A stretch of 64,000 bases of DNA, taken from contig NC_043018.1 in assembly GCF_006345805.1 (NCBI RefSeq), positions 19,344,001 to 19,408,000 on the forward strand. The letters run 5' to 3'. This DNA comes from Octopus sinensis (Eukaryota). The notes beneath the pieces are model-generated. The model was not told the origin of the DNA and made no database searches. It saw only the letters and a program-made list of their open reading frames with translations. Positions within the stretch are counted from its first letter, which is position 1. Each line of letters begins with the position of its first letter. Below are positions 1 to 64,000 of this stretch, in pieces. The position numbers and the translations under genes were made by a program.

Positions 1-123
1 GTTATGCCTAGTGTGCCATATATTTGGGGGGTGGGGATGTTGTACTAATGAATGTCTAAAAAAAAAAAAAAAAGTCTTTTTTTTTTTTTAAACCGAAAAT
101 TATGGTTGTTTTAAACCTTGAGG

Positions 124-1122
124 TTACATAGAGAGTATTTTGCGTAGGATATGAGCAGTTCCCATGAGCACTATCTTTTGAACTTCTGCCATTTTGAGGT
201 TTCCTGGTATCTGAGTTAGGTAGCTATCAGCCCCTTTTGCTATCATTCCCAGGGCACCTATGACAACAGGTATTGTTTTAGTCTTCAGCTTCCACATTTT
301 GCTGATTTCTATTTCAAGATCTTTATATTTGCACAGTTTTTTGGGTAGGTCCTGACAGATACGTTTTATTCGATTGGACAGTCATATCAATGAGAGGCAT
401 GGTTCTTTGTTTGAAGTCTTTCAATATGATGTCTGGCCTATTTGCATCTATCTTCCTGTCAGTTTGAATGGTGAAGTTCCAGAGGAGTGAGATGTGGTCA
501 TTTTCAAGCACTGGGGGTGGTTGTGTTCCCACCAGTTTTTTTCATGGGGCAAATCCGGTTTTTACAGATTACCCAGTGAATATATTGTGCAGCTCTATCG
601 TGCCTGTTGAGATACTCTGTAGGCGCTAGAAGACTGCACTTGGAGACCACATGGTCAATGGTTTCATTTTGTTGCTTGCATACACGACACGTTGGACTGC
701 TTCTGATCTTTAATATGTTGGCCTGGTAGTTTCTTGTTGGTAGGCATTGATCTTGAGCTGCTATGATAAACCCCTCTGTTTCGATTTTAAGCCAGAGGCC
801 ATTAGCCATTGATGGGTCAGGGCTTTGTCGATATCTGCATTATTCGCTCTCTTTGGGTATTTGCCATAGAGAGGTTTTTTCTTGCCATTTATTATTCAGA
901 ATATCTAAGCCACAGTTTTGGCACGGGTTTTCATGCGCCTAGCTTTTTCTGTGCTTGTTTCTTGTATGTCTATCTCTAATTCCGAAATTGGTTGTATTCG
1001 GAATTCACATAGATATTCCTTTGCCTGTTTTGTGACTGAGTATGATGCTTTCTTGTTTTCATGTTTTGAGACAAGTTTTAACATCCAGTCCTCAGAGTTT
1101 TTCAGGTAGGTGTCTAGGCCAA
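124..1122 (-). mobile_element. 5'-truncated, frameshifted R4/Dong-type non-LTR retrotransposon ORF (CCHC finger plus restriction-like endonuclease)
   Basis: Minus-strand translation across frameshifts gives ETEGFIIAAQDQCLPTRNY, CRVC..ETIDHVVSKC..YLNRHD (CCHC finger), WNFTIQTDRKIDANRPDII..LIDMTV (PD..D nuclease) and KYKDLEIEISKMWKLKTKTIPVVIGALG..ILRKILSM* (stop at 124-126). The 5' junction abuts (TAA)n at 1125-1162. Confidence 0.9.
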
Positions 1123-1132
1123 TTTATTATCA

Positions 1133-1164
<32 letters not shown>

Positions 1165-1790
1165 GTATATACTAGATCCCTTGCTGCTCTTCAGTCACTG
1201 GCTAAGACATACACACAATTATAATTATCAATATAAAAAATATGTTTTTGTGTTATTGTTTGGGAAGATTTGAGGACAAACTGTTTACAATTGCTTTAGG
1301 ACAAAACGGTAATTGAATAATGAAACTACAAAATGGTAATTCGAAATTTTATTTTATCAAATCTAAGTAGATTTAGATAACATAGTATGAATACAGAAAT
1401 GTTTATCATTTTTAAAAAAGATCTTTCTAGAATTGCTGTAGTTTATGTTTATGCTCCAGGCCAAAAAAAAAAGAAAGAAAAAAGAATAGGTGTCTCTTAA
1501 AACGTAGCAGCTCACCACACTAGATCTACTTAGTGGTACATCTTGATGAAATAATTAGTATAGCAGATAATGGTTGTTAAACTGAAGAATATTCTCTGTT
1601 TTGTCAATTCTAATAAATCTAACACTAACTGAAAATTGTTGTTAAAAGTTTTTCAAATATTAAGATGAAATGTTTTGAATGATTAAAGAATTTAAAAGTT
1701 TTAATTAAATGCTGCAAATAAATTGCAATTTGTTTTATTCCTAATTCCAGTCCACCGAAAGAATTTACAGTGTTGTTCCTAGTTTTACTA

Positions 1791-2417
1791 GTTAATTCTT
1801 TTGTTACCATATTTCTATAGAAATACACTGATTTTCTTTTAATTAATTTTGGAAATAATGAACAATTTAATAAAATAATTGTTATTATAAAGCTGAAGTT
1901 TAGAACACAGATTAACAAGAAATTCTGAAGTAAGATTTTAAATTAGATCACTTTAATCCCTTTGTTACCATATTTCTATAGAAATACATTGATTTTGTTT
2001 TAATTAATTTTGGAAATAACGAAGAATTTAATAAAAATAGTTCTATTATTATAAAGCTGAAGTTTGGAACATAAATTAGCAGTAAATTTTGTAGGAAGGT
2101 TCTAAATTAGATCACTCTGACCTTTTTGTTACCATATTTCAGAAGAAATACTTTGATTTTTTTTAAATTAATTTTGGAGATAATAAAGAATTTAATAAAA
2201 TATAATCCTGCTATTATTAAGCTGAAGTCTGGAACATAAATTAGCATTAAATTTTGAAGGAAGATTCTAAATTAGATCACTTTAACTGTTTTTAATAGAA
2301 ATTTTGATGGAAATTTTGATAGAAAGTTTTAATTTAGATGAATTTTAAACGGGAAGTTTATTGCATAGATCCAGGTATAGGGTGGGGTATCAGACTAGTT
2401 GGTATGAAAAGGGTTAA
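1791..2417. mobile_element. piggyBac-type (TTAA) MITE whose 5' half is tandemly triplicated (~161-164-bp units)
   Basis: Units start TTAA-(T/C)CCTTTGTTACC-like near 1791, 1952 and 2118. The element ends GGTATGAAAAGGG-TTAA (2401-2417), the approximate inverse of that start. Confidence 0.55.
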
Positions 2418-2452
2418 ACTGTACCCAATATAATAGTTGTACCAATGATTCT

Positions 2453-2870
2453 GAAGGCGGCAAGCTAGCATGGTCGTTAGCACGGTGGGCGAAATGCTTA
2501 GAGGTATTTCGTCTGCTGCTACGTTCTGAGTTCAAATTTCGCCGAGGTTGAGTTTGCCATTCATCCTTTCGGGGTCGATTGAGTAACTACCAGTTACGCA
2601 CTGGGGTCGATGTAATTGACTTAATCCGTTTGTCAGTCCTTGTTTGTCCCCTCTGTGTTTAGCGCTTTGTGGGTAGTAAAGAAATAGGTATTTCGTCTGC
2701 CGCTATGTTCTGAGTTTAAATTCTGCTGAGATCGACTTTGCCTTTCATCCTTTCAGGGTCGATTAGATAAGTACCAGTTACGCACTGGGGTCGATATAAT
2801 CAACTTAATCCGTTTGTCTGTCCTTGCTTGTCCTCTCTGTGTTTAGCCCCTTGTGGGTACTAAAGAAATA
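2453..2870 (+). mobile_element. tRNA-derived SINE, family B (Deu/Nin-like core), with internal tandem duplication of the body
   Basis: Head with B-box GAGTTCAAATT and core GTCGACTTTGCCTTTCATCCTTTCGGGGTCGAT. Body repeated (~2503-2685 and ~2686-2870). 15-bp TSD TGTAC(C/T)AATGATTCT at 2438-2452 and 2871-2885. Confidence 0.85.
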
Positions 2871-3649
2871 TGTACTAATGATTCTCACTTAGCATACTGT
2901 GGCACACTGGTGCTCTGTGAGGGGGTGTCTTAGGGCTCAGCAGAACTTTCTAAAAACATGACTTAAAATTTTTAGAAAATTCATACCAACATTTCATTGT
3001 TTTGAAAAATGTGTTATAACTTTATCATAAAAAAATAGGATTAATAAAACAAGGTAAACAACATTTTTTATATTTTTTTTTTCTACCTTTCAAACTTTTA
3101 AATAGAATTTTTTCCTTTTTCAATTTTCAAGTGTAGAATAGCAGTCAAAACAATAATGATATCTGTTTAGCAGCTGATGATGGGAACACATATATTTTAT
3201 GCTTGATTGTGAATTTTTTAATGTCTTAATTTCGTTATTCTGAGTTGTTCTTCATTCAAGTAAAGTGGAAAGTTTTTGTGGATTCATGATTTGTGGAGAT
3301 TACGTACATTAACATTGGTTTTTTTTTTTAGAGAATCTTATCAAAACCTGGATAATGCTGGATATTGGTGTCTAGTTTTGGAGAGCTTCTGTGACATATA
3401 ATTGGTCTCTATACACAAGTACTGCATATGCACCCAACTATTTTATACACAACTATAGTATACACACCCAACAGTCTGTTCCTACTTCCAGTTTGTTAAT
3501 TAAACAGTGTCCATTATTCTATAAACACCCAGCTGTCTGTTGGGTGGTTGTTTAAGAACCCAGCATTTTATACACTATCCTTTCCTGTGACTCTGTCTTA
3601 TAGATAGCCTGTACCCAGTGTTTTTTAAACACCCAGCAGTCTGTTTCTG

Positions 3650-4041
3650 TCAGGTTTCAGTCATTTGGTTGCGGCCATGCTGGAGCACCGCCTTTAGTCG
3701 AGCAAATCGACCCCGGGACTTATTCTTTGTAAGCCCAGTACTTATTCTATCGGTCTCTTTTACCGAACCGCTAAGTGACGGGGATGTAAACACACCAGCA
3801 TCAGTTGTCAAGCAATGCTAGGGGGACAAACACAGACACACAAACATATACACACACACTTATATATATATACATATATACGACAGGCTTCTTTCAGTTT
3901 CCGTCTACCAAATCCACTCACAAGGCATTGGTCGGCCCGGGGCTATAGCAGAAGACACTTGCCCAAGATGCCACGCAGTGGGACTGAACCTGGAACCATG
4001 TGGTTGGTTAGCAAGCTACATACCACACAACCACTCCTGCG
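3650..4041 (-). mobile_element. tRNA-derived SINE, family A
   Basis: Reverse complement of head GCAGGAGTGGYTGTGTGGTA..GGTTCAGTCCCACTGCGTGGCA..TTGGGCAAGTGTCTTC, internal microsatellite, and tail GGTGCTCCAGCATGGCCGCA..TGACTGAAAC. Confidence 0.85.
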
Positions 4042-5085
4042 ATACACTACCAAGTCTAATAGCTAGACTGTACCTAGCGATGGATACATACCCAGCTGTC
4101 AGTTCCTACAGACCAGCTAAATAAGCATGGGACATAATGTAAGACATGTAGTGAGACACAAGAAATATTTTGAAGAGGACACAAAGTTAATTGGGTTATT
4201 TTTTTTTTGTGGTAGACGTGTTTGGCTCATGGAATGAAATACAAATATGTTACAAAAACTTTCTTTATCAACCCCAGAAGAAACAAGAATAAAATTGATT
4301 TGGTTCAAAGAGAACTTAGATTTAGAAGAATGGATGCAAATACTATATACCATTGTAATATTTTGTCATTTCATCATTCTGTCAACTCAGCACCATTCTA
4401 AAAGTTGGTTAATGTTGGCATCATGTAAAATATTCTCTTTTATTTACTTCAGAATAGCTTATTAACCTCACACATAACCCGCAAATAATATATTCCCTGT
4501 TTTAAATCTGGACAAAATAACCTTTCCATGAGAGGGTCAGCTAAGTTTTGTTATTAACACTTCCGAGACAAAGAATTTCAGCACCTTTGATCTCTGATTG
4601 GTGTGAGATGAAGATTCCTTGTTAGAAATATGTTGTTAAATTGTAAATCTGCTGCATTTTCCCCTCTTTTACTGACCATTCCTAATGCTAACAGACTTAT
4701 CCATAATTGCCTTAACTATCTTCACAATCGCAAGATTTATAGATAACAATAGCACTGAACTTTTGATTATTGGATTAATTTTGGTAATAATAATGGCAAC
4801 AACAGCAACAATAACAACTACGACCACAATAACAGTATCAGACAGAATGACGCAATTCTTCTTTGTTATATTTCGGTAATGGTTGAAGTAGAATGTGTAT
4901 TTAAAGTGATCAGGGATAATTAGCGAAACACCAGCCTGGCATTTTTCTCCTTCTCACTCATTAAGCTGATTAGTCAGAGTGGTATCTCAAACTTAGACTT
5001 TTCTGTTTTCTTTGAATTATTTAATTAACAATAACCAGCTTATTATTTAGCCCTGTGCTGGCTCTGATAGTGCACACGTGTGTGA

Positions 5086-5340
5086 GGTGGAGGCACATGG
5101 CTTGGTGGTTAACGTGTTGGACTCATGATCGTAAGATTGTGGTTTTGATTCTTGAACCGGGTGACACACTGTGTTCTTAAGCAGAACACTCCATTTCCCT
5201 TTGTTCTAGTCCACTCAGCTGGCAAAAGTGAGTAATCCTGTGAGGCACTGGCGTCCCATCCAGGTGGGGAATTTATATGCCACAGAAACTGGGGTTATTG
5301 GCCCTTATGAGTCGGCATAACTCGAGAAGGTAACTCTACC
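5086..5340 (+). mobile_element. tRNA-derived SINE, family C (diverged)
   Basis: Head GTGGAGGCACATGGCTTGGTGGTTA..GGTTTTGATTC is homologous to the copies at 24354-24740 and 57864-58189. Confidence 0.6.
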
Positions 5341-5754
5341 TTTCATTTTACTTTATACATGTGTGACAGCATGTATTACATGTACAATCTATTTGGCAGG
5401 CTTCAGAACAGTCTCCATCTACCCAGTTTCTCTCACAAGGCTTGAGCTGACTTTGAAGTTATGGTGAAGGATCCTTGCCCAAAATGTCACTCATGGGAAA
5501 TCTGTCACAACAAATTCTGCCTGACCCTTGCAAATCATGGAAAATTGGACATTCAAACGATTATGGAGATGGTCTTTATTCATGCTCGGATTTATTCTTT
5601 TGACCTTTGAATATAACCATTACTCTCATTCTTGATAGCCATTAGATCTAAGTGAATCTCCAAAATGCTTTCTAAAACTGGAAATTAACGAATCGACCTC
5701 GTGGCCACCAGATCTAAATAAACATCTTACGGGAAGTCTAGGATTTGAAAACAT

Positions 5755-6050
5755 AGGCACAGGTGTGGCTGTGTGGTAAGAGGTTTGCTTCCACACCACA
5801 TGGTTCCAGGTTCAGTCCCATCGCATGACACCTTGGGTAAATGTCATCTATAACAGCCCTCGACTTGTCTGTGTCTTTGTCCCTGTGTTTGTCACCCACC
5901 ACCACTTGGCAACAAGTGTTGGTTTGTTTATATCCTCAAGACTTAGCAGTCCATTAAAATAAGTAGCAAACTTCAGGGGTCAATTCGTTCGACTTTAATC
6001 CTTCAAGGTGTTGCCCTAGCATGGCCACAGTCTAATAACTGAAAAATATA
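5755..6050 (+). mobile_element. SINE family A (diverged)
   Basis: GGCACAGGTGTGGCTGTGTGGTAAG..GGTTCAGTCCCA head and CTAGCATGGCCACAG tail. Confidence 0.75.
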
Positions 6051-6414
6051 AAATCCGTTACCTAGTGAAACACCACTACCTGGGTGTTTAATTCGGTGCT
6101 TTTAACTGAGTAAACCCTACTGCAAACATCAAAGGTAGGTTTCTGACATGAGGGCGCTGACATCCCTTCCATTAGTCTCAGAGGTTTTGTAAGGGATCAA
6201 AGAACATTACTTTCTTCATGACAGAAACAAAAAGGAAAAATTGTCCAAGATCAGAAATCAAAAGAAAAGTTCCAAAGAAACAGGAATAGTAAGATTAGCT
6301 TTCCAAAGTTCACAGAATTATAGAAATTTTCATTTCTCAGATTTTCTTCCAAATCTTCAGGATATAAAGCAAACAGGAAGGGACGGCAGCTTTACACTTT
6401 CTTTCACACATACA

Positions 6415-6510
6415 TAATACATACATATGTTTATATGTGTGTGTGTACGGATGTATGTATATATCTATATATATATGTGTGTGTGTGTGTATATGTATAC
6501 ACACATACTA

Positions 6511-6557
<47 letters not shown>

Positions 6558-6795
6558 AACATATATATATATATATATATATAGGTGAGAAAGTTGGTGT
6601 GTGTATTATATATATATATTATATATATATATACATATATTTATTTATATATATTAATATATATATGTAAATTTATATGTATATATATATATATATATGT
6701 ATGTATGCACGTATGTATTATATATATATATATTTATACACACACATACATGCATATATATATATTCATATATGTATTTGTGTGTGTGTATGTGT
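6415..6795. repeat. Mixed (TA)n/(TG)n/(CATA)n microsatellite block
   Basis: Directly visible dinucleotide and tetranucleotide runs. Confidence 0.95.
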
Positions 6796-7091
6796 TCTTT
6801 AATAGATGAAGAAATCAAAACGTATCACTAATTCTTCGATAAGCTGCCAGGCATTTCTGTCAAGAACACAAATCCCATTACACATAACATCAAGATGAAT
6901 TTCGATTTTGAAATTTTTCAGAAAGAATTTGATTTCGACAAAAGTATCAATAATATTACAACCAGACAGATCAATAAAAGAAGCAGACAAATGATTCTTC
7001 AATAATTTCAATCATATTGACATTTTATCTTTTGCTGATAGCTAGCACTCTAAACAAAATCTTTACTTATAACTTAATTTGTACTTTAGTC

Positions 7092-8130
7092 ATGTTTAAA
7101 TTCTAGTCAGCAGACAATTATCACTGTAAACAAGATCTGTACTCCTTTTGTACTCTAGTCATGTCTAAATCCTCCCCAACAGATAGCTATCCCTGTGACC
7201 AAGATTTGTACTTATTTGGTACTCTAATCATGTTTAAATTCTCCCCAGCAAATAACTATCCCTGTGACCAAGATTTGTACTTATTTCGTACTCTAGTTAT
7301 GTCTAAATCCTTCCCAGCAGATAGGTATCACTGTAACCAAGATTTGTACTTATTTGGTACTCTAGTCATGTTTAAATTCTCCCCAGCAGATAGCTATCCC
7401 TGTGACCAAGATTTGTACTTATTTCGTACTCTAGTTATGTCTAAATCCTTCCCAGCAGATAGGTATCACTGTAACCAAGATCTGTACTTATTTGGTACTC
7501 TAATCATGTTTAAATTCTCCCCAGCAGATAGCTATCCCTGTGACCAAGATTTGTACTTATTTCGTACTCTAGTATGTCTAAATCCTTCCCAGCAGATAGG
7601 TATCACTGTAACCAAGATCTGTACTTATTTGGTACTCTAATCATGTTTAAATTCTCCCCAGCAGATAGCTATCCCTGTGACCAAGATTTGTACTTATTTC
7701 GTACTCTAGTTATGTCTAAATCCTTCCCAGCAGATAGGTATCACTGTAACCAAGATTTGTACTTATTTGGTACTCTAGTCATGTTTAAATTCTCCCCAGC
7801 AGATAGCTATCCCTGTGACCAAGATTTGTACTTATTTCGTACTCTAGTTATGTCTAAATCCTTCCCAGCAGATAGGTATCACTGTAACCAAGATCTGTAC
7901 TTATTTGGTACTCTAGTCATGTTTAAATTCTCCCCAGCAGATAGCTATCCCTGTGACCAAGATTTGTACTTATTTCGTACTCTAGTTATGTCTAAATCCT
8001 TCCCAGCAGATAGGTATCACTGTAACCAAGATCTGTACTTATTTGGTACTCTAGTCATGTTTAAATTCTCCCCAGCAGATAGCTATCCCTGTGACCAAGA
8101 TTTGTACTTATTTCGTACTCTAGTTATGTC
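7092..8130 (+). repeat. Minisatellite: ~15 x 69-bp monomers arranged as an alternating A/B 138-bp higher-order repeat
   Basis: A = ATGTCTAAATCCTTCCCAGCAGATAGGTATCACTGTAACCAAGATYTGTACTTATTTGGTACTCTAGTC; B = ATGTTTAAATTCTCCCCAGCAGATAGCTATCCCTGTGACCAAGATTTGTACTTATTTCGTACTCTAGTT. One 1-bp deletion near 7573. Confidence 0.95.
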
Positions 8131-8629
8131 TGTACTGTAGACTTAATTAAATCTTCAGTTCTCACCACCACACCACCACCACCACCATCATCATCATCTT
8201 CATCATCATCATAGTCAGCATTTTTATATGAATAGGGAATCTATTTACAATCACTTCATGATACCCAAAAAAAAAATAATTAAAAACAGACACACACATT
8301 GGGCTTCCTTCAGTTTCCATCTACCAAATCCATTCATTAGGTTTTAATTGGCTTACGACTATAGCAGAAGACATTTGTTGCCCAAGATTCCAGGCAATTA
8401 CAAACCCAACTCTGTTGTGGTGCTTTTGTTCCATCAACACGGAATTGGTGGAGTGTTTGGTTGTTGCACCACAAAGAATATTTTATTAGGTTTTGTTTTG
8501 TACAGAAGCAAATAAAATTTGCATAGATTTTGTATAGAATGAAAGGAAAATACATACACACACATTCACACACATACACACACATATATATATACATGCA
8601 TGCATGCATACATATCCATCCATCCATCC

Positions 8630-8722
<93 letters not shown>
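8630..8722. repeat. (TCTA)n microsatellite
   Basis: Perfect tetranucleotide run. Confidence 0.95.
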
Positions 8723-8723
<1 letters not shown>

Positions 8724-8739
8724 ATATATAGATATATAT

Positions 8740-9131
8740 AGGTGCAGGAGTGGCTGTGTGATAAGTAGCTTGCTTACCAACCACATGGTTCCGGGTTCAG
8801 TCCCACTGCGTAGCATCTTGGGCAAGTGTTTTCTACTATACCTTCAGGCTGACCAAAACCATGTGATTGGATTAGGTAGACAGAAACTGGAAGAAGCCCG
8901 TCGTAAATGTATATATATGTATATGTATGTGTGTCTGTATTTGTCCCCGCAATATCACTTGACAAACGATGCTGGTGTGTTTGCATCCCCATAACTTAGC
9001 GGTTTGGCAAAAGAGACTGATAGAATAAGTACTAGGCTTACAAAGAATAAGTCCTGGGGTCAATTTGCTCGACAAAAGGTGGTACTCCAGCATGGCCGCA
9101 ATCAAATGACTGAAACAAGTAAAAGGGAAAA
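8740..9131 (+). mobile_element. SINE family A, full length
   Basis: A-box-like TGGCTGTGTG, B-box GGTTCAGTCCC, internal microsatellite, tail ACTGAAACAAGTAAAAG. Confidence 0.85.
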
Positions 9132-9154
9132 AAAGGGTGTATATATATATATGT

Positions 9155-9590
9155 ATCATCATAGTTTAACGTCCGCCTTCCATGCTAGCATGGGTTGGAT
9201 GATATGACTGAGGACTGGTGAACCAGATGGTTGCACCAGGCTACAATCTGTTCTGGCAGAGTTTCTACAGCTTGATGCCCTTCGTAACGCTAACCACTCC
9301 GAGAGTGTAGTGGGTGCTTTTATGTGCCACCAGCACGAGAGCCAGCAAGGCGGTACTGGCAACGGCCATGCTCAGATGGTGTTTTTTAGGTGCCACCTGC
9401 ACAGGAGCCAGTCCAGCGGCAATGACATATATTTACATGTATGCATACATATCTATGTAAGGCAGCACTGGTAATGATCACGCTCAAATGGTGCTTTTTA
9501 CATGCCACCGGCATGGAAGCCAGTTAGCTGCTCTGGCAACGATCATGCTCAGATGGTGTTCTTAGCACTCCACTAGCACGGTTGCCAGTA
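9155..9590 (-). mobile_element. RTE-LINE 3'-end element with (GAT)n tail
   Basis: CATCATAGTTTAACGTCCGCC..CATGCTAGCATGGGTTGG..AACCACTCCGAGAGTGTAGTGGG is the reverse complement of the RTE 3' terminus at 44220-44388. Confidence 0.8.
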
Positions 9591-9594
9591 ATCC

Positions 9595-9596
<2 letters not shown>

Positions 9597-9632
<36 letters not shown>

Positions 9633-9824
9633 TCATACATGCGTACATGCCTGTTACATACATGCATGTATAAATACTTTCATTTATATATGGATATATA
9701 TATATATACATGCACTCAGCCTGTATGTATGTATAAGGTGTGTGTATGTGTGCGCATATATATCAACATAGAAATACACATGCATATATGTAAATACATA
9801 TACATATATACATACATACATACA

Positions 9825-9860
<36 letters not shown>

Positions 9861-9948
9861 CACACATATACTTACATACATACACACATAAATTCATGCA
9901 TACATATACATGCATACATAAATCCATACATATACATACACACATATA

Positions 9949-9979
<31 letters not shown>

Positions 9980-9988
9980 TTGTGTGTA

Positions 9989-10034
<46 letters not shown>

Positions 10035-10165
10035 ATAAATACACATACATACATGCATGCATATATATATATATAATATATATATATATATATTATATAT
10101 ATATATAAATACACATACATACATGCATGCATATATATATATATAATATATATATATATATATAC
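9597..10165. repeat. (TA)n/(CATA)n microsatellite block with a ~68-bp internal duplication
   Basis: Visible runs; AAATACACATACATACATGCATGC occurs twice (~10037 and ~10107). Confidence 0.9.
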
Positions 10166-10442
10166 ATTGGTACATGATAAAAACAAATTGAAACATTGAA
10201 ACATCAGCAAAACTCTAGAGTTTGAACAAAAAAATACTTATTTATGTTAAAATCAAATTATATATTGTATTGAGATTAAAAAAAAAAGAAAATATATAAG
10301 TGTAGTTTTGCTTTTATCCATAACCAATATTTCTGTTTATTAAAAACCAATAACATTTATGTTTATGTTTATTAATAATCAATAGTTAGTAATCAATGCA
10401 GATACAATGATTGTCTTTTTATACTAAAAAAAAATTATTGTA

Positions 10443-10655
10443 AGGTGGTGATCTGTCAGAACTGTTAACACGGAGGGCAAAATGGCCTGTGGTATTTTGT
10501 CTGTCTTTACATTCTGTGTTCAAATTCCACCTTAGGTTGACTTTGTCTTTTATCCTCCAGGGGTCGTTAAAATAAGTACCAGGTGAGTACTGGGGTTGAT
10601 GTAATTGATGTACCCCATCCCCTGATATTTCAGGCCTTGTGCCAACATTTGAAAC
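10443..10655 (+). mobile_element. SINE family B (diverged)
   Basis: AAGGTGGTGATCTGTCAGAA..GTTCAAATTCC..GTTGACTTTG..AAGTACCAG. Confidence 0.7.
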
Positions 10656-11288
10656 GAATATTATTTCAAAAATGTAGCTTTTAGTACATATTTTGGTAAT
10701 TCTGTTCAGCAAACTACTTGAGAAAGTCAGACGCCAATATTTCTTATTTCTTTGTGAACTGTGGCAAATAATGGTTACGTGTGCTTTGAAACTTCTTAAA
10801 TTCCTTTTTGACATAAAGAATGCCTGCCATGAGTTGCCCACAGATCCAGATCTGGAGATTGTCTCATTAAAACCAAAACGCATATTTCAATAGACAGGAT
10901 GGTCAGAGCTGCTGTTTCTAGCAGGTAGAGTGGTGATGTGTGCAAGATTCCTTCTTGTGCTATTGTTGTTGTTGTTGTTTTTCTTTATTTTCTTATTTAT
11001 GAACAATATAAGAAACGATACATTGGCAACAGACCAGGCAGTGTGTATACAGCTTATGGCTGAAAATTAACTATCTTTCATTGTGGTGGGACTTGTCAAT
11101 ACAGAGCAGTGAATTTGAGGAATTGTGAAGAGATCCTCAGCTGTATCTTTTCTGGTTCATTGCATTATGGTGAAAACAACTGCATAAAAAGCAAAAACAG
11201 AAAAAAAGAAGATATCAAGAAATAAAAAGGCAGAAGCAAGGAAAGAAAATTCTAGAGTAACATCAACTGAGACATAAAACGAAGAATA

Positions 11289-14200
11289 AGTGACTAGCAA
11301 CAAGCCAACATGCAAGTGAGTCAGCTTAGGCTATGCAGATGTGATGTACTAACAGCAATCAGTGACTAGCAAGCCAACGTTCAAGTGAGTCAGCTTAGGC
11401 TATGCAGATGTGATGTACTAACAGGAATCAGTGACTAGCAAGCCAACGTTCAAGTGAGTCAGCTTAGGCTATGCAGATGTGATGTACTAACAGCAATCAG
11501 TGACTAGCAAGCCAACGTTCAAGTGAGTCAGCTTAGGCTATGCAGATGTGATGTGCTAACAGCAATCAGTGGTTAGCAAGCCAACGTGCAAGTGAGTCAG
11601 CTTAGGCTATGCAGATGTGATGTACTAACAGCAATCAGTGGTTAGCAAGCCAACGTGCAAGTGAGTCAGCTTAGGCTATGCAGATGTGATGTACTAACAG
11701 GAATCAGTGGTTAGCAAGCCAACGTTCAAGTGAGTCAGCTTAGGCTATGCAGATGTGATGTACTAACAGGAATCAGTGACTAGCAAGCGAACGTGCAAGG
11801 GAGTCAGCTTAGGCTATGCAGATGTGATGTACTAACAGCAATCAGTGACTAGCAAGCCAACGTTCAAGTGAGTCAGCTTAGGCTATGCAGATGTGATGTA
11901 CTAACAGAATCAGTGGTTAGCAAGCCAACATGCAAGGGAGTCAGCTTAGGCTATGCAGATGTGATGTACTAACAGCAATCAGTGACTAGCAAGCCAACGT
12001 TCAAGTGAGTCAGCTTAGGCTATGCAGATGTGATGTACTAACAGGAATCAGTGGTTAGCAAGCCAACGTTCAAGTGAGTCAGCTTAGGCTATGCAGATGT
12101 GATGTACTAACAGCAATCAGTGACTAGCAAGCCAACGTTCAAGTGAGTCAGCTTAGGCTATGCAGATGTGATGTACTAACAGGAATCAGTGGTTAGCAGC
12201 CAACGTTCAAGTGAGTCAGCTTAGGCTATGCAGATGTGATGTACTAACAGGAATCAGTGGTGGTTAGCAAGCCAACGTTCAAGTGAGTCAGCTTAGGCTA
12301 TGCAGATGTGATGTACTAACAGCAATCAGTGACTAGCAAGCCAACGTTCAAGTGAGTCAGCTTAGGCTATGCAGATGTGATGTACTAACAGGAATCAGTG
12401 GTTAGCAACCAACGTTCAAGTGAGTCAGATTAGGCTATGCAGATGTGATGTACTAACAGGAATCAGTGGTTAGCAAGCCAACGTTCAAGTGAGTCAGCTT
12501 AGGCTATGCAGATGTGATGTACTAACAGGAATCAGTGGTTAGCAAGCCAACGTTCAAGTGAGTCAGCTTAGGCTATGCAGATGTGATGTACTAACAGCAA
12601 TCAGTGGTTAGCAAGCCAACGTTCAAGTGAGTCAGCTTAGGCTATGCAGATGTGATGTACTAACAGCAATCAGTGACTAGCAAGCCAACGTTCAAGTGAG
12701 TCAGCTTAGGCTATGCAGATGTGATGTACTAACAGGAATCAGTGGTTAGCAAGCCAACGTTCAAGTGAGTCAGCTTAGGCTATGCAGATGTGATGTACTA
12801 ACAGCAATCAGTGGTTAGCAAGCCAACGTTCAAGTGAGTCAGCTTAGGCTATGCAGATGTGATGTACTAACAGGAATCAGTGACTAGCAAGCGAACGTGC
12901 AAGGGAGTCAGCTTAGGCTATGCAGATGTGATGTACTAACAGCAATCAGTGACTAGCAAGCCAACGTTCAAGTGAGTCAGCTTAGGCTATGCAGATGTGA
13001 TGTACTAACAGGAATCGGTGGTTAGCAAGCCAACGTTCAAGTGAGTCAGCTTAGGCTATGCAGATGTGATGTACTAACAGCAATCAGTGGTTAGCAAGCC
13101 AACGTTCAAGTGAGTCAGCTTAGGCTATGCAGATGTGATGTACTAACAGAATCAGTGACTAGCAAGCGAACGTGCAAGGGAGTCAGCTTAGGCTATGCAG
13201 ATGTGATGTGTACTAACAGGAATCAGTGGTTAGCAAGCCAACGTTCAAGTGAGTCAGCTTAGGCTATGCAGATGTGATGTACTAACAGCAATCAGTGGTT
13301 AGCAAGCCAACGTTCAAGTGAGTCAGCTTAGGCTACGCAGATGTGATGTACTAATAGGAATCAGTGACTAGCAAGCCAACGTGCAAGGGAGTCAGCTTAG
13401 GCTATGCAGATGTGATGTACTAACAGGAATCAGTGGTTAGCAAGCCAACGTTCAAGTGAGTCAGCTTAGGCTATGCAGATGTGATGTACTAACAGGAATC
13501 AGTGACTAGCAAGCCAACGTGCAAGGGTGTCAGCTTAGGCTATGCAGATGTGATGTACTAACAGCAATCAGTGGTTAGCAAGCCAACGTTCAAGTGAGTC
13601 AGCTTAGGCTATGCAGATGTGATGTACTAACAGCAATCAGTGACTAGCAAGCCAACGTTCAAGTGAGTCAGCTTAGGCTATGCAGATGTGATGTACTAAC
13701 GGGAATCAGTGGTTAGCAAGCCAACGTTCAAGTGAGTCAGCTTAGGCTATGCAGATGTGATGTACTAACAGCAATCAGTGACTAGCAAGCCAACGTTCAA
13801 GTGAGTCAGCTTAGGCTATGCAGATGTGATGTACTAACAGCAATCAGTGGTTAGCAACCCAACGTTCAAGTGAGTCAGCTTAGGCTATGCAGATGTGATG
13901 TACTAACAGGAATCAGTGACTAGCAAGCCAACGTGCAAGGGAGTCAGCTTAGGCTATGCAGATGTGATGTACTAACAGCAATCAGTGGTTAGCAAGCCAA
14001 CGTTCAAGTGAGTCAGCTTAGGCTATGCAGATGTGATGTACTAACAGCAATCAGTGACTAGCAAGCCAACGTTCAAGTGAGTCAGCTTAGGCTATGCAGA
14101 TGTGATGTACTAACAGCAATCAGTGGTTAGCAACCCAACGTTCAAGTGAGTCAGCTTAGGCTATGCAGATGTGATGTACTAACAGCAATCAGTGACTAGC

Positions 14201-16268
14201 AAGCCAACGTTCAAGTGAGTCAGCTTAGGCTATGCAGATGTGATGTACTAACGGGAATCAGTGGTTAGCAAGCCAACGTTCAAGTGAGTCAGCTTAGGCT
14301 ATGCAGATGTGATGTACTAACAGCAATCAGTGGTTAGCAACCCAACGTTCAAGTGAGTCAGCTTAGGCTATGCAGATGTGATGTACTAACAGGAATCAGT
14401 GACTAGCAAGCCAACGTGCAAGGAAGTCAGCTTAGGCTATGCAGATGTGATGTACTAACAGTAATCAGTGGTTAGCAAGCCAACGTTCAAGTGAGTCAGC
14501 TTAGGCTATGCAGATGTGATGTACTAACAGGAATCAGTGGTTAGCAAGCCAACGTTCAAGTGAGTCAGCTTAGGCTATGCAGATGTGATGTACTAACAGG
14601 AATCAGTGGTTAGCAAGCCAACGTTCAAGTGAGTCAGCTTAGGCTATGCAGATGTGATGTACTAACAGTAATCAGTGGTTAGCAAGCCAACGTTCAAGTG
14701 AGTCAGCTTAGGCTATGCAGATGTGATGTACTAACAGGAATCAGTGGTTAGCAAGCCAACGTGCAAGTGAGTCAGCTTAGGCTATGCAGATGTGATGTAC
14801 TAACAGCAATCAGTGGTTAGCAAGCCAACGTTCAAGTGAGTCAGCTTAGGCTATGCAGATGTGATGTACTAACAGCAATCAGTGGTTAGCAAGCCAACGT
14901 TCAAGTGAGTCAGCTTAGGCTATGCAGATGTGATGTACTAACAGCAATCAGTGACTAGCAAGCCAACGTTCAAGTGAGTCAGCTTAGGCTATGCAGATGT
15001 GATGTACTAACAGCAATCAGTGACTAGCAAGCCAACGTTCAAGTGAGTCAGCTTAGGCTATGCAGATGTGATGTACTAACAGCAATCAGTGACTAGCAAG
15101 CCAACGTTCAAGTGAGTCAGCTTAGGCTATGCAGATGTGATGTACTAACAGGAATCAGTGACTAGCAAGCCAACGTTCAAGTGAGTCAGCTTAGGCTATG
15201 CAGATGTGATGTGCTAACAGCAATCAGTGGTTAGCATGCCAACGTTCAAGTGAGTCAGCTTAGGCTATGCAGATGTGATGTACTAACAGCAATCAATGAC
15301 TAGCAAGCCAACGTTCAAGTGAGTCAGCTTAGGCTATGCAGATGTGATGTACTAACAGCAATCAGTGACTAGCAAGCCAACGTTCAAGTGAGTCAGCTTA
15401 GGCTATGCAGATGTGATGTACTAACAGGAATCAGTGACTAGCAAGCCAACGTTCAAGTGAGTCAGCTTAGGCTATGCAGATGTGATGTACTAACAGCAAT
15501 CAGTGGTTAGCAAGCCAACGTTCAAGTGAGTCAGCTTAGGCTATGCAGATGTGATGTGCTAACAGCAATCAGTGGTTAGCAAGCCAACGTTCAAGTGAGT
15601 CAGCTTAGGCTATGCAGATGTGATGTACTAACAGCAATCAGTGGTTAGCAAGCCAACGTTCAAGTGAGTCAGCTTAGGCTATGCAGATGTGATGTACTAA
15701 CAGGAATCAGTGACTAGCAAGCCAACGTTCAAGTGAGTCAGCTTAGGCTATGCAGATGTGATGTACTAACAGCAATCAGTGGTTAGCAAGCCAACGTTCA
15801 AGTGAGTCCGCTTAGGCTATGCAGATGTGATGTACTAACAGAATCAGTGACTAGCAAGCCAACGTTCAAGTGAGTCAGCTTAGCTATGCAGATGTGATGT
15901 ACTAACAGGAATCAGTGACTAGCAAGCGAACGTTCAAGTGAGTCAGCTTAGGCTATGCAGATGTGATGTACTAACAGCAATCAGTGGTTATCAAGCCAAC
16001 GTTCAAGTGAGTCAGCTTAGGCTATGCAGATGTGATGTACTAACAGCAATCAGTGACTAGCAAGCCAACGTTCAAGTGAGTCAGCTTAGGCTATGCAGAT
16101 GTGATGTACTAACAGGAATCAGTGGTTAGCAAGCCAACGTTCAAGTGAGTCAGCTTAGGCTATGCAGATGTGATGTACTAACAGCAATCAGTGGTTAGCA
16201 AGCCAACGTTCAAGTGAGTCAGCTTAGGCTATGCAGATGTGATGTATTGACAGGAATCAATGGTTAAC
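11289..16268 (+). repeat. Satellite array of ~72 copies of a 69-bp monomer
   Basis: Consensus AGTG(AC/GT)TAGCAAGCCAACGTTCAAGTGAGTCAGCTTAGGCTATGCAGATGTGATGTACTAACAG(C/G)AATC. Period confirmed from starts at 11361 and 11430. No ORF is listed over it. Confidence 0.97.
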
Positions 16269-16302
16269 ACGGTTCATGAATATTTCCTTCAACCTAATAT
16301 AT

Positions 16303-16500
16303 TGGTTTCAAATTTTGGTATGAGGACAGCAACTTGAGGAGAGGGAATAAGTCGACTACATCGACCTTCCTCCAACCCAGTGTTTAACTGGTACTTATTT
16401 TATCGACCCTGAAGAAAGGCTGAAAAGCAAACTCGACCTAGGTTGAATTTGAACGTTAAGACGGACGAAATACTGCTAAGCATTTCGCCCAGCTTGCTAC
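16303..16500 (-). mobile_element. SINE family B (diverged)
   Basis: CTGGTACTTATTTTATCGACCC..AAAGCAAACTCGACC..GAATTTGAAC..GACGAAATACTGCTAAGCATTTCGCCC. Confidence 0.75.
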
Positions 16501-17713
16501 CTATGAGAGAAATATTGAAAATTTAGGTAGGGTAGATGCTAATTGTGAAGCACATTCTTTCCGGATAGTAGAAAGGACAAAGATGGAACTGGTTGCTTGG
16601 AGAAGTTTATATAATTAGCGTTTGTGGTGGTGGTGGTGAGGTGAGAAGAGAAAGGGGTGTTTGGATAGATGTTGCTTATATGTGTGCGTGCATGACCATC
16701 TGTGTGTGTATGTTCGTGCAGAATGAGAAGCCATTCGACAATGTTTCATTAACTAATCTGACAGAAAAATAAATCACTTAATAGATGATACCTCAGACAA
16801 CATTTAAAATTATTTGTGATAGATTCAGGCTGGAGAGAAATTTCAGAACAGCTGAGAACAACATTAGAAAATAACAAGTTTAATAGCAAACATCTATTAA
16901 TTTATCAACGTAACAAAACTTACCAAGTTTCCCTTAGGAGCGGAAATTTATTGATTAAATAATAATAATAATGATAATAGTACTATATTATTCTATCAAG
17001 TTCAATACATTGGACTAATACTGTCCTTCGGCTAACTTACTTTCATTACTAACTTCTTAATTTCTTTGAATGAAAATAAGAGAATAATGTTTCCGTCAAG
17101 AGTAACAATCTGTAGACACCAGGGTAATATTAAAATGAATTCTTTCAATATATTCTCTTGAAAAGAAGTTAAATTGAATTTCAATCACAAAATGAAGAGA
17201 TAAATATGCTGTCGTTAATTCCTTGTTGCTTTACCATTGTTTTGTCCCTGATAGATCGTCGAAAGTGCCAAAGTCAATGTTGGCATTGGATCATCAGTTG
17301 TAATGTCTCGTCTGCCATTCACATCCTGTCACTGGTGCTGCACTGTTTCCGCTGCCAAAATATTTAACTCTGTTCGCTGCAAATAGATACCTTTCATAAT
17401 CCTTTATAGGAAATTCCCAAATCTGAAAAATCTTTCATTGCTGAATTAATTTTTTTTTTTGAGCAAGAGAAGTACCACAAATGAAAAATTCCTGAAAGCA
17501 CTCATAAAGGCTGGTTTAAAGAAAAGGGTGTATTGTAGATGAACATAAAATGAATGCTAATAAAAGTGAAAGCGTTGTGTAGCTATTTTCCATGGATGAC
17601 AGACTGAAGAGGTGCAGTTGGTTCGGTGAAACATGAAATGTTCCCAAAATAAATCTGTTACATATTGTGCGAAACTGTTGTAGTGCCAAATTTATATAAA
17701 TACTACTTTCATG

Positions 17714-17767
<54 letters not shown>

Positions 17768-17899
17768 ATACATTGATTAAGCTTCGTGCAATGGCCATAC
17801 TCGATAACGAGGGGTCAGCCACCACGTGTGTATGTATGTATGTATGTGTGTGTGTATGTATGTATATATGTATTTATGTAGGGATGTATGTATATATGT

Positions 17900-18075
17900 A
17901 TCATCATCGCCATTTGATGTCTGTTGGCATGGTTTAAATAGTTGACCAGAACGTACAATCCAGAGAGCTGCACCAGGATCCAGTTGTCTGTTTTGGCATG
18001 GCCTCTACGGCTGGATGACCTTCCTAATGCTAGCTACTTTACAGAGTGCGCTGGGTGCTTTTACGTGGAACCGCA
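17900..18075 (-). mobile_element. RTE 3'-end element (diverged)
   Basis: CATCATCGCCATTTGATGTC..CTACGGCTGGATGACCTTCCTAATGC..GGGTGCTTTTACGTG. Confidence 0.6.
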
Positions 18076-18127
18076 CGACCACTCTTACATGACACCGGCG
18101 CAGTTTTCTCGGTTTCTTTGAGATAAC

Positions 18128-18608
<481 letters not shown>

Positions 18609-18624
18609 CATTATTGTCGCTGTT

Positions 18625-18810
18625 AAGGTTGTGAGCTGGCGGGGGTGGATTCATTTCCACCAGTGGCATTTCTCGCTCTTTATTTTCTGAATTCAAATAT
18701 CATTGAGGTAAAATTTTCCTTTCGTCCTTTCAAGGTTAAGAAAATAAAATATCATTCAAGGACAGCAGAGTTAATGTAATCAAATTTTCCCTTGCCTCAC
18801 AATTGCAGAC
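18625..18810 (+). mobile_element. SINE family B (diverged)
   Basis: AAGGTTGTGAGCTGGC..CTGAATTCAAAT..TTTCCTTTCGTCCTTTC. Confidence 0.5.
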
Positions 18811-18829
18811 CTTGCACAAAAATTTGAAG

Positions 18830-18830
<1 letters not shown>

Positions 18831-18878
<48 letters not shown>

Positions 18879-18889
18879 CACTACTGCTG

Positions 18890-18941
<52 letters not shown>

Positions 18942-19005
18942 CTCTTTTCGTCATCATCATCATCATCATCATTATTATTATTATTATCATTATTATTATT
19001 ATTAT
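18831..19005. repeat. Compound (CTA)n-(CAT)n-(ATT)n microsatellite
   Basis: Directly visible. Confidence 0.95.
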
Positions 19006-19525
19006 TGAATGAGAGAGCAGAGCATGCCATCAAAGTGACACTGGGGTAAAATATACGAAGCCCAATATACCCATTATGACTACCCATCTGATAAGGGTAC
19101 ACTAGGCACATGCATCACAATCATATGTGTGCGACGTAGTGATCTCATATCAAGATAAATAGCACATGACCTTGCAGGTGGGGCGCTGTTAGAATTTTCT
19201 TCAGGTCGATTAGGCTATCCTACTCAAAAGATCCCTGAATAAGGGTCATTTAAGGATGTTGAACGAATTGGCCACATTTCCAGAGGTGAATTATTCAAAC
19301 CCCAAAGAATACCTCAACACATGGCTATAATGTTCCCCCACTACTTGTGGTCGTGATCAGAGATGTACATATCGTCAGCCACTAAGGGGTATGGTCAACT
19401 GGTTAAGGTCAAACAACTGACAAGCAAATCTGTGGTATTGAGCAGAATATTTGCTGTAGCCCATCTTTTATACCAAGACAAAACAATATACATGATAACA
19501 CCTCCAATCAGTTAAGATGAGAAGA
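19006..19525 (-). mobile_element. Probable LINE-derived interspersed repeat ending in a (TAA)n tail
   Basis: Unique-looking block whose minus-strand 3' end runs into (TAA)n. The minus strand has GCTGACGATATG (ADDM, a possible RT YADD remnant). Family not identified. Confidence 0.4.
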
Positions 19526-19571
19526 CAGAGGTCCGATGCTCTTGTGTGTCATATATTCATTTTCACTGAGT

Positions 19572-19717
19572 TAGTCTTCAGTGCCTGGTCCTAGGCCGCG
19601 ATGGTTAGGCTTTCAATATTCTGTTTTAGGTCACCCTTCTGGAGCCACCTCCATGATGCTCTCTGGTCTTTTAATTTGTTTGTTCCCACGGAGGAACTGA
19701 CCATGTAATTCCATACA
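19572..19717 (-). mobile_element. Second R4/Dong-type LINE fragment
   Basis: Minus strand reads ELHGQFLRG..ASWRWLQKGDLKQNIESLTIAA*DQALKT, homologous to the WL..LKIETEGFIIAAQDQ segment at ~750-810. The 5' junction abuts (TAA)n at 19718-19755. Confidence 0.7.
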
Positions 19718-19718
19718 G

Positions 19719-19756
<38 letters not shown>

Positions 19757-20149
19757 TACTACCATTACTATTTATATAGTCGATTCAACCGTTGGACACA
19801 ATCAACCAAAGAAATAAATTTGCTGCCACTGTCAAAGCACAGGATCGAAACATGAAATATGGGATTTTTGTCAAGAGATAGTTTGTCGATAAACAAAATA
19901 AAAGTAAAAAAAAAAAAAAAGGGAAGAAAAGAAAAAAAATATCGATGTGTTATTGATTTTAATGTATTTGATGTTCGATTTTTAAGTTTTGCAAACAAAC
20001 GGCATGGAATTGTGCATTTGAATGTTTGATGTAAAAATATTTCACGATAAATATATCAACGCTTCTTGTGGCGGTTCTGCTGCATGCCGGAACAATGATT
20101 GCCGTAAACTCAATTGGTTCTTTTGTCTCCTTTCTTCCTTCCACACAGA

Positions 20150-20361
20150 CGTGTGTGTGTGTGTACGTGTGTGTGTGTACATGTGTGTGTACGTGTGTGT
20201 GTGTGTGTGTACGTGTGTGTGTACGTGTGTGTTTGTGTGTGTGTGTGTGTGTACTCGCACCTGTATACGTTTGTCTTTGTACACGTCTGTATATATGTGT
20301 GTGTGTGTGTGTGTGGTTGTGCACGCGTGTGTATGTGTTTGTATGTATGTATGTATGTATG

Positions 20362-20392
<31 letters not shown>

Positions 20393-20785
20393 ATATGTAT
20401 ATATGTATGTATGTATATATGTATGTATGTATGTGTGCATGTATGCATGCATGTATGTATGTATGTATGTATGTATGTATGTATGTGTGTGTGTATGTAT
20501 GTATGTATGTATGTATGTATGTATGTATGTATGTATGTATGTATGTGTGTGTATGTATGTATATATGTGTGTGTGTATGTTTTTGTGTTGTGTTTGTGCA
20601 AGTGTTTGCGTGCGTGTGTATGTGCTTGTGCACGTGTGTGTGTATGTGTGTGTGTGTACTCGCGCGTGTATACGTTTGTCTTTGTGCACGTGTGTATATA
20701 TGTGTGTGTTTGTGCACGTGTGTGTATGCTATTTGTATTTATGTATGTATGTTTTTGTGTTGTGTGTGCGCAAGTGTTGTGCGTG

Positions 20786-20823
<38 letters not shown>

Positions 20824-20825
20824 TG
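20150..20825. repeat. (TG)n/(TATG)n microsatellite block with internal duplication
   Basis: GTACTCGC..GTATACGTTTGTCTTTGT occurs at ~20251 and ~20656. Confidence 0.9.
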
Positions 20826-22034
20826 CAGTCTATCAAGTGACATTCGTTGAAAAGAAAAAAAAAAAGACAATCATTGAAATTCTGAGTTCTGCCAAAATCT
20901 ACAGTGTATAAAACGAAACGAAACGATGACCAACAAATAGAAATAAAAAAAAAGAAAGAAAAATAGATAAAAATATATGAAACAAAAGTTTAAAATAAAG
21001 GAACGAATAAATAAATAAATAAATAAATAAATAATGAAACATCATTCCAATCTAGAAATGGAATTTATGGTAAATTCTAACGATGTCAGTTTAGGGGAAA
21101 AAGAAGAGAAAATTAAGGCTGCTTTCATGAAGAAATCAGAGAATGTTCCCAACCATGAAAGATGTGTAATATTTTCTGGCATCCATCATTTTCGAACGAA
21201 AGGGCTTTCTTTCGTCTTTCTGATCATTTCGTGGATAACTAAATTGATTGATATTCCAGTAGAATTGAGTGAGTGCATAAAAGTAAGGCTGCAATGATAA
21301 CGTCTGTTTCAATTAAAAGAAAAATTGTAGTGGGGAAGAAAAAAAGGGGGAAAAACAAAATAATAAAGGAACAAACTGGGAAGGAAGTATGGCACCATGG
21401 AAGAAGATGAAATATAAGGAAATTGTCTTTGGAACTGATGTGGTTTTGAGATAGGTAACGACAGGAAAGGAGGACAGGTGTAGCCAAGAGAGAGATATGT
21501 TAGAGTAATGGCGTAGAAATGACAAATTTTTTTTTTCTTTTATTGAGGGAGATGATTGGTTGAAGGAGAAATAGGGAACTGATATATAAAACAAAAGGAA
21601 TTATGTAAAACACACACAAAAAAACATGAAATAGAAGAAACATTATTATCAAATAATAGTTCTTTTCTTTTTTTGGTTTCCAATCACTTCAAGGCAGTCG
21701 ATAATATTCTGAATTCTTTTCCCTTTATGAAGAAATACAGTTATTCACGTAGGAGAGAACAGTATATACTAAATCAATTCCAATATATAATTGATTCCTT
21801 CTTTTATCGATTTCTAAGGGAGAGAGAGGTGGGCTGAAATGAAAGGCGGAGTTGCCTCTGATGGCGTTTGTCTGGACAAAAAATGCAGCGAACACAAAAC
21901 CAAACCAAATATTGTAAATGCGATTTGATTCTCAGAAGCAAGGAAAAGTGTTGCTGCCGTTTGGAGTTATTGAGTCAGGTATCAGCGATCCAATATTTGT
22001 TCTTTATTTGGTCAGACCTCCTCCTCCTCCTCCT

Positions 22035-22600
22035 CATCATCATCATCATTTAATGCCTGCTGTCCATGCTGGCATGGGTTGTACGGTTTGACCAGAGCCG
22101 GCAAGGTTGGAAGCTGCCCCAGGCTCCAGTCTGATTTAGAATGGTTTCTACGACCGGATGCACTTCCTAACGTCAACCACTTTACAGGATGTGCCGCGCA
22201 TTTCTACGTGGCACCATACAAGGCCCTCTATATGGCACTGGCACAAGTGCTTTTTACGTGGCACCGGTACAGGACTCTTGCAGGCCAATCCACTTTACCA
22301 GGGGGTTGAGGTGGAAGAGGCCTTAATACTTCTGCTGTGGAGTACAGCAAGGCACCAGGTATTTTGGTCCTTTGTTATCTTGTCTGAAATGTTCAGCGTC
22401 CTGAAGTCGTCCTTGAGTGCTTCGACCCGCATCTTCCTGAGTCTCCCTCTTCTACGTTTTCCATCTAATTTGAGAGATCAGCACTGTTTTATGAAGCTGC
22501 CAGCATCCATCAGCATCACTAGTGCAGTTTTCTCTCTTGCACACTGTATATAATTCCTCTTATACCTAACTTCTCTCTCAATACACTAGCACTCTGTTTG
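22035..22600 (-). mobile_element. Decayed RTE LINE 3' end (ORF C-terminus, UTR and (GAT)n tail)
   Basis: Minus strand reads QSASVLREKLGIRG..VQERKL..LDGKRRRGRLRK..LKDDFRTL, homologous to 41545-41760. Confidence 0.75.
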
Positions 22601-22719
22601 TCCCATCCACCCATCCACCCACTTATTATTTAGTCAGGCACCAGCTATCCAACATCTTAATTTGGTCAGGCATCAGCTATTCAATAGATCGACCAATTTA
22701 TTTCCTAGTCCAACACACA

Positions 22720-23048
22720 TATATTTTTTATTCCATTTTAATGCATAATTTTTCGTGTGTCGATGGCGGCGGAGTTGGCGTCCATGGTCACACCTGCACC
22801 TGTTTGCTTCTCCCCCTTCTTCCCTCCCTCGTGAAGCTGTGGGGAAGGGAGTGTAAGGAAATCAACGTCGTAAAGCGTTGTCAAGGAGACCAGCGTTCTT
22901 TTAGAAGAACGACTTTATGGCTTGAAGACACCAAAACAGAAATGGCTAAGAAAGCCCGAATTGGCATCTATAAGGGAAGTAACTCTCTAAAAATGCTTAT
23001 ATAGTTATTTCCCTTACAAACCCGAGCAACGCCGGGCGATACTGCTAG
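22720..23048 (+). mobile_element. Non-autonomous Helitron, 3' part
   Basis: Subterminal hairpin CCCG-AGCAACGC-CGGG then ..CTAG|T at 23045-23048. The last ~80 bp are nearly identical to 40385-40464. Confidence 0.75.
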
Positions 23049-23554
23049 TTATTAATAAGTCATCTTCGCTTCTTACGGCCGTTTCAATTAATACTCAATA
23101 ATTTAATTACAAATTTGTACCAGCAGTGATGCCACGTCCTGCGAACGGTACAGGATTGTAGAAGCACGAAAAAAATGCGAACTGTGCAAGTTCAGAAATA
23201 ACTCTTTTGCCTTCAGTTCCTGCCAGCCACCCGTGCCCAACCTATGCCGGACACATTGTGCCCCGTCTTCTCCTTTGGGTTGTCCTTGGTCATCGCTGAC
23301 AACGACGGATGACAATTATTATTGTTTCATTACTTTTTTCTCTTTTCAAACTTTGCACCCCCAAAAGTTGTCTGTTCAGAGTAATTGCTTCGGTGACCAC
23401 CGTCATCAACATCGTGGCTCTTGTGTCCCCCGTGGGCCTTGCCCGTGTTGCGCCACTGTCTGCTAGTAGTTTACACATGAGTGACCACTGCACTGCAATC
23501 TAGTTGATGTAATGTTCCAGTTGCATGCAAGAATGGACTAAGGTCAAACTTCAT

Positions 23555-24043
23555 ATATATATATATACATACATTACACACTCAGAGATACACACACACA
23601 CATATATACACACACACTCACACACACACATATACACACACACACGCACACATACACAGGTACACATAAAAGCACTCACAGACACACAGACATACGCACA
23701 CATTCGCATACACAAACGTTCGCGCGCGCACACACACATACACACACATATACACACAATCACTCGCACACACACACATAAACACTCACAAATACACAAA
23801 CATACACACACACATACAGTCACATGCGCATCAGTACACACACTTACACACATACACGCAACCACTCGCAGACACACACACACACACACACAGTCACATG
23901 CGCATTAGTACACACACTTACACACATACACACAACCACTCGCAGACACACACACACGCACACACACACACGCACACACACACACGCACACACACACACG
24001 AGAATTACACTCACACCCAGAGAAAATATAAAATGTCTCAACC

Positions 24044-24077
<34 letters not shown>

Positions 24078-24078
24078 G
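23555..24078. repeat. (CA)n-rich microsatellite block followed by (CT)n
   Basis: Directly visible. Confidence 0.9.
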
Positions 24079-24353
24079 ATGAACACCTACAAGTTATATA
24101 ATCTGGTTTAATGAGAAAAAACGGCAGGTGAGCACGTCTCTGTCTAAAGCCTGATATTCCATATTAGATATCAAATATGATAAGTGTTTATAGAAACAGT
24201 TCCGCTAAATAGCATCGGGGAACCACTTAGAATTAAAAACCCAAATTAATTAATTTTATTGGCACCAAAGCCCTCAACAAAAACACAATTTATTCCTCAG
24301 GGGTGATGTTGTTTGTTAACAGGAACGTAATGTTTGCTATCGTTTATACACAT

Positions 24354-24740
24354 GGAAGTACTCCGTCGGTTACGACGATGAGGGTTCCGGTTGATCCGAA
24401 TCAACGGAACAGCCTGCTCGTGAAATTAACGTGTAAGTGGCTGAGCACTCCACAGACACGTGTACCCTTAACGTAGTTCTCGGGGATATTCAGCGTGACA
24501 CAGAGAGTGACAAGGCCGGCCCTTTGAAATACAGGTACAACAGAAACAGGAAGTAAGAGTGAGAGAAAGTTGTGGTGAAAGAGTACAGCAGGGATCACCA
24601 CCATCCCCTGCCGGAGCCTCGTGGAGCTTTTTAGGTGTTTTCGCTCAATAAACACTCACAACGCCCGGTCTGGGAATCGAAACCGCGATCCTATGATCGC
24701 GAGTCCGCTGCCCTAACCACTGGGCCATTGCGCCTCCACA
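24354..24740 (-). mobile_element. tRNA-derived SINE family C, intact and young-looking
   Basis: Minus-strand head TGTGGAGGCGCAATGGCCCAGTGGTTAGGG..GGTTTCGATTCCC (A and B boxes), CpG-rich. TSD TTTATACACAT at 24343-24353 and 24741-24751. Confidence 0.9.
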
Positions 24741-25007
24741 TTTATACACATACGTCTCGGAAGTCAAAAGACACCTTCGTGTTTTGAAAGATTCGTTTCT
24801 AGAAACGCAATAATGCCGTTTGGTGGTTCTACGTAATGGTCGGTTGAGTATTTCGCAGACAAGCGTTGTGCTGGGTTCTAAATGATTTAAATGTTTGACT
24901 GGTATGGGTATTGAGCTAATAATGGGTGGTGGTTACCACAGGTGCGGCAGCAGTATTATGGGATGGGGTGTCTTATTTATTTTTGAGACGTCTGTGCATG
25001 TGTGGGC

Positions 25008-25069
<62 letters not shown>

Positions 25070-25375
25070 AGAGAGAGAAAGAGAAAGAGAGAAAGGGAGA
25101 AGGAGGAGTAGGAGAGAAAAAGAAAAGGAAGAAGAAAGAGGAAATGGGAGGGAAAAGAGGGGAGGGAAGGAGAGGAAAAAATGATAGGGTAAGGAAGAAG
25201 AGAGAAGGTGGAGGAGAAGAAGAAGGAGGAGAAGAAGTAGAAAAAGAAGAAGAAGAAGAAGAAGAAGAAGAAGAAGAAGAAGAAGAAGAAGAAGAAGAAG
25301 AAGAAGAAGAAGAAGAAGAGAGAAGAAGAAGTGGAAGAAGTAAAGGAGAAAGAAGATTGGGAGAAGAATGAGAAG
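25008..25375. repeat. (TG)n followed by a polypurine (GA)/(GAA)n tract
   Basis: Directly visible; (GAA)n at ~25245-25318. Confidence 0.95.
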
Positions 25376-26174
25376 GGGTGGGAAAGAAAAAAAGAATTGT
25401 CTACGGCACAGGTGTGTTTTTGTAGACCCTGACAGGAGGAATTTTAGAGTAACCCTTGGCGGTATTTGAACTCAGAACACAGAAATAAACATTGCCATTA
25501 ATTGTATCCAATGTCCTAAAGAGTTCACCAATTCACTGCTTATAATAGCAGCCAAATTAACCTCTTCAAATCGCACTTACCAATCTTAAAGATAAACGGA
25601 CACACATAAGATAACACAGACATTGATAGGATGGTCAAATATGGAGTGTCTTAGATTACAAGTCTGCTGGATCAGCAAGGACCTGGGGTCTTTGGTCTTT
25701 CCGTATTGTCTTTGATCTTTGGTCTTTAAGTTTGAAACAGTGTTTCGCACTTAAATCTCGTTGACGTCAGCCTTACCTTTCACATCCGCAAGGCTTCAGG
25801 AAACCACGAACCAACATGTTAAGTGAAAGACAATTCAAACGGTGATAAATTTCCTCCTTTTCAAAAACTGAAGTTTGATCTCAAAGAAATCAAACAGAAT
25901 CAATAAAGATCGAGTGAACTATAACCCTAATATAATTTGTGACTTTATTCAAGAAAACTAGAAAGATTTTTGTGTGTCTTTAAGTCAGGGTTTTCAAAAG
26001 CAGAAAGATAAGCTACTCACTCGTGTGTTACTGGAATTGTGATTAATGTTGATAACCCGGTCTTGGTAACATCTTGACTAAAGAGAATGTATTCCCAATG
26101 GACAAAGATTTATAGATGTTCCATTCTTCTTAGGAAATAAAAAGGGAACTTTTATTCATTTTTGTTTCTTAGTA

Positions 26175-26440
26175 TTCTTGTGTTTCATTCAAGGACTCTT
26201 GTGTTTCATTCAAAGATTCTTGTTTCATTCAAGGACTCTTGTGTTTCATTCAAAGTTTCTTGTGTTTCATTCAAGGACTCTTGTATTTCATTCAAAGATA
26301 CTTCTGTTTCATTCAAGGATTCTTGTTTCATTCAAGGATTCTTGTGTTTCATTCAAGGACTCTTGTTTCATTCAAGGATTCTTGTTTCATTCAAAGATTC
26401 TTGTGTTTCATTCAAGGACTCTTGTGTTTCCTTCAAGGAT
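26175..26440 (+). repeat. ~20-22-bp minisatellite (TCTTGTGTTTCATTCAAGGAY), about 12-13 copies
   Basis: Directly visible. Confidence 0.9.
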
Positions 26441-26542
26441 AATTACAAATCTCAAAATGTTTCCTCTGAAATTTCGATTTTTAAAAACATTTTTTACATT
26501 TTAGCCCGCCATAATTTCTTATATTTTCCCCATGAAGTGTAG

Positions 26543-26763
26543 CAGTGAGATTCCCAACGTGGGGCATACGCCCCACCAGTGAGACCTGCGAAAATTGTGG
26601 CAGGGTATGGAATCCAAGTGTTTTTTTTTTCACATGGAGTTGTGAAAATCTTTTTTCAGACCAAATATACTACACTTATACTTTTTTTCCAACAACCAGT
26701 GGGGCATATATTTCTTTGGAAAATTATAGAGGTGCCTGGGGGAAAATTGGCTGAGAAACATTG
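26543..26763. mobile_element. Possible hAT-type MITE
   Basis: Ends CAGTGAGATTCCCAAC.. and ..GCTGAGAAACATTG resemble hAT/Charlie TIRs. The 8-bp flanks match only partly. Confidence 0.4.
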
Positions 26764-28667
26764 ACGCCTAGGATATCTCTTTCGAAATTCTGTCTTCTAT
26801 TGCCAGATGCCCTTCCCTTCCTAGTTCCTAAATGTAATTTATTTTGTATTTAGGTGATTTAGTAACACGATTTTATCTTACTATGTCACCAGTGAAAGTA
26901 CTTCAGTCAGTGTCTAACAGATTTAATCTGTTTATTAACTGGTAAATTTTCCCCCCCCTCCGAACCAGTGATATTTACATTGAATACAAACAGGATAAAT
27001 TTAGTCAAACATGATGAAAAATATTGATTTGAGGAATTAAAAGATATTCATCAGTCATTGAGAAGTCACCCTCCCCGACAAAGTTAAAGGTTCTAATTAA
27101 ATGTTGCATTATTTTCGTGAAATTATATTCTATATTGGAAAACAGAAAAATTAATGCAGCAGCACTAATTTAGCTACACTACCATCTGGCCTCTTTGGTT
27201 CCAGATACGTACCAGATTATCCATTTTGCCACTTTCAGAGTATGTTTTTATTGCTCTTTTAACGTCACTGTTTTGTAGTGAGAAGACAATGTTTTAAACC
27301 ATGGCATTCATAATTCCCATCTTTGGACTACGATTGCCATAAAAGGCATTAAGCTCATGTGATTGCCATAAAAGGCATTAAGCTCATGTGATTGCCAATC
27401 AGCCAATCAGTTGCATTAGTGAGCTGAAATTTTCCTGTCAATTAGTCTATAGAAGGTTCTAGAACTTTTTAGCTGACAGTAATAAAAAGGCGAACGAATT
27501 CAAGTTTAAGTAGAGCTATCTCAGGGTTACATTATACGGTTCATAGTTTTTTTTCCTAAATGATAGTCTCTCACCTTTCTCTTCTGTTTTCCTTGCTTAA
27601 CTTAATTGGCCATTATTAATTACAAACTGTCTTCGTATTACAGTTCAGCATATATTTGCATTAACCAAGTGCTCTTTTATTGTTAATTCCCAAATGCTGT
27701 TATTAAATCAACAGTTATAAAAATGTATATATTATGTTCCTCATTAAATAAACACAATGAAAAATTATTTTCAATTTAGTCTGATTCTGTGAATTAAACA
27801 GGCTGCTCACATAATGTTGTTTATCGTTCATTATTCATTAACTCCATTACAACCACACTAAAATGTTAAAAGCTGTTGTATACCCCACTAACCATAATTT
27901 AAGGCACTGAAATAAAGGAATGCTTTCAATTTAACAAGTAACTTTCAATTTTCCGTAAGCTTTTTGAGTTCTCGATATCTGCCAAATATTTTTTATCAAA
28001 CTATCATGAAGGAGCAAATACTGTGAAGTGGATTCTCAACGCAACGGAAAAGCTTTGCTGTTCGTTTTAATGTTACCTGTTTCCAGTTTTATGAAAAATG
28101 CAACGTTAAAAATAATTCGAAAATAGCTGAAATTATGTCTTTGGAAATGAATCTTCCTAAGTTTCGAGGATGAGAATTCAGTTGTGCAATCAGCTGTATT
28201 ACCTGCCCCCGAATTAGCGTGTAAGTAGCTTAATATTCCTCAGACAAGTGTACTTTCTCGTAACGCAATTCTCGGACAGAATCAACGTGAAACAGAGTGT
28301 GATGCGCCAAAACCGGACCTTTAAAATACTTGTACGATTCATCCAACGGATTGAGAGTCGCCTTAGCAGGATCCCTAGGCTAATCAATGTACTGGACCCT
28401 AAAGTCCACAACATACACGAGTCAGAACTGTGCTCCCAGACTGCCTACTGTGTCACCTTAAGATGGCCCTGAACGGGCTTCCAAACATTTTCTGTCTGTC
28501 CAGTTCCATTCACAAGACTTGGGACAATCCAATGTTATCGTAAGCAACACTTTGCTCGACGTAACTTGCGGCTGGATTGAACCTTGGAACTCGTAATTGC
28601 AAATCGAGTTTCTAAATTAACTGACAATGCTGCGACCTCTATATCACTTTTCGTTTTATTCTGTTAC

Positions 28668-29092
28668 TTGTTTCAGTCATTGGACTGCGGCCATGCTGGA
28701 GTAATGCGTTGATGGGTTTATTCGAACGAACTGACCCCAGTAATTAATCTTCTTATGTTTGGTACTTACTCTATCAGTTCTTTTTGTCGAACTGCTAACC
28801 TATGAGGACGTAAACAAAGCAACACCGATGACCAAGTCATGTAAACACAAACGCACAGACACTTACAAACATACATGCATGCATACATACATACATACAT
28901 ACATACATACATGCATACATACATACATACAGATATATGATAGGCTTCCACACAGTTTCCGTTCACCAAATACACTCACAAGAGAATGGTTAGTCAGGGC
29001 TATAGTAGAAAACACTTCCCCAATGCGCCGTGCGGTGGAACCGAACCCGAAGTGACATAGCTGCAAAGCAAACTTCGACCACACACCATGCA
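28668..29092 (-). mobile_element. SINE family A (diverged)
   Basis: TTGTTTCAGTCATTGGACTGCGGCCATGCTGGAG tail, internal (CATA)n, CAGTTTCCGT..CCAAAT, head ..ACCACACACCATGC. Confidence 0.7.
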
Positions 29093-29753
29093 TGCATCTA
29101 AGAATCTAGAAAAACACGAACGTTTACTGGAAAGGTAATTGGAGAAGTTTTCTGTGAAGTTCCAACATCACTGAGACAGAATGCTTTTCAAGTTCTTTAC
29201 GTCTTAACTACAATATTTTCCAGGCATAAAACTTACTTTAGATCTCTAAACCAGAGTTGTAGTGTTTGTTTTTGATGTCTCTGTGAATGGTGTGATCTTC
29301 TATAAAGGTTTATTGTATATTAAACTCTGTTCTTTGTAATTATAGTTTCGGTTATATGGTAGTTCTTCAGCGTGTTTGACACCGCGCAAGGAACGAGCCG
29401 ATGAAGGAAGCTCAACGTGGTTGCTCGATCCCGTAGAAATAGCGGCCGTATCTCCCTCAATTTAGGCTGTAGCCTCATAAAAATTGACGACAATTTTGGA
29501 TAATGCAATCTACTGCTAGAGGAAAAAGGACCGGTTAAGCACGGTGAAAATACATTGATCGTGGCGCTGTTCGATCAAGGCTGTACCATGTTTAACTAAG
29601 AAAAAGTGCGAGAGAAAGAAGAGAAAGAGAAAAACAGATCTTGTCGAGCAAACGTTTGGCGCAGAAGTTGTCTCTCGAACAATTAGGCGCGAACTACGGA
29701 TCTAGTGATCCAGATATGCAGTGTCTGTCTATCTATCTGTGCAATAGTCCGTA

Positions 29754-29787
<34 letters not shown>

Positions 29788-31695
29788 TGCGCGTGTATGC
29801 ATGCGTATTTGTATGCACGTGTACGAGTAAATTGTTGAACGTTTGGGTCTACGAACGAAAAAAGGACTTACTACATTAAGCTGAAGCTATTGGAATCTTT
29901 ATTCAAAGTTCTGGGTTACCGATTATTCAACTGATTGAAGAAGGATGCAGCGTGACAATACAGAAGCAAAAATATTTACAGACGCACCGAAAACTTGTCA
30001 TCGAGATTTAATCGGTTATTAACGAAGCCGGTAGAAAATGTCTCTCATATTTATCTATTCGGTTATTATATGTAGAACACGTGATATATTTAACTATTCA
30101 CATACATAATTAAATGATGTATCAACGTCCCTAATAACGTGTTAAATATAATCAAAAGCAAGAAAGAAGGCTATTAAAAATAGTAGTTTAAATGGATTAG
30201 TGTTGATGAAAACTGAAAGCGTTTTAATGTGGCCATCTTTCAGGATATCGGCAATATATTAAGAAGGAAATAAGCTTTTTTTAACCAATCAGAAATTCTT
30301 TAACTTACATTTATGAAAATATCTTCATAGCTTGTTCAAAAATGTAAAATACTGTAATATAATGTTATGCTTCTCTGAGATACATAGATAACACTTCCTC
30401 GAATCATTTATGTAAGGAGACGTATTCTAGTTTAGACCGATGAATTTATAATTATCGATCCGTAGTTGATTAGGAAACACATATCTAGCTCATCCCTTGG
30501 CGAAGAATCCCTTACTCGTAGTGCTCATCAGTGCTTGAGTTTCTAAGTGAGAATATATATTTAAAAAATGCGAAAATAGCATACGAAATATTGTGTTATA
30601 ATCCTTCATATAGTTTAAATGTTCGTGCTAATGTAGGTAGAATTTTTTCTAAGCATAAGTATTTTCTTGTAGATCTTAAATATCACAAGATCTTTTTTTA
30701 AAAAGCATTAAACTGTGATACAATTGCCCTCAACAATTCCACTGCTGCTATAGTCAGTGTCTGTTTGTGTGCGCGTCCAACACTTGAATAAATGTACATG
30801 TGTCATTTTATAACATGCATTTGGAAAGGTTCGAGCAATCAAATCTCAATGATTAATTTAATTTTGAAGTGTCTTTGTATATATGTTGTCAGGCTATCTC
30901 CCTTCTGCACGTGTTTGTATGATTGGCAACAGAATAGCGATTGAAGAAGCTTTAGTTCATTTTACATTTGCGTGTGTATGTAAAGGCACGTGACTTCATG
31001 CTTAGGATGATGGACTCATGTTCCTAGAACATGCTTCACAAGGGGACATTAAACAAGACACTGTATTTCATGTTATTTCAATCTACTAATAACCATTAGG
31101 CTACATGTTTTTAGATAACACGAATACATAATGCCGAGAGCATTAACAACTTAGGAGCCAAATGTTATGCAGTTTAATCATTTCAGTAAACATGGATAAA
31201 AACTCTGCGCATGTTTCGTTTTTATTATGACCTTATTAGTAAAGCAAACACTTCAACTTCTGCATAATTACCAAAGTAGTTTTGGAAGAATCGCTAAATA
31301 AATATACAAGAATATATATTGGTAGGCTTTAAAAAAAAGTATGTGGACGTTTGTGTTATAAAAAAATAAATTAAAAACTATAAATAGAGTCATTTCATTT
31401 TTGAAATAATGTTTTTAATTCAGTCGGGAATCCGACAGAGAAATCATATAATTTTTAATTCTACGTTTGTAAAGATTACACGACTGAAAGGTTAAACTAA
31501 AGCTGTCTAAAATATCTCCATAAATCAACATAAAATAAACAAGCTTTATTAAATATTTATCTTTTAGCAGTGCTTGTTGAGTAGGTTGATTATCAATGGA
31601 GTCACGCACACATGCACACATGCACAAATACACTTTCACTCTACCTCTCACTCACTCCGTCTCTCTCTCTTTCTTTCTGCCTGTCTGTCTGCCTC

Positions 31696-31726
<31 letters not shown>

Positions 31727-31989
31727 CACTCTCTCTCTTTCAGTATTTGTTCATTTTCGATCTTTCCCCCCTCTTCTATCCATTTATTGGCTTTAGGTGC
31801 TTTAGACTGTTATCATACTGGGGGGTCGCCTTCAAGGGTTTGTATTCAATCATATATCACCCCCACCCACCCACCCCACCCCACCCCAGTAACGTCTAAC
31901 AAAATTTATCGATCTCTTAAAGGATGAAACAAAAATCGATAACGGCAAAAAAAGGAAAATGTCTTGCACACAAATACACTTACATAAAG

Positions 31990-32383
31990 AAATATACATA
32001 CATACATACATACGTATACGTACATGCATGCATATATGCATACATATATGCACACGCATACATACATACATACATACATGCATACACACACATACATGCA
32101 TGCATGCATACATACAAGCATACATGTACACATACATATATACACACATGCATACATACATGCATACATACACACACATATATAAATACACACATACATA
32201 TATATACACGTACATACATATATACATAAATACATGCGTACATACATGTATACATACACACATACATACATGCATATATACACACACATACATACACACA
32301 TACATACATGCATCCATATATACACACATACATATATGCACATATACATACACACTTACATACATATACACATACATACATGC

Positions 32384-32430
<47 letters not shown>

Positions 32431-32480
32431 CATGCATACATACATACATACATAAATACATACATACATACATACATACA
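31990..32480. repeat. (CATA)n/(CA)n/(TA)n microsatellite block
   Basis: Directly visible. Confidence 0.95.
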
Positions 32481-32814
32481 AGCAGATAAGTAGAATGATA
32501 TGTGGATTCAGAGAATTGTGTTGTGAATACTTATTAATGCAAACATGGAAACATAATTTCTTCCATGATGAAATTGAATTATGCACGAAGAATGTTGCGA
32601 AACGGCTGTAATCCTATGTAAGTCACAGGGCTAAATAAATATTTATTCACCACTCGTACCTCCTGACTTTATGATTTTATACATGCACCCCACCTCCAAC
32701 ACACATATACACACATATACATACATACACATGTGCACACACATATACACATGCACACAACCACACATATACACACACACACAACCACACATATATATTA
32801 TATATGAGGCTACA

Positions 32815-32985
32815 TCCGCTGGTGAATAAGTGCCACCTAAAAAGAATTTGTGCTGGGGCCATGTAGGAGCACTTGTGCTAGTGGCACAATAAAAGCACCC
32901 AGCATAGACAGTAAATTGGTTGGCATTTGGAAGGGAATCCAGCTGTAGAAATCAAGCCAAATCAGATTGGAATGTGATGCAACTC
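32815..32985 (+). mobile_element. RTE 3'-end element (diverged)
   Basis: GGTTGGCATTTGGAAGGGAATCCAGCTGTAGAAA matches the RTE 3' UTR. Confidence 0.55.
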
Positions 32986-33276
32986 TCCAAGATTGACCTC
33001 GACGGGATTTGAACTCAGAATTCAAAGCTGGAACTAATGTCTTCAAGCATTTTGTGTCTTGTAGTTGTTTTGATTGAAGATTCAGTAGTTTTTTTTTCTT
33101 CTCTGATAGAATTTAAGTCTCACCAGTTTTCATAGCTTTTTCTCTCCGCTGACAATAATCAGCGAAGTATTAGATAAGCTGGAAAGAACCGATAGCAGGG
33201 TACCATAGGCTGTAGGTATCATACCAAGCCGGCAATGCATGCAAGACACCAGGAGGTCCTACAAAACCTGAGTTAA

Positions 33277-33496
33277 CCCTTTAGTGTTTGCATTATTCTG
33301 CCAAAATTAATCCTTTTTTATTCAAATTGTTTTGAACTAATCATGCATTATCTTGTAGCTTTGAGATTTTGATGAGGTAGCTGTTAATTTTTAAAGCGAT
33401 ATTGTAGGGTTGGTGTGAGAGACCAGATCTGGCCAGTTTGAACATAAAACAGTAGAATACTTCTGGCCGGATATGGCCGGTTTAAATGCTAAAGGG
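33277..33496. mobile_element. piggyBac-type MITE (220 bp)
   Basis: TTAA|CCCTTTAG..CTAAAGGG|TTAA, with TTAA at 33273-33276 and 33497-33500. Confidence 0.8.
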
Positions 33497-33959
33497 TTAA
33501 ACAGAAATAAGAACAATAATAGTAATAACAATAGCAACAACAATAATAATAATAATTACTCTGACATCTCCTAAATGAAAATTTCTTTACAAAAAAGAAA
33601 AAGAAAAGGCAAAGAAAAGGAAAAGAAACAAAGATTTGTTTAATCTCAGAAAAATTTGTTTTTGAAGCAGAAAAACGAAAACAAGGAAAATTTTTGCAAA
33701 AGGAGAAATTTGTCTTAATCTGAAGTATTGTTGTAAATTATTGAGTTTCTGATAATGGAAGGAATTAAGGGCACTACACTTGTCCAAGTTGTATGCCGCT
33801 CTTAAATTGCTGTCATCTTTAATGTCAGCCAACAAACGAACATTATTATTTATTGGTTATTGTTGTCATAGCAACTAATTCTACTTTATATTTATTTCAC
33901 TCCACACATAGACGACCATGCGTGGATGTTTGTGAGCATACGGTTGTAAACATACAACC

Positions 33960-33982
33960 ATACATACACAGATACACACATA

Positions 33983-34046
<64 letters not shown>

Positions 34047-34353
34047 CACACATGCAAGTATACACACATGAACACATATATATAAATATAGAAGTATATA
34101 TGTATATAAATATATCTATATACCTATCTGTCAATTGATCAATATATAAATGCATATACATACATACATACATACATATATATATATATATGTACACACA
34201 CACATATGTATAAATGCTTATATATATATATGTATATATATGTATATATATGTATATATATATATGTATATATATGCACATATATAAATGTATATATATA
34301 TACATATGTATATTTGTATGTATGTATGTATGTATGTATATATATATTTATAA

Positions 34354-34384
<31 letters not shown>

Positions 34385-34534
34385 CATATATATATACATA
34401 CATACATACATACATACATATATGTATATACATACATATATATAGATATATAAAAATACAGATCTATGTGCATATATGTATATATATATATATATATGAA
34501 CAAACACACACACAGACATCTATATATATTTGTG

Positions 34535-34560
<26 letters not shown>
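33960..34560. repeat. (TA)n/(CA)n microsatellite block
   Basis: Directly visible. Confidence 0.95.
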
Positions 34561-34569
<9 letters not shown>

Positions 34570-34859
34570 ATACACATCCACATACAAACTCCCTTGGTAC
34601 ACTCACATTTACATACTCACCTGCACATGAAGCGAGATAGACTTTCGCACACCTGCATACGCACACACAAATAAACACAAATAACACACACACAACACAC
34701 GCACAGTTTCTTTCTCTTGAGATTTTAATCAGTGAAAATATTTGCAAACGCAAGAATGATATTCTGGTTATTGTCCTCATCATCATCATCATTGACCACA
34801 TTATAAATATTCATGTAATTAACAATGCTGTCATTATCATTGCTCTTCTCCTCTCCCTT

Positions 34860-34993
34860 ATCATTATTGTCATCTTCATCTTCATCATCATCATCATCAT
34901 CACCATCATCATCGTCATCATCATCATCATCGTCATATTCATTCACCTAATTATCTTTATCATTACCGCTGTCAGGTATTGTCATCTATTGTC

Positions 34994-35027
<34 letters not shown>

Positions 35028-35335
35028 CCACTACCACCATTGCCACGCCACCACCACTACCACCACCACTACTACCACCACTACCACCATCATCCTCACC
35101 ACTACCGCCACCACCACCATCATCATCCTTATAATTATCATCATCATTATCACCTCCATCATCATCCCCACTACCACCATTACCATGCCACTACCATCAC
35201 CACTACTACCACCACCACCACCACCGCCGCCACCATCCTCACCACCACCACCACCACCACCACTATCATCATCATTATAATCATCATCATCACCTCCATC
35301 ATCATCACCACTACCAACATTACCATGCCACCACC

Positions 35336-35369
<34 letters not shown>

Positions 35370-35542
35370 CAATTGTAGTCACTTGTGTAACTGTAACTCT
35401 GAATCTATCCTGTTGTGAGCTGCCCCTGGGTAAAGAGTTTATCAGACGAATAACTCTGTGCAGTCCACAGATGCTTATCTCTGGGTACCCCTATACCTCG
35501 CTGTAAATGAGCACAGTCTGATCGCACCACCACCACCCCACC

Positions 35543-35573
<31 letters not shown>

Positions 35574-35811
35574 CATCATCATCATCATCATCGTCATCAT
35601 CATCATCATCATCACAATTGTAGTCACTTGTGTAACTGTAACTCTGAATCTATCCTGTTGTGAGCTGCCCCTGGGTAAAGAGTTTATCAGACGAATAACT
35701 CTGTGCAGTCCACAGATGCTTATCTCTGGGTACCCCTATACCTCGCTGTAAATGAGCACAGTCTGATCGCACCACCACCACCACCACCACCACCACCACC
35801 ACCACCAACAC

Positions 35812-35844
<33 letters not shown>

Positions 35845-36000
35845 ATTCATTCTCCTCACCGTCATCGCCACCAGCAACCATCATTATCCTCTTCCTCCTC
35901 ATCCTCCTTCGCTGTCTCCTACTCTTCGTCCTCCCATCTCCTCGTCCTTCTCCCCTCCCCCCACGCCATCATCATCGTCATGATCATCATCATCAGCAGC
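34860..36000. repeat. (CAT)/(CAC) trinucleotide region containing an exact 156-bp duplication of unique sequence
   Basis: 35370-35525 is identical by eye to 35615-35770. Confidence 0.9.
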
Positions 36001-36339
36001 AACATTTCATGTCTGCTTACCATGCTGGTATGTGTTGCACAGGTTATCACAGTCTGAGGGATTTCTTATTGGGTGATGGGGAAACTGTTCCTAATAAGAG
36101 AAGGACCAACTGCTTTGTCATGTGGCTTTTAATCCTATTGCCAGATGCCCTTCCCTTCCTAGTTCCTATTGCCTTTGGACCCTTCTAGTGAATTGCATCT
36201 GATTCATGGCCACAGTCAAGCCATATTACAATCCCTTTACAATGCATTCTGTTTCTCAACATATATTGTTGCTGTTGTAGTGGTGATAAATCATAATTAT
36301 TATTGAGTAGAGCTATAATCAAAAGGTATCCCTGATCTG

Positions 36340-36750
36340 ACCACATCTTTGCTCTGGTGGCATGGGGATATCTCTGGTCATCATCCACCAGTTCCCTTCC
36401 ATGTGTCCAGGGGTTGGCTTGCATACAACCAGGCTGGTTGTATGCGTACAATAACGCCAGGCTTTTCTTTCCAACACATTCATTGAAGGTATCAGCTTAC
36501 AAACATCTTTGGCAGCCTCTTGCTCTCTGCCCCTCCACAATTCCTGTCAGGATGGTCCTGAACAAGGATTCACGGCACATTATATATCCAAAATATGATA
36601 GCATTATAGTCTTGATTCCAAGCAACAGGTGTCTTTACAACCTTTAGCTTTTCTAGCACTTGACTCTTTGTTACCCCAATCCACAAAAGACCCACATCTC
36701 AGAAGCATCAATTTCCTTTTCCAGTGCTGTGTACATTGTCCAAGTTTCTG
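36340..36750 (-). mobile_element. Old RTE (BovB-like) LINE C-terminal fragment
   Basis: Minus strand reads ETWTMYTALEKEIDASEMW..VLEKL..IKTIMLSYFGYIMCRESLFRTILTGIVEGQRARG, with stops and frameshifts. Confidence 0.7.
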
Positions 36751-37606
36751 TCTAAGATAACATTTTCAGATGTGTCATTACCGTATTTAAGATGGTAAGC
36801 TATGATTTGAAAGAGCTTTGGTTGCTGTTCCTAGCAGGTTCAGTAATTACATAAAGGGACCTTTGTAGAGGGTCTCCGTATATACGGAACCAATGAGTTT
36901 GATCAGTTTGTGTGCAACGCAGCAGTTGCTGCACCTCTACAGTTACTGCTGATGTATATCCAAGCTTACTACTTTGGATTGAAGACATTATTGAGACTGT
37001 TGTTACATATATGCATGCGTGTATGCATATTTATACACACACACACATGCACAAAACAACACTAAAAATATGCAGTAAATAGACTCCATTGAATGCCAGG
37101 CGGGGGATACCCAGAAGTAGTTGCTGGGGATGTTCTGAGAGTGTATCAGTGAGAATAAGAATAGGCCTCAGAGTGAAAGGCAGAGTGTATGAGTGCAGTT
37201 GTGGACATGTTTCTACCTTAATAAGCATCATCAGCACTAGAGAAATAAGTAAGTTTAAATGGCTCAACAAAATTCATTCACAAAGGTTTTTTTTTGACCC
37301 AAAGGTATACAGAAGAAGTTGTTTGAGATGTTGCTTACAAGAATTGAACTGGAAATAACTCAGTTACAAAGTGAATTCCTTAGCTACGCAACCATTCCAG
37401 CACCCATGGACAGAGATTCTCAGTCGCTGACACATTTTTCTGCAAAATATGGATAGTTTATCCTGTTCATGCTATATTACTGGCTTTATCCTGCATTCGA
37501 GAAAAAATTATTTCTGTATCTTTCAATACATCTCAACTCTTCTAAAGCAAATTTTTTGTTTACTTTCATTGTAATTTGAAATTAACCTACGATAGTGGCG
37601 AGAATA

Positions 37607-37966
37607 AAATCAAAATCGATCAACATCAATGGAAATTGTAGCTGTGATACCAGTGCTGGTGGCACATAAGAGAACCATCCGAACGTGGCCATTGCCAGCG
37701 CCGCCCTGACTGGCTTCCGTGCCGGTGGCACGTAAAAAGCACCATCCAATCGTGGCCGTTGCCAGCCTCGCCTGGCCTCCGTGCTGGTGGCATGTAAAAA
37801 GCACCCACTACACTCATGGAGTGGTTGGCATTGGGAAGGGCATCCAGTCATAGAAACATTGACTGGGCCTGGTGCAGCCTTCTGGCTTCCCAGACCCCAG
37901 TTGCACCGTCCAACTCATGCCAGCATGGAAGGCGGACGCTAAACGATGATGATGATAATGATGATG
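37607..37966 (+). mobile_element. RTE 3' UTR element with (GAT)n tail
   Basis: AAATCAAAATCGATCAACATCAATGGAA..CCCACTACACTC..GGAAGGGCATCCAG..AAACGATGATGATG. Confidence 0.85.
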
Positions 37967-38649
37967 AATAGTGTCTTATAAAGCTAGATTTATATAGCCT
38001 AAGTTTGCAGAAGTGTTTTTTGTTGGGTCAGTTTAGCTTAAAGGTAAAGCACTGTGACACATAATCACAGAGTTGTGAGTTTGGGTCTCATGGCTAGTTG
38101 CCGACACATTTTTCAGCAAAATATGAGTAGTTTATCCTGTTCATGATATATTATTAGCATTATCCTGTGTTTGAGAATAAAATTATTTCTTTATCTTTAT
38201 ATAACTTGGCTTTAAAGATTTCTTCAAATCCTTACTTTTGCAGACCTGTTCTCTTCTTATTACGAAACTTCATCTGAACAGACAACATAAACAAACAAGA
38301 CAAACCAAAACAGATGAATAAGATTTAAATAATAAAATAAACAAGAAAATAAATAATGGAATGAAAAAAATCTGCTGTAAAATGAAGTTATTTTAAAGAT
38401 CATTTAATAGTTTAAAAGAAGCCGTTGAAGTGAATGGCGCTCAGAAGATGGTTCCAATTCTTTGGAAGCATAAAAATTTGATTTGATTTTCAAGCAATTT
38501 GGAATATTAAGGAAATGAAGGCGACATCTTTATTAATTGATATTTCTTTCATGAAACCAAACAAATGTTTTCTGGAAAGTTGCGGAGTTTGCAATTTGTA
38601 TTCAATTGACTCCTCTCTAATTGAATTAATAGTCATGCCCTACTCTACA

Positions 38650-38845
38650 TAAGCACATGTATATATACATATGTATATACGCATGTATATATATATAATA
38701 CATATATATATTATATATATATATTATATGTATATATGTATATATATGTATGTATATGTATACGAATATATGTGTGTATATATGTGTGTGTCTATATACA
38801 CACACACACATATTTATATATATATATATATATAATATATATACA

Positions 38846-38876
<31 letters not shown>

Positions 38877-39105
38877 GTATATATACATATATATATATAT
38901 GTTATATACATATGTATGTATGTATATATATATATATATATACTTACATACATATGTGTGTATATATATTATATATATAATATAATATATATATACTTTA
39001 TATATAATATAATATATATACTTTATATATATATACACATATATACATATATATGATGATGATATATTATGATATATATATTTGTATGTATATATATACA
39101 TGTAA

Positions 39106-39137
<32 letters not shown>

Positions 39138-39202
39138 ATGTATATATGTACTCGCATTCATACATATGTATATAAATTTACACACTCACACACACACACA
39201 CA

Positions 39203-39240
<38 letters not shown>

Positions 39241-39620
39241 CATACATACATACATACATATGTATATATACATATATATATATGTATATATACATATGTA
39301 TGTATGTATATATATATATATATATACTTACATACATATGTGTGTATATATATTATATATATAATATAATATATATATACTTATATATATAATATATATA
39401 CTTTTATATATATATACACATATATACATATATATGATGATGATATATTATGATATATATATTTGTATGTATATATATACATGTAAATATATATATATAT
39501 ATATGTATGTATGTATATGTATATATGTACTCGCATTCATACATATGTATATAAATTTACACACTCACACACACACACACATGCACACATATGCACACAT
39601 ACATATGTATATTATGCATA
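38650..39620. repeat. (TA)n-rich block with a ~380-bp tandem duplication
   Basis: GTACTCGCATTCATACATATGTATATAAATTTACACACTC occurs at ~39148 and ~39527. Confidence 0.9.
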
Positions 39621-39701
39621 AATATATATGCAGGTATGTTTGTCTATTTATATCCATATTTTCATGTATCTATATTTTAATCTATCTCTCTGTTTCTCCT
39701 C

Positions 39702-39745
<44 letters not shown>

Positions 39746-40159
39746 GTGAGTGTGTTTTTTCTGGAAAGACATATTCTTATCTGTCTCCTCTTTTCTCTTG
39801 TCAAAGACAATATTCCTCCAGCGTTCGTTACCTTACCTCGTCTGGCCTAATGGTCCTCTATGTTTGTTCCTATTTGGTTTATTGTATCTCTCCAGTGTCC
39901 TGTTTTTGCTACCAGCTTTGACCTTCCACAAATCCTAAATTCTGTTTTGGTTCGCCAGAGCAACTGCCCTTCGAGGCCTCATATTGTCGTTAATTGCTCG
40001 AAATGAGGAGCAGACGAACATCTGACAACTGATAAAGGGTCGTTCTTTATGTTACTTGTCTTGTTTTCCATTTGTTTCTTTCGTTGTTTGCATACCCAAG
40101 TTTGTCTTCGTATTTTATGTTGTTTACGTTTTGTGACGTCCTGTATCCATATATGTATA

Positions 40160-40464
40160 TCTTTATAAATAAAACTGAAGTTGTGTGAGAGTCTGTCTCC
40201 TCTGATTTAGATTCCTATCTACTCCCACATTTTGCGGTGCAGTTTAACCAAAAGCGGGTATCTTATTGTCGGGATTCATATCGAGCCTTTCTGGGTATTA
40301 GCACGCGTCTACAATGAGTCTACGATTTAAAAAAAAATTTACCATCATTTTTTCGGATTTTTAATGCATTTTTTGCTCAGTTTATATAAGGGAAGTAACT
40401 CTCTAAAAATGCTTATATAGTTATTTCCCTTACAAACCCAAGCAACGCTAGGCGATACTGCTAG
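40160..40464 (+). mobile_element. Complete-looking non-autonomous Helitron (~305 bp)
   Basis: A|TC 5' end at 40159/40160, subterminal hairpin remnant CCCA-AGCAACGC-TAGG, CTAG|T 3' end at 40461-40464. Inserted between A and T with no TSD. Confidence 0.75.
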
Positions 40465-40753
40465 TATATATATATATATATATATATAGCACCAGGTGGT
40501 GCTATTAAGTTAGACATGGCCTGGGCCAATAATGGCCGAAACCTATCAAAGTATCAAAGTATCAAAGTATATATATAAATACATATATATATATACATAT
40601 ATATATGTATACATATATGTATGTATGTACATATATGTATGCATATATGTATGTATGTACATATATGTATGCATATATGTATGTATGTACATATATGTAT
40701 ACATATATGCATAAATATTTATTCTATTTATATTGTTATATGTATGTATGTTT

Positions 40754-41832
40754 GTAGTGAAGAATTCCGGGTAGAGGTTGGGGTCCACCAAGGTTCAGTC
40801 CTCAGTCCCCTCCTATTTATCATAGTCCTCCAGGCAATAACGGAGGAATTCAAGACAGGTTGCCCCTGGGAGCTCCTCTATGCTGATGACCTTGCTCTAA
40901 TTGCTGAGTCACTATCAGAACTGGAGGAGAAGTTTCAGGTGTGGAAACAAGGATTAGAATCGAAGGGCCTTAGAATCAACCTAGCCAAAACCAAAGTCCT
41001 AATAAGTAGGAAGGTAGATCAATCACAAACGCCTTCAGGTAGATGGCCCTGCTCGATCTGTAAAAAAGGTGTAGGTAGAAACTCTATAAGATGCACCAAG
41101 TGTAAGCTATGGACACATAAGAGGTGCAGCAATGTCAAAGGAAGGCTAACTAGGAAAATAGTTTTTGTCTGTGGCAAATGCTTAGGAGCAATAAACACTG
41201 GAAATGTGCAGAGACCAACTTCTGCCACTTTCCAGGGAGACAAACTAGAAGTAGTTGATAGCTTCCGCTACCTAGGAGACCAAGTCAGTAGCGGGGGTGG
41301 GAGTGCTGAAAGTGTAACTGCTAGAGTAAGAATAGCCTGGGCAAAGTTTAGAGAGCTCTTACCCCTGCTGGTGACAAAAGGCCTCTCGCTCAGAGTAAAA
41401 GGCAGACTGTATGATGCATGTGTACGTACAGCCATGCTACATGGTAGTGAAACATGGGCCGTGACTGCTGAGGATATGCGTAAGCTCGCAAGAAATGAAG
41501 CCAGTATGCTCCGATGGATGTGTAATGTCAGTGTTCATAATCGTCAGAGTGTAAGTTCCTTGAGAGAAAAGTTGAACCTAAGAAGCGTCAGTTGTGGTGT
41601 GCAAGAGAGACGGCTGCGCTGGTATGGTCATGTGACGAGAAAGGCTGAAGATAGTTGTGTGCAAAAGTGCTACACCCTAGCAGTTGAGGGAACCTGTGGA
41701 AGAGGTAGACCCAGGAAAACCTGGGACGAGGTGGTGAAGCACGACCTTCGAACTTTAGGTCTCACTAAGGAAATGTCTAGAGACCGAGACCTATGGAAGT
41801 ATGCTGTGCGTGAGAAGACCCGGCAAGACTAG
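40754..41832 (+). pseudogene. RTE reverse transcriptase C-terminal ~360 codons (stop-free but 5'-truncated) with an inserted PHD-type finger
   Basis: GVHQGSVLSPLLF, LLYADDL, GLRINLAKTKV, FRYLG, LHGSETW, RRLRWYGHV and RGRPRKTW motifs. The listed ORF start at 40621 lies in microsatellite and is not real. Confidence 0.92.
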
Positions 41833-44388
41833 TCAGGCCATAACCCGTGGCCCCTACCTGGGACGTAGTCAGTCCACCTGTGCATACCTTCCTTCTTGTG
41901 ACACTTATGAAGACCTGTTGAGGCAAGTGAAAATCAAATCAAAACAAATCAAAATAGATGAACATCAATGGAATTGTATCTTTGTGGTACCAGTGCTGGT
42001 GGCACACAAGAAAACCACCCGAACGTTGCCGTGTAGCCAGTACCGCATCGACTGGCCTCCGTGCTGTGGGCACAACAAACACCATCCGATCGTGGCCGTT
42101 CGCCAGCCTCATCTGGCACCTGTGTCGGTGGCACATAAAAACACCACCCGAAGACCCGGCGACGTAGTCAGTCCACCTGTGCATACCTTCCCTCTTATGA
42201 CACTTGTGAAGACCTGCTGAGGCAGTGTGTGACACTTGTGAAGACCTGTTGAGGCAGAGGCAAGTGTGTGACACTTTGTGAAGACCTGTTGAGGCAGAGG
42301 CAAGTGTGTGACACTTGTGGAGACCTGTTGAGGCAAGTGTGTGACACTTGTGAAGACCTGTTGAGGCAAGTGAAAATCAAATCAACCAAATCAAAATAGA
42401 TGACATCAATGGAATTTGTATCTTTGTGGTACCAGTACCGGTGGCACACAAAAACCATCCGAACGTGGCCGTAGCCAGTACCGCATCGACTGGCCTCCGT
42501 GCTGTGGGCACAACAAACACCATCCGATCGTGGCCGTTCGCCAGCCTCAACTGGCACCTGTGTCGGTGGCACATAAAAACACCATCCGAAGACCCGGCGA
42601 CGTAGTCAGTCCACCTGTGCATACCTTCCTTCTTATGACACTTGTGAAGACCTGTTGAGGCAAGTGTGTGACACTTGTGAAGACCTGTTGAGGCAGAGGC
42701 AAGTGTGTGACACTTTGTGAAGACCTGTTGAGGCAGAGGCAAGTGTGTGACACTTGTGAAGACCTGTTGAGGCAAGTGAAAATCAAAATCAAATCAAACC
42801 AAATCAAAATAGATGAACATCAATGGAATTTGTATCCTTGTGGTACCAGTACCGGTGGCACACAAGAAAACCATCCGAACGTGGCCGTAGCCAGTACCGC
42901 ATCGACTGGCCTCTGTGATGTGGGCACATAACAAACACCATCCGATCGTGGTGGCCCCTACCTGGGACGTAGTCAGTCCACCTGTGCATACCTTCCTTCT
43001 TGTGACACTTGTGAAGACCTGTTGAGGCAAATGAAAATCAACAAATCAACAAAATTAAAAAATCAAAACAAATCAAAATAGATGAACATCAATGGAATCT
43101 GTATCTCTGTGGTACCAGTGCCGGGGCACACAAGAAAACCATCCGAACGTGGCTGTAGCCAGTACCGCATCGACTGGCCTCCGTGCTGTGGGCACATAAC
43201 AAACGCCATACGATCGTGGCCGTTCGCCAGCCTCATCTGGCACCTGTCCGAAGACCCGGCAAGACTAGTCAGGCCATAGCCCATGGCCCCTTCCTGGGAC
43301 ATAGTCAGTCCACCTGTGCATACCTTCCTTCTTATGACACTTGTGAAGACCTGTTGAGACAAGTGCTAATCAAATCAAATGACACTTGTGAAGACCTGTT
43401 GAGGCAAGTGCTAATCAAATCAAATGACACTTGTGAAGACCTGTTGAGGCAAGTGATAATAATAATAATAATAATCATAATCAAATCAAATCAAAATAGA
43501 TGAACATCAATGGAATTTGTATCTTTGTGGTACCAATGCCGGTGGCACACAAGAAAACCATCCGAACGTGGCCGTAGCCAGTACCACATCGACTGGCCTC
43601 CGTGCTGTGGGCACGTAACAAACACCATCCGATCGTGGCCGTTCGCCAGCCTCATCTGGCACCTGTGTTGGTGGCACATAAAAACACCATCCAAAGACCC
43701 GGCAAGACTAGTCAGGCCATAACCCGTGGCCCCTACCTGGGACGTAGTCAGTCTACCTGTGCATACCTTCCTTCTTATGACACTTGTGAAGACCTGTTGA
43801 GGCAAGTATGTGACACTTGTGAAGACCTGTTGAGGCAAGTGTGTGACAGTTGTGAAGACCTGTTGAGGCAAGTGAAAATCAAACCAAATCAAAATAGATG
43901 AACATCAATGGAATTTGTATCTTTGTGGTACCAGTGCCGGTGGCACACAAGAAAACCATCCGAACGTGGCCGTAGCCAGTACCGCATCGACTGGCCTCCG
44001 TGCTGTGGGCACGTAACAAACACCATCCGATCGTGGCCGTTCACCAGCCTCATCTGGCACTTGTGTTGGTGGCACATAAAAACACCATCCGAGCGTGGCC
44101 GTCTGCCAGCCTCGTCTGGCACCTGTGTCGGTGGCACATAAAAAAAAAAAAAAACACCATCCGAGCGTGGCCGTTCGTCAGCCTCGTCTGGCACCTGTGT
44201 CGGTGGCACATAAAATCACCCACTACACTCTCGGAGTGGTTGGCGTTAGGAAGGGCATCCAGCTGTAGAAACACTGCCAGATCTGACTGGCCTGGTACAG
44301 CCTTCGGGCTCCCCAGACTGCAGTTGAACCGTCCAACCCATGCTAGCATGGAAAGCGGACGTTAAATGAGGATGATGGATGATGATGA
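40754..44388 (+). mobile_element. 5'-truncated RTE-clade LINE with multimerised 3' UTR and (GAT)n tail
   Basis: RT ORF segment, stop at 41830-41832, six UTR modules, terminal CCATGCTAGCATGGAAAGCGGACGTTAAATGAGGATGATG. Confidence 0.92.
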
Positions 44389-44804
44389 TATATATATATA
44401 TTCTCCTGCTTTTAATAATTCAATTTCTTCTTCTGAGTCAGGAGTGAATTTTTAGCAAAGCTACAAAGCTCCATCATTGGAGTGCGAGTAGCAAAAACAA
44501 AATCGCATTTTAAACTTGGAAAAGTCTCGCATATTTTTACTGTTCCATTTACAGATTATAAATGTAATGGTTTTGAGTCAGATAACCAAATTACACACAC
44601 TAAGGTCACTAAAGCTTTTATCACTGTTCCCTGTTTGATTTCTGACAATCGCAAATCTCTTCCAGTCTTCTTTCTTCCCTCCCATATCTCTTCTCCTCTC
44701 TTATTTTTCTTCCTTTCCCTCTTCTATTTCTTCCTTACTCTTTCCCTTTGTTCATCTTCTCCAGTTCATCACTTCCTTTTTCCCTCTTTATCTTTCTTCC
44801 ATTC

Positions 44805-44836
<32 letters not shown>

Positions 44837-44855
44837 TTATTTATTTTATAGAAGG

Positions 44856-44906
44856 AGCTTCTACAGGACTAGAACTATTTCATTCAAATGAAATCATCAG
44901 GAAGCT
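44856..44906 (-). ncRNA. Type I hammerhead ribozyme motif (Penelope-like element remnant)
   Basis: Minus strand: AGCUUC-CUGAUGA-U-UUC-AUUU-GAA-U-GAAA-UAG-UUCUAGUC-CUG-UA-GAAGCU. 6-bp stem I, intact core, GUA site; U.U at the base of stem II. Confidence 0.7.
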
Positions 44907-44912
44907 TGCTGT

Positions 44913-44945
<33 letters not shown>

Positions 44946-44948
<3 letters not shown>

Positions 44949-45148
44949 ACTTTATTTCAAAGCAGCAGAAAATTCAACAAAACCTGTTACTCTGGGTTTC
45001 ACATTCCCATTCGTCGGACAGTTTTTGCTAGAATAGAACTGATATGCCATATCGATTCTATTCTAGCAAAAACTGTCCGATGAACGGGAACGTGAAACTC
45101 AGAGTAACAGGTTTTGTTGAATTTTCTGCTGCTTTGAAATAAAGCATA
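44946..45148. repeat. ~101-bp-arm inverted repeat centred on 45047
   Basis: Arms pair without indels, with about 7 mismatches, mostly transitions. Confidence 0.95.
45068..45115 (+). ncRNA. Minimal type I hammerhead ribozyme motif (U4C core variant)
   Basis: AAAAACUGU-CCGAUGA-ACG-GGAA-CGU-GAAA-CUC-A-GAG-UA-ACAGGUUUU. Predicted cleavage after GUA at 45106. The mirror copy on the minus strand is at 44979-45026. Confidence 0.7.
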
Positions 45149-45220
45149 TTACTCTACCCCTGGTACTCTTTTTTCCACCTTGTTTTTCCACCTTGTTTCA
45201 CATTTATGTGTTTACTCCGG

Positions 45221-46296
45221 TAAGCATCAGTTGTGGTGTGCAAGAGAGACGATTGCGCTGGTATGGTCATGTGGCGAGAATGGATGAAGATAGGTGTGTG
45301 AGAAAGTGCCAATCCCTAGCAGTTGAGGGAACCCGTGGAAGAGGTAGACCCAGGAAAACCTGGGACGAGGTGGTGAAGCACGACCTTCGAACTTTAGGCC
45401 TCACTGAGGAAATGACCAGAGACCGAGACCTTTGGAAATATTCTGTACGTGAGAAGACCAGGCAGGACAAGTGAGCCCAGCCCACTTATGAATGCCTTTC
45501 CTCCCTTGGACACAAAGACCGGTTGAGGCAAGCGAAGTCGATATAGAACCTCATCCGACGACAGACACCCATCCCAACCCCCCATGCTTGCGAAGACATG
45601 TTGGGGCAAGCGAAATCGAAATCGAAATCGAAACCGAATTGAACCAGCCAGGATCCCTGGCCTGGTGGTACGTAAAAAGCACTATCCGACTCGGGGCCGT
45701 GGCACGTAAAATACTCCAATGCGACCGTACGACAGGCACCCATGCCAACCCCCTTTGCTTGTGAAGACATGTTGGGGCAAGCGAAATCGAAATCGAATTG
45801 AACCAGCCAGGATCCCTGGTCTGGTGGTACGTAAAAAGCACTATCCGACTCGTGGCCGTGGCACGTAAAATACTCCAATGCGACCGTACGACAGGCACCC
45901 TTGCCAACCCCCTTTGCTTGTGAAGACATGTTGGGGCAAGCGAAATCGAAATCGAATTGAACCAGCCAGGATCCCTGGTCTGGTGGTACGTAAAAAGCAC
46001 TATCCGACTCGTGGCCGATGCCAGCACCGCCTCGACTGGCTTCCGTGCCGGTGGCACATAAAATACACCAATCTGACCGTGGCCGTTGCCAGCCCCGCCT
46101 GGCACCTGTGCAGGTGGCACGTAAAAAGAACCCACTACACTCACGGAGTGGTTGGCGTTAGGAAGGGCATCCAGCTGTAGAAACATTGCCAAATTAGACT
46201 GGAGCCTGGTGCAGCCTTCTGGCTTCCCAGAACCCCGGTCGAACCGTCCAACCCATGCTAGCATGGAGAACGGACGTTAAACGACGATGATGATGA

Positions 46297-46300
<4 letters not shown>
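45221..46300 (+). mobile_element. Short 5'-truncated RTE LINE (ORF end, 3' UTR with three ~175-bp repeats, (GAT)n tail)
   Basis: ISCGVQERRLRWYGHVARM..RGRPRKTWDEVVKHDLRTLGLT..REKTRQDK* closely matches 41585-41832. Confidence 0.9.
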
Positions 46301-46342
<42 letters not shown>

Positions 46343-46552
46343 GGCAAGATCCTATTGTATTTCTACCAGAGCAATATGTTTGGAATGTGACCAGCTGTGT
46401 GTTAATGGGTGTGTATGTTGCTATGAATGTCTTAAAAAGGAATTAAGATTTTCCTTCTTTTTAGTGTATGTAGGTTTGAGCTGTGTTTTCTTTTGATATC
46501 TTCTTTTGTGTGTCGGTGTGTGTGTGTATATGTGTGTGTTTGTGTGTGTGCA

Positions 46553-46601
<49 letters not shown>

Positions 46602-47010
46602 GGGTAATGGTGTCAATAAGACTCAAAAGTGTCATAGACAAAGAGAGGGAGAAAGAGCAGTTAAAGCCAAACTCCAACATGTTGAATGGCTGTTGTTTTT
46701 TAAAAATAAAAACTAAAATATAAACAAACAGTCTTTTCTCCTTGGTGTGAAAATGATGCAAGGTGGGTGAAATAAACGAAGTCTATTTTATTAGTTACTG
46801 TGGTCAATACAAAATTAGTTTCATGATTAATGTTCAAACAAAACAAATCAACTTTAACAACATTAACTTAATTTACAAGCACATTTCCTGATCTTCAGTC
46901 GTATACACCATATTTTAAGAAAAAATATAAATAACAATAAAATATATTTACCTTCATTTATCCACACACACCTATATATATATATTGGAAAAAATATTTA
47001 AGAATTGATA

Positions 47011-47375
47011 AGAAGGAGTGGCTGTGTGGTAAGTAGCTTGCTTACCAACCACACAGTTCCGGGTTCAGTCCCACTGCGTGGCACCTTGGGCAAGTGTCTT
47101 CTGCTATCGCCTCGGGCCAGCCAATGCCTTGTGAGTGGATTTGGTAGACGGAAACTGAAAGAAGCCTGTCATATATATATGTATATATATGTATGTGTGT
47201 GTGTATATGTTTGTCCCCCTAGCATTGCTTGACAACCGATGCTGGTGTGTTTACGTCCCCGTCACTTAGCAGTTCAGCAAAAGAGACCGATAGAATAAGT
47301 ACTAGGCTTACAAAGAATAAGTCCCAGGGTCGATTTGCTCGACTAAAGGCAGTGCTCCAGCATAGCCGCAGTCAA
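47011..47375 (+). mobile_element. SINE family A
   Basis: Head, internal microsatellite and tail as in the other copies. Confidence 0.85.
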
Positions 47376-47588
47376 AGGAGAAAGAGAAAGAGAAAGTATT
47401 TTCCAAAGCAATAGTATGTATAATTTTTTTTTAGATATCCATTCTTATTTATTGGTTGGTAGAGGTTGGTTCCATATTTAATTGTGGTTTATACTTGTTA
47501 ATAAATTGGACTTTCTTTATTTAGCTTTTGTTAGTTGAAAGAATCTGACCGCTTGTACAGGAGAAAGATTTTGAAATATCTGTTGGTG

Positions 47589-47619
<31 letters not shown>

Positions 47620-47675
47620 TGTATGTATGTATGTATTTATCTATGTATGTATGTAAGTATGTATGTATCAGTGTA

Positions 47676-48885
47676 TTGGGTCAGCCCATAAATAATGTGG
47701 GTTTTTTTTATACTTCTTTTACTTTTCAAAATTAAGATAAACAAAGTTCATATTTAATCCGAAGTATACTCTCCTTCATTTTCTACAATGCTTTTCCATC
47801 TCAAGGCCCCTCTTCCAAAATTCACTTGTCCATGATGAAAAATACTCCTCCAGTACTGTACAGAATTCATATTTTTTCCTTCCAAATGAATTTGAAGACT
47901 ACAGAATAAATGGTAATCAGATGGGGCAATGTCCAGCGAATATGGTGGGTGGGGCATCATTTCCCATTCAAACTGCTCCAGCATTTGGAATGTCATCCAC
48001 GCTGTATGTGACCGAGCATTATCCTAACAGGAGAACACCTTTCGTCTTGAAACCAAAGATGGTTGTTTTTCTTCCAGTGCTGACTTAAGCTGCTCTAGCT
48101 GCTCATAGTAGATCCTCTTTGTTATCGTTTGGTTAGATTCAAAGTGAACTAAACCTTTCATATCCTATCAAACAGATAACAACTTATGTGGGTAAAGACC
48201 TTCTTTCGCCTGGGATGCCAGTATCTCTCCTTTCCCTATGCACTGTCTTTGGCACTTGACATTTTTATAGAGATCCCATTTCTCATCACCAGTCACTATT
48301 CTGTCCCAAAAAGGTTCATTCATGAAACATGGCAGCAAAGAAGGGCACACATTCACTCTCTGCACGCAATTAAACTCGGAAAGTTTTTGAGGAACCCATT
48401 GACCCAATTCGGTGACTTTTCTGATTGACCAAACCCTAGCTTCTCTGGTAGTTCCTCAACAGTGAGGTGGAATTTTGTTCCACCAGGGTTTATAAGACAT
48501 CCTCATCATGCTCTACAGATCTTCCAGGATGTGGCTAATCTTCTAGGCTGTAGTTTCCAGCTTGGAATTTCTGGAACCACTGTTGACACTGGCTTACAAT
48601 TATTGTCTGATCCCCATATACAGCGTTAATATTCCTCACACTCCCCATTGTGTTGTCTTTATTGAACTCATAAAGCAAAACATGCCCAATATTCTCCTTT
48701 GTCACTTCTATTATAACTTTGAAAAAAATAAAATTGCACTCTTCAAAATTTGCACTAAGAATAAGTACAAAGGTAAATTTACTCCCTGCTTTTATAGCAA
48801 GTTGATGCAGGTAGTTTATCCCTTCCTCCTCTAACTTTTAGTTCATGCAGTTGAAAAATCTGCATTATTTATGGGATGACCCACT
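47676..48885 (-). mobile_element. Decayed mariner (DD34D) DNA transposon, ~1.2 kb
   Basis: TIRs TA|TTGGGTCAGCCCATAAATAATG and CATTATTTATGGGATGACCCAC, inserted in a (TATG)n context. Confidence 0.9.
47754..48711 (-). pseudogene. Mariner transposase pseudogene
   Basis: (M>I)EVTKENIGHVLLYEFNK N-terminus, WVPQKL (WVPHEL motif), RIVTGDEKW, PHPPYSLDIAPSDYHLF (YSPDLAPSD motif). Multiple stops and frameshifts. Confidence 0.9.
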
Positions 48886-48992
48886 TATGTATGTATGTTT
48901 GTTTCAAAATTGTACAAAAAAACAGAAAAAAGTGACAGTTGAGAGGAAATAACAGAGTGTATTAGTTTGTTGTTCAGGAAAAAATGGAAAGG

Positions 48993-49029
48993 TTTTTGAT
49001 GTTTTGAGCCTGTGCTCTTCTACAGAAAG
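48993..49029 (-). ncRNA. Degenerate minimal hammerhead-like motif (probably inactive)
   Basis: Minus strand: UUU-CUGUAGAA-GAGC-ACAG-GCUC-AAAAC-AUC-AAAA. Two CpG-to-CpA changes would convert GCUC-GAAAC-GUC into the observed sequence. The core is non-canonical. Confidence 0.4.
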
Positions 49030-50133
49030 CAATGAGGAAAGAAATATGTCTGGATTAATGGTTCCACATGTCGAACATGTATGTGTACACACACATAACT
49101 ACACACACACATAAATACACACATCCATCCATATATCTACACATGCATACATGCATACATACATGCATGCATACATGGATACATACTTGCATACATACAT
49201 TCATACATACATGCATCCATCCATCCATACATAGATACATGCATACATACATACATACATACATACATACATACATACATACATACATACATACATACAT
49301 GTCTAAGCTTCCTGAAAAGGCCTAGTAAGCAGGGACCACTGAAATGTAACCAAACTTCACACCGTTTCTGTCTCGAAACAATGAGGAAGAATCTGACACT
49401 CCTTACCTCACCACATTAACTATTTCCTATTTTTAATTAATTGAAACTCTTGTACATCAACTCATTAGTTGCCACCCCAATTAAAGAATTCATACTCACC
49501 ACATTAATTACTTTAGCACATAATTATTCACAAATTAGGAATAGCTTGAAGAAAGTGTGAGAGTTTCATTGCCGAACAGAGGTAAACGTGTTGAAGTGTG
49601 TTGTCCAAATTAGCGTTCATTGTCTGGCACCTGACTGAAATAAATGTTCGTTATTGAAGAAAACAACGATACCTTGAAGTGTGAGAGTTTGGTCATTTAA
49701 TGAAGGCCAATAAATCTCAGTTGAATTTATTGTAAACCAACTAGCTGTAAATTGTTTTATAACTGAGTCTAAATGTCTAACAACATTGTAATTAATTATT
49801 GTTAATCACTAGCTAATTATCCTAATAAGAAAAACTTATTTACATGATTTGTGCTCGAGATAATTGCAGTGGTGTGCGTTAAAAACATAAACAGAAAAAT
49901 AATAAGTCAAATAAATAAATAAATAAAATGATAAATTTGAAGTTTTGGAATAAATAAACATTTTACTCCATTCAAGACATTTCAATTCTATAGGCATTAT
50001 GATATGTTGTGCGGAGGAAAACAAGTAAGTAAATATATATATATATATAGATAGATACACAGACACATGCATATACACACATATAAAATGTGTGTATATA
50101 TATATATATTTATATATAAATATATATTTATAT

Positions 50134-50390
50134 ATCATCATCATCATCATCATCGTTTAACGTCCGCTTTCCATGCTAGCATGGGTTGGATGGTTCGACC
50201 GGGGGTCTGGCAAGCCCGAAGGCTGCACCAGGCCAGTCAGATCTGGCAGTGTTTCTACAGCTGGATGCCCTTCCTAACGCCAACCACTCCGAGAGTGTAG
50301 TGGGTGATTTTATGTGCTAACCGACACAGGTGCCAGACGAGGCTGGCAGACGGCCACGCTCGGATGGTGTTTTCTTATGTGCCACCGATA
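50134..50390 (-). mobile_element. RTE 3'-end element inserted in (TA)n
   Basis: (CAT)n-CGTTTAACGTCCGCTTTCCATGCTAGCATGGGTTGG.. Confidence 0.85.
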
Positions 50391-50437
50391 TTATATATAT
50401 ATATATATATACGTGTATATATATATGTATATATATA

Positions 50438-50538
<101 letters not shown>

Positions 50539-50676
50539 GCAAAAATCTATGTATGTGTATAGGCATATATATAAATGTATGTGTGTATGTATGTGTGTGC
50601 ATATAGTCATATCTATTGGTAGAGCAATAGATAGATAGACATTTGTGTAGCTATTTAGATGTATATATATATATAC

Positions 50677-50849
50677 AGGTGCAGGAGTGGCTGTGTGGTA
50701 AGTAGCTTGCTAACCAGCCACATGGTTCCGGGTTCAGTCCCACTGCGTGGCATCTTGGGCAAGTGTCTTCTGCTATAGCCCCAGGCCGACCAATGCCTTG
50801 TGAGTGGATTTGGTAGACGGAAACTGAAAGAAGCCCGTCGTATATATGC

Positions 50850-50889
<40 letters not shown>

Positions 50890-51100
50890 ATGTGTTTGTG
50901 TGTCTGTGTTTGACTCCTAGCATTGATTGACAACCGATGCTGGTGGGTTTACGTCCCCGTCACTTAGCGGTTCGGCAAAAGAGACCGATAGAATAAGTAC
51001 TGGGCTTACAAAGAATAAGTCCCGGGGTCGATTTGCTCGACCAAAGGCGGTGCTCCAGCATGGCCGCAGTCAAATGACTGAAACAAGTAAAAGAGTAAAA
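50677..51100 (+). mobile_element. SINE family A, full length
   Basis: Near-consensus head, internal (TA)n(TG)n, tail GTAAAAGAGTAAAAGAG. Confidence 0.9.
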
Positions 51101-51285
51101 GAGTATATACATGCAAGTGTGTGCGTGTTTGGTGTTGCAAAGAGGTAAAAAAAACCAGCTCAAAACATGATTTGTTGGAAATTCAACCATATTCTTTTAT
51201 GCTGAGTGCTTTATTGATGTCTGCCAGGACATTTTAATCACAATTTTTTCTTATATATGTGTGTGTATATATATATATATATTTT

Positions 51286-51517
51286 AAGGCGGCGAGCTGG
51301 CAGAAACGTTAGCGCGCCGGGCGAGATGCTTAGCGCTATTTCGTCTGCCGCTACTTTCTGAGTTCAAATTCCGCCGAGGTTGACTTTGCCTTTCATCCTT
51401 TCGGGTTCGATAAATTAAGTACCAGTTACGCACTGGGGTCGATATAATAGACTTAATCCATTTTGTCAGTCCTTGTTTGTTCCCTCTATCTTTAGCCCCT
51501 TGTGGGTAGTAAAGAAA
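51286..51517 (+). mobile_element. SINE family B, full length and young-looking
   Basis: AAGGCGGCGAGCTGGCAGAAACGTTAGCG..GAGTTCAAATTCCGCCGAGG..GGGTAGTAAAGAAATA. Confidence 0.9.
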
Positions 51518-51571
51518 TATATATATATATATTTATATATATATATATAATATATATAATTATATATATAT

Positions 51572-51776
51572 TGTTATATTTCGGAATGGTCATATTGCCA
51601 GTTTAGCCAATAAAAACACACGCACTATATATTTGGTGTTATTTTGCTTCAGTGATATTTTTTTTTACATTAATCTTAATCTTATTTCGGCCAAAGTTCT
51701 TTCGTCACACTCCAAATATATAGTGCGTGTGTTTTTATTGGCTAAACTGGCAATATGACCATTCCGAAATATAACA
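51572..51776. repeat. Perfect 65-bp inverted repeat with a 75-bp spacer
   Basis: 51572-51636 is the exact reverse complement of 51712-51776. Confidence 0.95.
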
Positions 51777-51833
51777 TATCGTTTTCAACACACGACTTCA
51801 CATAAAAAATCTTGCACAACAAATATTTAAACG

Positions 51834-51867
<34 letters not shown>

Positions 51868-52416
51868 CATATATATATAAGAGAAGAAGCGTATTCCCAC
51901 ACACAGATACATATAGGAGAATTTTTATGGGGTTTCAAAATGCACCAAATTCTCAAAAAGTGTAGTTGTTTTTAAATTTTATAATAGATTATTCAAATAC
52001 CAAACCGGTTTTGACATTGTTTTGTTTATCAATGTACAAATATATAAATGAAGGGTTTAGAAGAGTTTAAAGTTACAAGTTCAAAATTGGACAAACTTGT
52101 TTAAATGGAATACAAATAACATGTTACACAAATACAAATAACAGGACATAACACCTGTTGTTAGGTCCTGTTCGTTGCTTTCTTCCAAGGAATCTAATGC
52201 TCTTAGCTTAGTTTTTCCTTGGGGCTGTCCAGTTTGGAGCAATCTTGAGTATAAGCAGCCGAAATTGCAAAGATAATCTGGAACTCGACTGAGGAAAGGA
52301 AACTCCGAATGACCCGTCCTTGTTTTCTTTGTATTGTCTATCTGGATGTTTTGTTGTCCCTTTTTTGTATCACTTAACTGTCTGGATGTTTTGCGTTCTT
52401 GTCCCATTTTGTATTT

Positions 52417-52447
<31 letters not shown>

Positions 52448-52451
52448 ATAG

Positions 52452-52902
52452 TAATTTAAGATTAGGTAGGGTATATAATACCACTTGCTAAAATCAGAGT
52501 CAATGCTCTAAAACCCATGATAAAAATTACAATAAAGATACACACGAGCAATACAAGGAACATTTTTAAAAATAGGTTTACCCTTGCTTTGAATACAGAG
52601 ATAAGTAGTACATATTTCTATACCAATTGATTTCACTCTTTGCATGATGAACATGCTTTGTGATCTTCAATTGAAAACAGCATTTAACATCTATTTTTAA
52701 AATATTCACTACGTTATCTCGTGTGCATTCCAAACTTTAAATATCCTGCTTCGTTTGAAAGAAACTATCATAAACAAGGGAAATTTAAATAAGGCAGTAT
52801 TATTACTGTTATTTACAGAAATAATAAAGTGGCTACCAACTTCACACCTTTACAGACACAATATAATTTAAAATTAGGTAGGGTATATAATACTACTTGT
52901 TA
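52452..52902 (-). mobile_element. Probable Penelope-like element terminal remnant bounded by ~38-bp direct repeats
   Basis: TAATTTAARATTAGGTAGGGTATATAATAYYACTTG at ~52452 and ~52865; contains a hammerhead-like motif. Confidence 0.5.
52615..52676 (-). ncRNA. Degenerate minimal hammerhead motif with palindromic stem III
   Basis: Minus strand: UUUCAA-UUGAAGA-[..GCAUG-UUCAU-CAUGC..]-GAAA-UCAAUUGG-UA-UAGAAA. Stem III is one change from the palindrome ACCAAUUGGU; C3 is replaced by U. Confidence 0.5.
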
Positions 52903-52904
52903 AT

Positions 52905-53048
52905 GTCATATGTATATACATATACATGTACATATGAACACATGTATATATACACATATATATTTATATATATATATGTAGATTTATACATGCATAAATG
53001 ATATGTATGACTGTGTGTGCATATACACACACATACACATACACCCAC

Positions 53049-53143
<95 letters not shown>

Positions 53144-53660
53144 CATATATATATCTACACACACACATGCACATATATATATATACGTATATAAATAATT
53201 TATATATATACAACCACACACAAACATATATATATGCATAGAAACATACATATACATATATATATATATATATATATTATATAATATATATAAGTGTGTG
53301 TATGTGAGTGTGTGTGTGTATATATATATATTATTAATGCTGGTGCTGACTAGCACCCTTTGTCACTTTAGTGACAATTATATATATATCTACACATACA
53401 CACACACATATGTATATGTATGTATACTAATTCATAATACGTGCAAAGTAGTTAATTTAGATCTGTTATTCTACAAGACATGTTAAGAATCTAGAAGTTA
53501 CCTAAAACAGACATCGTTAATAACATAATTAAGATAATAAATTATAGAAATTGGTGAATCGTTCACAGAAAATAGAGACAAATTGGTTGTCTTATGTGTT
53601 GTGTCAGCCAGGTTAGACTCCAGTCATTGGATGTGCATATATATATATATACACATGAAG

Positions 53661-53691
<31 letters not shown>

Positions 53692-53862
53692 GTATGTATG
53701 TACATATATATATATATATATATACACATACATATATATGAATGTATATATACATATATTGTATGAATGTATATATATATGTATGTATGTATATATGTGA
53801 TATATATATATATTATATATATATTGTATGTATGTATGTATGTATATATGTATGTATGTATG

Positions 53863-53914
<52 letters not shown>

Positions 53915-53915
53915 G
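52905..53915. repeat. (TA)n/(CA)n/(TG)n microsatellite blocks
   Basis: Directly visible, with a short unique interval at ~53420-53635. Confidence 0.9.
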
Positions 53916-53928
53916 TGTATATAAATAT

Positions 53929-54099
53929 TGGCGCAGGAGTGGCTGTGTGGTAATTAGCTTGCTTACCAACCATATGGTTCTGGGTTCAGTCCACTGCATG
54001 GCACCTTGAGCAAGTGTCTTCTACTATAGCCTTGAGCTGACCAATGCCTTGTGAATGGATTTGGTAGATGGAAACTGAAAGAAGCCCATCGTATATATG

Positions 54100-54148
<49 letters not shown>

Positions 54149-54357
54149 TGTATGCTTGTATGTCTGTGTTTGTCCCCCCAACATCGCTTGACAACTGATG
54201 GTTGTGTGTTTACATCCCCATAACTTAGCAGTTTGGCAAAAGAGAGAGATAGGATAAGCACTAGGTTTAGAAAGAATAAGTCCTGGGATCGATTTGCTTG
54301 ATTAAAGGTGGTGCTCCAGCAGGGCTGCATTCAAATGACAGAAACAAGTAAAAGAGT
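53929..54357 (+). mobile_element. SINE family A, full length
   Basis: GGCGCAGGAGTGGCTGTGTGG head, internal (TG)n, tail GAAACAAGTAAAAGAG. Confidence 0.85.
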
Positions 54358-55219
54358 ACAGCGTATCGGTTTCAAATTTTGGCACAAGGCCAGTAATTTC
54401 AGGGAGATGGGGGGAGTAGATTACATGAACTCCAGTATAGAACTGGTATCAACCTCTTGACATTTTTGTAAGCCTGGTACTTACTCAATCGATCACTTCT
54501 GCTGAACTGTTAAGTTACGAGTACATAACACAGCAACACTGGTTGTCTAGCAGTGGAGGTGGGGTGGGACAACCACAGACACACACACTACACACACACA
54601 GATACACACACAGACACATACACACACATATCCTCCATCCGATTGCGCTCAAATTTGATATGTAGATACTGACGGTATCAGGGCATGTATAAGTCTTGAA
54701 AAATTACAAAAATCGATTCCAGGTGAGAATGTGATCGATAAAGCCATGGAAACGTGCATTTGTATGCACAAGTATATCAGCTGTTGCAATCGATACTACA
54801 TGTATGCGAGAAAATTGCATGTGCAGTTTGCACAAAAAAAGCCGGCTGGCTTGAAATAATGCCACAAAATGCAGTATATTTAAGAGACCAAAAAGGTAAG
54901 ATGCAAAAGAGATATTTTCTTCAAACTTGGCATGAAGGAAGGAAAGACTATTTGGTTTCTCAAGAAGTGTTTTTTTGCCTTAACTTCGTTGAACAAAACC
55001 AAAAATTTTATTGAAATAAAGGCATGCTTAATTATGTTTTAATGAAAAGAAAACACTGATTTCTTTTTATTCAGCGGATATGATTCAGCACCGTCCATTG
55101 GACGGGGGCAGGTGTTTTGCTCGTATATATGAAAATACATCGTATGGCTTTTATTATTCATGTGAACCAGTGGTAATAAATTATTCTAATTTTTACCCTT
55201 ATGATATATATATATATAC

Positions 55220-55522
55220 ATCATCATTATCATCATCATCATTTAGCATCCACTTTCCATGCTAGCATGGGTTGGACGGTTCAACTGGGGTCTGGGAAGC
55301 CAGAAGGCTGCACCAGGCCCAGTCTGATCTGGCAATGTTTCTATGGCTGGATGCCCTTCCTAACGCCAACCACTGCGTGAGTGTAGTGGGTGCTTTTACG
55401 AGCCACCGGCATAGGTGCCAGACGAGGCTGGCAAACGGCCACGGTCGGATGGTGCTTTTTACATGCCACCAGCATGAGGCCAGTCGGGACGGCGCTGGCA
55501 ACGGCCACGTTCGGATGATTTT
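55220..55522 (-). mobile_element. RTE 3'-end element next to (TA)n
   Basis: (CAT)n-TTAGCATCCACTTTCCATGCTAGCATGGGTTGG.. Confidence 0.85.
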
Positions 55523-57372
55523 CTTAACATATACATATATGTATATATAGTTATAGCTTTGTTTCAAAACACATAGACAGCATAGAAGTGCTCAAGTTGA
55601 ACCTGAGGCGATAGATAAGTATAATGGATACGAGAGTAAAAGTTCAAATCATGCAAACTACGGTTAACACATATATATAATATATATCTGTTTAATTAAG
55701 ATAAAAATAAGAACTGTCCAAGCTGGAATATATATTGATGTATTAGAGATATAAAAACATGTGATACTAAAAATATACATGGACATATATGGATATATAT
55801 ATATATAATGGTGGTGCCCCAGCATGACCACAGAGCGTGAGTTGAAAATAGATAAAATGAAAAAAAAATGAAATATAAATATATGTATATATACACATAA
55901 TAATAATGGAATATAGATAAAAACGTTTTTTTTTTTAAATTGAAAATATGGTATAGAAAAAATGATAGGCATTAAAAAGAGTTTGGGGTTACACGATAGA
56001 AGAAAATAAAGCATTCCAACGATCGTTTCTGGGGTTCATTCGTACAAAGACACACAACACATATACACAAAACACACACACACACATATATATATATACA
56101 CACACATTTTATACAAATATATATGTATGTAAACACACATTTACATATCTTCATACACATACACACACAACACATGCACACAATACATATACATACATAC
56201 ATGCATATATACATACATACACAAAACACACACAAACATGTATAGCTTACTTTATATTCGCATGACAAAAAGGAGGAAGAGACAGAGGCAGAGTGTGGTC
56301 AGAGAATGGAAGTTCTTATGATGATGACAAATAAGATTGATGACAATAGGGATGAAGTTGCTGCTGCTGCTGCTACTGCTGCTGCTGCTGGTGATTGTGA
56401 TAAAGGTGGTTGTGGTGCGGATGTTGGTGGTGGTGATGAGGTTAGTGATGGTCAACAACTTTGATGGCAAAAGATTGAAAATGATGAAGAATGTGATGAC
56501 GAAGATAGTGATGGTGATGAAGACGATGACGATGAGGATGGTGGTGATGGTGGTGGAGGCAACGAAAATGTGATGGTGATGATGATGAGGCTGATAACGA
56601 AGGTGACTATGGTGGAAACGGCAACAACAATGATACCAACAATTTAGCATGAAATATCGAAGATCTTTGGTAGGAACACAATAATGGAACTAGTCCATTC
56701 CCCAGGAGCAATTTGAGTCAATGGAATCTATTAAGAACTGATTTTTCATATTTCGGGCACCATCTTGACATCTACTTCATTTTTGTCAAAGTATAGCTCT
56801 CTTCGCATACATATATCTACCTGCATGTGTATCCGCATATGCGTATAAGCATTCTCTCTATATATACATACACATCTTTCTACTTAAGTACATACATATA
56901 TCTGTCCATGTGCATGTGTCGATAAAAATCCGCACTTCTGATTTCACTCCAGAATATGCCTATATTGAATATGGCTTCCCGTACAGCTTTAATATATTTA
57001 TTTAGATAAAAGTTTGCTAAGAAATAATATTAAAGCAACACACATCACTGCGAGATAGTCTTCATCAAAACACCTGCTTCTACGACAATATCTATCAACT
57101 ACTTTCTTATATATCTTTTGAAACTGTTATCTCTTTGTTGTGGCAGATAATCAGCGAAGGAATCATAAGAGAGTGCTACCGTTTTCCATTATGGTCTTAT
57201 CACTGCTGGAACTAACAACTGTCTCAAACAACTGCGTCTTCAGATATTTCACAAGACATTCAGCAATGACTCTCTCCACAGACTTTGCTTTATTCGGTTG
57301 CTTTCTTCTCGTATAGAATGCTGCGGATTTATTTTACGTCACGAGTGTTGGTATGGGCGCAAGCATATTATA

Positions 57373-57531
57373 GATGCAGGTGTGGCTGTGTGGTAAGAAG
57401 CTTGCTTCTCAACCACATGGTTTCAGGTTCAGTTCCACAGCATGGCACCGTGGGTAAGTGTCTTCTTCTATAGCCTCAGGCTGCCCAATCCTTGTGAGTT
57501 GATTTGGTAGACAGAAACTGAAAGAAGCCTG
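57373..57531 (+). mobile_element. SINE family A, 5' half ending in (TA)n
   Basis: Head through GAAACTGAAAGAAGCCTG. Confidence 0.75.
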
Positions 57532-57540
57532 TTATATACT

Positions 57541-57594
<54 letters not shown>

Positions 57595-57863
57595 ATTATA
57601 TATAATATATATACATATAATATATATACATATATACATATATATATATATAATGGTATTCTAAAAAGCAATCACTTCATAGAAACCTCTCAAAACAATG
57701 TGAATAACTAATAACAGGGTAAACTGAATTCTAAAGGATTAAAAAGATATCATATTTAAAGGCTCTGTAAAGGGGTTTTAAATATGAGGTCCCTTAGATG
57801 AGATATGCACCATGAACAGTAAACAAGGTATTAATTTGAGATATGTCATATGTAAAGACACTG

Positions 57864-58189
57864 CAGCACTCTGTTGGTTATGATGGGGAGGGTTCCAGTT
57901 GGTCCGATCAATGGAACAGCCTGCTCTTGAAATTAACATGCAAATGGCTGAGTACTCCACAAACACATGAACACCTTTAACGTAGTTCCCAGGGAGATTC
58001 AGCTTGACATTGAATGTGAAAAGACTGGCCCCTTTGAATTACAGGTACAACTCATTTTTGCCAGCTGAGTGAACTGGAGCAACGTGAAATAAAGTGTCTT
58101 GCCCAAGGATACACGCGCCACCAGGAATTGAACTCATGATCTCACAGTTGTGATCTGAATATCCTAACCACTGAGCCATGCACCTTCAC
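57864..58189 (-). mobile_element. SINE family C
   Basis: Homologous to 24354-24740. TSD AAAGACACTG at 57854-57863 and 58190-58199. Confidence 0.8.
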
Positions 58190-58289
58190 AAAGACACTGT
58201 CAAAGAGTCTTAAGTAAGATGCGTCTTATCTATGGTAAAAGGTATTAATTAAAGATGTGTCATATTCAAAGACGTTATGAAGTTGCATT

Positions 58290-58481
58290 AGGCGTAGGAG
58301 TGGCTGTGTGGTAAGTAGCTTGCTTACGAACCACATGATTCCAGGTTCAGTCCCACTGCGTGGCACCTTGGCCAAGTGTCTTCTACTATAGCCTCGGGCC
58401 AACCAAAACATTATGAGTGGATTTGGTAGACGGAAACTGAAAGAAGCCTGTGCTATATATGTATATATATATATATATATA

Positions 58482-58523
<42 letters not shown>

Positions 58524-58528
58524 TATAT

Positions 58529-58560
<32 letters not shown>

Positions 58561-58758
58561 TTAGCGTCCGCTTTCCATGCTAGCATGGTTGGACGGGTCA
58601 ACTGGGTCTGTGAAGCTGGAAGGCTTCGTCAGCCCAGTCAGATGGCAGTGTTTCTACGGCTGGATGCCCTTCCAACGCCAACCACTCCGCGAGTGTAGTG
58701 GGTGTTTTTTTACGTGCCACCTGCACAGGTGCCAGACAGAGCTGGCCGCAGACAGAGC

Positions 58759-58790
<32 letters not shown>

Positions 58791-59062
58791 AATATATATA
58801 TATAATATATTATATATATATATATATATGTATGTATGTGTGTGTTATGTTTGTGTGTCTGTTTGTCCTCCCACTATCTCTGACAACCTGGTGTGTGTTT
58901 ATGTGTGTGTTTACGTTCCTGTAACTTAGCATTTTGACAAAGGACACCGATAGAATGAGTACTAGGCTTACAAAGAATAAGTCCTGGGGCGATTTGCTCA
59001 ACTACAAGCGGTGCTCCAGCATGGCCACAGTCAAATGACTGACACAAGTAAAAGAGTAAAAG
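58290..59062 (+). mobile_element. SINE family A with a nested, opposite-strand RTE 3'-end element (58531-58760) in its internal microsatellite
   Basis: Head at 58290-58450 and tail at ~58850-59062 are separated by (TA)n and (CAT)n-TTAGCGTCCGCTTTCCATGCTAGCATGG.. Confidence 0.85.
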
Positions 59063-60719
59063 AATAGATAAGCCGTGTCTAAGAAGAGATATGCGTTCTC
59101 AACTGTGAAAGAGGTATTAATTCAAGATGTGTCATATTTAAAGATTCCGTGAAATAGCATTAAATCATTGTCTGCTTTATTTAACTATTCAGTATTAAAG
59201 AAGATATATATAAGAAATAAAATTTAAGTACGAACAGCAGCGTAGGAGTTATTAATGGCTGCAGGGGTGGGTGGGGTTTGTTGCATTCCATTTAAGGACA
59301 CACAGATGAAAGAGAAGATAAGAACAAACAGGGTGAGTAGGGAGTGGCAGGTAGGAGTGGTGGGTCCGATAGCTTATCTATTTGTCCATCCATAGTTTTC
59401 TTCACTTCAACATTTGAAATACTTAGGTTTCCAACCAACCAGAATCTTCCACAACCATCTCTAAACCATTCTTCATACATACACACACACACACAAACAC
59501 ATGGATTCCATGCTTTTCCATAATTACAAAATCAATACAGCCTTTTAAGTAAGACAATATTCTATGGATCGGCATTACCATAATTTACTCAATCACATCT
59601 CATAATGTAGATATGTTGTCTCACCGTTTCCTAGGAAACCTGTATCGGGTAAAATACCCAACACCAAATCCAATACGTTTCAACTGCTTTTCGTTCTGTT
59701 GCAGCGTTGCTGTCTTTTATTTTGCTTTTGATATGGTTAAGCCAGGATTACTTAGTAAATATATGAGCTTTATAATGTCTGGCTTATAATGTGTATTATC
59801 TATGATGGTGGGATTTATGTAAATCTTAAAACAAAGCAAAGATCAAGATTAGCTCTTAGATTAGCTGGTCTATGAGGTAATATATTGGCGAAGCAATATA
59901 CAGTGTCGTTCTGGATATTCTTGCTAGTGACAGCTTCAATCGAGGAATCATACAGCCATTAAATGATTGTTTGGTTTGCTAAAAACAGCAGCCAGATCTT
60001 TTTTGAATCATCGCTGAGGAAGTCACAAGGGGCCAGGCGAGGTAGTGATTTTCTGTACTTGATATGATGTGTCAGGCTAAGTAGAATCCCTATCATCCGT
60101 ACATACAGGCGTGTCCTTTCAGGCGCTGGTGCCACTCAGGAGGCACCTTTGGCAGTGGCTCATAAAAAGCACTCAGCATACTCTGTTAAGGGATTGGTGT
60201 TAGAAAGGGCACATAGCCATAGAAACCATGCCATACAGAGATTTGGAGTGTGGACAAAACTATATACATTTACACCCATAGACACAAGTATACAGACACA
60301 GAGAAATACATATACACCCACATACACACACAATTGCCTACACATATAGAAACCAGTGGCACAGCTAACAGAAGAGCAAAGGGATCTGCTGCCCCCTTGT
60401 GGGCACATTTTTCAAAATTGGTGCCTTTTCAACAATTTTTTCAAACTCTTTAGTTCACTTGTGCGATAAACGTTGAATCTGTCTTTTCCTTTTGTCATTT
60501 GCATGGCTTTGGAAAAACTTTCTGGAGTTATGTCTTTATTTGACCAGCCTCCCATGTTTTTAAACTGTCTTCTCAATCTCCTGTGATGTGTTGGTGGCTG
60601 CTGACATCTTAAGAAACAAAGTCCTGGCATCATAACCTCTCAATACTGGATAATCCGGTGGAGTTTCGTCTATTCCATGTCATACTCATATCAGTAGATT
60701 ATGTGTTTCACGCATAATC

Positions 60720-60935
60720 CTTTCTACTATAGGCACAAAGCCTGGAATTTGGGGAGAATTTTGGCTACACAATTACACTGACACCAGTGCATAACAGGTA
60801 CTTATTTCATTGACCCAGGAAAGATAAAAGGCAAAGTCAACCTTGGCAGAGTTTGAACTCAGAACACAAGGACAGATGAATTGCCATGAAGTATTTTGCC
60901 CAGTGTGCTAATGGTTCTGCCAGCTGGCTGCCTTT
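60720..60935 (-). mobile_element. SINE family B (diverged)
   Basis: GGTACTTATTTCATTGACCC..AAAGGCAAAGTCAACC..GTTTGAACTCAGAA..TTCTGCCAGCT. Confidence 0.75.
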
Positions 60936-61129
60936 CTCCATACATAATTACATCGTTACTGAAACATGAAATTAATGAATATAGAATACAATTACACATG
61001 TTATAACTAATGAAATATTTCGCATAAAATCAAAGAAATGAGTTTGAAATTGTTTGGTGTGGGTCATGGCACCATTTTTTATGTGCTCGCTCCTAACTTT
61101 AGAACCTGGCTATGGCTCTGATAAAAAGT

Positions 61130-61810
61130 CATACATACATACATACATACGTACATACATACATACACACACATACCTACATACATACATACATGCATCA
61201 TACATACATACATTCATACATACACACATGCATACATATATACATATATACATACATATATACATACATACACACATCATACATACACGCATACACACAT
61301 ACATACATACATACATACACATACATACATACATACATACATACATTCATACATACACACATCATACATACATACTCACATACACACATACATACATACA
61401 CACATTATACATACATACATACACACATTATACATACATACACACATACATACACATATACATACATATGCACATACACAAACACACATACATACATTCA
61501 TCCACACATGTGCACATACATACATGCACACATCCACACATCAACACATACATACATACATACATACATACATACACAGATTTATATACAGACACATACT
61601 TCACACATGCACATACACACACAAACATTCATAGACATACAGATATAGGTGTACATATGCATAAATGCACAGAAACACACGCATACATAGCCATATATAC
61701 ATAGATATTCATGTTTGTATATATATAACACACAAACTCACACACATACACACACATACACATACACACACATACACATACACACACATACACATACACA
61801 CACACACCTG
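61130..61810. repeat. (CATA)n/(CA)n microsatellite block
   Basis: Directly visible. Confidence 0.95.
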
Positions 61811-61894
61811 TTGTTGACTAATGGCATGTTACATTAGTTACGGTTGCTTGTCCATCACAAAATAATTTATTGCAATATTGCAACAAGTTTCTCA

Positions 61895-62475
61895 TCTTCA
61901 TCACCAGTATATCATCACCATCACCATCACCATCACCATTACCATCATCATCATCTTCATTATCATCCTTATCATTATCATCGTAGTCGTCATCATAATT
62001 GTCATGATTGTCATTTACCATTGTCGTCATCATCATTATTATCATCACCAATGAAATCATCAACATCATCACCATCATCATTATCCTCCTCTTTCTCCTC
62101 TTCATCCTCCTCTTCCTCATCATCACAACGATGACGACGATGACGACTACCACCACTACCACCACCATCCTCATCATCACCACCACCGCCACCACTAACA
62201 TTATCATAGCCACCATCACCACCACCACCACCACTATCGTCGTCCTCTACCTCCTCCACCTCCTCATCATACTGATTGCTGACATCATCATCATCATCAT
62301 CATAATTATCATTTGCCATTGTCATCATCATCATCATCGCCACCACCACAGCCATCACAATCCTCCTCCCTTCCCCCTCCTCCTCCTCCTGCTTGTCCTC
62401 ATCATTATCATCAATCGTCACCACCACCGTCCTCACCATTATCATCATCCTTATCCTCTTCCTGCCCCTCCACCT
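61895..62475. repeat. Degenerate (CAT)/(CAC)/(CCT) trinucleotide block
   Basis: Directly visible. Confidence 0.9.
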
Positions 62476-63261
62476 CATCTGCTATCTTAGAGAGTACGCA
62501 CAGCATAGCTCTAATAACCCAGATGTCATAATTCACGACATCTGTGTACTCTCGAACCATCGTTAATACAAGAAGGTATGTTATCCGGGAGAGTACACAG
62601 CATTAGTCGTTACACTCCAGATCTAATACTTGTTAGAATCTGAGTACTTTAACCATTCCATTACTGAAGAACTATTTCTTTTGAGAAAGAAGCAAAAAAA
62701 AAAAAAAGAAAAAGGAAAAAAAAAACATTAAGTTAGTTGAAACCCTTAATTCTCATTTATCAATTTTCTACAAAGAAACAAATATTCTTTGTGATTCTTT
62801 GTCAGTTTAGAAGCCTTATTGAAGTTGAAGCGAGAAGCAGGGAAATTGTACAGACAATATGTAACGAGCTAATAACTTAGCAAACCTTTAATATTTCTTT
62901 CTTATGTTTTTTTAATATTTTGTTGTTATCGTTGTTGTTATTGTTATTGTTGCTGTTGTTTAAAGAGATTTTTGAGATGTATATGACAATAGATAATGAT
63001 TTTTTTATCTGCTTTCTCTTTGAAATTCTTGCAAGCATTGTTTTCTAAGGAATAATGGTATTACAGAATTTTTTTGGGTTTTTTTCTTTCTTTTGTAGGG
63101 AGGAGAAGAATTTGTTGTGATTATGGCATGTAGAAGAATGAAGGTGGGAAATTTGTTGAAGAAAAGAATTGGTAATTTGGATTTTGCTGTAGGTTTAGCG
63201 AGGAAAGACACTATTTTCTGACCCTGGCTCTAGATATGAGGTGAGGAATATTGCATAGAAT

Positions 63262-63496
63262 AAGGGAGCCGAGCTGGCAGAAACACTAGCATGCCGGCCA
63301 AAATGCTTAGCGGTATTTCGTCTGTCTTTACATTCTGAGTTCAAATTCCGCCGAGGTCGACTTTGCCTTTCATTCTTTCAGGGTCGATAAATTAAGTACC
63401 AGTTACACACTAGGGTTGATACAATCGACTTAATTCCTTTGTCTGTCCTTGTTTGTCCTTTCTATGTTTATCTCCTTGTGGGCAATAAAGAAATAA
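63262..63496 (+). mobile_element. SINE family B, full length
   Basis: Head, Deu/Nin-like core and tail. 16-bp TSD GAATATTGCAT(A/C)GAAT at 63246-63261 and 63497-63512. Confidence 0.9.
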
Positions 63497-63512
63497 GAAT
63501 ATTGCATCGAAT

Positions 63513-63860
63513 TGAGTGATTGGTAAAAAGCTTGCTTCCCAACCAAATGGTTCCAGGCTCAGTCCCACTGCGTGGCACCTTGGGCAAGAGTCTTTTACTA
63601 TAGCCTAGGGCCAACCAAAGCTTGTGAGTGGATTTGGTAGACGGACACTGAAAGATGTCTGTCGTATATATGTATGTCTGTGTGTTTGTGTGTCTGTGTT
63701 TGTCCACCCCACCATCGCTTGACAACTGATGTTTGTGTATTTATGTCCCCGTAACTTAGTGGTACTAGGCTTACAAAGAACAAGTCCTGGGGTTGATTTG
63801 TTCGACTAAAGGCGGTGCTCCAGCATGGCCACAGTCAAATGAATGAAACTAGTAAAAGAA
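63513..63860 (+). mobile_element. SINE family A with internal deletion
   Basis: GGCTCAGTCCCACTGCGTGGCACCTTGGGCAAG..GGCGGTGCTCCAGCATGGCCACAG. Confidence 0.8.
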
Positions 63861-64000
63861 TAATCAATGGTCCTCCACTGGGGTCCATGTGGCCCTCCGG
63901 GGTTCACATGGCCTTTAGGGGTTTACATGGCCCTTGTGGGATCCACATAAGATTTTGACAATTCCTAATAATATTTAATTCTAAACATATAATAATAGGA

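Follow-up and report, generated by a model that had tools for sequence, protein, structure and literature searches.

Penelope-like retroelements (PLEs) of the Hydra clade are defined by RW(K/R) and DKT motifs, a CxCX5C linker, the absence of CCHH, and CxxC and CxH motifs placed around E and N (PMC8557442). The minimal hammerhead ribozymes that PLEs carry are described as mostly solo truncated copies or pairs on opposite strands lying 100-700 bp apart, and precursor processing and circularisation have been proposed for them (PMC4209133). In the PLE PAc, as reported for Anolis carolinensis, the reverse transcriptase (RT) starts at two internal sites and takes uncut RNA, and the ribozyme needs protein (PMC11167929). 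What PLE hammerheads do and how inverted pLTRs arise are still debated questions, and for these the family described here is useful.

We analysed a hammerhead motif in a stretch of 64 kb of Octopus sinensis DNA, which we call the window. The best explanation of the locus as a whole, and one that we hold with considerable confidence, is that it is a hammerhead-bearing piece of a high-copy Hydra-clade PLE, likely inserted in (TA)n by the element's own RT and endonuclease, the copy being predicted to be weakened and inert. The single locus is itself ordinary. What is new in its family is the combination of fold-backs at stem I, a fixed TATAAA spacing and an extra G, which likely point to a start of transcription at the first letter of the ribozyme.

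The hammerhead motif and its surroundings

A descriptor scan of both strands of the window returned two motifs, and it read at 44856-44906 on the minus strand a type I hammerhead with the CUGANGA, GAAA and UH core and three flanking helices. Sixty dinucleotide shuffles gave no motif equally strong, and 0.033 loose matches per window; the motif at 44856-44906 is genuine and above chance. Its parts, numbered by the standard hammerhead scheme, and the features immediately around it are as follows.

44856..44906, minus: type I hammerhead motif, with a predicted cut at 44862/44861 and activity as a prediction
44906-44901 / 44861-44856, minus: stem I, AGCUUC / GAAGCU, 6 bp
44900-44894, minus: catalytic core CUGAUGA
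44882..44893, minus: stem II region, U10.1-U11.1 with 3 bp and a 4-nt loop, as in the family consensus
44881-44878, minus: GAAA core segment
44877..44877, minus: private U at 15.2 (C in the family), causing the G-U of stem III
44839..44919, minus: 5'-truncated pLTR end of a Hydra-clade PLE, 81 bp, with 1 mismatch to the long copy L005
44847..44865, minus: predicted hairpin of 8 bp, from folding only, that takes in the cleavage site together with stem I's 3' strand
44840..44845, minus: AATAAA hexamer just ahead of the (TA)n junction, from sequence
44805..44838, no strand: target tract of (TA)n adjoining the stub's 3' end (44805-44844 in the repeat listing)
44920..44949, no strand: (TA)n tract separating the stub from the neighbouring palindrome (44917-44949 in the repeat listing)

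Stem II consists of UUC/GAA with an AUUU loop and has a mismatch of U10.1 (44893) opposite U11.1 (44882). Stem III consists of 4 bp closing an 8-nt loop, with a U15.2-G16.2 wobble at 44877/44864, and GUA stands at the cleavage triplet, the cut being predicted between its last letter at 44862 and 44861. The first-pass annotation had given the same stems, core, loops and GUA, and these agree letter by letter; all the parts that it named stand, but it left out the U-U mismatch, hinting at it only in what it said would refute the reading. Rfam gave no match at the gathering threshold and no hammerhead family among its 24 matches by E-value, and it also misses the hammerhead motif of the neighbouring palindrome.

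The stub of 81 bp starts 13 nt upstream of stem I and stops at the short end of the family, 23 nt beyond the predicted cut. Its position as an island between two (TA)n tracts, already recognised in the first pass, is borne out (44805-44844 and 44917-44949), the island measuring 81 bp. As 13 nt are kept upstream of stem I, the template of the stub was likely a 3' pLTR or a read-through copy. The stub carries no TATA box, and the 64 kb window holds no PLE ORF. The AATAAA hexamer may, from its sequence and place, serve as a polyadenylation signal. RT-like fragments, resembling the reverse transcriptase of an RTE-type LINE, lie in the window at 45219-45471 and 40579-41829 (plus strand), and 69-bp tandem arrays occupy 7072-8131 (15 copies) and 11301-16266 (72 copies), with units that differ.

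The parent element

The first pass had suggested that the motif is the end of a retroelement, and so it proved, as the truncated pLTR of an ORF-bearing PLE. An RT-like fragment lying between two inverted motifs (L033) was used to find RT matches, the best 150 of 13,023 candidates being scored, and 14 of 30 loci had a hammerhead no more than 1.5 kb away from the RT match. At three loci (L073-L075) the hammerhead lies directly upstream of the N-terminus of the ORF on the same strand, and the layout of L075 runs through an inverted truncated pLTR with tail, a pLTR with tail, the ORF, the 3'UTR, a pLTR and (TA)n, that is, with the direct and inverted pLTRs and the one-sided tail of a PLE. The hammerhead motif is placed in both pLTRs of ORF-bearing copies.

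The ORFs are 540-690 aa long, with an ATG about 139 nt past the predicted cut and a microsatellite-rich 3'UTR of about 2.7-3.5 kb. They carry YRDD and VY..YIG motifs, the RT being followed by a C-terminal endonuclease (EN) of GIY-YIG type, and the Hydra set of RWR, SDKT, CNCPDKTTC (CxCX5C), CDLC (CxxC) and CMH (CxH); CCHH is missing, the Cys pair being absent between the GIY and YIG equivalents. A profile search of the ORF against Pfam gave no match above the cut-off, a sequence search of PDB gave no meaningful match, and the AlphaFold model has a mean pLDDT of 34.7. As Pfam and PDB offered no usable match, the RT/EN identity rests on the motifs and on by-eye comparison with published Hydra proteins, and on these the element is assigned to the Hydra-clade EN+ PLEs as a new family of a described kind. 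Naiad and Nematis were considered and dropped, since the motifs agree with Hydra and EN is C-terminal here. A further possibility, that an RT family of 41% identity has this hammerhead too, was rejected, as that family bears the hammerhead of the neighbouring insertion.

Copies of the family and their variation

A DNA search of the genome itself gave 50 matches of 95-100% identity (best 40 of 908 candidates scored), and the copies often stand as outward-facing inverted pairs. To count the family genome-wide we used a pattern of 33 letters with six free positions, which had 3,761 exact matches where a control pattern had none. As the pattern fixes most stem and core columns, the invariance of these columns is partly by construction. 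A letter other than U is found at 10.1 in 3 of the 3,761 matches and at 11.1 in 5. Since the two positions are almost never changed, U-U is the consensus of the family, and the earlier view that a stem II pair had decayed and needed restoring is not supported. The true lesion of the window copy is predicted to be position 15.2, where the change would weaken stem III: a letter other than C occurs there in 19 of the 3,761 matches, 8 of them with T, and T together with the AUUU loop occurs in the window copy only.

When subfamilies were compared by eye, 9 of 23 upstream spacer bases differed as against 3 of 51 ribozyme bases, and all three ribozyme differences fell at N7 or in loop II. The ribozyme thus appears steadier than the spacer between subfamilies, which fits selection. 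Within the family no compensatory stem change was seen; the copies are young. Copies of the window's subfamily (L033:1850-2640, L031, L032 and L037-L041) range in part from 0.3 to 2.4 kb, such forms having lost internal sequence or lacking the ORF, and in L033 the RT fragment joins the 3'UTR directly after the Cys linker, skipping the endonuclease. At L032:900-3560 a second PLE, whose RT is related, has a two-armed insertion of the family nested at (TA)n between its inverted arms. Three nearby copies near 87.79 Mb of one contig (L144-L146, G000:C2) have a different upstream sequence joined at the cleavage triplet to the 3' part of the family, possibly as a chimeric repeat.

Folding and predicted activity

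The hammerhead fold was not the minimum-energy structure in any of the four copies folded, and the pairing probability of stem II was at most 0.29. The hairpin over the cut site is predicted to dominate once about 60-65 nt have been transcribed, so that cutting would be brief, assisted or dimeric; in the window copy this hairpin (44847..44865) is a candidate off-switch. The window copy itself is likely weakened by the G-U of stem III. Loop III has 8 nt with a central CUAG palindrome: a loop of this length makes a monomer fold possible, and CUAG still permits a dimer.

Ends of the element and the probable start of transcription

The ends were surveyed in the first 100 pattern matches on contig C1, of which 97 could be fetched. 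Counted from the predicted cut, the 3' end lay at +23 in 46 of the 97 arms and at +96 in 41, each joined to (TA)n, so that the (TA)n insertion typical of the Hydra clade is found in 87 of 97; the remaining arms had a partial tail (7/97) or another end (3/97). In contigs of four sequencing runs, loose (TA)n ends stood at +96 in all four and at +23 in three among the matches listed, and no joints were found; these contigs are uninformative on starts or strand.

At the other end, 452 loci genome-wide fold back on AGCT, the first 4 nt of stem I, and a further 111 fold back there with an insert of 1-15 nt. In the survey the 5' end fell at the first base of stem I in 34 of 97 arms (16 exact fold-backs and 18 arms scored at 0-5 nt) and 6-29 nt upstream of stem I in 2 of 97, both counts being hand-corrected for indel misscores; since the pattern demands an intact start of stem I, breakpoints just inside it are uncounted. 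The base before stem I in 100 listed junction arms, counted by hand, was G in 66, T in 14, A in 13 and C in 7, and a scripted count gave G in 18 of 30, unlike the genomic base at this place, which is T or A. In 53 of 66 copies a TATAAA precedes stem I by 22-23 nt; in promoters generally, TATA and start are roughly 30 nt apart. An untemplated G is an accepted footprint of the cap for L1 and SVA (PMC4859970), and by analogy the extra G of the junction arms may be such a footprint; as many junction inserts resemble short templated pieces of the ribozyme, some of these G's may not derive from a cap. Taken together, the fold-backs at stem I, the TATAAA spacing and the extra G suggest that the element's mRNA likely opens with the 51 nt of the ribozyme. 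In the literature searched (with subscription papers, Repbase/Dfam and some supplements outside its scope), no report was found of this PLE family or of a transcription start at the first base of the ribozyme.

A strong signature of cleaved templates was looked for and not found, a window at the cut site giving 132 matches and a control window 168, with no raw excess. On inspection, 13 of 30 cut-site loci were truncated at or near the cut (10 by script and 3 by eye), several through internal inverted repeats, so that a minor route through cleaved templates may exist; truncations at the cut are an order of magnitude fewer than ends at stem I.

A proposed mechanism and its alternatives

We propose, tentatively and as something possible rather than probable, that the hammerhead, as the leading 51 nt of the capped mRNA, acts as a decapping or circularisation switch gated by the downstream hairpin, and that hundreds of mini-palindromes in the genome are paired cDNAs of a 'strong-stop'-like kind (68 and 141 nt) that ran off the capped 5' end and were joined end to end. 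In the explanation that we favour, the GIY-YIG domain would nick (TA)n, and RT would start at either of two sites downstream of the ribozyme and copy through the uncut or re-ligated ribozyme; that RT read through it in one of these states follows from the inserted DNA running past the cut site, as seen in vitro for PAc. Transcription would likely start at the A of stem I, and run-off of RT at this 5' end of the RNA would yield the many mini-palindromes. Cutting would be rare or conditional, whether protein-assisted, dimeric or co-transcriptional, because the downstream hairpin masks the site; when it occurs it would strip the cap and could give unit-length RNA for circularisation. If the switch reading is true, the mini-palindromes preserve in the genome where transcription starts and that priming is dual. 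The several thousand young copies chart the element's ends sharply: two likely starts of RT, a likely 5' run-off point on the ribozyme's first letter that bears a probable footprint of the cap, and a scarcity of ends at the cut.

It is also conceivable, and in our judgement somewhat unlikely, that the same element is at work and that template switching driven by a helix or palindrome (the AGCT palindrome or a DNA mimicry of stem I) makes the junctions accumulate at stem I, which then does not mark an RNA 5' end. AGCT is itself palindromic, the junction inserts frequently repeat pieces of the ribozyme, and snap-back junctions at stem I do occur; but at 9 among the 100 listed of 132 this 6-bp snap-back product is rare against the 452 loci joined end to end over 4 bp, only 2 of 50 listed loci trace to a 6-bp palindrome that the largest subfamily has a few bases farther upstream, and switching leaves the fixed TATAAA spacing and the 66% of G unexplained.

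A third reading, that the hammerhead of the family is catalytically dead and retained as a promoter/initiator or as an RT-recognition sequence, appears improbable. The weak stem II, the competing folds and the masking hairpin would agree with it, as would the insertion assays reported for the anole PLE, in which mutating the ribozyme does not abolish insertion in vitro and reads ending at the cut are absent (PMC11167929). Against it, the differences between subfamilies are confined to N7 and loops while the adjoining spacer diverges, the core is preserved across Hydra families of several phyla, and natural hammerheads that open stem II with U10.1-U11.1 are known and cleave more than those with other mismatches there.

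The neighbouring insertion

As the neighbouring palindrome also bears hammerheads, we compared it with the stub.

44947..45219, no strand: insertion of a second Hydra-clade family with two inverted pLTR arms, the short one on minus and the tailed one on plus, with the palindrome at 44947-45147 and the tail to 45219
44984-45021, minus: hammerhead of the short arm, with a C-A mismatch in stem III
45073-45110, plus: hammerhead of the tailed arm

The tailed arm abuts the RT-like fragment at 45219 directly, without a (TA)n tract. A search for the second family gave 963 candidates (best 40 scored); its hammerhead flanks ORFs that are 41% identical in amino acids to the ORF of the stub's family, and it likewise occurs with two kinds of end, a short one at (TA)n and one with a tail. 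The stub and its neighbour had been called distinct families, and the unlike hammerheads and the ORFs of 41% identity bear this out. As the neighbour is a second Hydra family, both families target (TA)n, and the three hammerheads within 260 bp thus stem from two Hydra-family insertions with a common (TA)n target. The suggestion that (TA)n tracts collect ribozyme-bearing ends holds in so far as (TA)n terminates the copies of either family; besides this locus, one close pair was met, at L081. Within the second family (L088-L113) one subfamily has C at core position 4 where another has U, and N7 is variable. More unrelated hammerhead-like motifs occur near family copies (L127:144 and 686, L123:8406, all on the plus strand), and the one in L127 recurs at a spacing of about 542 bp with a long stem II, retrozyme-like.

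That the two minus-strand hammerheads act together and free a retrozyme-type monomer of about 125 nt, as the first-pass annotation had suggested, is very improbable: the predicted cuts at 44988 and 44862 do lie on the same strand at the right spacing (126 nt), and retrozymes related to PLE pLTRs exist in animals, but the junction of stub and neighbour was found once in the 2.72 Gb genome, the upstream motif has a mismatch in stem III and is buried in one arm of a predicted 100-bp hairpin (-174 kcal/mol), the two motifs come from different families, the A15.1-U16.1 pairing probability of the stub is 0.02 as against 0.44, 0.49 and 0.30 in three family copies, and the lack of a TATA box in the stub argues against monomer production. 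As the two families are unrelated, the cut-to-cut unit is not a repeated monomer, and the locus has no tandem array such as a retrozyme would show.

Comparison with known systems

Metazoan non-LTR retrozymes (PMC7229834; Li et al. 2026, 10.64898/2026.07.22.740005) resemble the locus in their type I hammerhead and in kinship to PLE pLTRs. Retrozymes are tandem ORF-less monomers of one family, whereas the locus is a single pLTR stub beside an unrelated family.

PAc, a Poseidon PLE (Frangieh et al. 2024, PMC11167929), is alike in having a hammerhead in the pLTR, two fixed ends that define a tail, AT-rich targets and an uncut RNA template. It belongs to another clade and its ORF starts inside the ribozyme, in contrast to the ATG well past the cut here, and the account given of its insertion places no transcription start at the first base of the ribozyme.

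The closest described elements are the Hydra-clade PLEs with a C-terminal EN (Craig et al. 2021, PMC8557442), including Hydra-1_Obim of Octopus bimaculoides, which have the same ORF order and motifs, (TA)n targets, an inverted 5'-truncated pLTR with a one-sided tail and a type I hammerhead near the 3' end. By eye, the ORF resembles the published proteins of Hydra-1_Obim and Hydra-2_Amil; from Hydra-1_Obim the stub's family differs in its hammerhead stems and, clearly, in its protein, so that it stands as a separate family, and motif searches of the supplement to PMC8557442 gave no match to it. The U10.1-U11.1 opening is already published for Hydra hammerheads, being present in Penelope-1 to -6_HM, Hydra-1/2_aJap and Hydra-1_cRog, and the ACAG/CUGU of stem III is that of Hydra-1_aMil and Penelope-1_NV (PMC8557442). 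Against the elements listed in that source, loop III is longer (8 nt here, 1-3 nt there), the tail is longer (73 nt, with 30-40 typical) and the 3'UTR has about 2.7-3.5 kb, where the elements listed there generally stay below 3 kb.

The minimal hammerheads of PLEs (Cervera and de la Pena 2014, PMC4209133) are likewise of type I and lie in PLE terminal repeats. The metazoan motifs given there have a conserved G10.1-C11.1, a long helix II and a helix III that is reduced or missing, and are dependent on dimers, whereas the family of the stub has U-U, a helix II of 3 bp, a helix III of 4 bp and a loop of 8 nt. Given its longer loop III, the hammerhead of this family may be one of a metazoan PLE that is able to cut in monomer form.

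Follow-up and report, generated by a model that had tools for sequence, protein, structure and literature searches.

The window analysed here, 64,000 nt of Octopus sinensis DNA (contig NC_043018.1, positions 19,344,001 to 19,408,000), holds an inverted repeat whose 101-nt arms (44946-45046 and 45048-45148) are 93% complementary and separated by a 1-nt spacer, confirming the palindrome that the first-pass annotation had centred on 45047. Positions 44946-44949 belong to a (TA)n target, placing the start of the left arm at 44950, and the right arm is prolonged by a 76-nt tail that the first reading had overlooked, such that the complete Penelope-like element (PLE) insertion extends from 44950 to 45220 (Table 1). 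The tail is present on one window arm only; in full elements it runs on into the 5' UTR of the ORF. The inverted, 5'-truncated terminal copy proposed earlier is borne out by the head-to-head arrangement of these arms, both of which derive from the PLE 3' end, and they are 6.4% diverged from each other, near the maximum of 57 pairs compared (median 2.9%). A 5'-truncated LINE, which we take to be an RTE element, was inserted later and split the right (TA)n of the PLE target. Its first part (45222-45479) is 90% identical to 41583-41840, which overlaps an RVT_1-bearing frame at 40579-41829. In this LINE reverse transcriptase (RT) frame, the RT domain is followed by a stretch resembling a PHD finger, with a score below the Pfam cut-off (E 1.4e-4), and a Mariner/Mos1 transposase HTH fragment (PF17906) lies at 48538-48837 on the minus strand.

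Table 1. Features of the PLE palindrome and its flanks, in window positions
Feature	Position	Strand	Remark
(TA)n target microsatellite, left flank	44918..44949		sequence; family arms also terminate in (TA)n
Inverted tailless arm, PLE 3' end	44950..45046	-	ends at inner terminus, ...TAAAG then target
Damaged hammerhead motif	44984..45021	-	C4 core; lesions at 45009, 45003 and 44995
Inversion junction	45043..45051		ATAT-type self-complementary word; single genomic occurrence
Direct arm, PLE 3' end	45048..45144	+	inverted repeat and family copies
Minimal type I hammerhead motif	45073..45110	+	C4 variant of the core; short stem II with GNRA cap; stem III palindromic
PLE tail	45145..45220	+	~72 nt in family; here with a small deletion and a duplication
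Later 5'-truncated LINE in right (TA)n	45222..46299	+	3' terminus (GAT)n
Displaced right half of (TA)n target	46300..46339		inferred

Each arm carries a hammerhead motif. On the right arm, the stems, core and GUA site are all as first described: stem I pairs 45073-45076 with 45107-45110 and continues for five further pairs beyond one A.G mismatch, the core CCGATGA occupies 45077-45083, and stem II ACG-GGAA-CGT, GAAA and stem III ACTC-A-GAGT lead to a GTA at 45104-45106, after which cleavage is predicted. Every position of the type I core (C3-U4-G5-A6-N7-G8-A9 / G12-A13-A14-A15.1 / U16.1-H17) is present except U4, with C4 found in both window arms. The right-arm motif pairs in all three helices; the left one fails in stem III, which is broken by a T>C change at 44995, two CpG transitions at 45009 and 45003 make both G-C pairs of its stem II wobbles, and this copy is predicted to be dead. 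The minus-strand motif had been described as a CpG-decayed copy, which holds for the damage in stem II and not for its CCGACGA core: that core is typical of the subfamily, and a CpG change more probably lies behind the T7 of the right arm.

A relaxed type I descriptor matched exactly twice in the window (+45077 and -45017) and in none of 40 Markov-shuffled windows, whereas an Rfam scan of 43000-47000 returned no hammerhead family among its 8 matches at E ≤ 5. Computed folding assigned the monomer ribozyme fold a probability of 0.0005, and single-strand monomer folding did not yield this fold (z -1.1). Stem III of the right arm forms a self-duplex at -7.4 kcal/mol, while that of the left arm no longer self-pairs (+1.1). 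This predicted pairing fits the earlier description of a minimal type I motif with a palindromic stem III for dimer use, and such a stem III would be expected to suit a dimer.

We then asked what the locus itself might do. Read-through RNA from either strand would fold into a hairpin of ~100 bp with a predicted energy of -155/-161 kcal/mol, in agreement with the double-stranded RNA anticipated by the first-pass annotation, and the right ribozyme copy would be masked within it. The annotation had further proposed that such dsRNA is an ADAR or Dicer substrate and that editing toggles cleavage. The great stability of the hairpin on either strand is consistent with such a regulated locus, as is the occurrence of family sequence in contigs of putative RNA runs. 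We checked 4 of the 24 listed runs: three putative RNA runs, whose labels are guessed and whose contigs cannot place repeats, gave no depth on the unique left flank (the raw-read run passed over part of this flank as repetitive), and the runs examined held no record spanning the palindrome stretch. Pfam searches of 118 of the 167 candidate frames in the window revealed no host exon, only transposon domains and weak matches on repetitive frames. The divergence of the arms and the lesions in the ribozyme also speak against regulation, and paired arms exhibited no inherited A>G excess (12/2242 against 9/956 in solo arms), a comparison that concerns inherited changes rather than editing of present transcripts. 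Since thousands of equivalent pairs are expected, the locus is not special. These data are weak and fall short of disproof, yet they leave an editing toggle at this locus very improbable. No function is apparent here, and the locus is ordinary transposon debris whose family provides a useful record of PLE integration.

The arm is the 3' end of a high-copy PLE. By a 20-mer downstream of the ribozyme there are at least 5,093 copies in the 2.72-Gb genome, and 711 sites fit a degenerate pattern of 33 nt drawn from the core, with reversed controls of both giving 0 matches; a search with the arm itself returned 966 first-look candidates, the best 40 of which were scored. In element coordinates, counted from the first stem I base as 0 and with the cleavage site between 33 and 34, copies terminate in (TA)n at ~70 or ~142, two sites 71-72 nt apart that bound the ~72-nt tail. 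The preference for (TA)n is evident in flanks read at several loci rather than from a formal count. A third, rarer 3' end lies ~45 nt past the tail in the 5' UTR of the ORF (L019:1672-1720; L052:3026-3070) and is possibly a third RT start site. Elsewhere the ribozyme-bearing end forms head-to-tail arrays, with three ~173-bp units at L185 (G000:C1:37862202-37864566) and two 476-bp units at L002/L003, both resembling non-LTR retrozyme arrays.

Full units are ~3.35 kb long (one measured 3,348 bp) and are ordered as ribozyme, tail, an RT/GIY-YIG ORF of ~711 aa, a ~1.0-kb 3' UTR, ribozyme and tail. The linkage to a PLE RT/GIY-YIG ORF that had been suggested as a check was found in cis at single loci, with the ribozyme ~1.0-1.2 kb downstream of an ORF in the same orientation (L036/L051, L040). 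A protein search, in which the best 150 of 12,299 candidates were scored, led to 20 long copies that were fetched and had been chosen for long open frames; 11 of these have frames of at least 700 aa, and in nine the ORF has a ribozyme on either side. Open frames of 700-766 aa with YRDD and a GIY-YIG-like motif occur at ribozyme-bearing loci. RWK is present in 13 and DKT in 17 of the 20 longest frames, some of them partial, and also at L052; CxxC (17/20) and CxH (16/20) were recognized by pattern, and CCHH is absent by eye in L223. The CxCx5C linker occurs in L024, L034, L048 and two of the 20 long copies and not in the other 18 frames, among which L223 has Ser for the second Cys and some stop before the linker. 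Pfam returned no RT or GIY-YIG match for the family ORF, while its homolog P0001 matches PF01541; the domains were assigned from motifs and from similarity to Hydra proteins in the literature. Related database proteins number 741, the best among those listed being 43-60% identical, and the ESM Atlas returned unnamed clusters.

Judged by these motifs and by protein likeness assessed by eye, the palindrome is a piece of an autonomous Hydra-clade PLE. The earlier reading as a non-autonomous PLE insertion was right about the PLE origin, given the link between ribozyme and RT/GIY-YIG ORF, and is refined as to autonomy, the insertion being a 5'-truncated piece of an autonomous family. Our search, which covered the open-access literature, found neither the family nor a twin-priming model for PLEs. 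Since 30 recently active Penelope families have been counted in O. vulgaris (PMC13282606), the family may already be catalogued.

A lack of core conservation among genomic copies had been named beforehand as part of what would speak against a ribozyme. Among 121 arms chosen without regard to the core, every core position other than 4 proved at least 96% constant, and position 4 is C in 63 and T in 26 of 89 arms. Polymorphism between 0 and 38 is confined to position 4, N7, the N of the GNRA loop, site 11.1 and the stem I mismatch, and site 11.1 divides the family into U, G and A subfamilies. The U and G subfamilies carry C4 in 58 of 63 arms and are 2.2-2.3% diverged; the A subfamily has the canonical U4 in 21 of 22 arms and is 1.2% diverged, and the core is canonical in every motif detected among the 20 long loci (19 loci with a motif). 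Collectively, these data identify U4C as the mark of two older subfamilies, while the young ORF-bearing copies are canonical. The window copy belongs to the U subfamily, and because U4C is a lineage trait of that subfamily, the change is older than the inversion, as the first-pass annotation had held. C4 lies in a CpG, and individual copies of the older subfamilies can regain the canonical U4 by decay (T in 6 of 100 matches listed).

Within the family, paired columns barely vary and thus provide no covariation signal. A comparison across lineages comprised three metagenome loci and a published table. One of these loci, L239 (JGI24021J15306_10069276, a metagenome contig), holds a related element with 45% amino acid identity to the family, in which the same core sits at the same place in both repeats and the stems differ in sequence yet still pair; the other two, L240 and L241, showed no convincing hammerhead motif. 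Because L239 keeps the core in place with different but paired stems, the ribozyme is likely a selected motif. The Hydra-like PLE of L239 is complete, contains two pLTRs and hammerheads, and ends in (TA)n.

Whether the ribozyme cuts the RNA that is copied is a separate matter. Of 99 anchored arms (50 tailless, 48 tailed and one other), 93 run across the cleavage site, and 5' ends do not pile up there, with 4/99 at 32-36 and no excess over neighbouring positions, which suggests that templates are mostly uncut or re-ligated. Inferring in vivo cleavage from 5' ends was rejected, as there is no peak and three +34 junctions coincide with stem I complementarity. A viroid U4C variant was much slower in vitro yet viable (PMC3088659), a minimal motif studied elsewhere showed no monomer cleavage and low multimer cleavage (PMC4209133), and PLE cleavage was protein-assisted and not required for insertion (PMC11167929). 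The hammerhead in the element RNA would likely cleave weakly, as a dimer or with protein help, and the canonical and U4C-core subfamilies form a natural contrast in which the need for cleavage by PLE hammerheads can be assessed.

The 5' ends do concentrate elsewhere: positions -15 to -5 hold the ends of 38 of the 99 arms (7.3% per nt, against 0.5-1.7% elsewhere), a hotspot that is only partly explained by microhomology. Splicing was rejected as its cause: an acceptor-like motif does end at -7, but none of the 21 upstream stretches examined maps as a shared first exon. Transcription start at -12 was likewise rejected, given that seven other copies with an upstream repeat (L222-L224, L226-L228 and L230) and L238 extend further. 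One full-length copy with an open ORF, L225 (G000:C12:65809700-65816000), has its 5' end exactly at -12, within the truncation hotspot. A branch-point-like YTRAY, a pyrimidine stretch and a TAG lie at 45044-45066 of the window (family -32 to -7) and abut the 5' strand of the extended stem I; the YTRAY-type signal is kept across subfamilies (TTGAC in 10 and TTGAT in 7 of 23 arms), and no spliced copy was found. The acceptor-like motif recalls the D. virilis Penelope intron, which ends at helix I (PMC4209133).

The head-to-head layout of the window locus is routine, occurring at well over half of the loci sampled (56 of 86 found by core pattern and 46 of 75 by the downstream 20-mer, sets that are partly shared). 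We pooled 90 such pairs, including the window and leaving out two complex loci and one duplicate, and observed one tailed and one tailless arm in 87; the same rule is obeyed in 10/10 long copies with a clean terminal inverted arm. With regard to length, 47 pairs are symmetric within 7 nt, the tailless arm is longer in 22 and the tailed arm in 15, and six are non-overlapping. At two further loci, L219 and L229, the inverted piece stops where the forward copy starts. Junctions, whose ends come from BLAST alignments with an uncertainty of a few bases, cluster at self-complementary words, and ~235 loci fold back at one CTAG word on at least two subfamily backgrounds, with a spacer on the tailed arm at 7 junctions and on the tailless arm at 11. 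The window's own junction is unique in the genome. Most tailless arms end in a T from the target where the template would give C. At the L089, L091 and L128 junctions we also noted fillers of 17-18 nt with no match to the element, which may stem from template switches onto host RNA.

A MITE, or palindromic non-autonomous element mobile as a unit, might be suggested by the long inverted arms at the termini, the TA flanks and a junction that is almost identical at ~235 loci. We rejected this reading as having next to no chance of being correct: fixed symmetric termini and whole-unit copying are not seen, there is wide variation in junctions and arm lengths, the two ends lack symmetry, and the arms represent the 3' end of an element that encodes RT. 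The common junction, moreover, recurs across subfamilies, and that of the window occurs once.

Sequence comparison between the arms of a pair bears on how many templates were used. The arms agree at 11.1 in 57 of the 61 pairs with a base on both arms (4 further pairs are gapped), and the remaining 4/61 disagree, one via a rearranged arm. Rare variants common to both arms number 13, against 228 private to one arm; the extra G carried by both window arms is present in just 3 of 179 other arms. The agreement at 11.1 and the shared rare variants argue for one template. L1 twin priming provides a precedent, in which an inverted 5' part arises from a second primer on the same RNA and is joined at microhomology. 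We propose, with a probability of roughly 0.7, that the palindrome is a 5'-truncated Hydra-clade PLE insertion in (TA)n that likely arose by twin priming on one RNA. Both target strands would be nicked, with reverse transcription primed by one of them at the end of the tail and by the other at an inner site, and both cDNAs would proceed toward the RNA 5' end. A downstream cDNA that halts at the upstream primer would give a non-overlapping pair, and one that displaces it an overlapping pair. Annealing of the two cDNA 3' ends at a micro-palindrome or short self-complementary word would then produce head-to-head arms, one tailed and one tailless, with the hammerhead carried along because it adjoins the start sites. 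A PLE protein has been described that nicks and extends both target strands and reverse transcribes from two sites bounding the tail (PMC11167929). Non-overlapping pairs, the hallmark of twin priming, are represented by the 6/90 together with L219 and L229.

The near-symmetric 47/90 pairs count against twin priming, as fold-back explains them at least as simply: a cDNA or antisense RNA would fold on a micro-palindrome and copy itself into the second arm, in line with the self-complementary words at the junctions and the rare variants common to both arms. Antisense self-priming has been put forward for head-to-head pLTRs in rotifers (PMC3846280). Copying of this kind cannot yield the 28 pairs in which each arm has sequence of its own (22 with a longer tailless arm and 6 non-overlapping), nor can it yield L219; a spacer sits on the tailless arm in 11/18 CTAG junctions, and the target T that replaces the templated C at most tailless ends is expected for priming there. 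We consider fold-back improbable as the general origin, and it may account for part of the symmetric class.

Less probable still, and in our view distinctly so, is an origin from two RNAs, aligned by the palindromic stem III or by a protein dimer and each copied from one target strand. The stem III self-duplex (-7.4 kcal/mol, against a monomer fold probability of 0.0005), a predicted protein dimer (PMC11167929) and the 4/61 pairs that differ at 11.1 are compatible with it. Two separate templates sit poorly with the shared rare variants and the high subfamily agreement, an objection weakened by the fact that such agreement would also follow from different activity times or gene conversion of the arms, which is a point against the one-RNA argument as well. 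Moreover, non-overlapping pairs abut as if on one template, and copying from two RNAs gives no reason for a pair to have one end with a tail and one without.

Twin priming on one RNA thus remains our preferred reading, and its reach may go beyond this locus. We give even odds to the wider proposition that PLE inversions are twin-priming products from two fixed RT starts on one RNA, with a record of ~2,400 events here (an extrapolation from 63 Mb of one chromosome) that allows a decision between it and antisense self-priming, that thousands of 80-100-bp hairpins arising in this way each lock a ribozyme in its own antisense, and that the spread of two prolific subfamilies with a U4C core would imply a ribozyme activity that PLEs can largely do without when they spread. 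Mechanistic work on how PLEs form their tail and inverted ends has been called for (PMC8557442); the one-tailed/one-tailless rule, the abutting pairs and the open ORFs make the two-start-site model testable.

Among known systems, the octopus family has RWK, DKT, CxxC, CxH and (TA)n targets in common with the Hydra clade of C-terminal EN+ PLEs (Craig et al. 2021, PMC8557442), which also carry a hammerhead near the 3' end with a palindromic stem III and a 1-nt loop. Penelope-13_HM likewise has a 5'-truncated inverted copy with the ribozyme on both strands, and the arms of stems I and III in Hydra-2_Amil are identical to those of the octopus family (PMC8557442 File S1/S2). The published octopus family Hydra-1_Obim (PMC8557442) is distinct, as its ribozyme differs throughout from that of the window family and its protein differs by eye. 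The octopus unit of 3.35 kb exceeds the '<3 kb' typical of the clade and its tail of ~72 nt exceeds the 30-40 bp given for PLE tails (PMC8557442), and the CxCx5C linker, a Hydra-clade feature, is absent from the frames of 18/20 long copies, some of which end before it. Hydra hammerheads in PMC8557442 File S2 also keep stem pairing with other sequences, and none of those listed has the C4 core of the octopus family.

The metazoan PLE minimal type I hammerheads (PMC4209133) match the octopus motif in their conserved core, tiny palindromic helix III and predicted dimer use, and motif pairs on opposite strands 100-700 bp apart have been reported for them. Unlike those motifs, the octopus stem II has just two constant G-C pairs and a GNRA loop, 10.1 is A, and two subfamilies carry U4C. 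Poseidon PAc of Anolis (PMC11167929) resembles the octopus family in its two RT starts bounding the tail and AT-rich targets, and its main template is uncleaved RNA, which parallels the 93/99 octopus arms that cross the cleavage site. It belongs to another clade, however, its two starts are not tied to inverted copies in the portion available, and the octopus family shows a third, rarer end (L019). The Penelope of Adineta vaga (PMC3846280) has a similar layout, with head-to-head inverted pLTRs, a junction palindrome and a tail on one end only; there, copies are few and antisense self-priming was favoured, whereas in octopus they number thousands and the non-overlapping pairs favour two primings.

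Compared with L1 twin priming, the second priming in octopus would take place at a fixed second start, and in most pairs the arms overlap, which duplicates the end. The window palindrome is of a known kind, a Hydra-clade PLE with a minimal hammerhead and an inverted pLTR, and PLE palindromes are already published; its value lies mostly in what the family reveals about PLE integration and in its U4C subfamilies.
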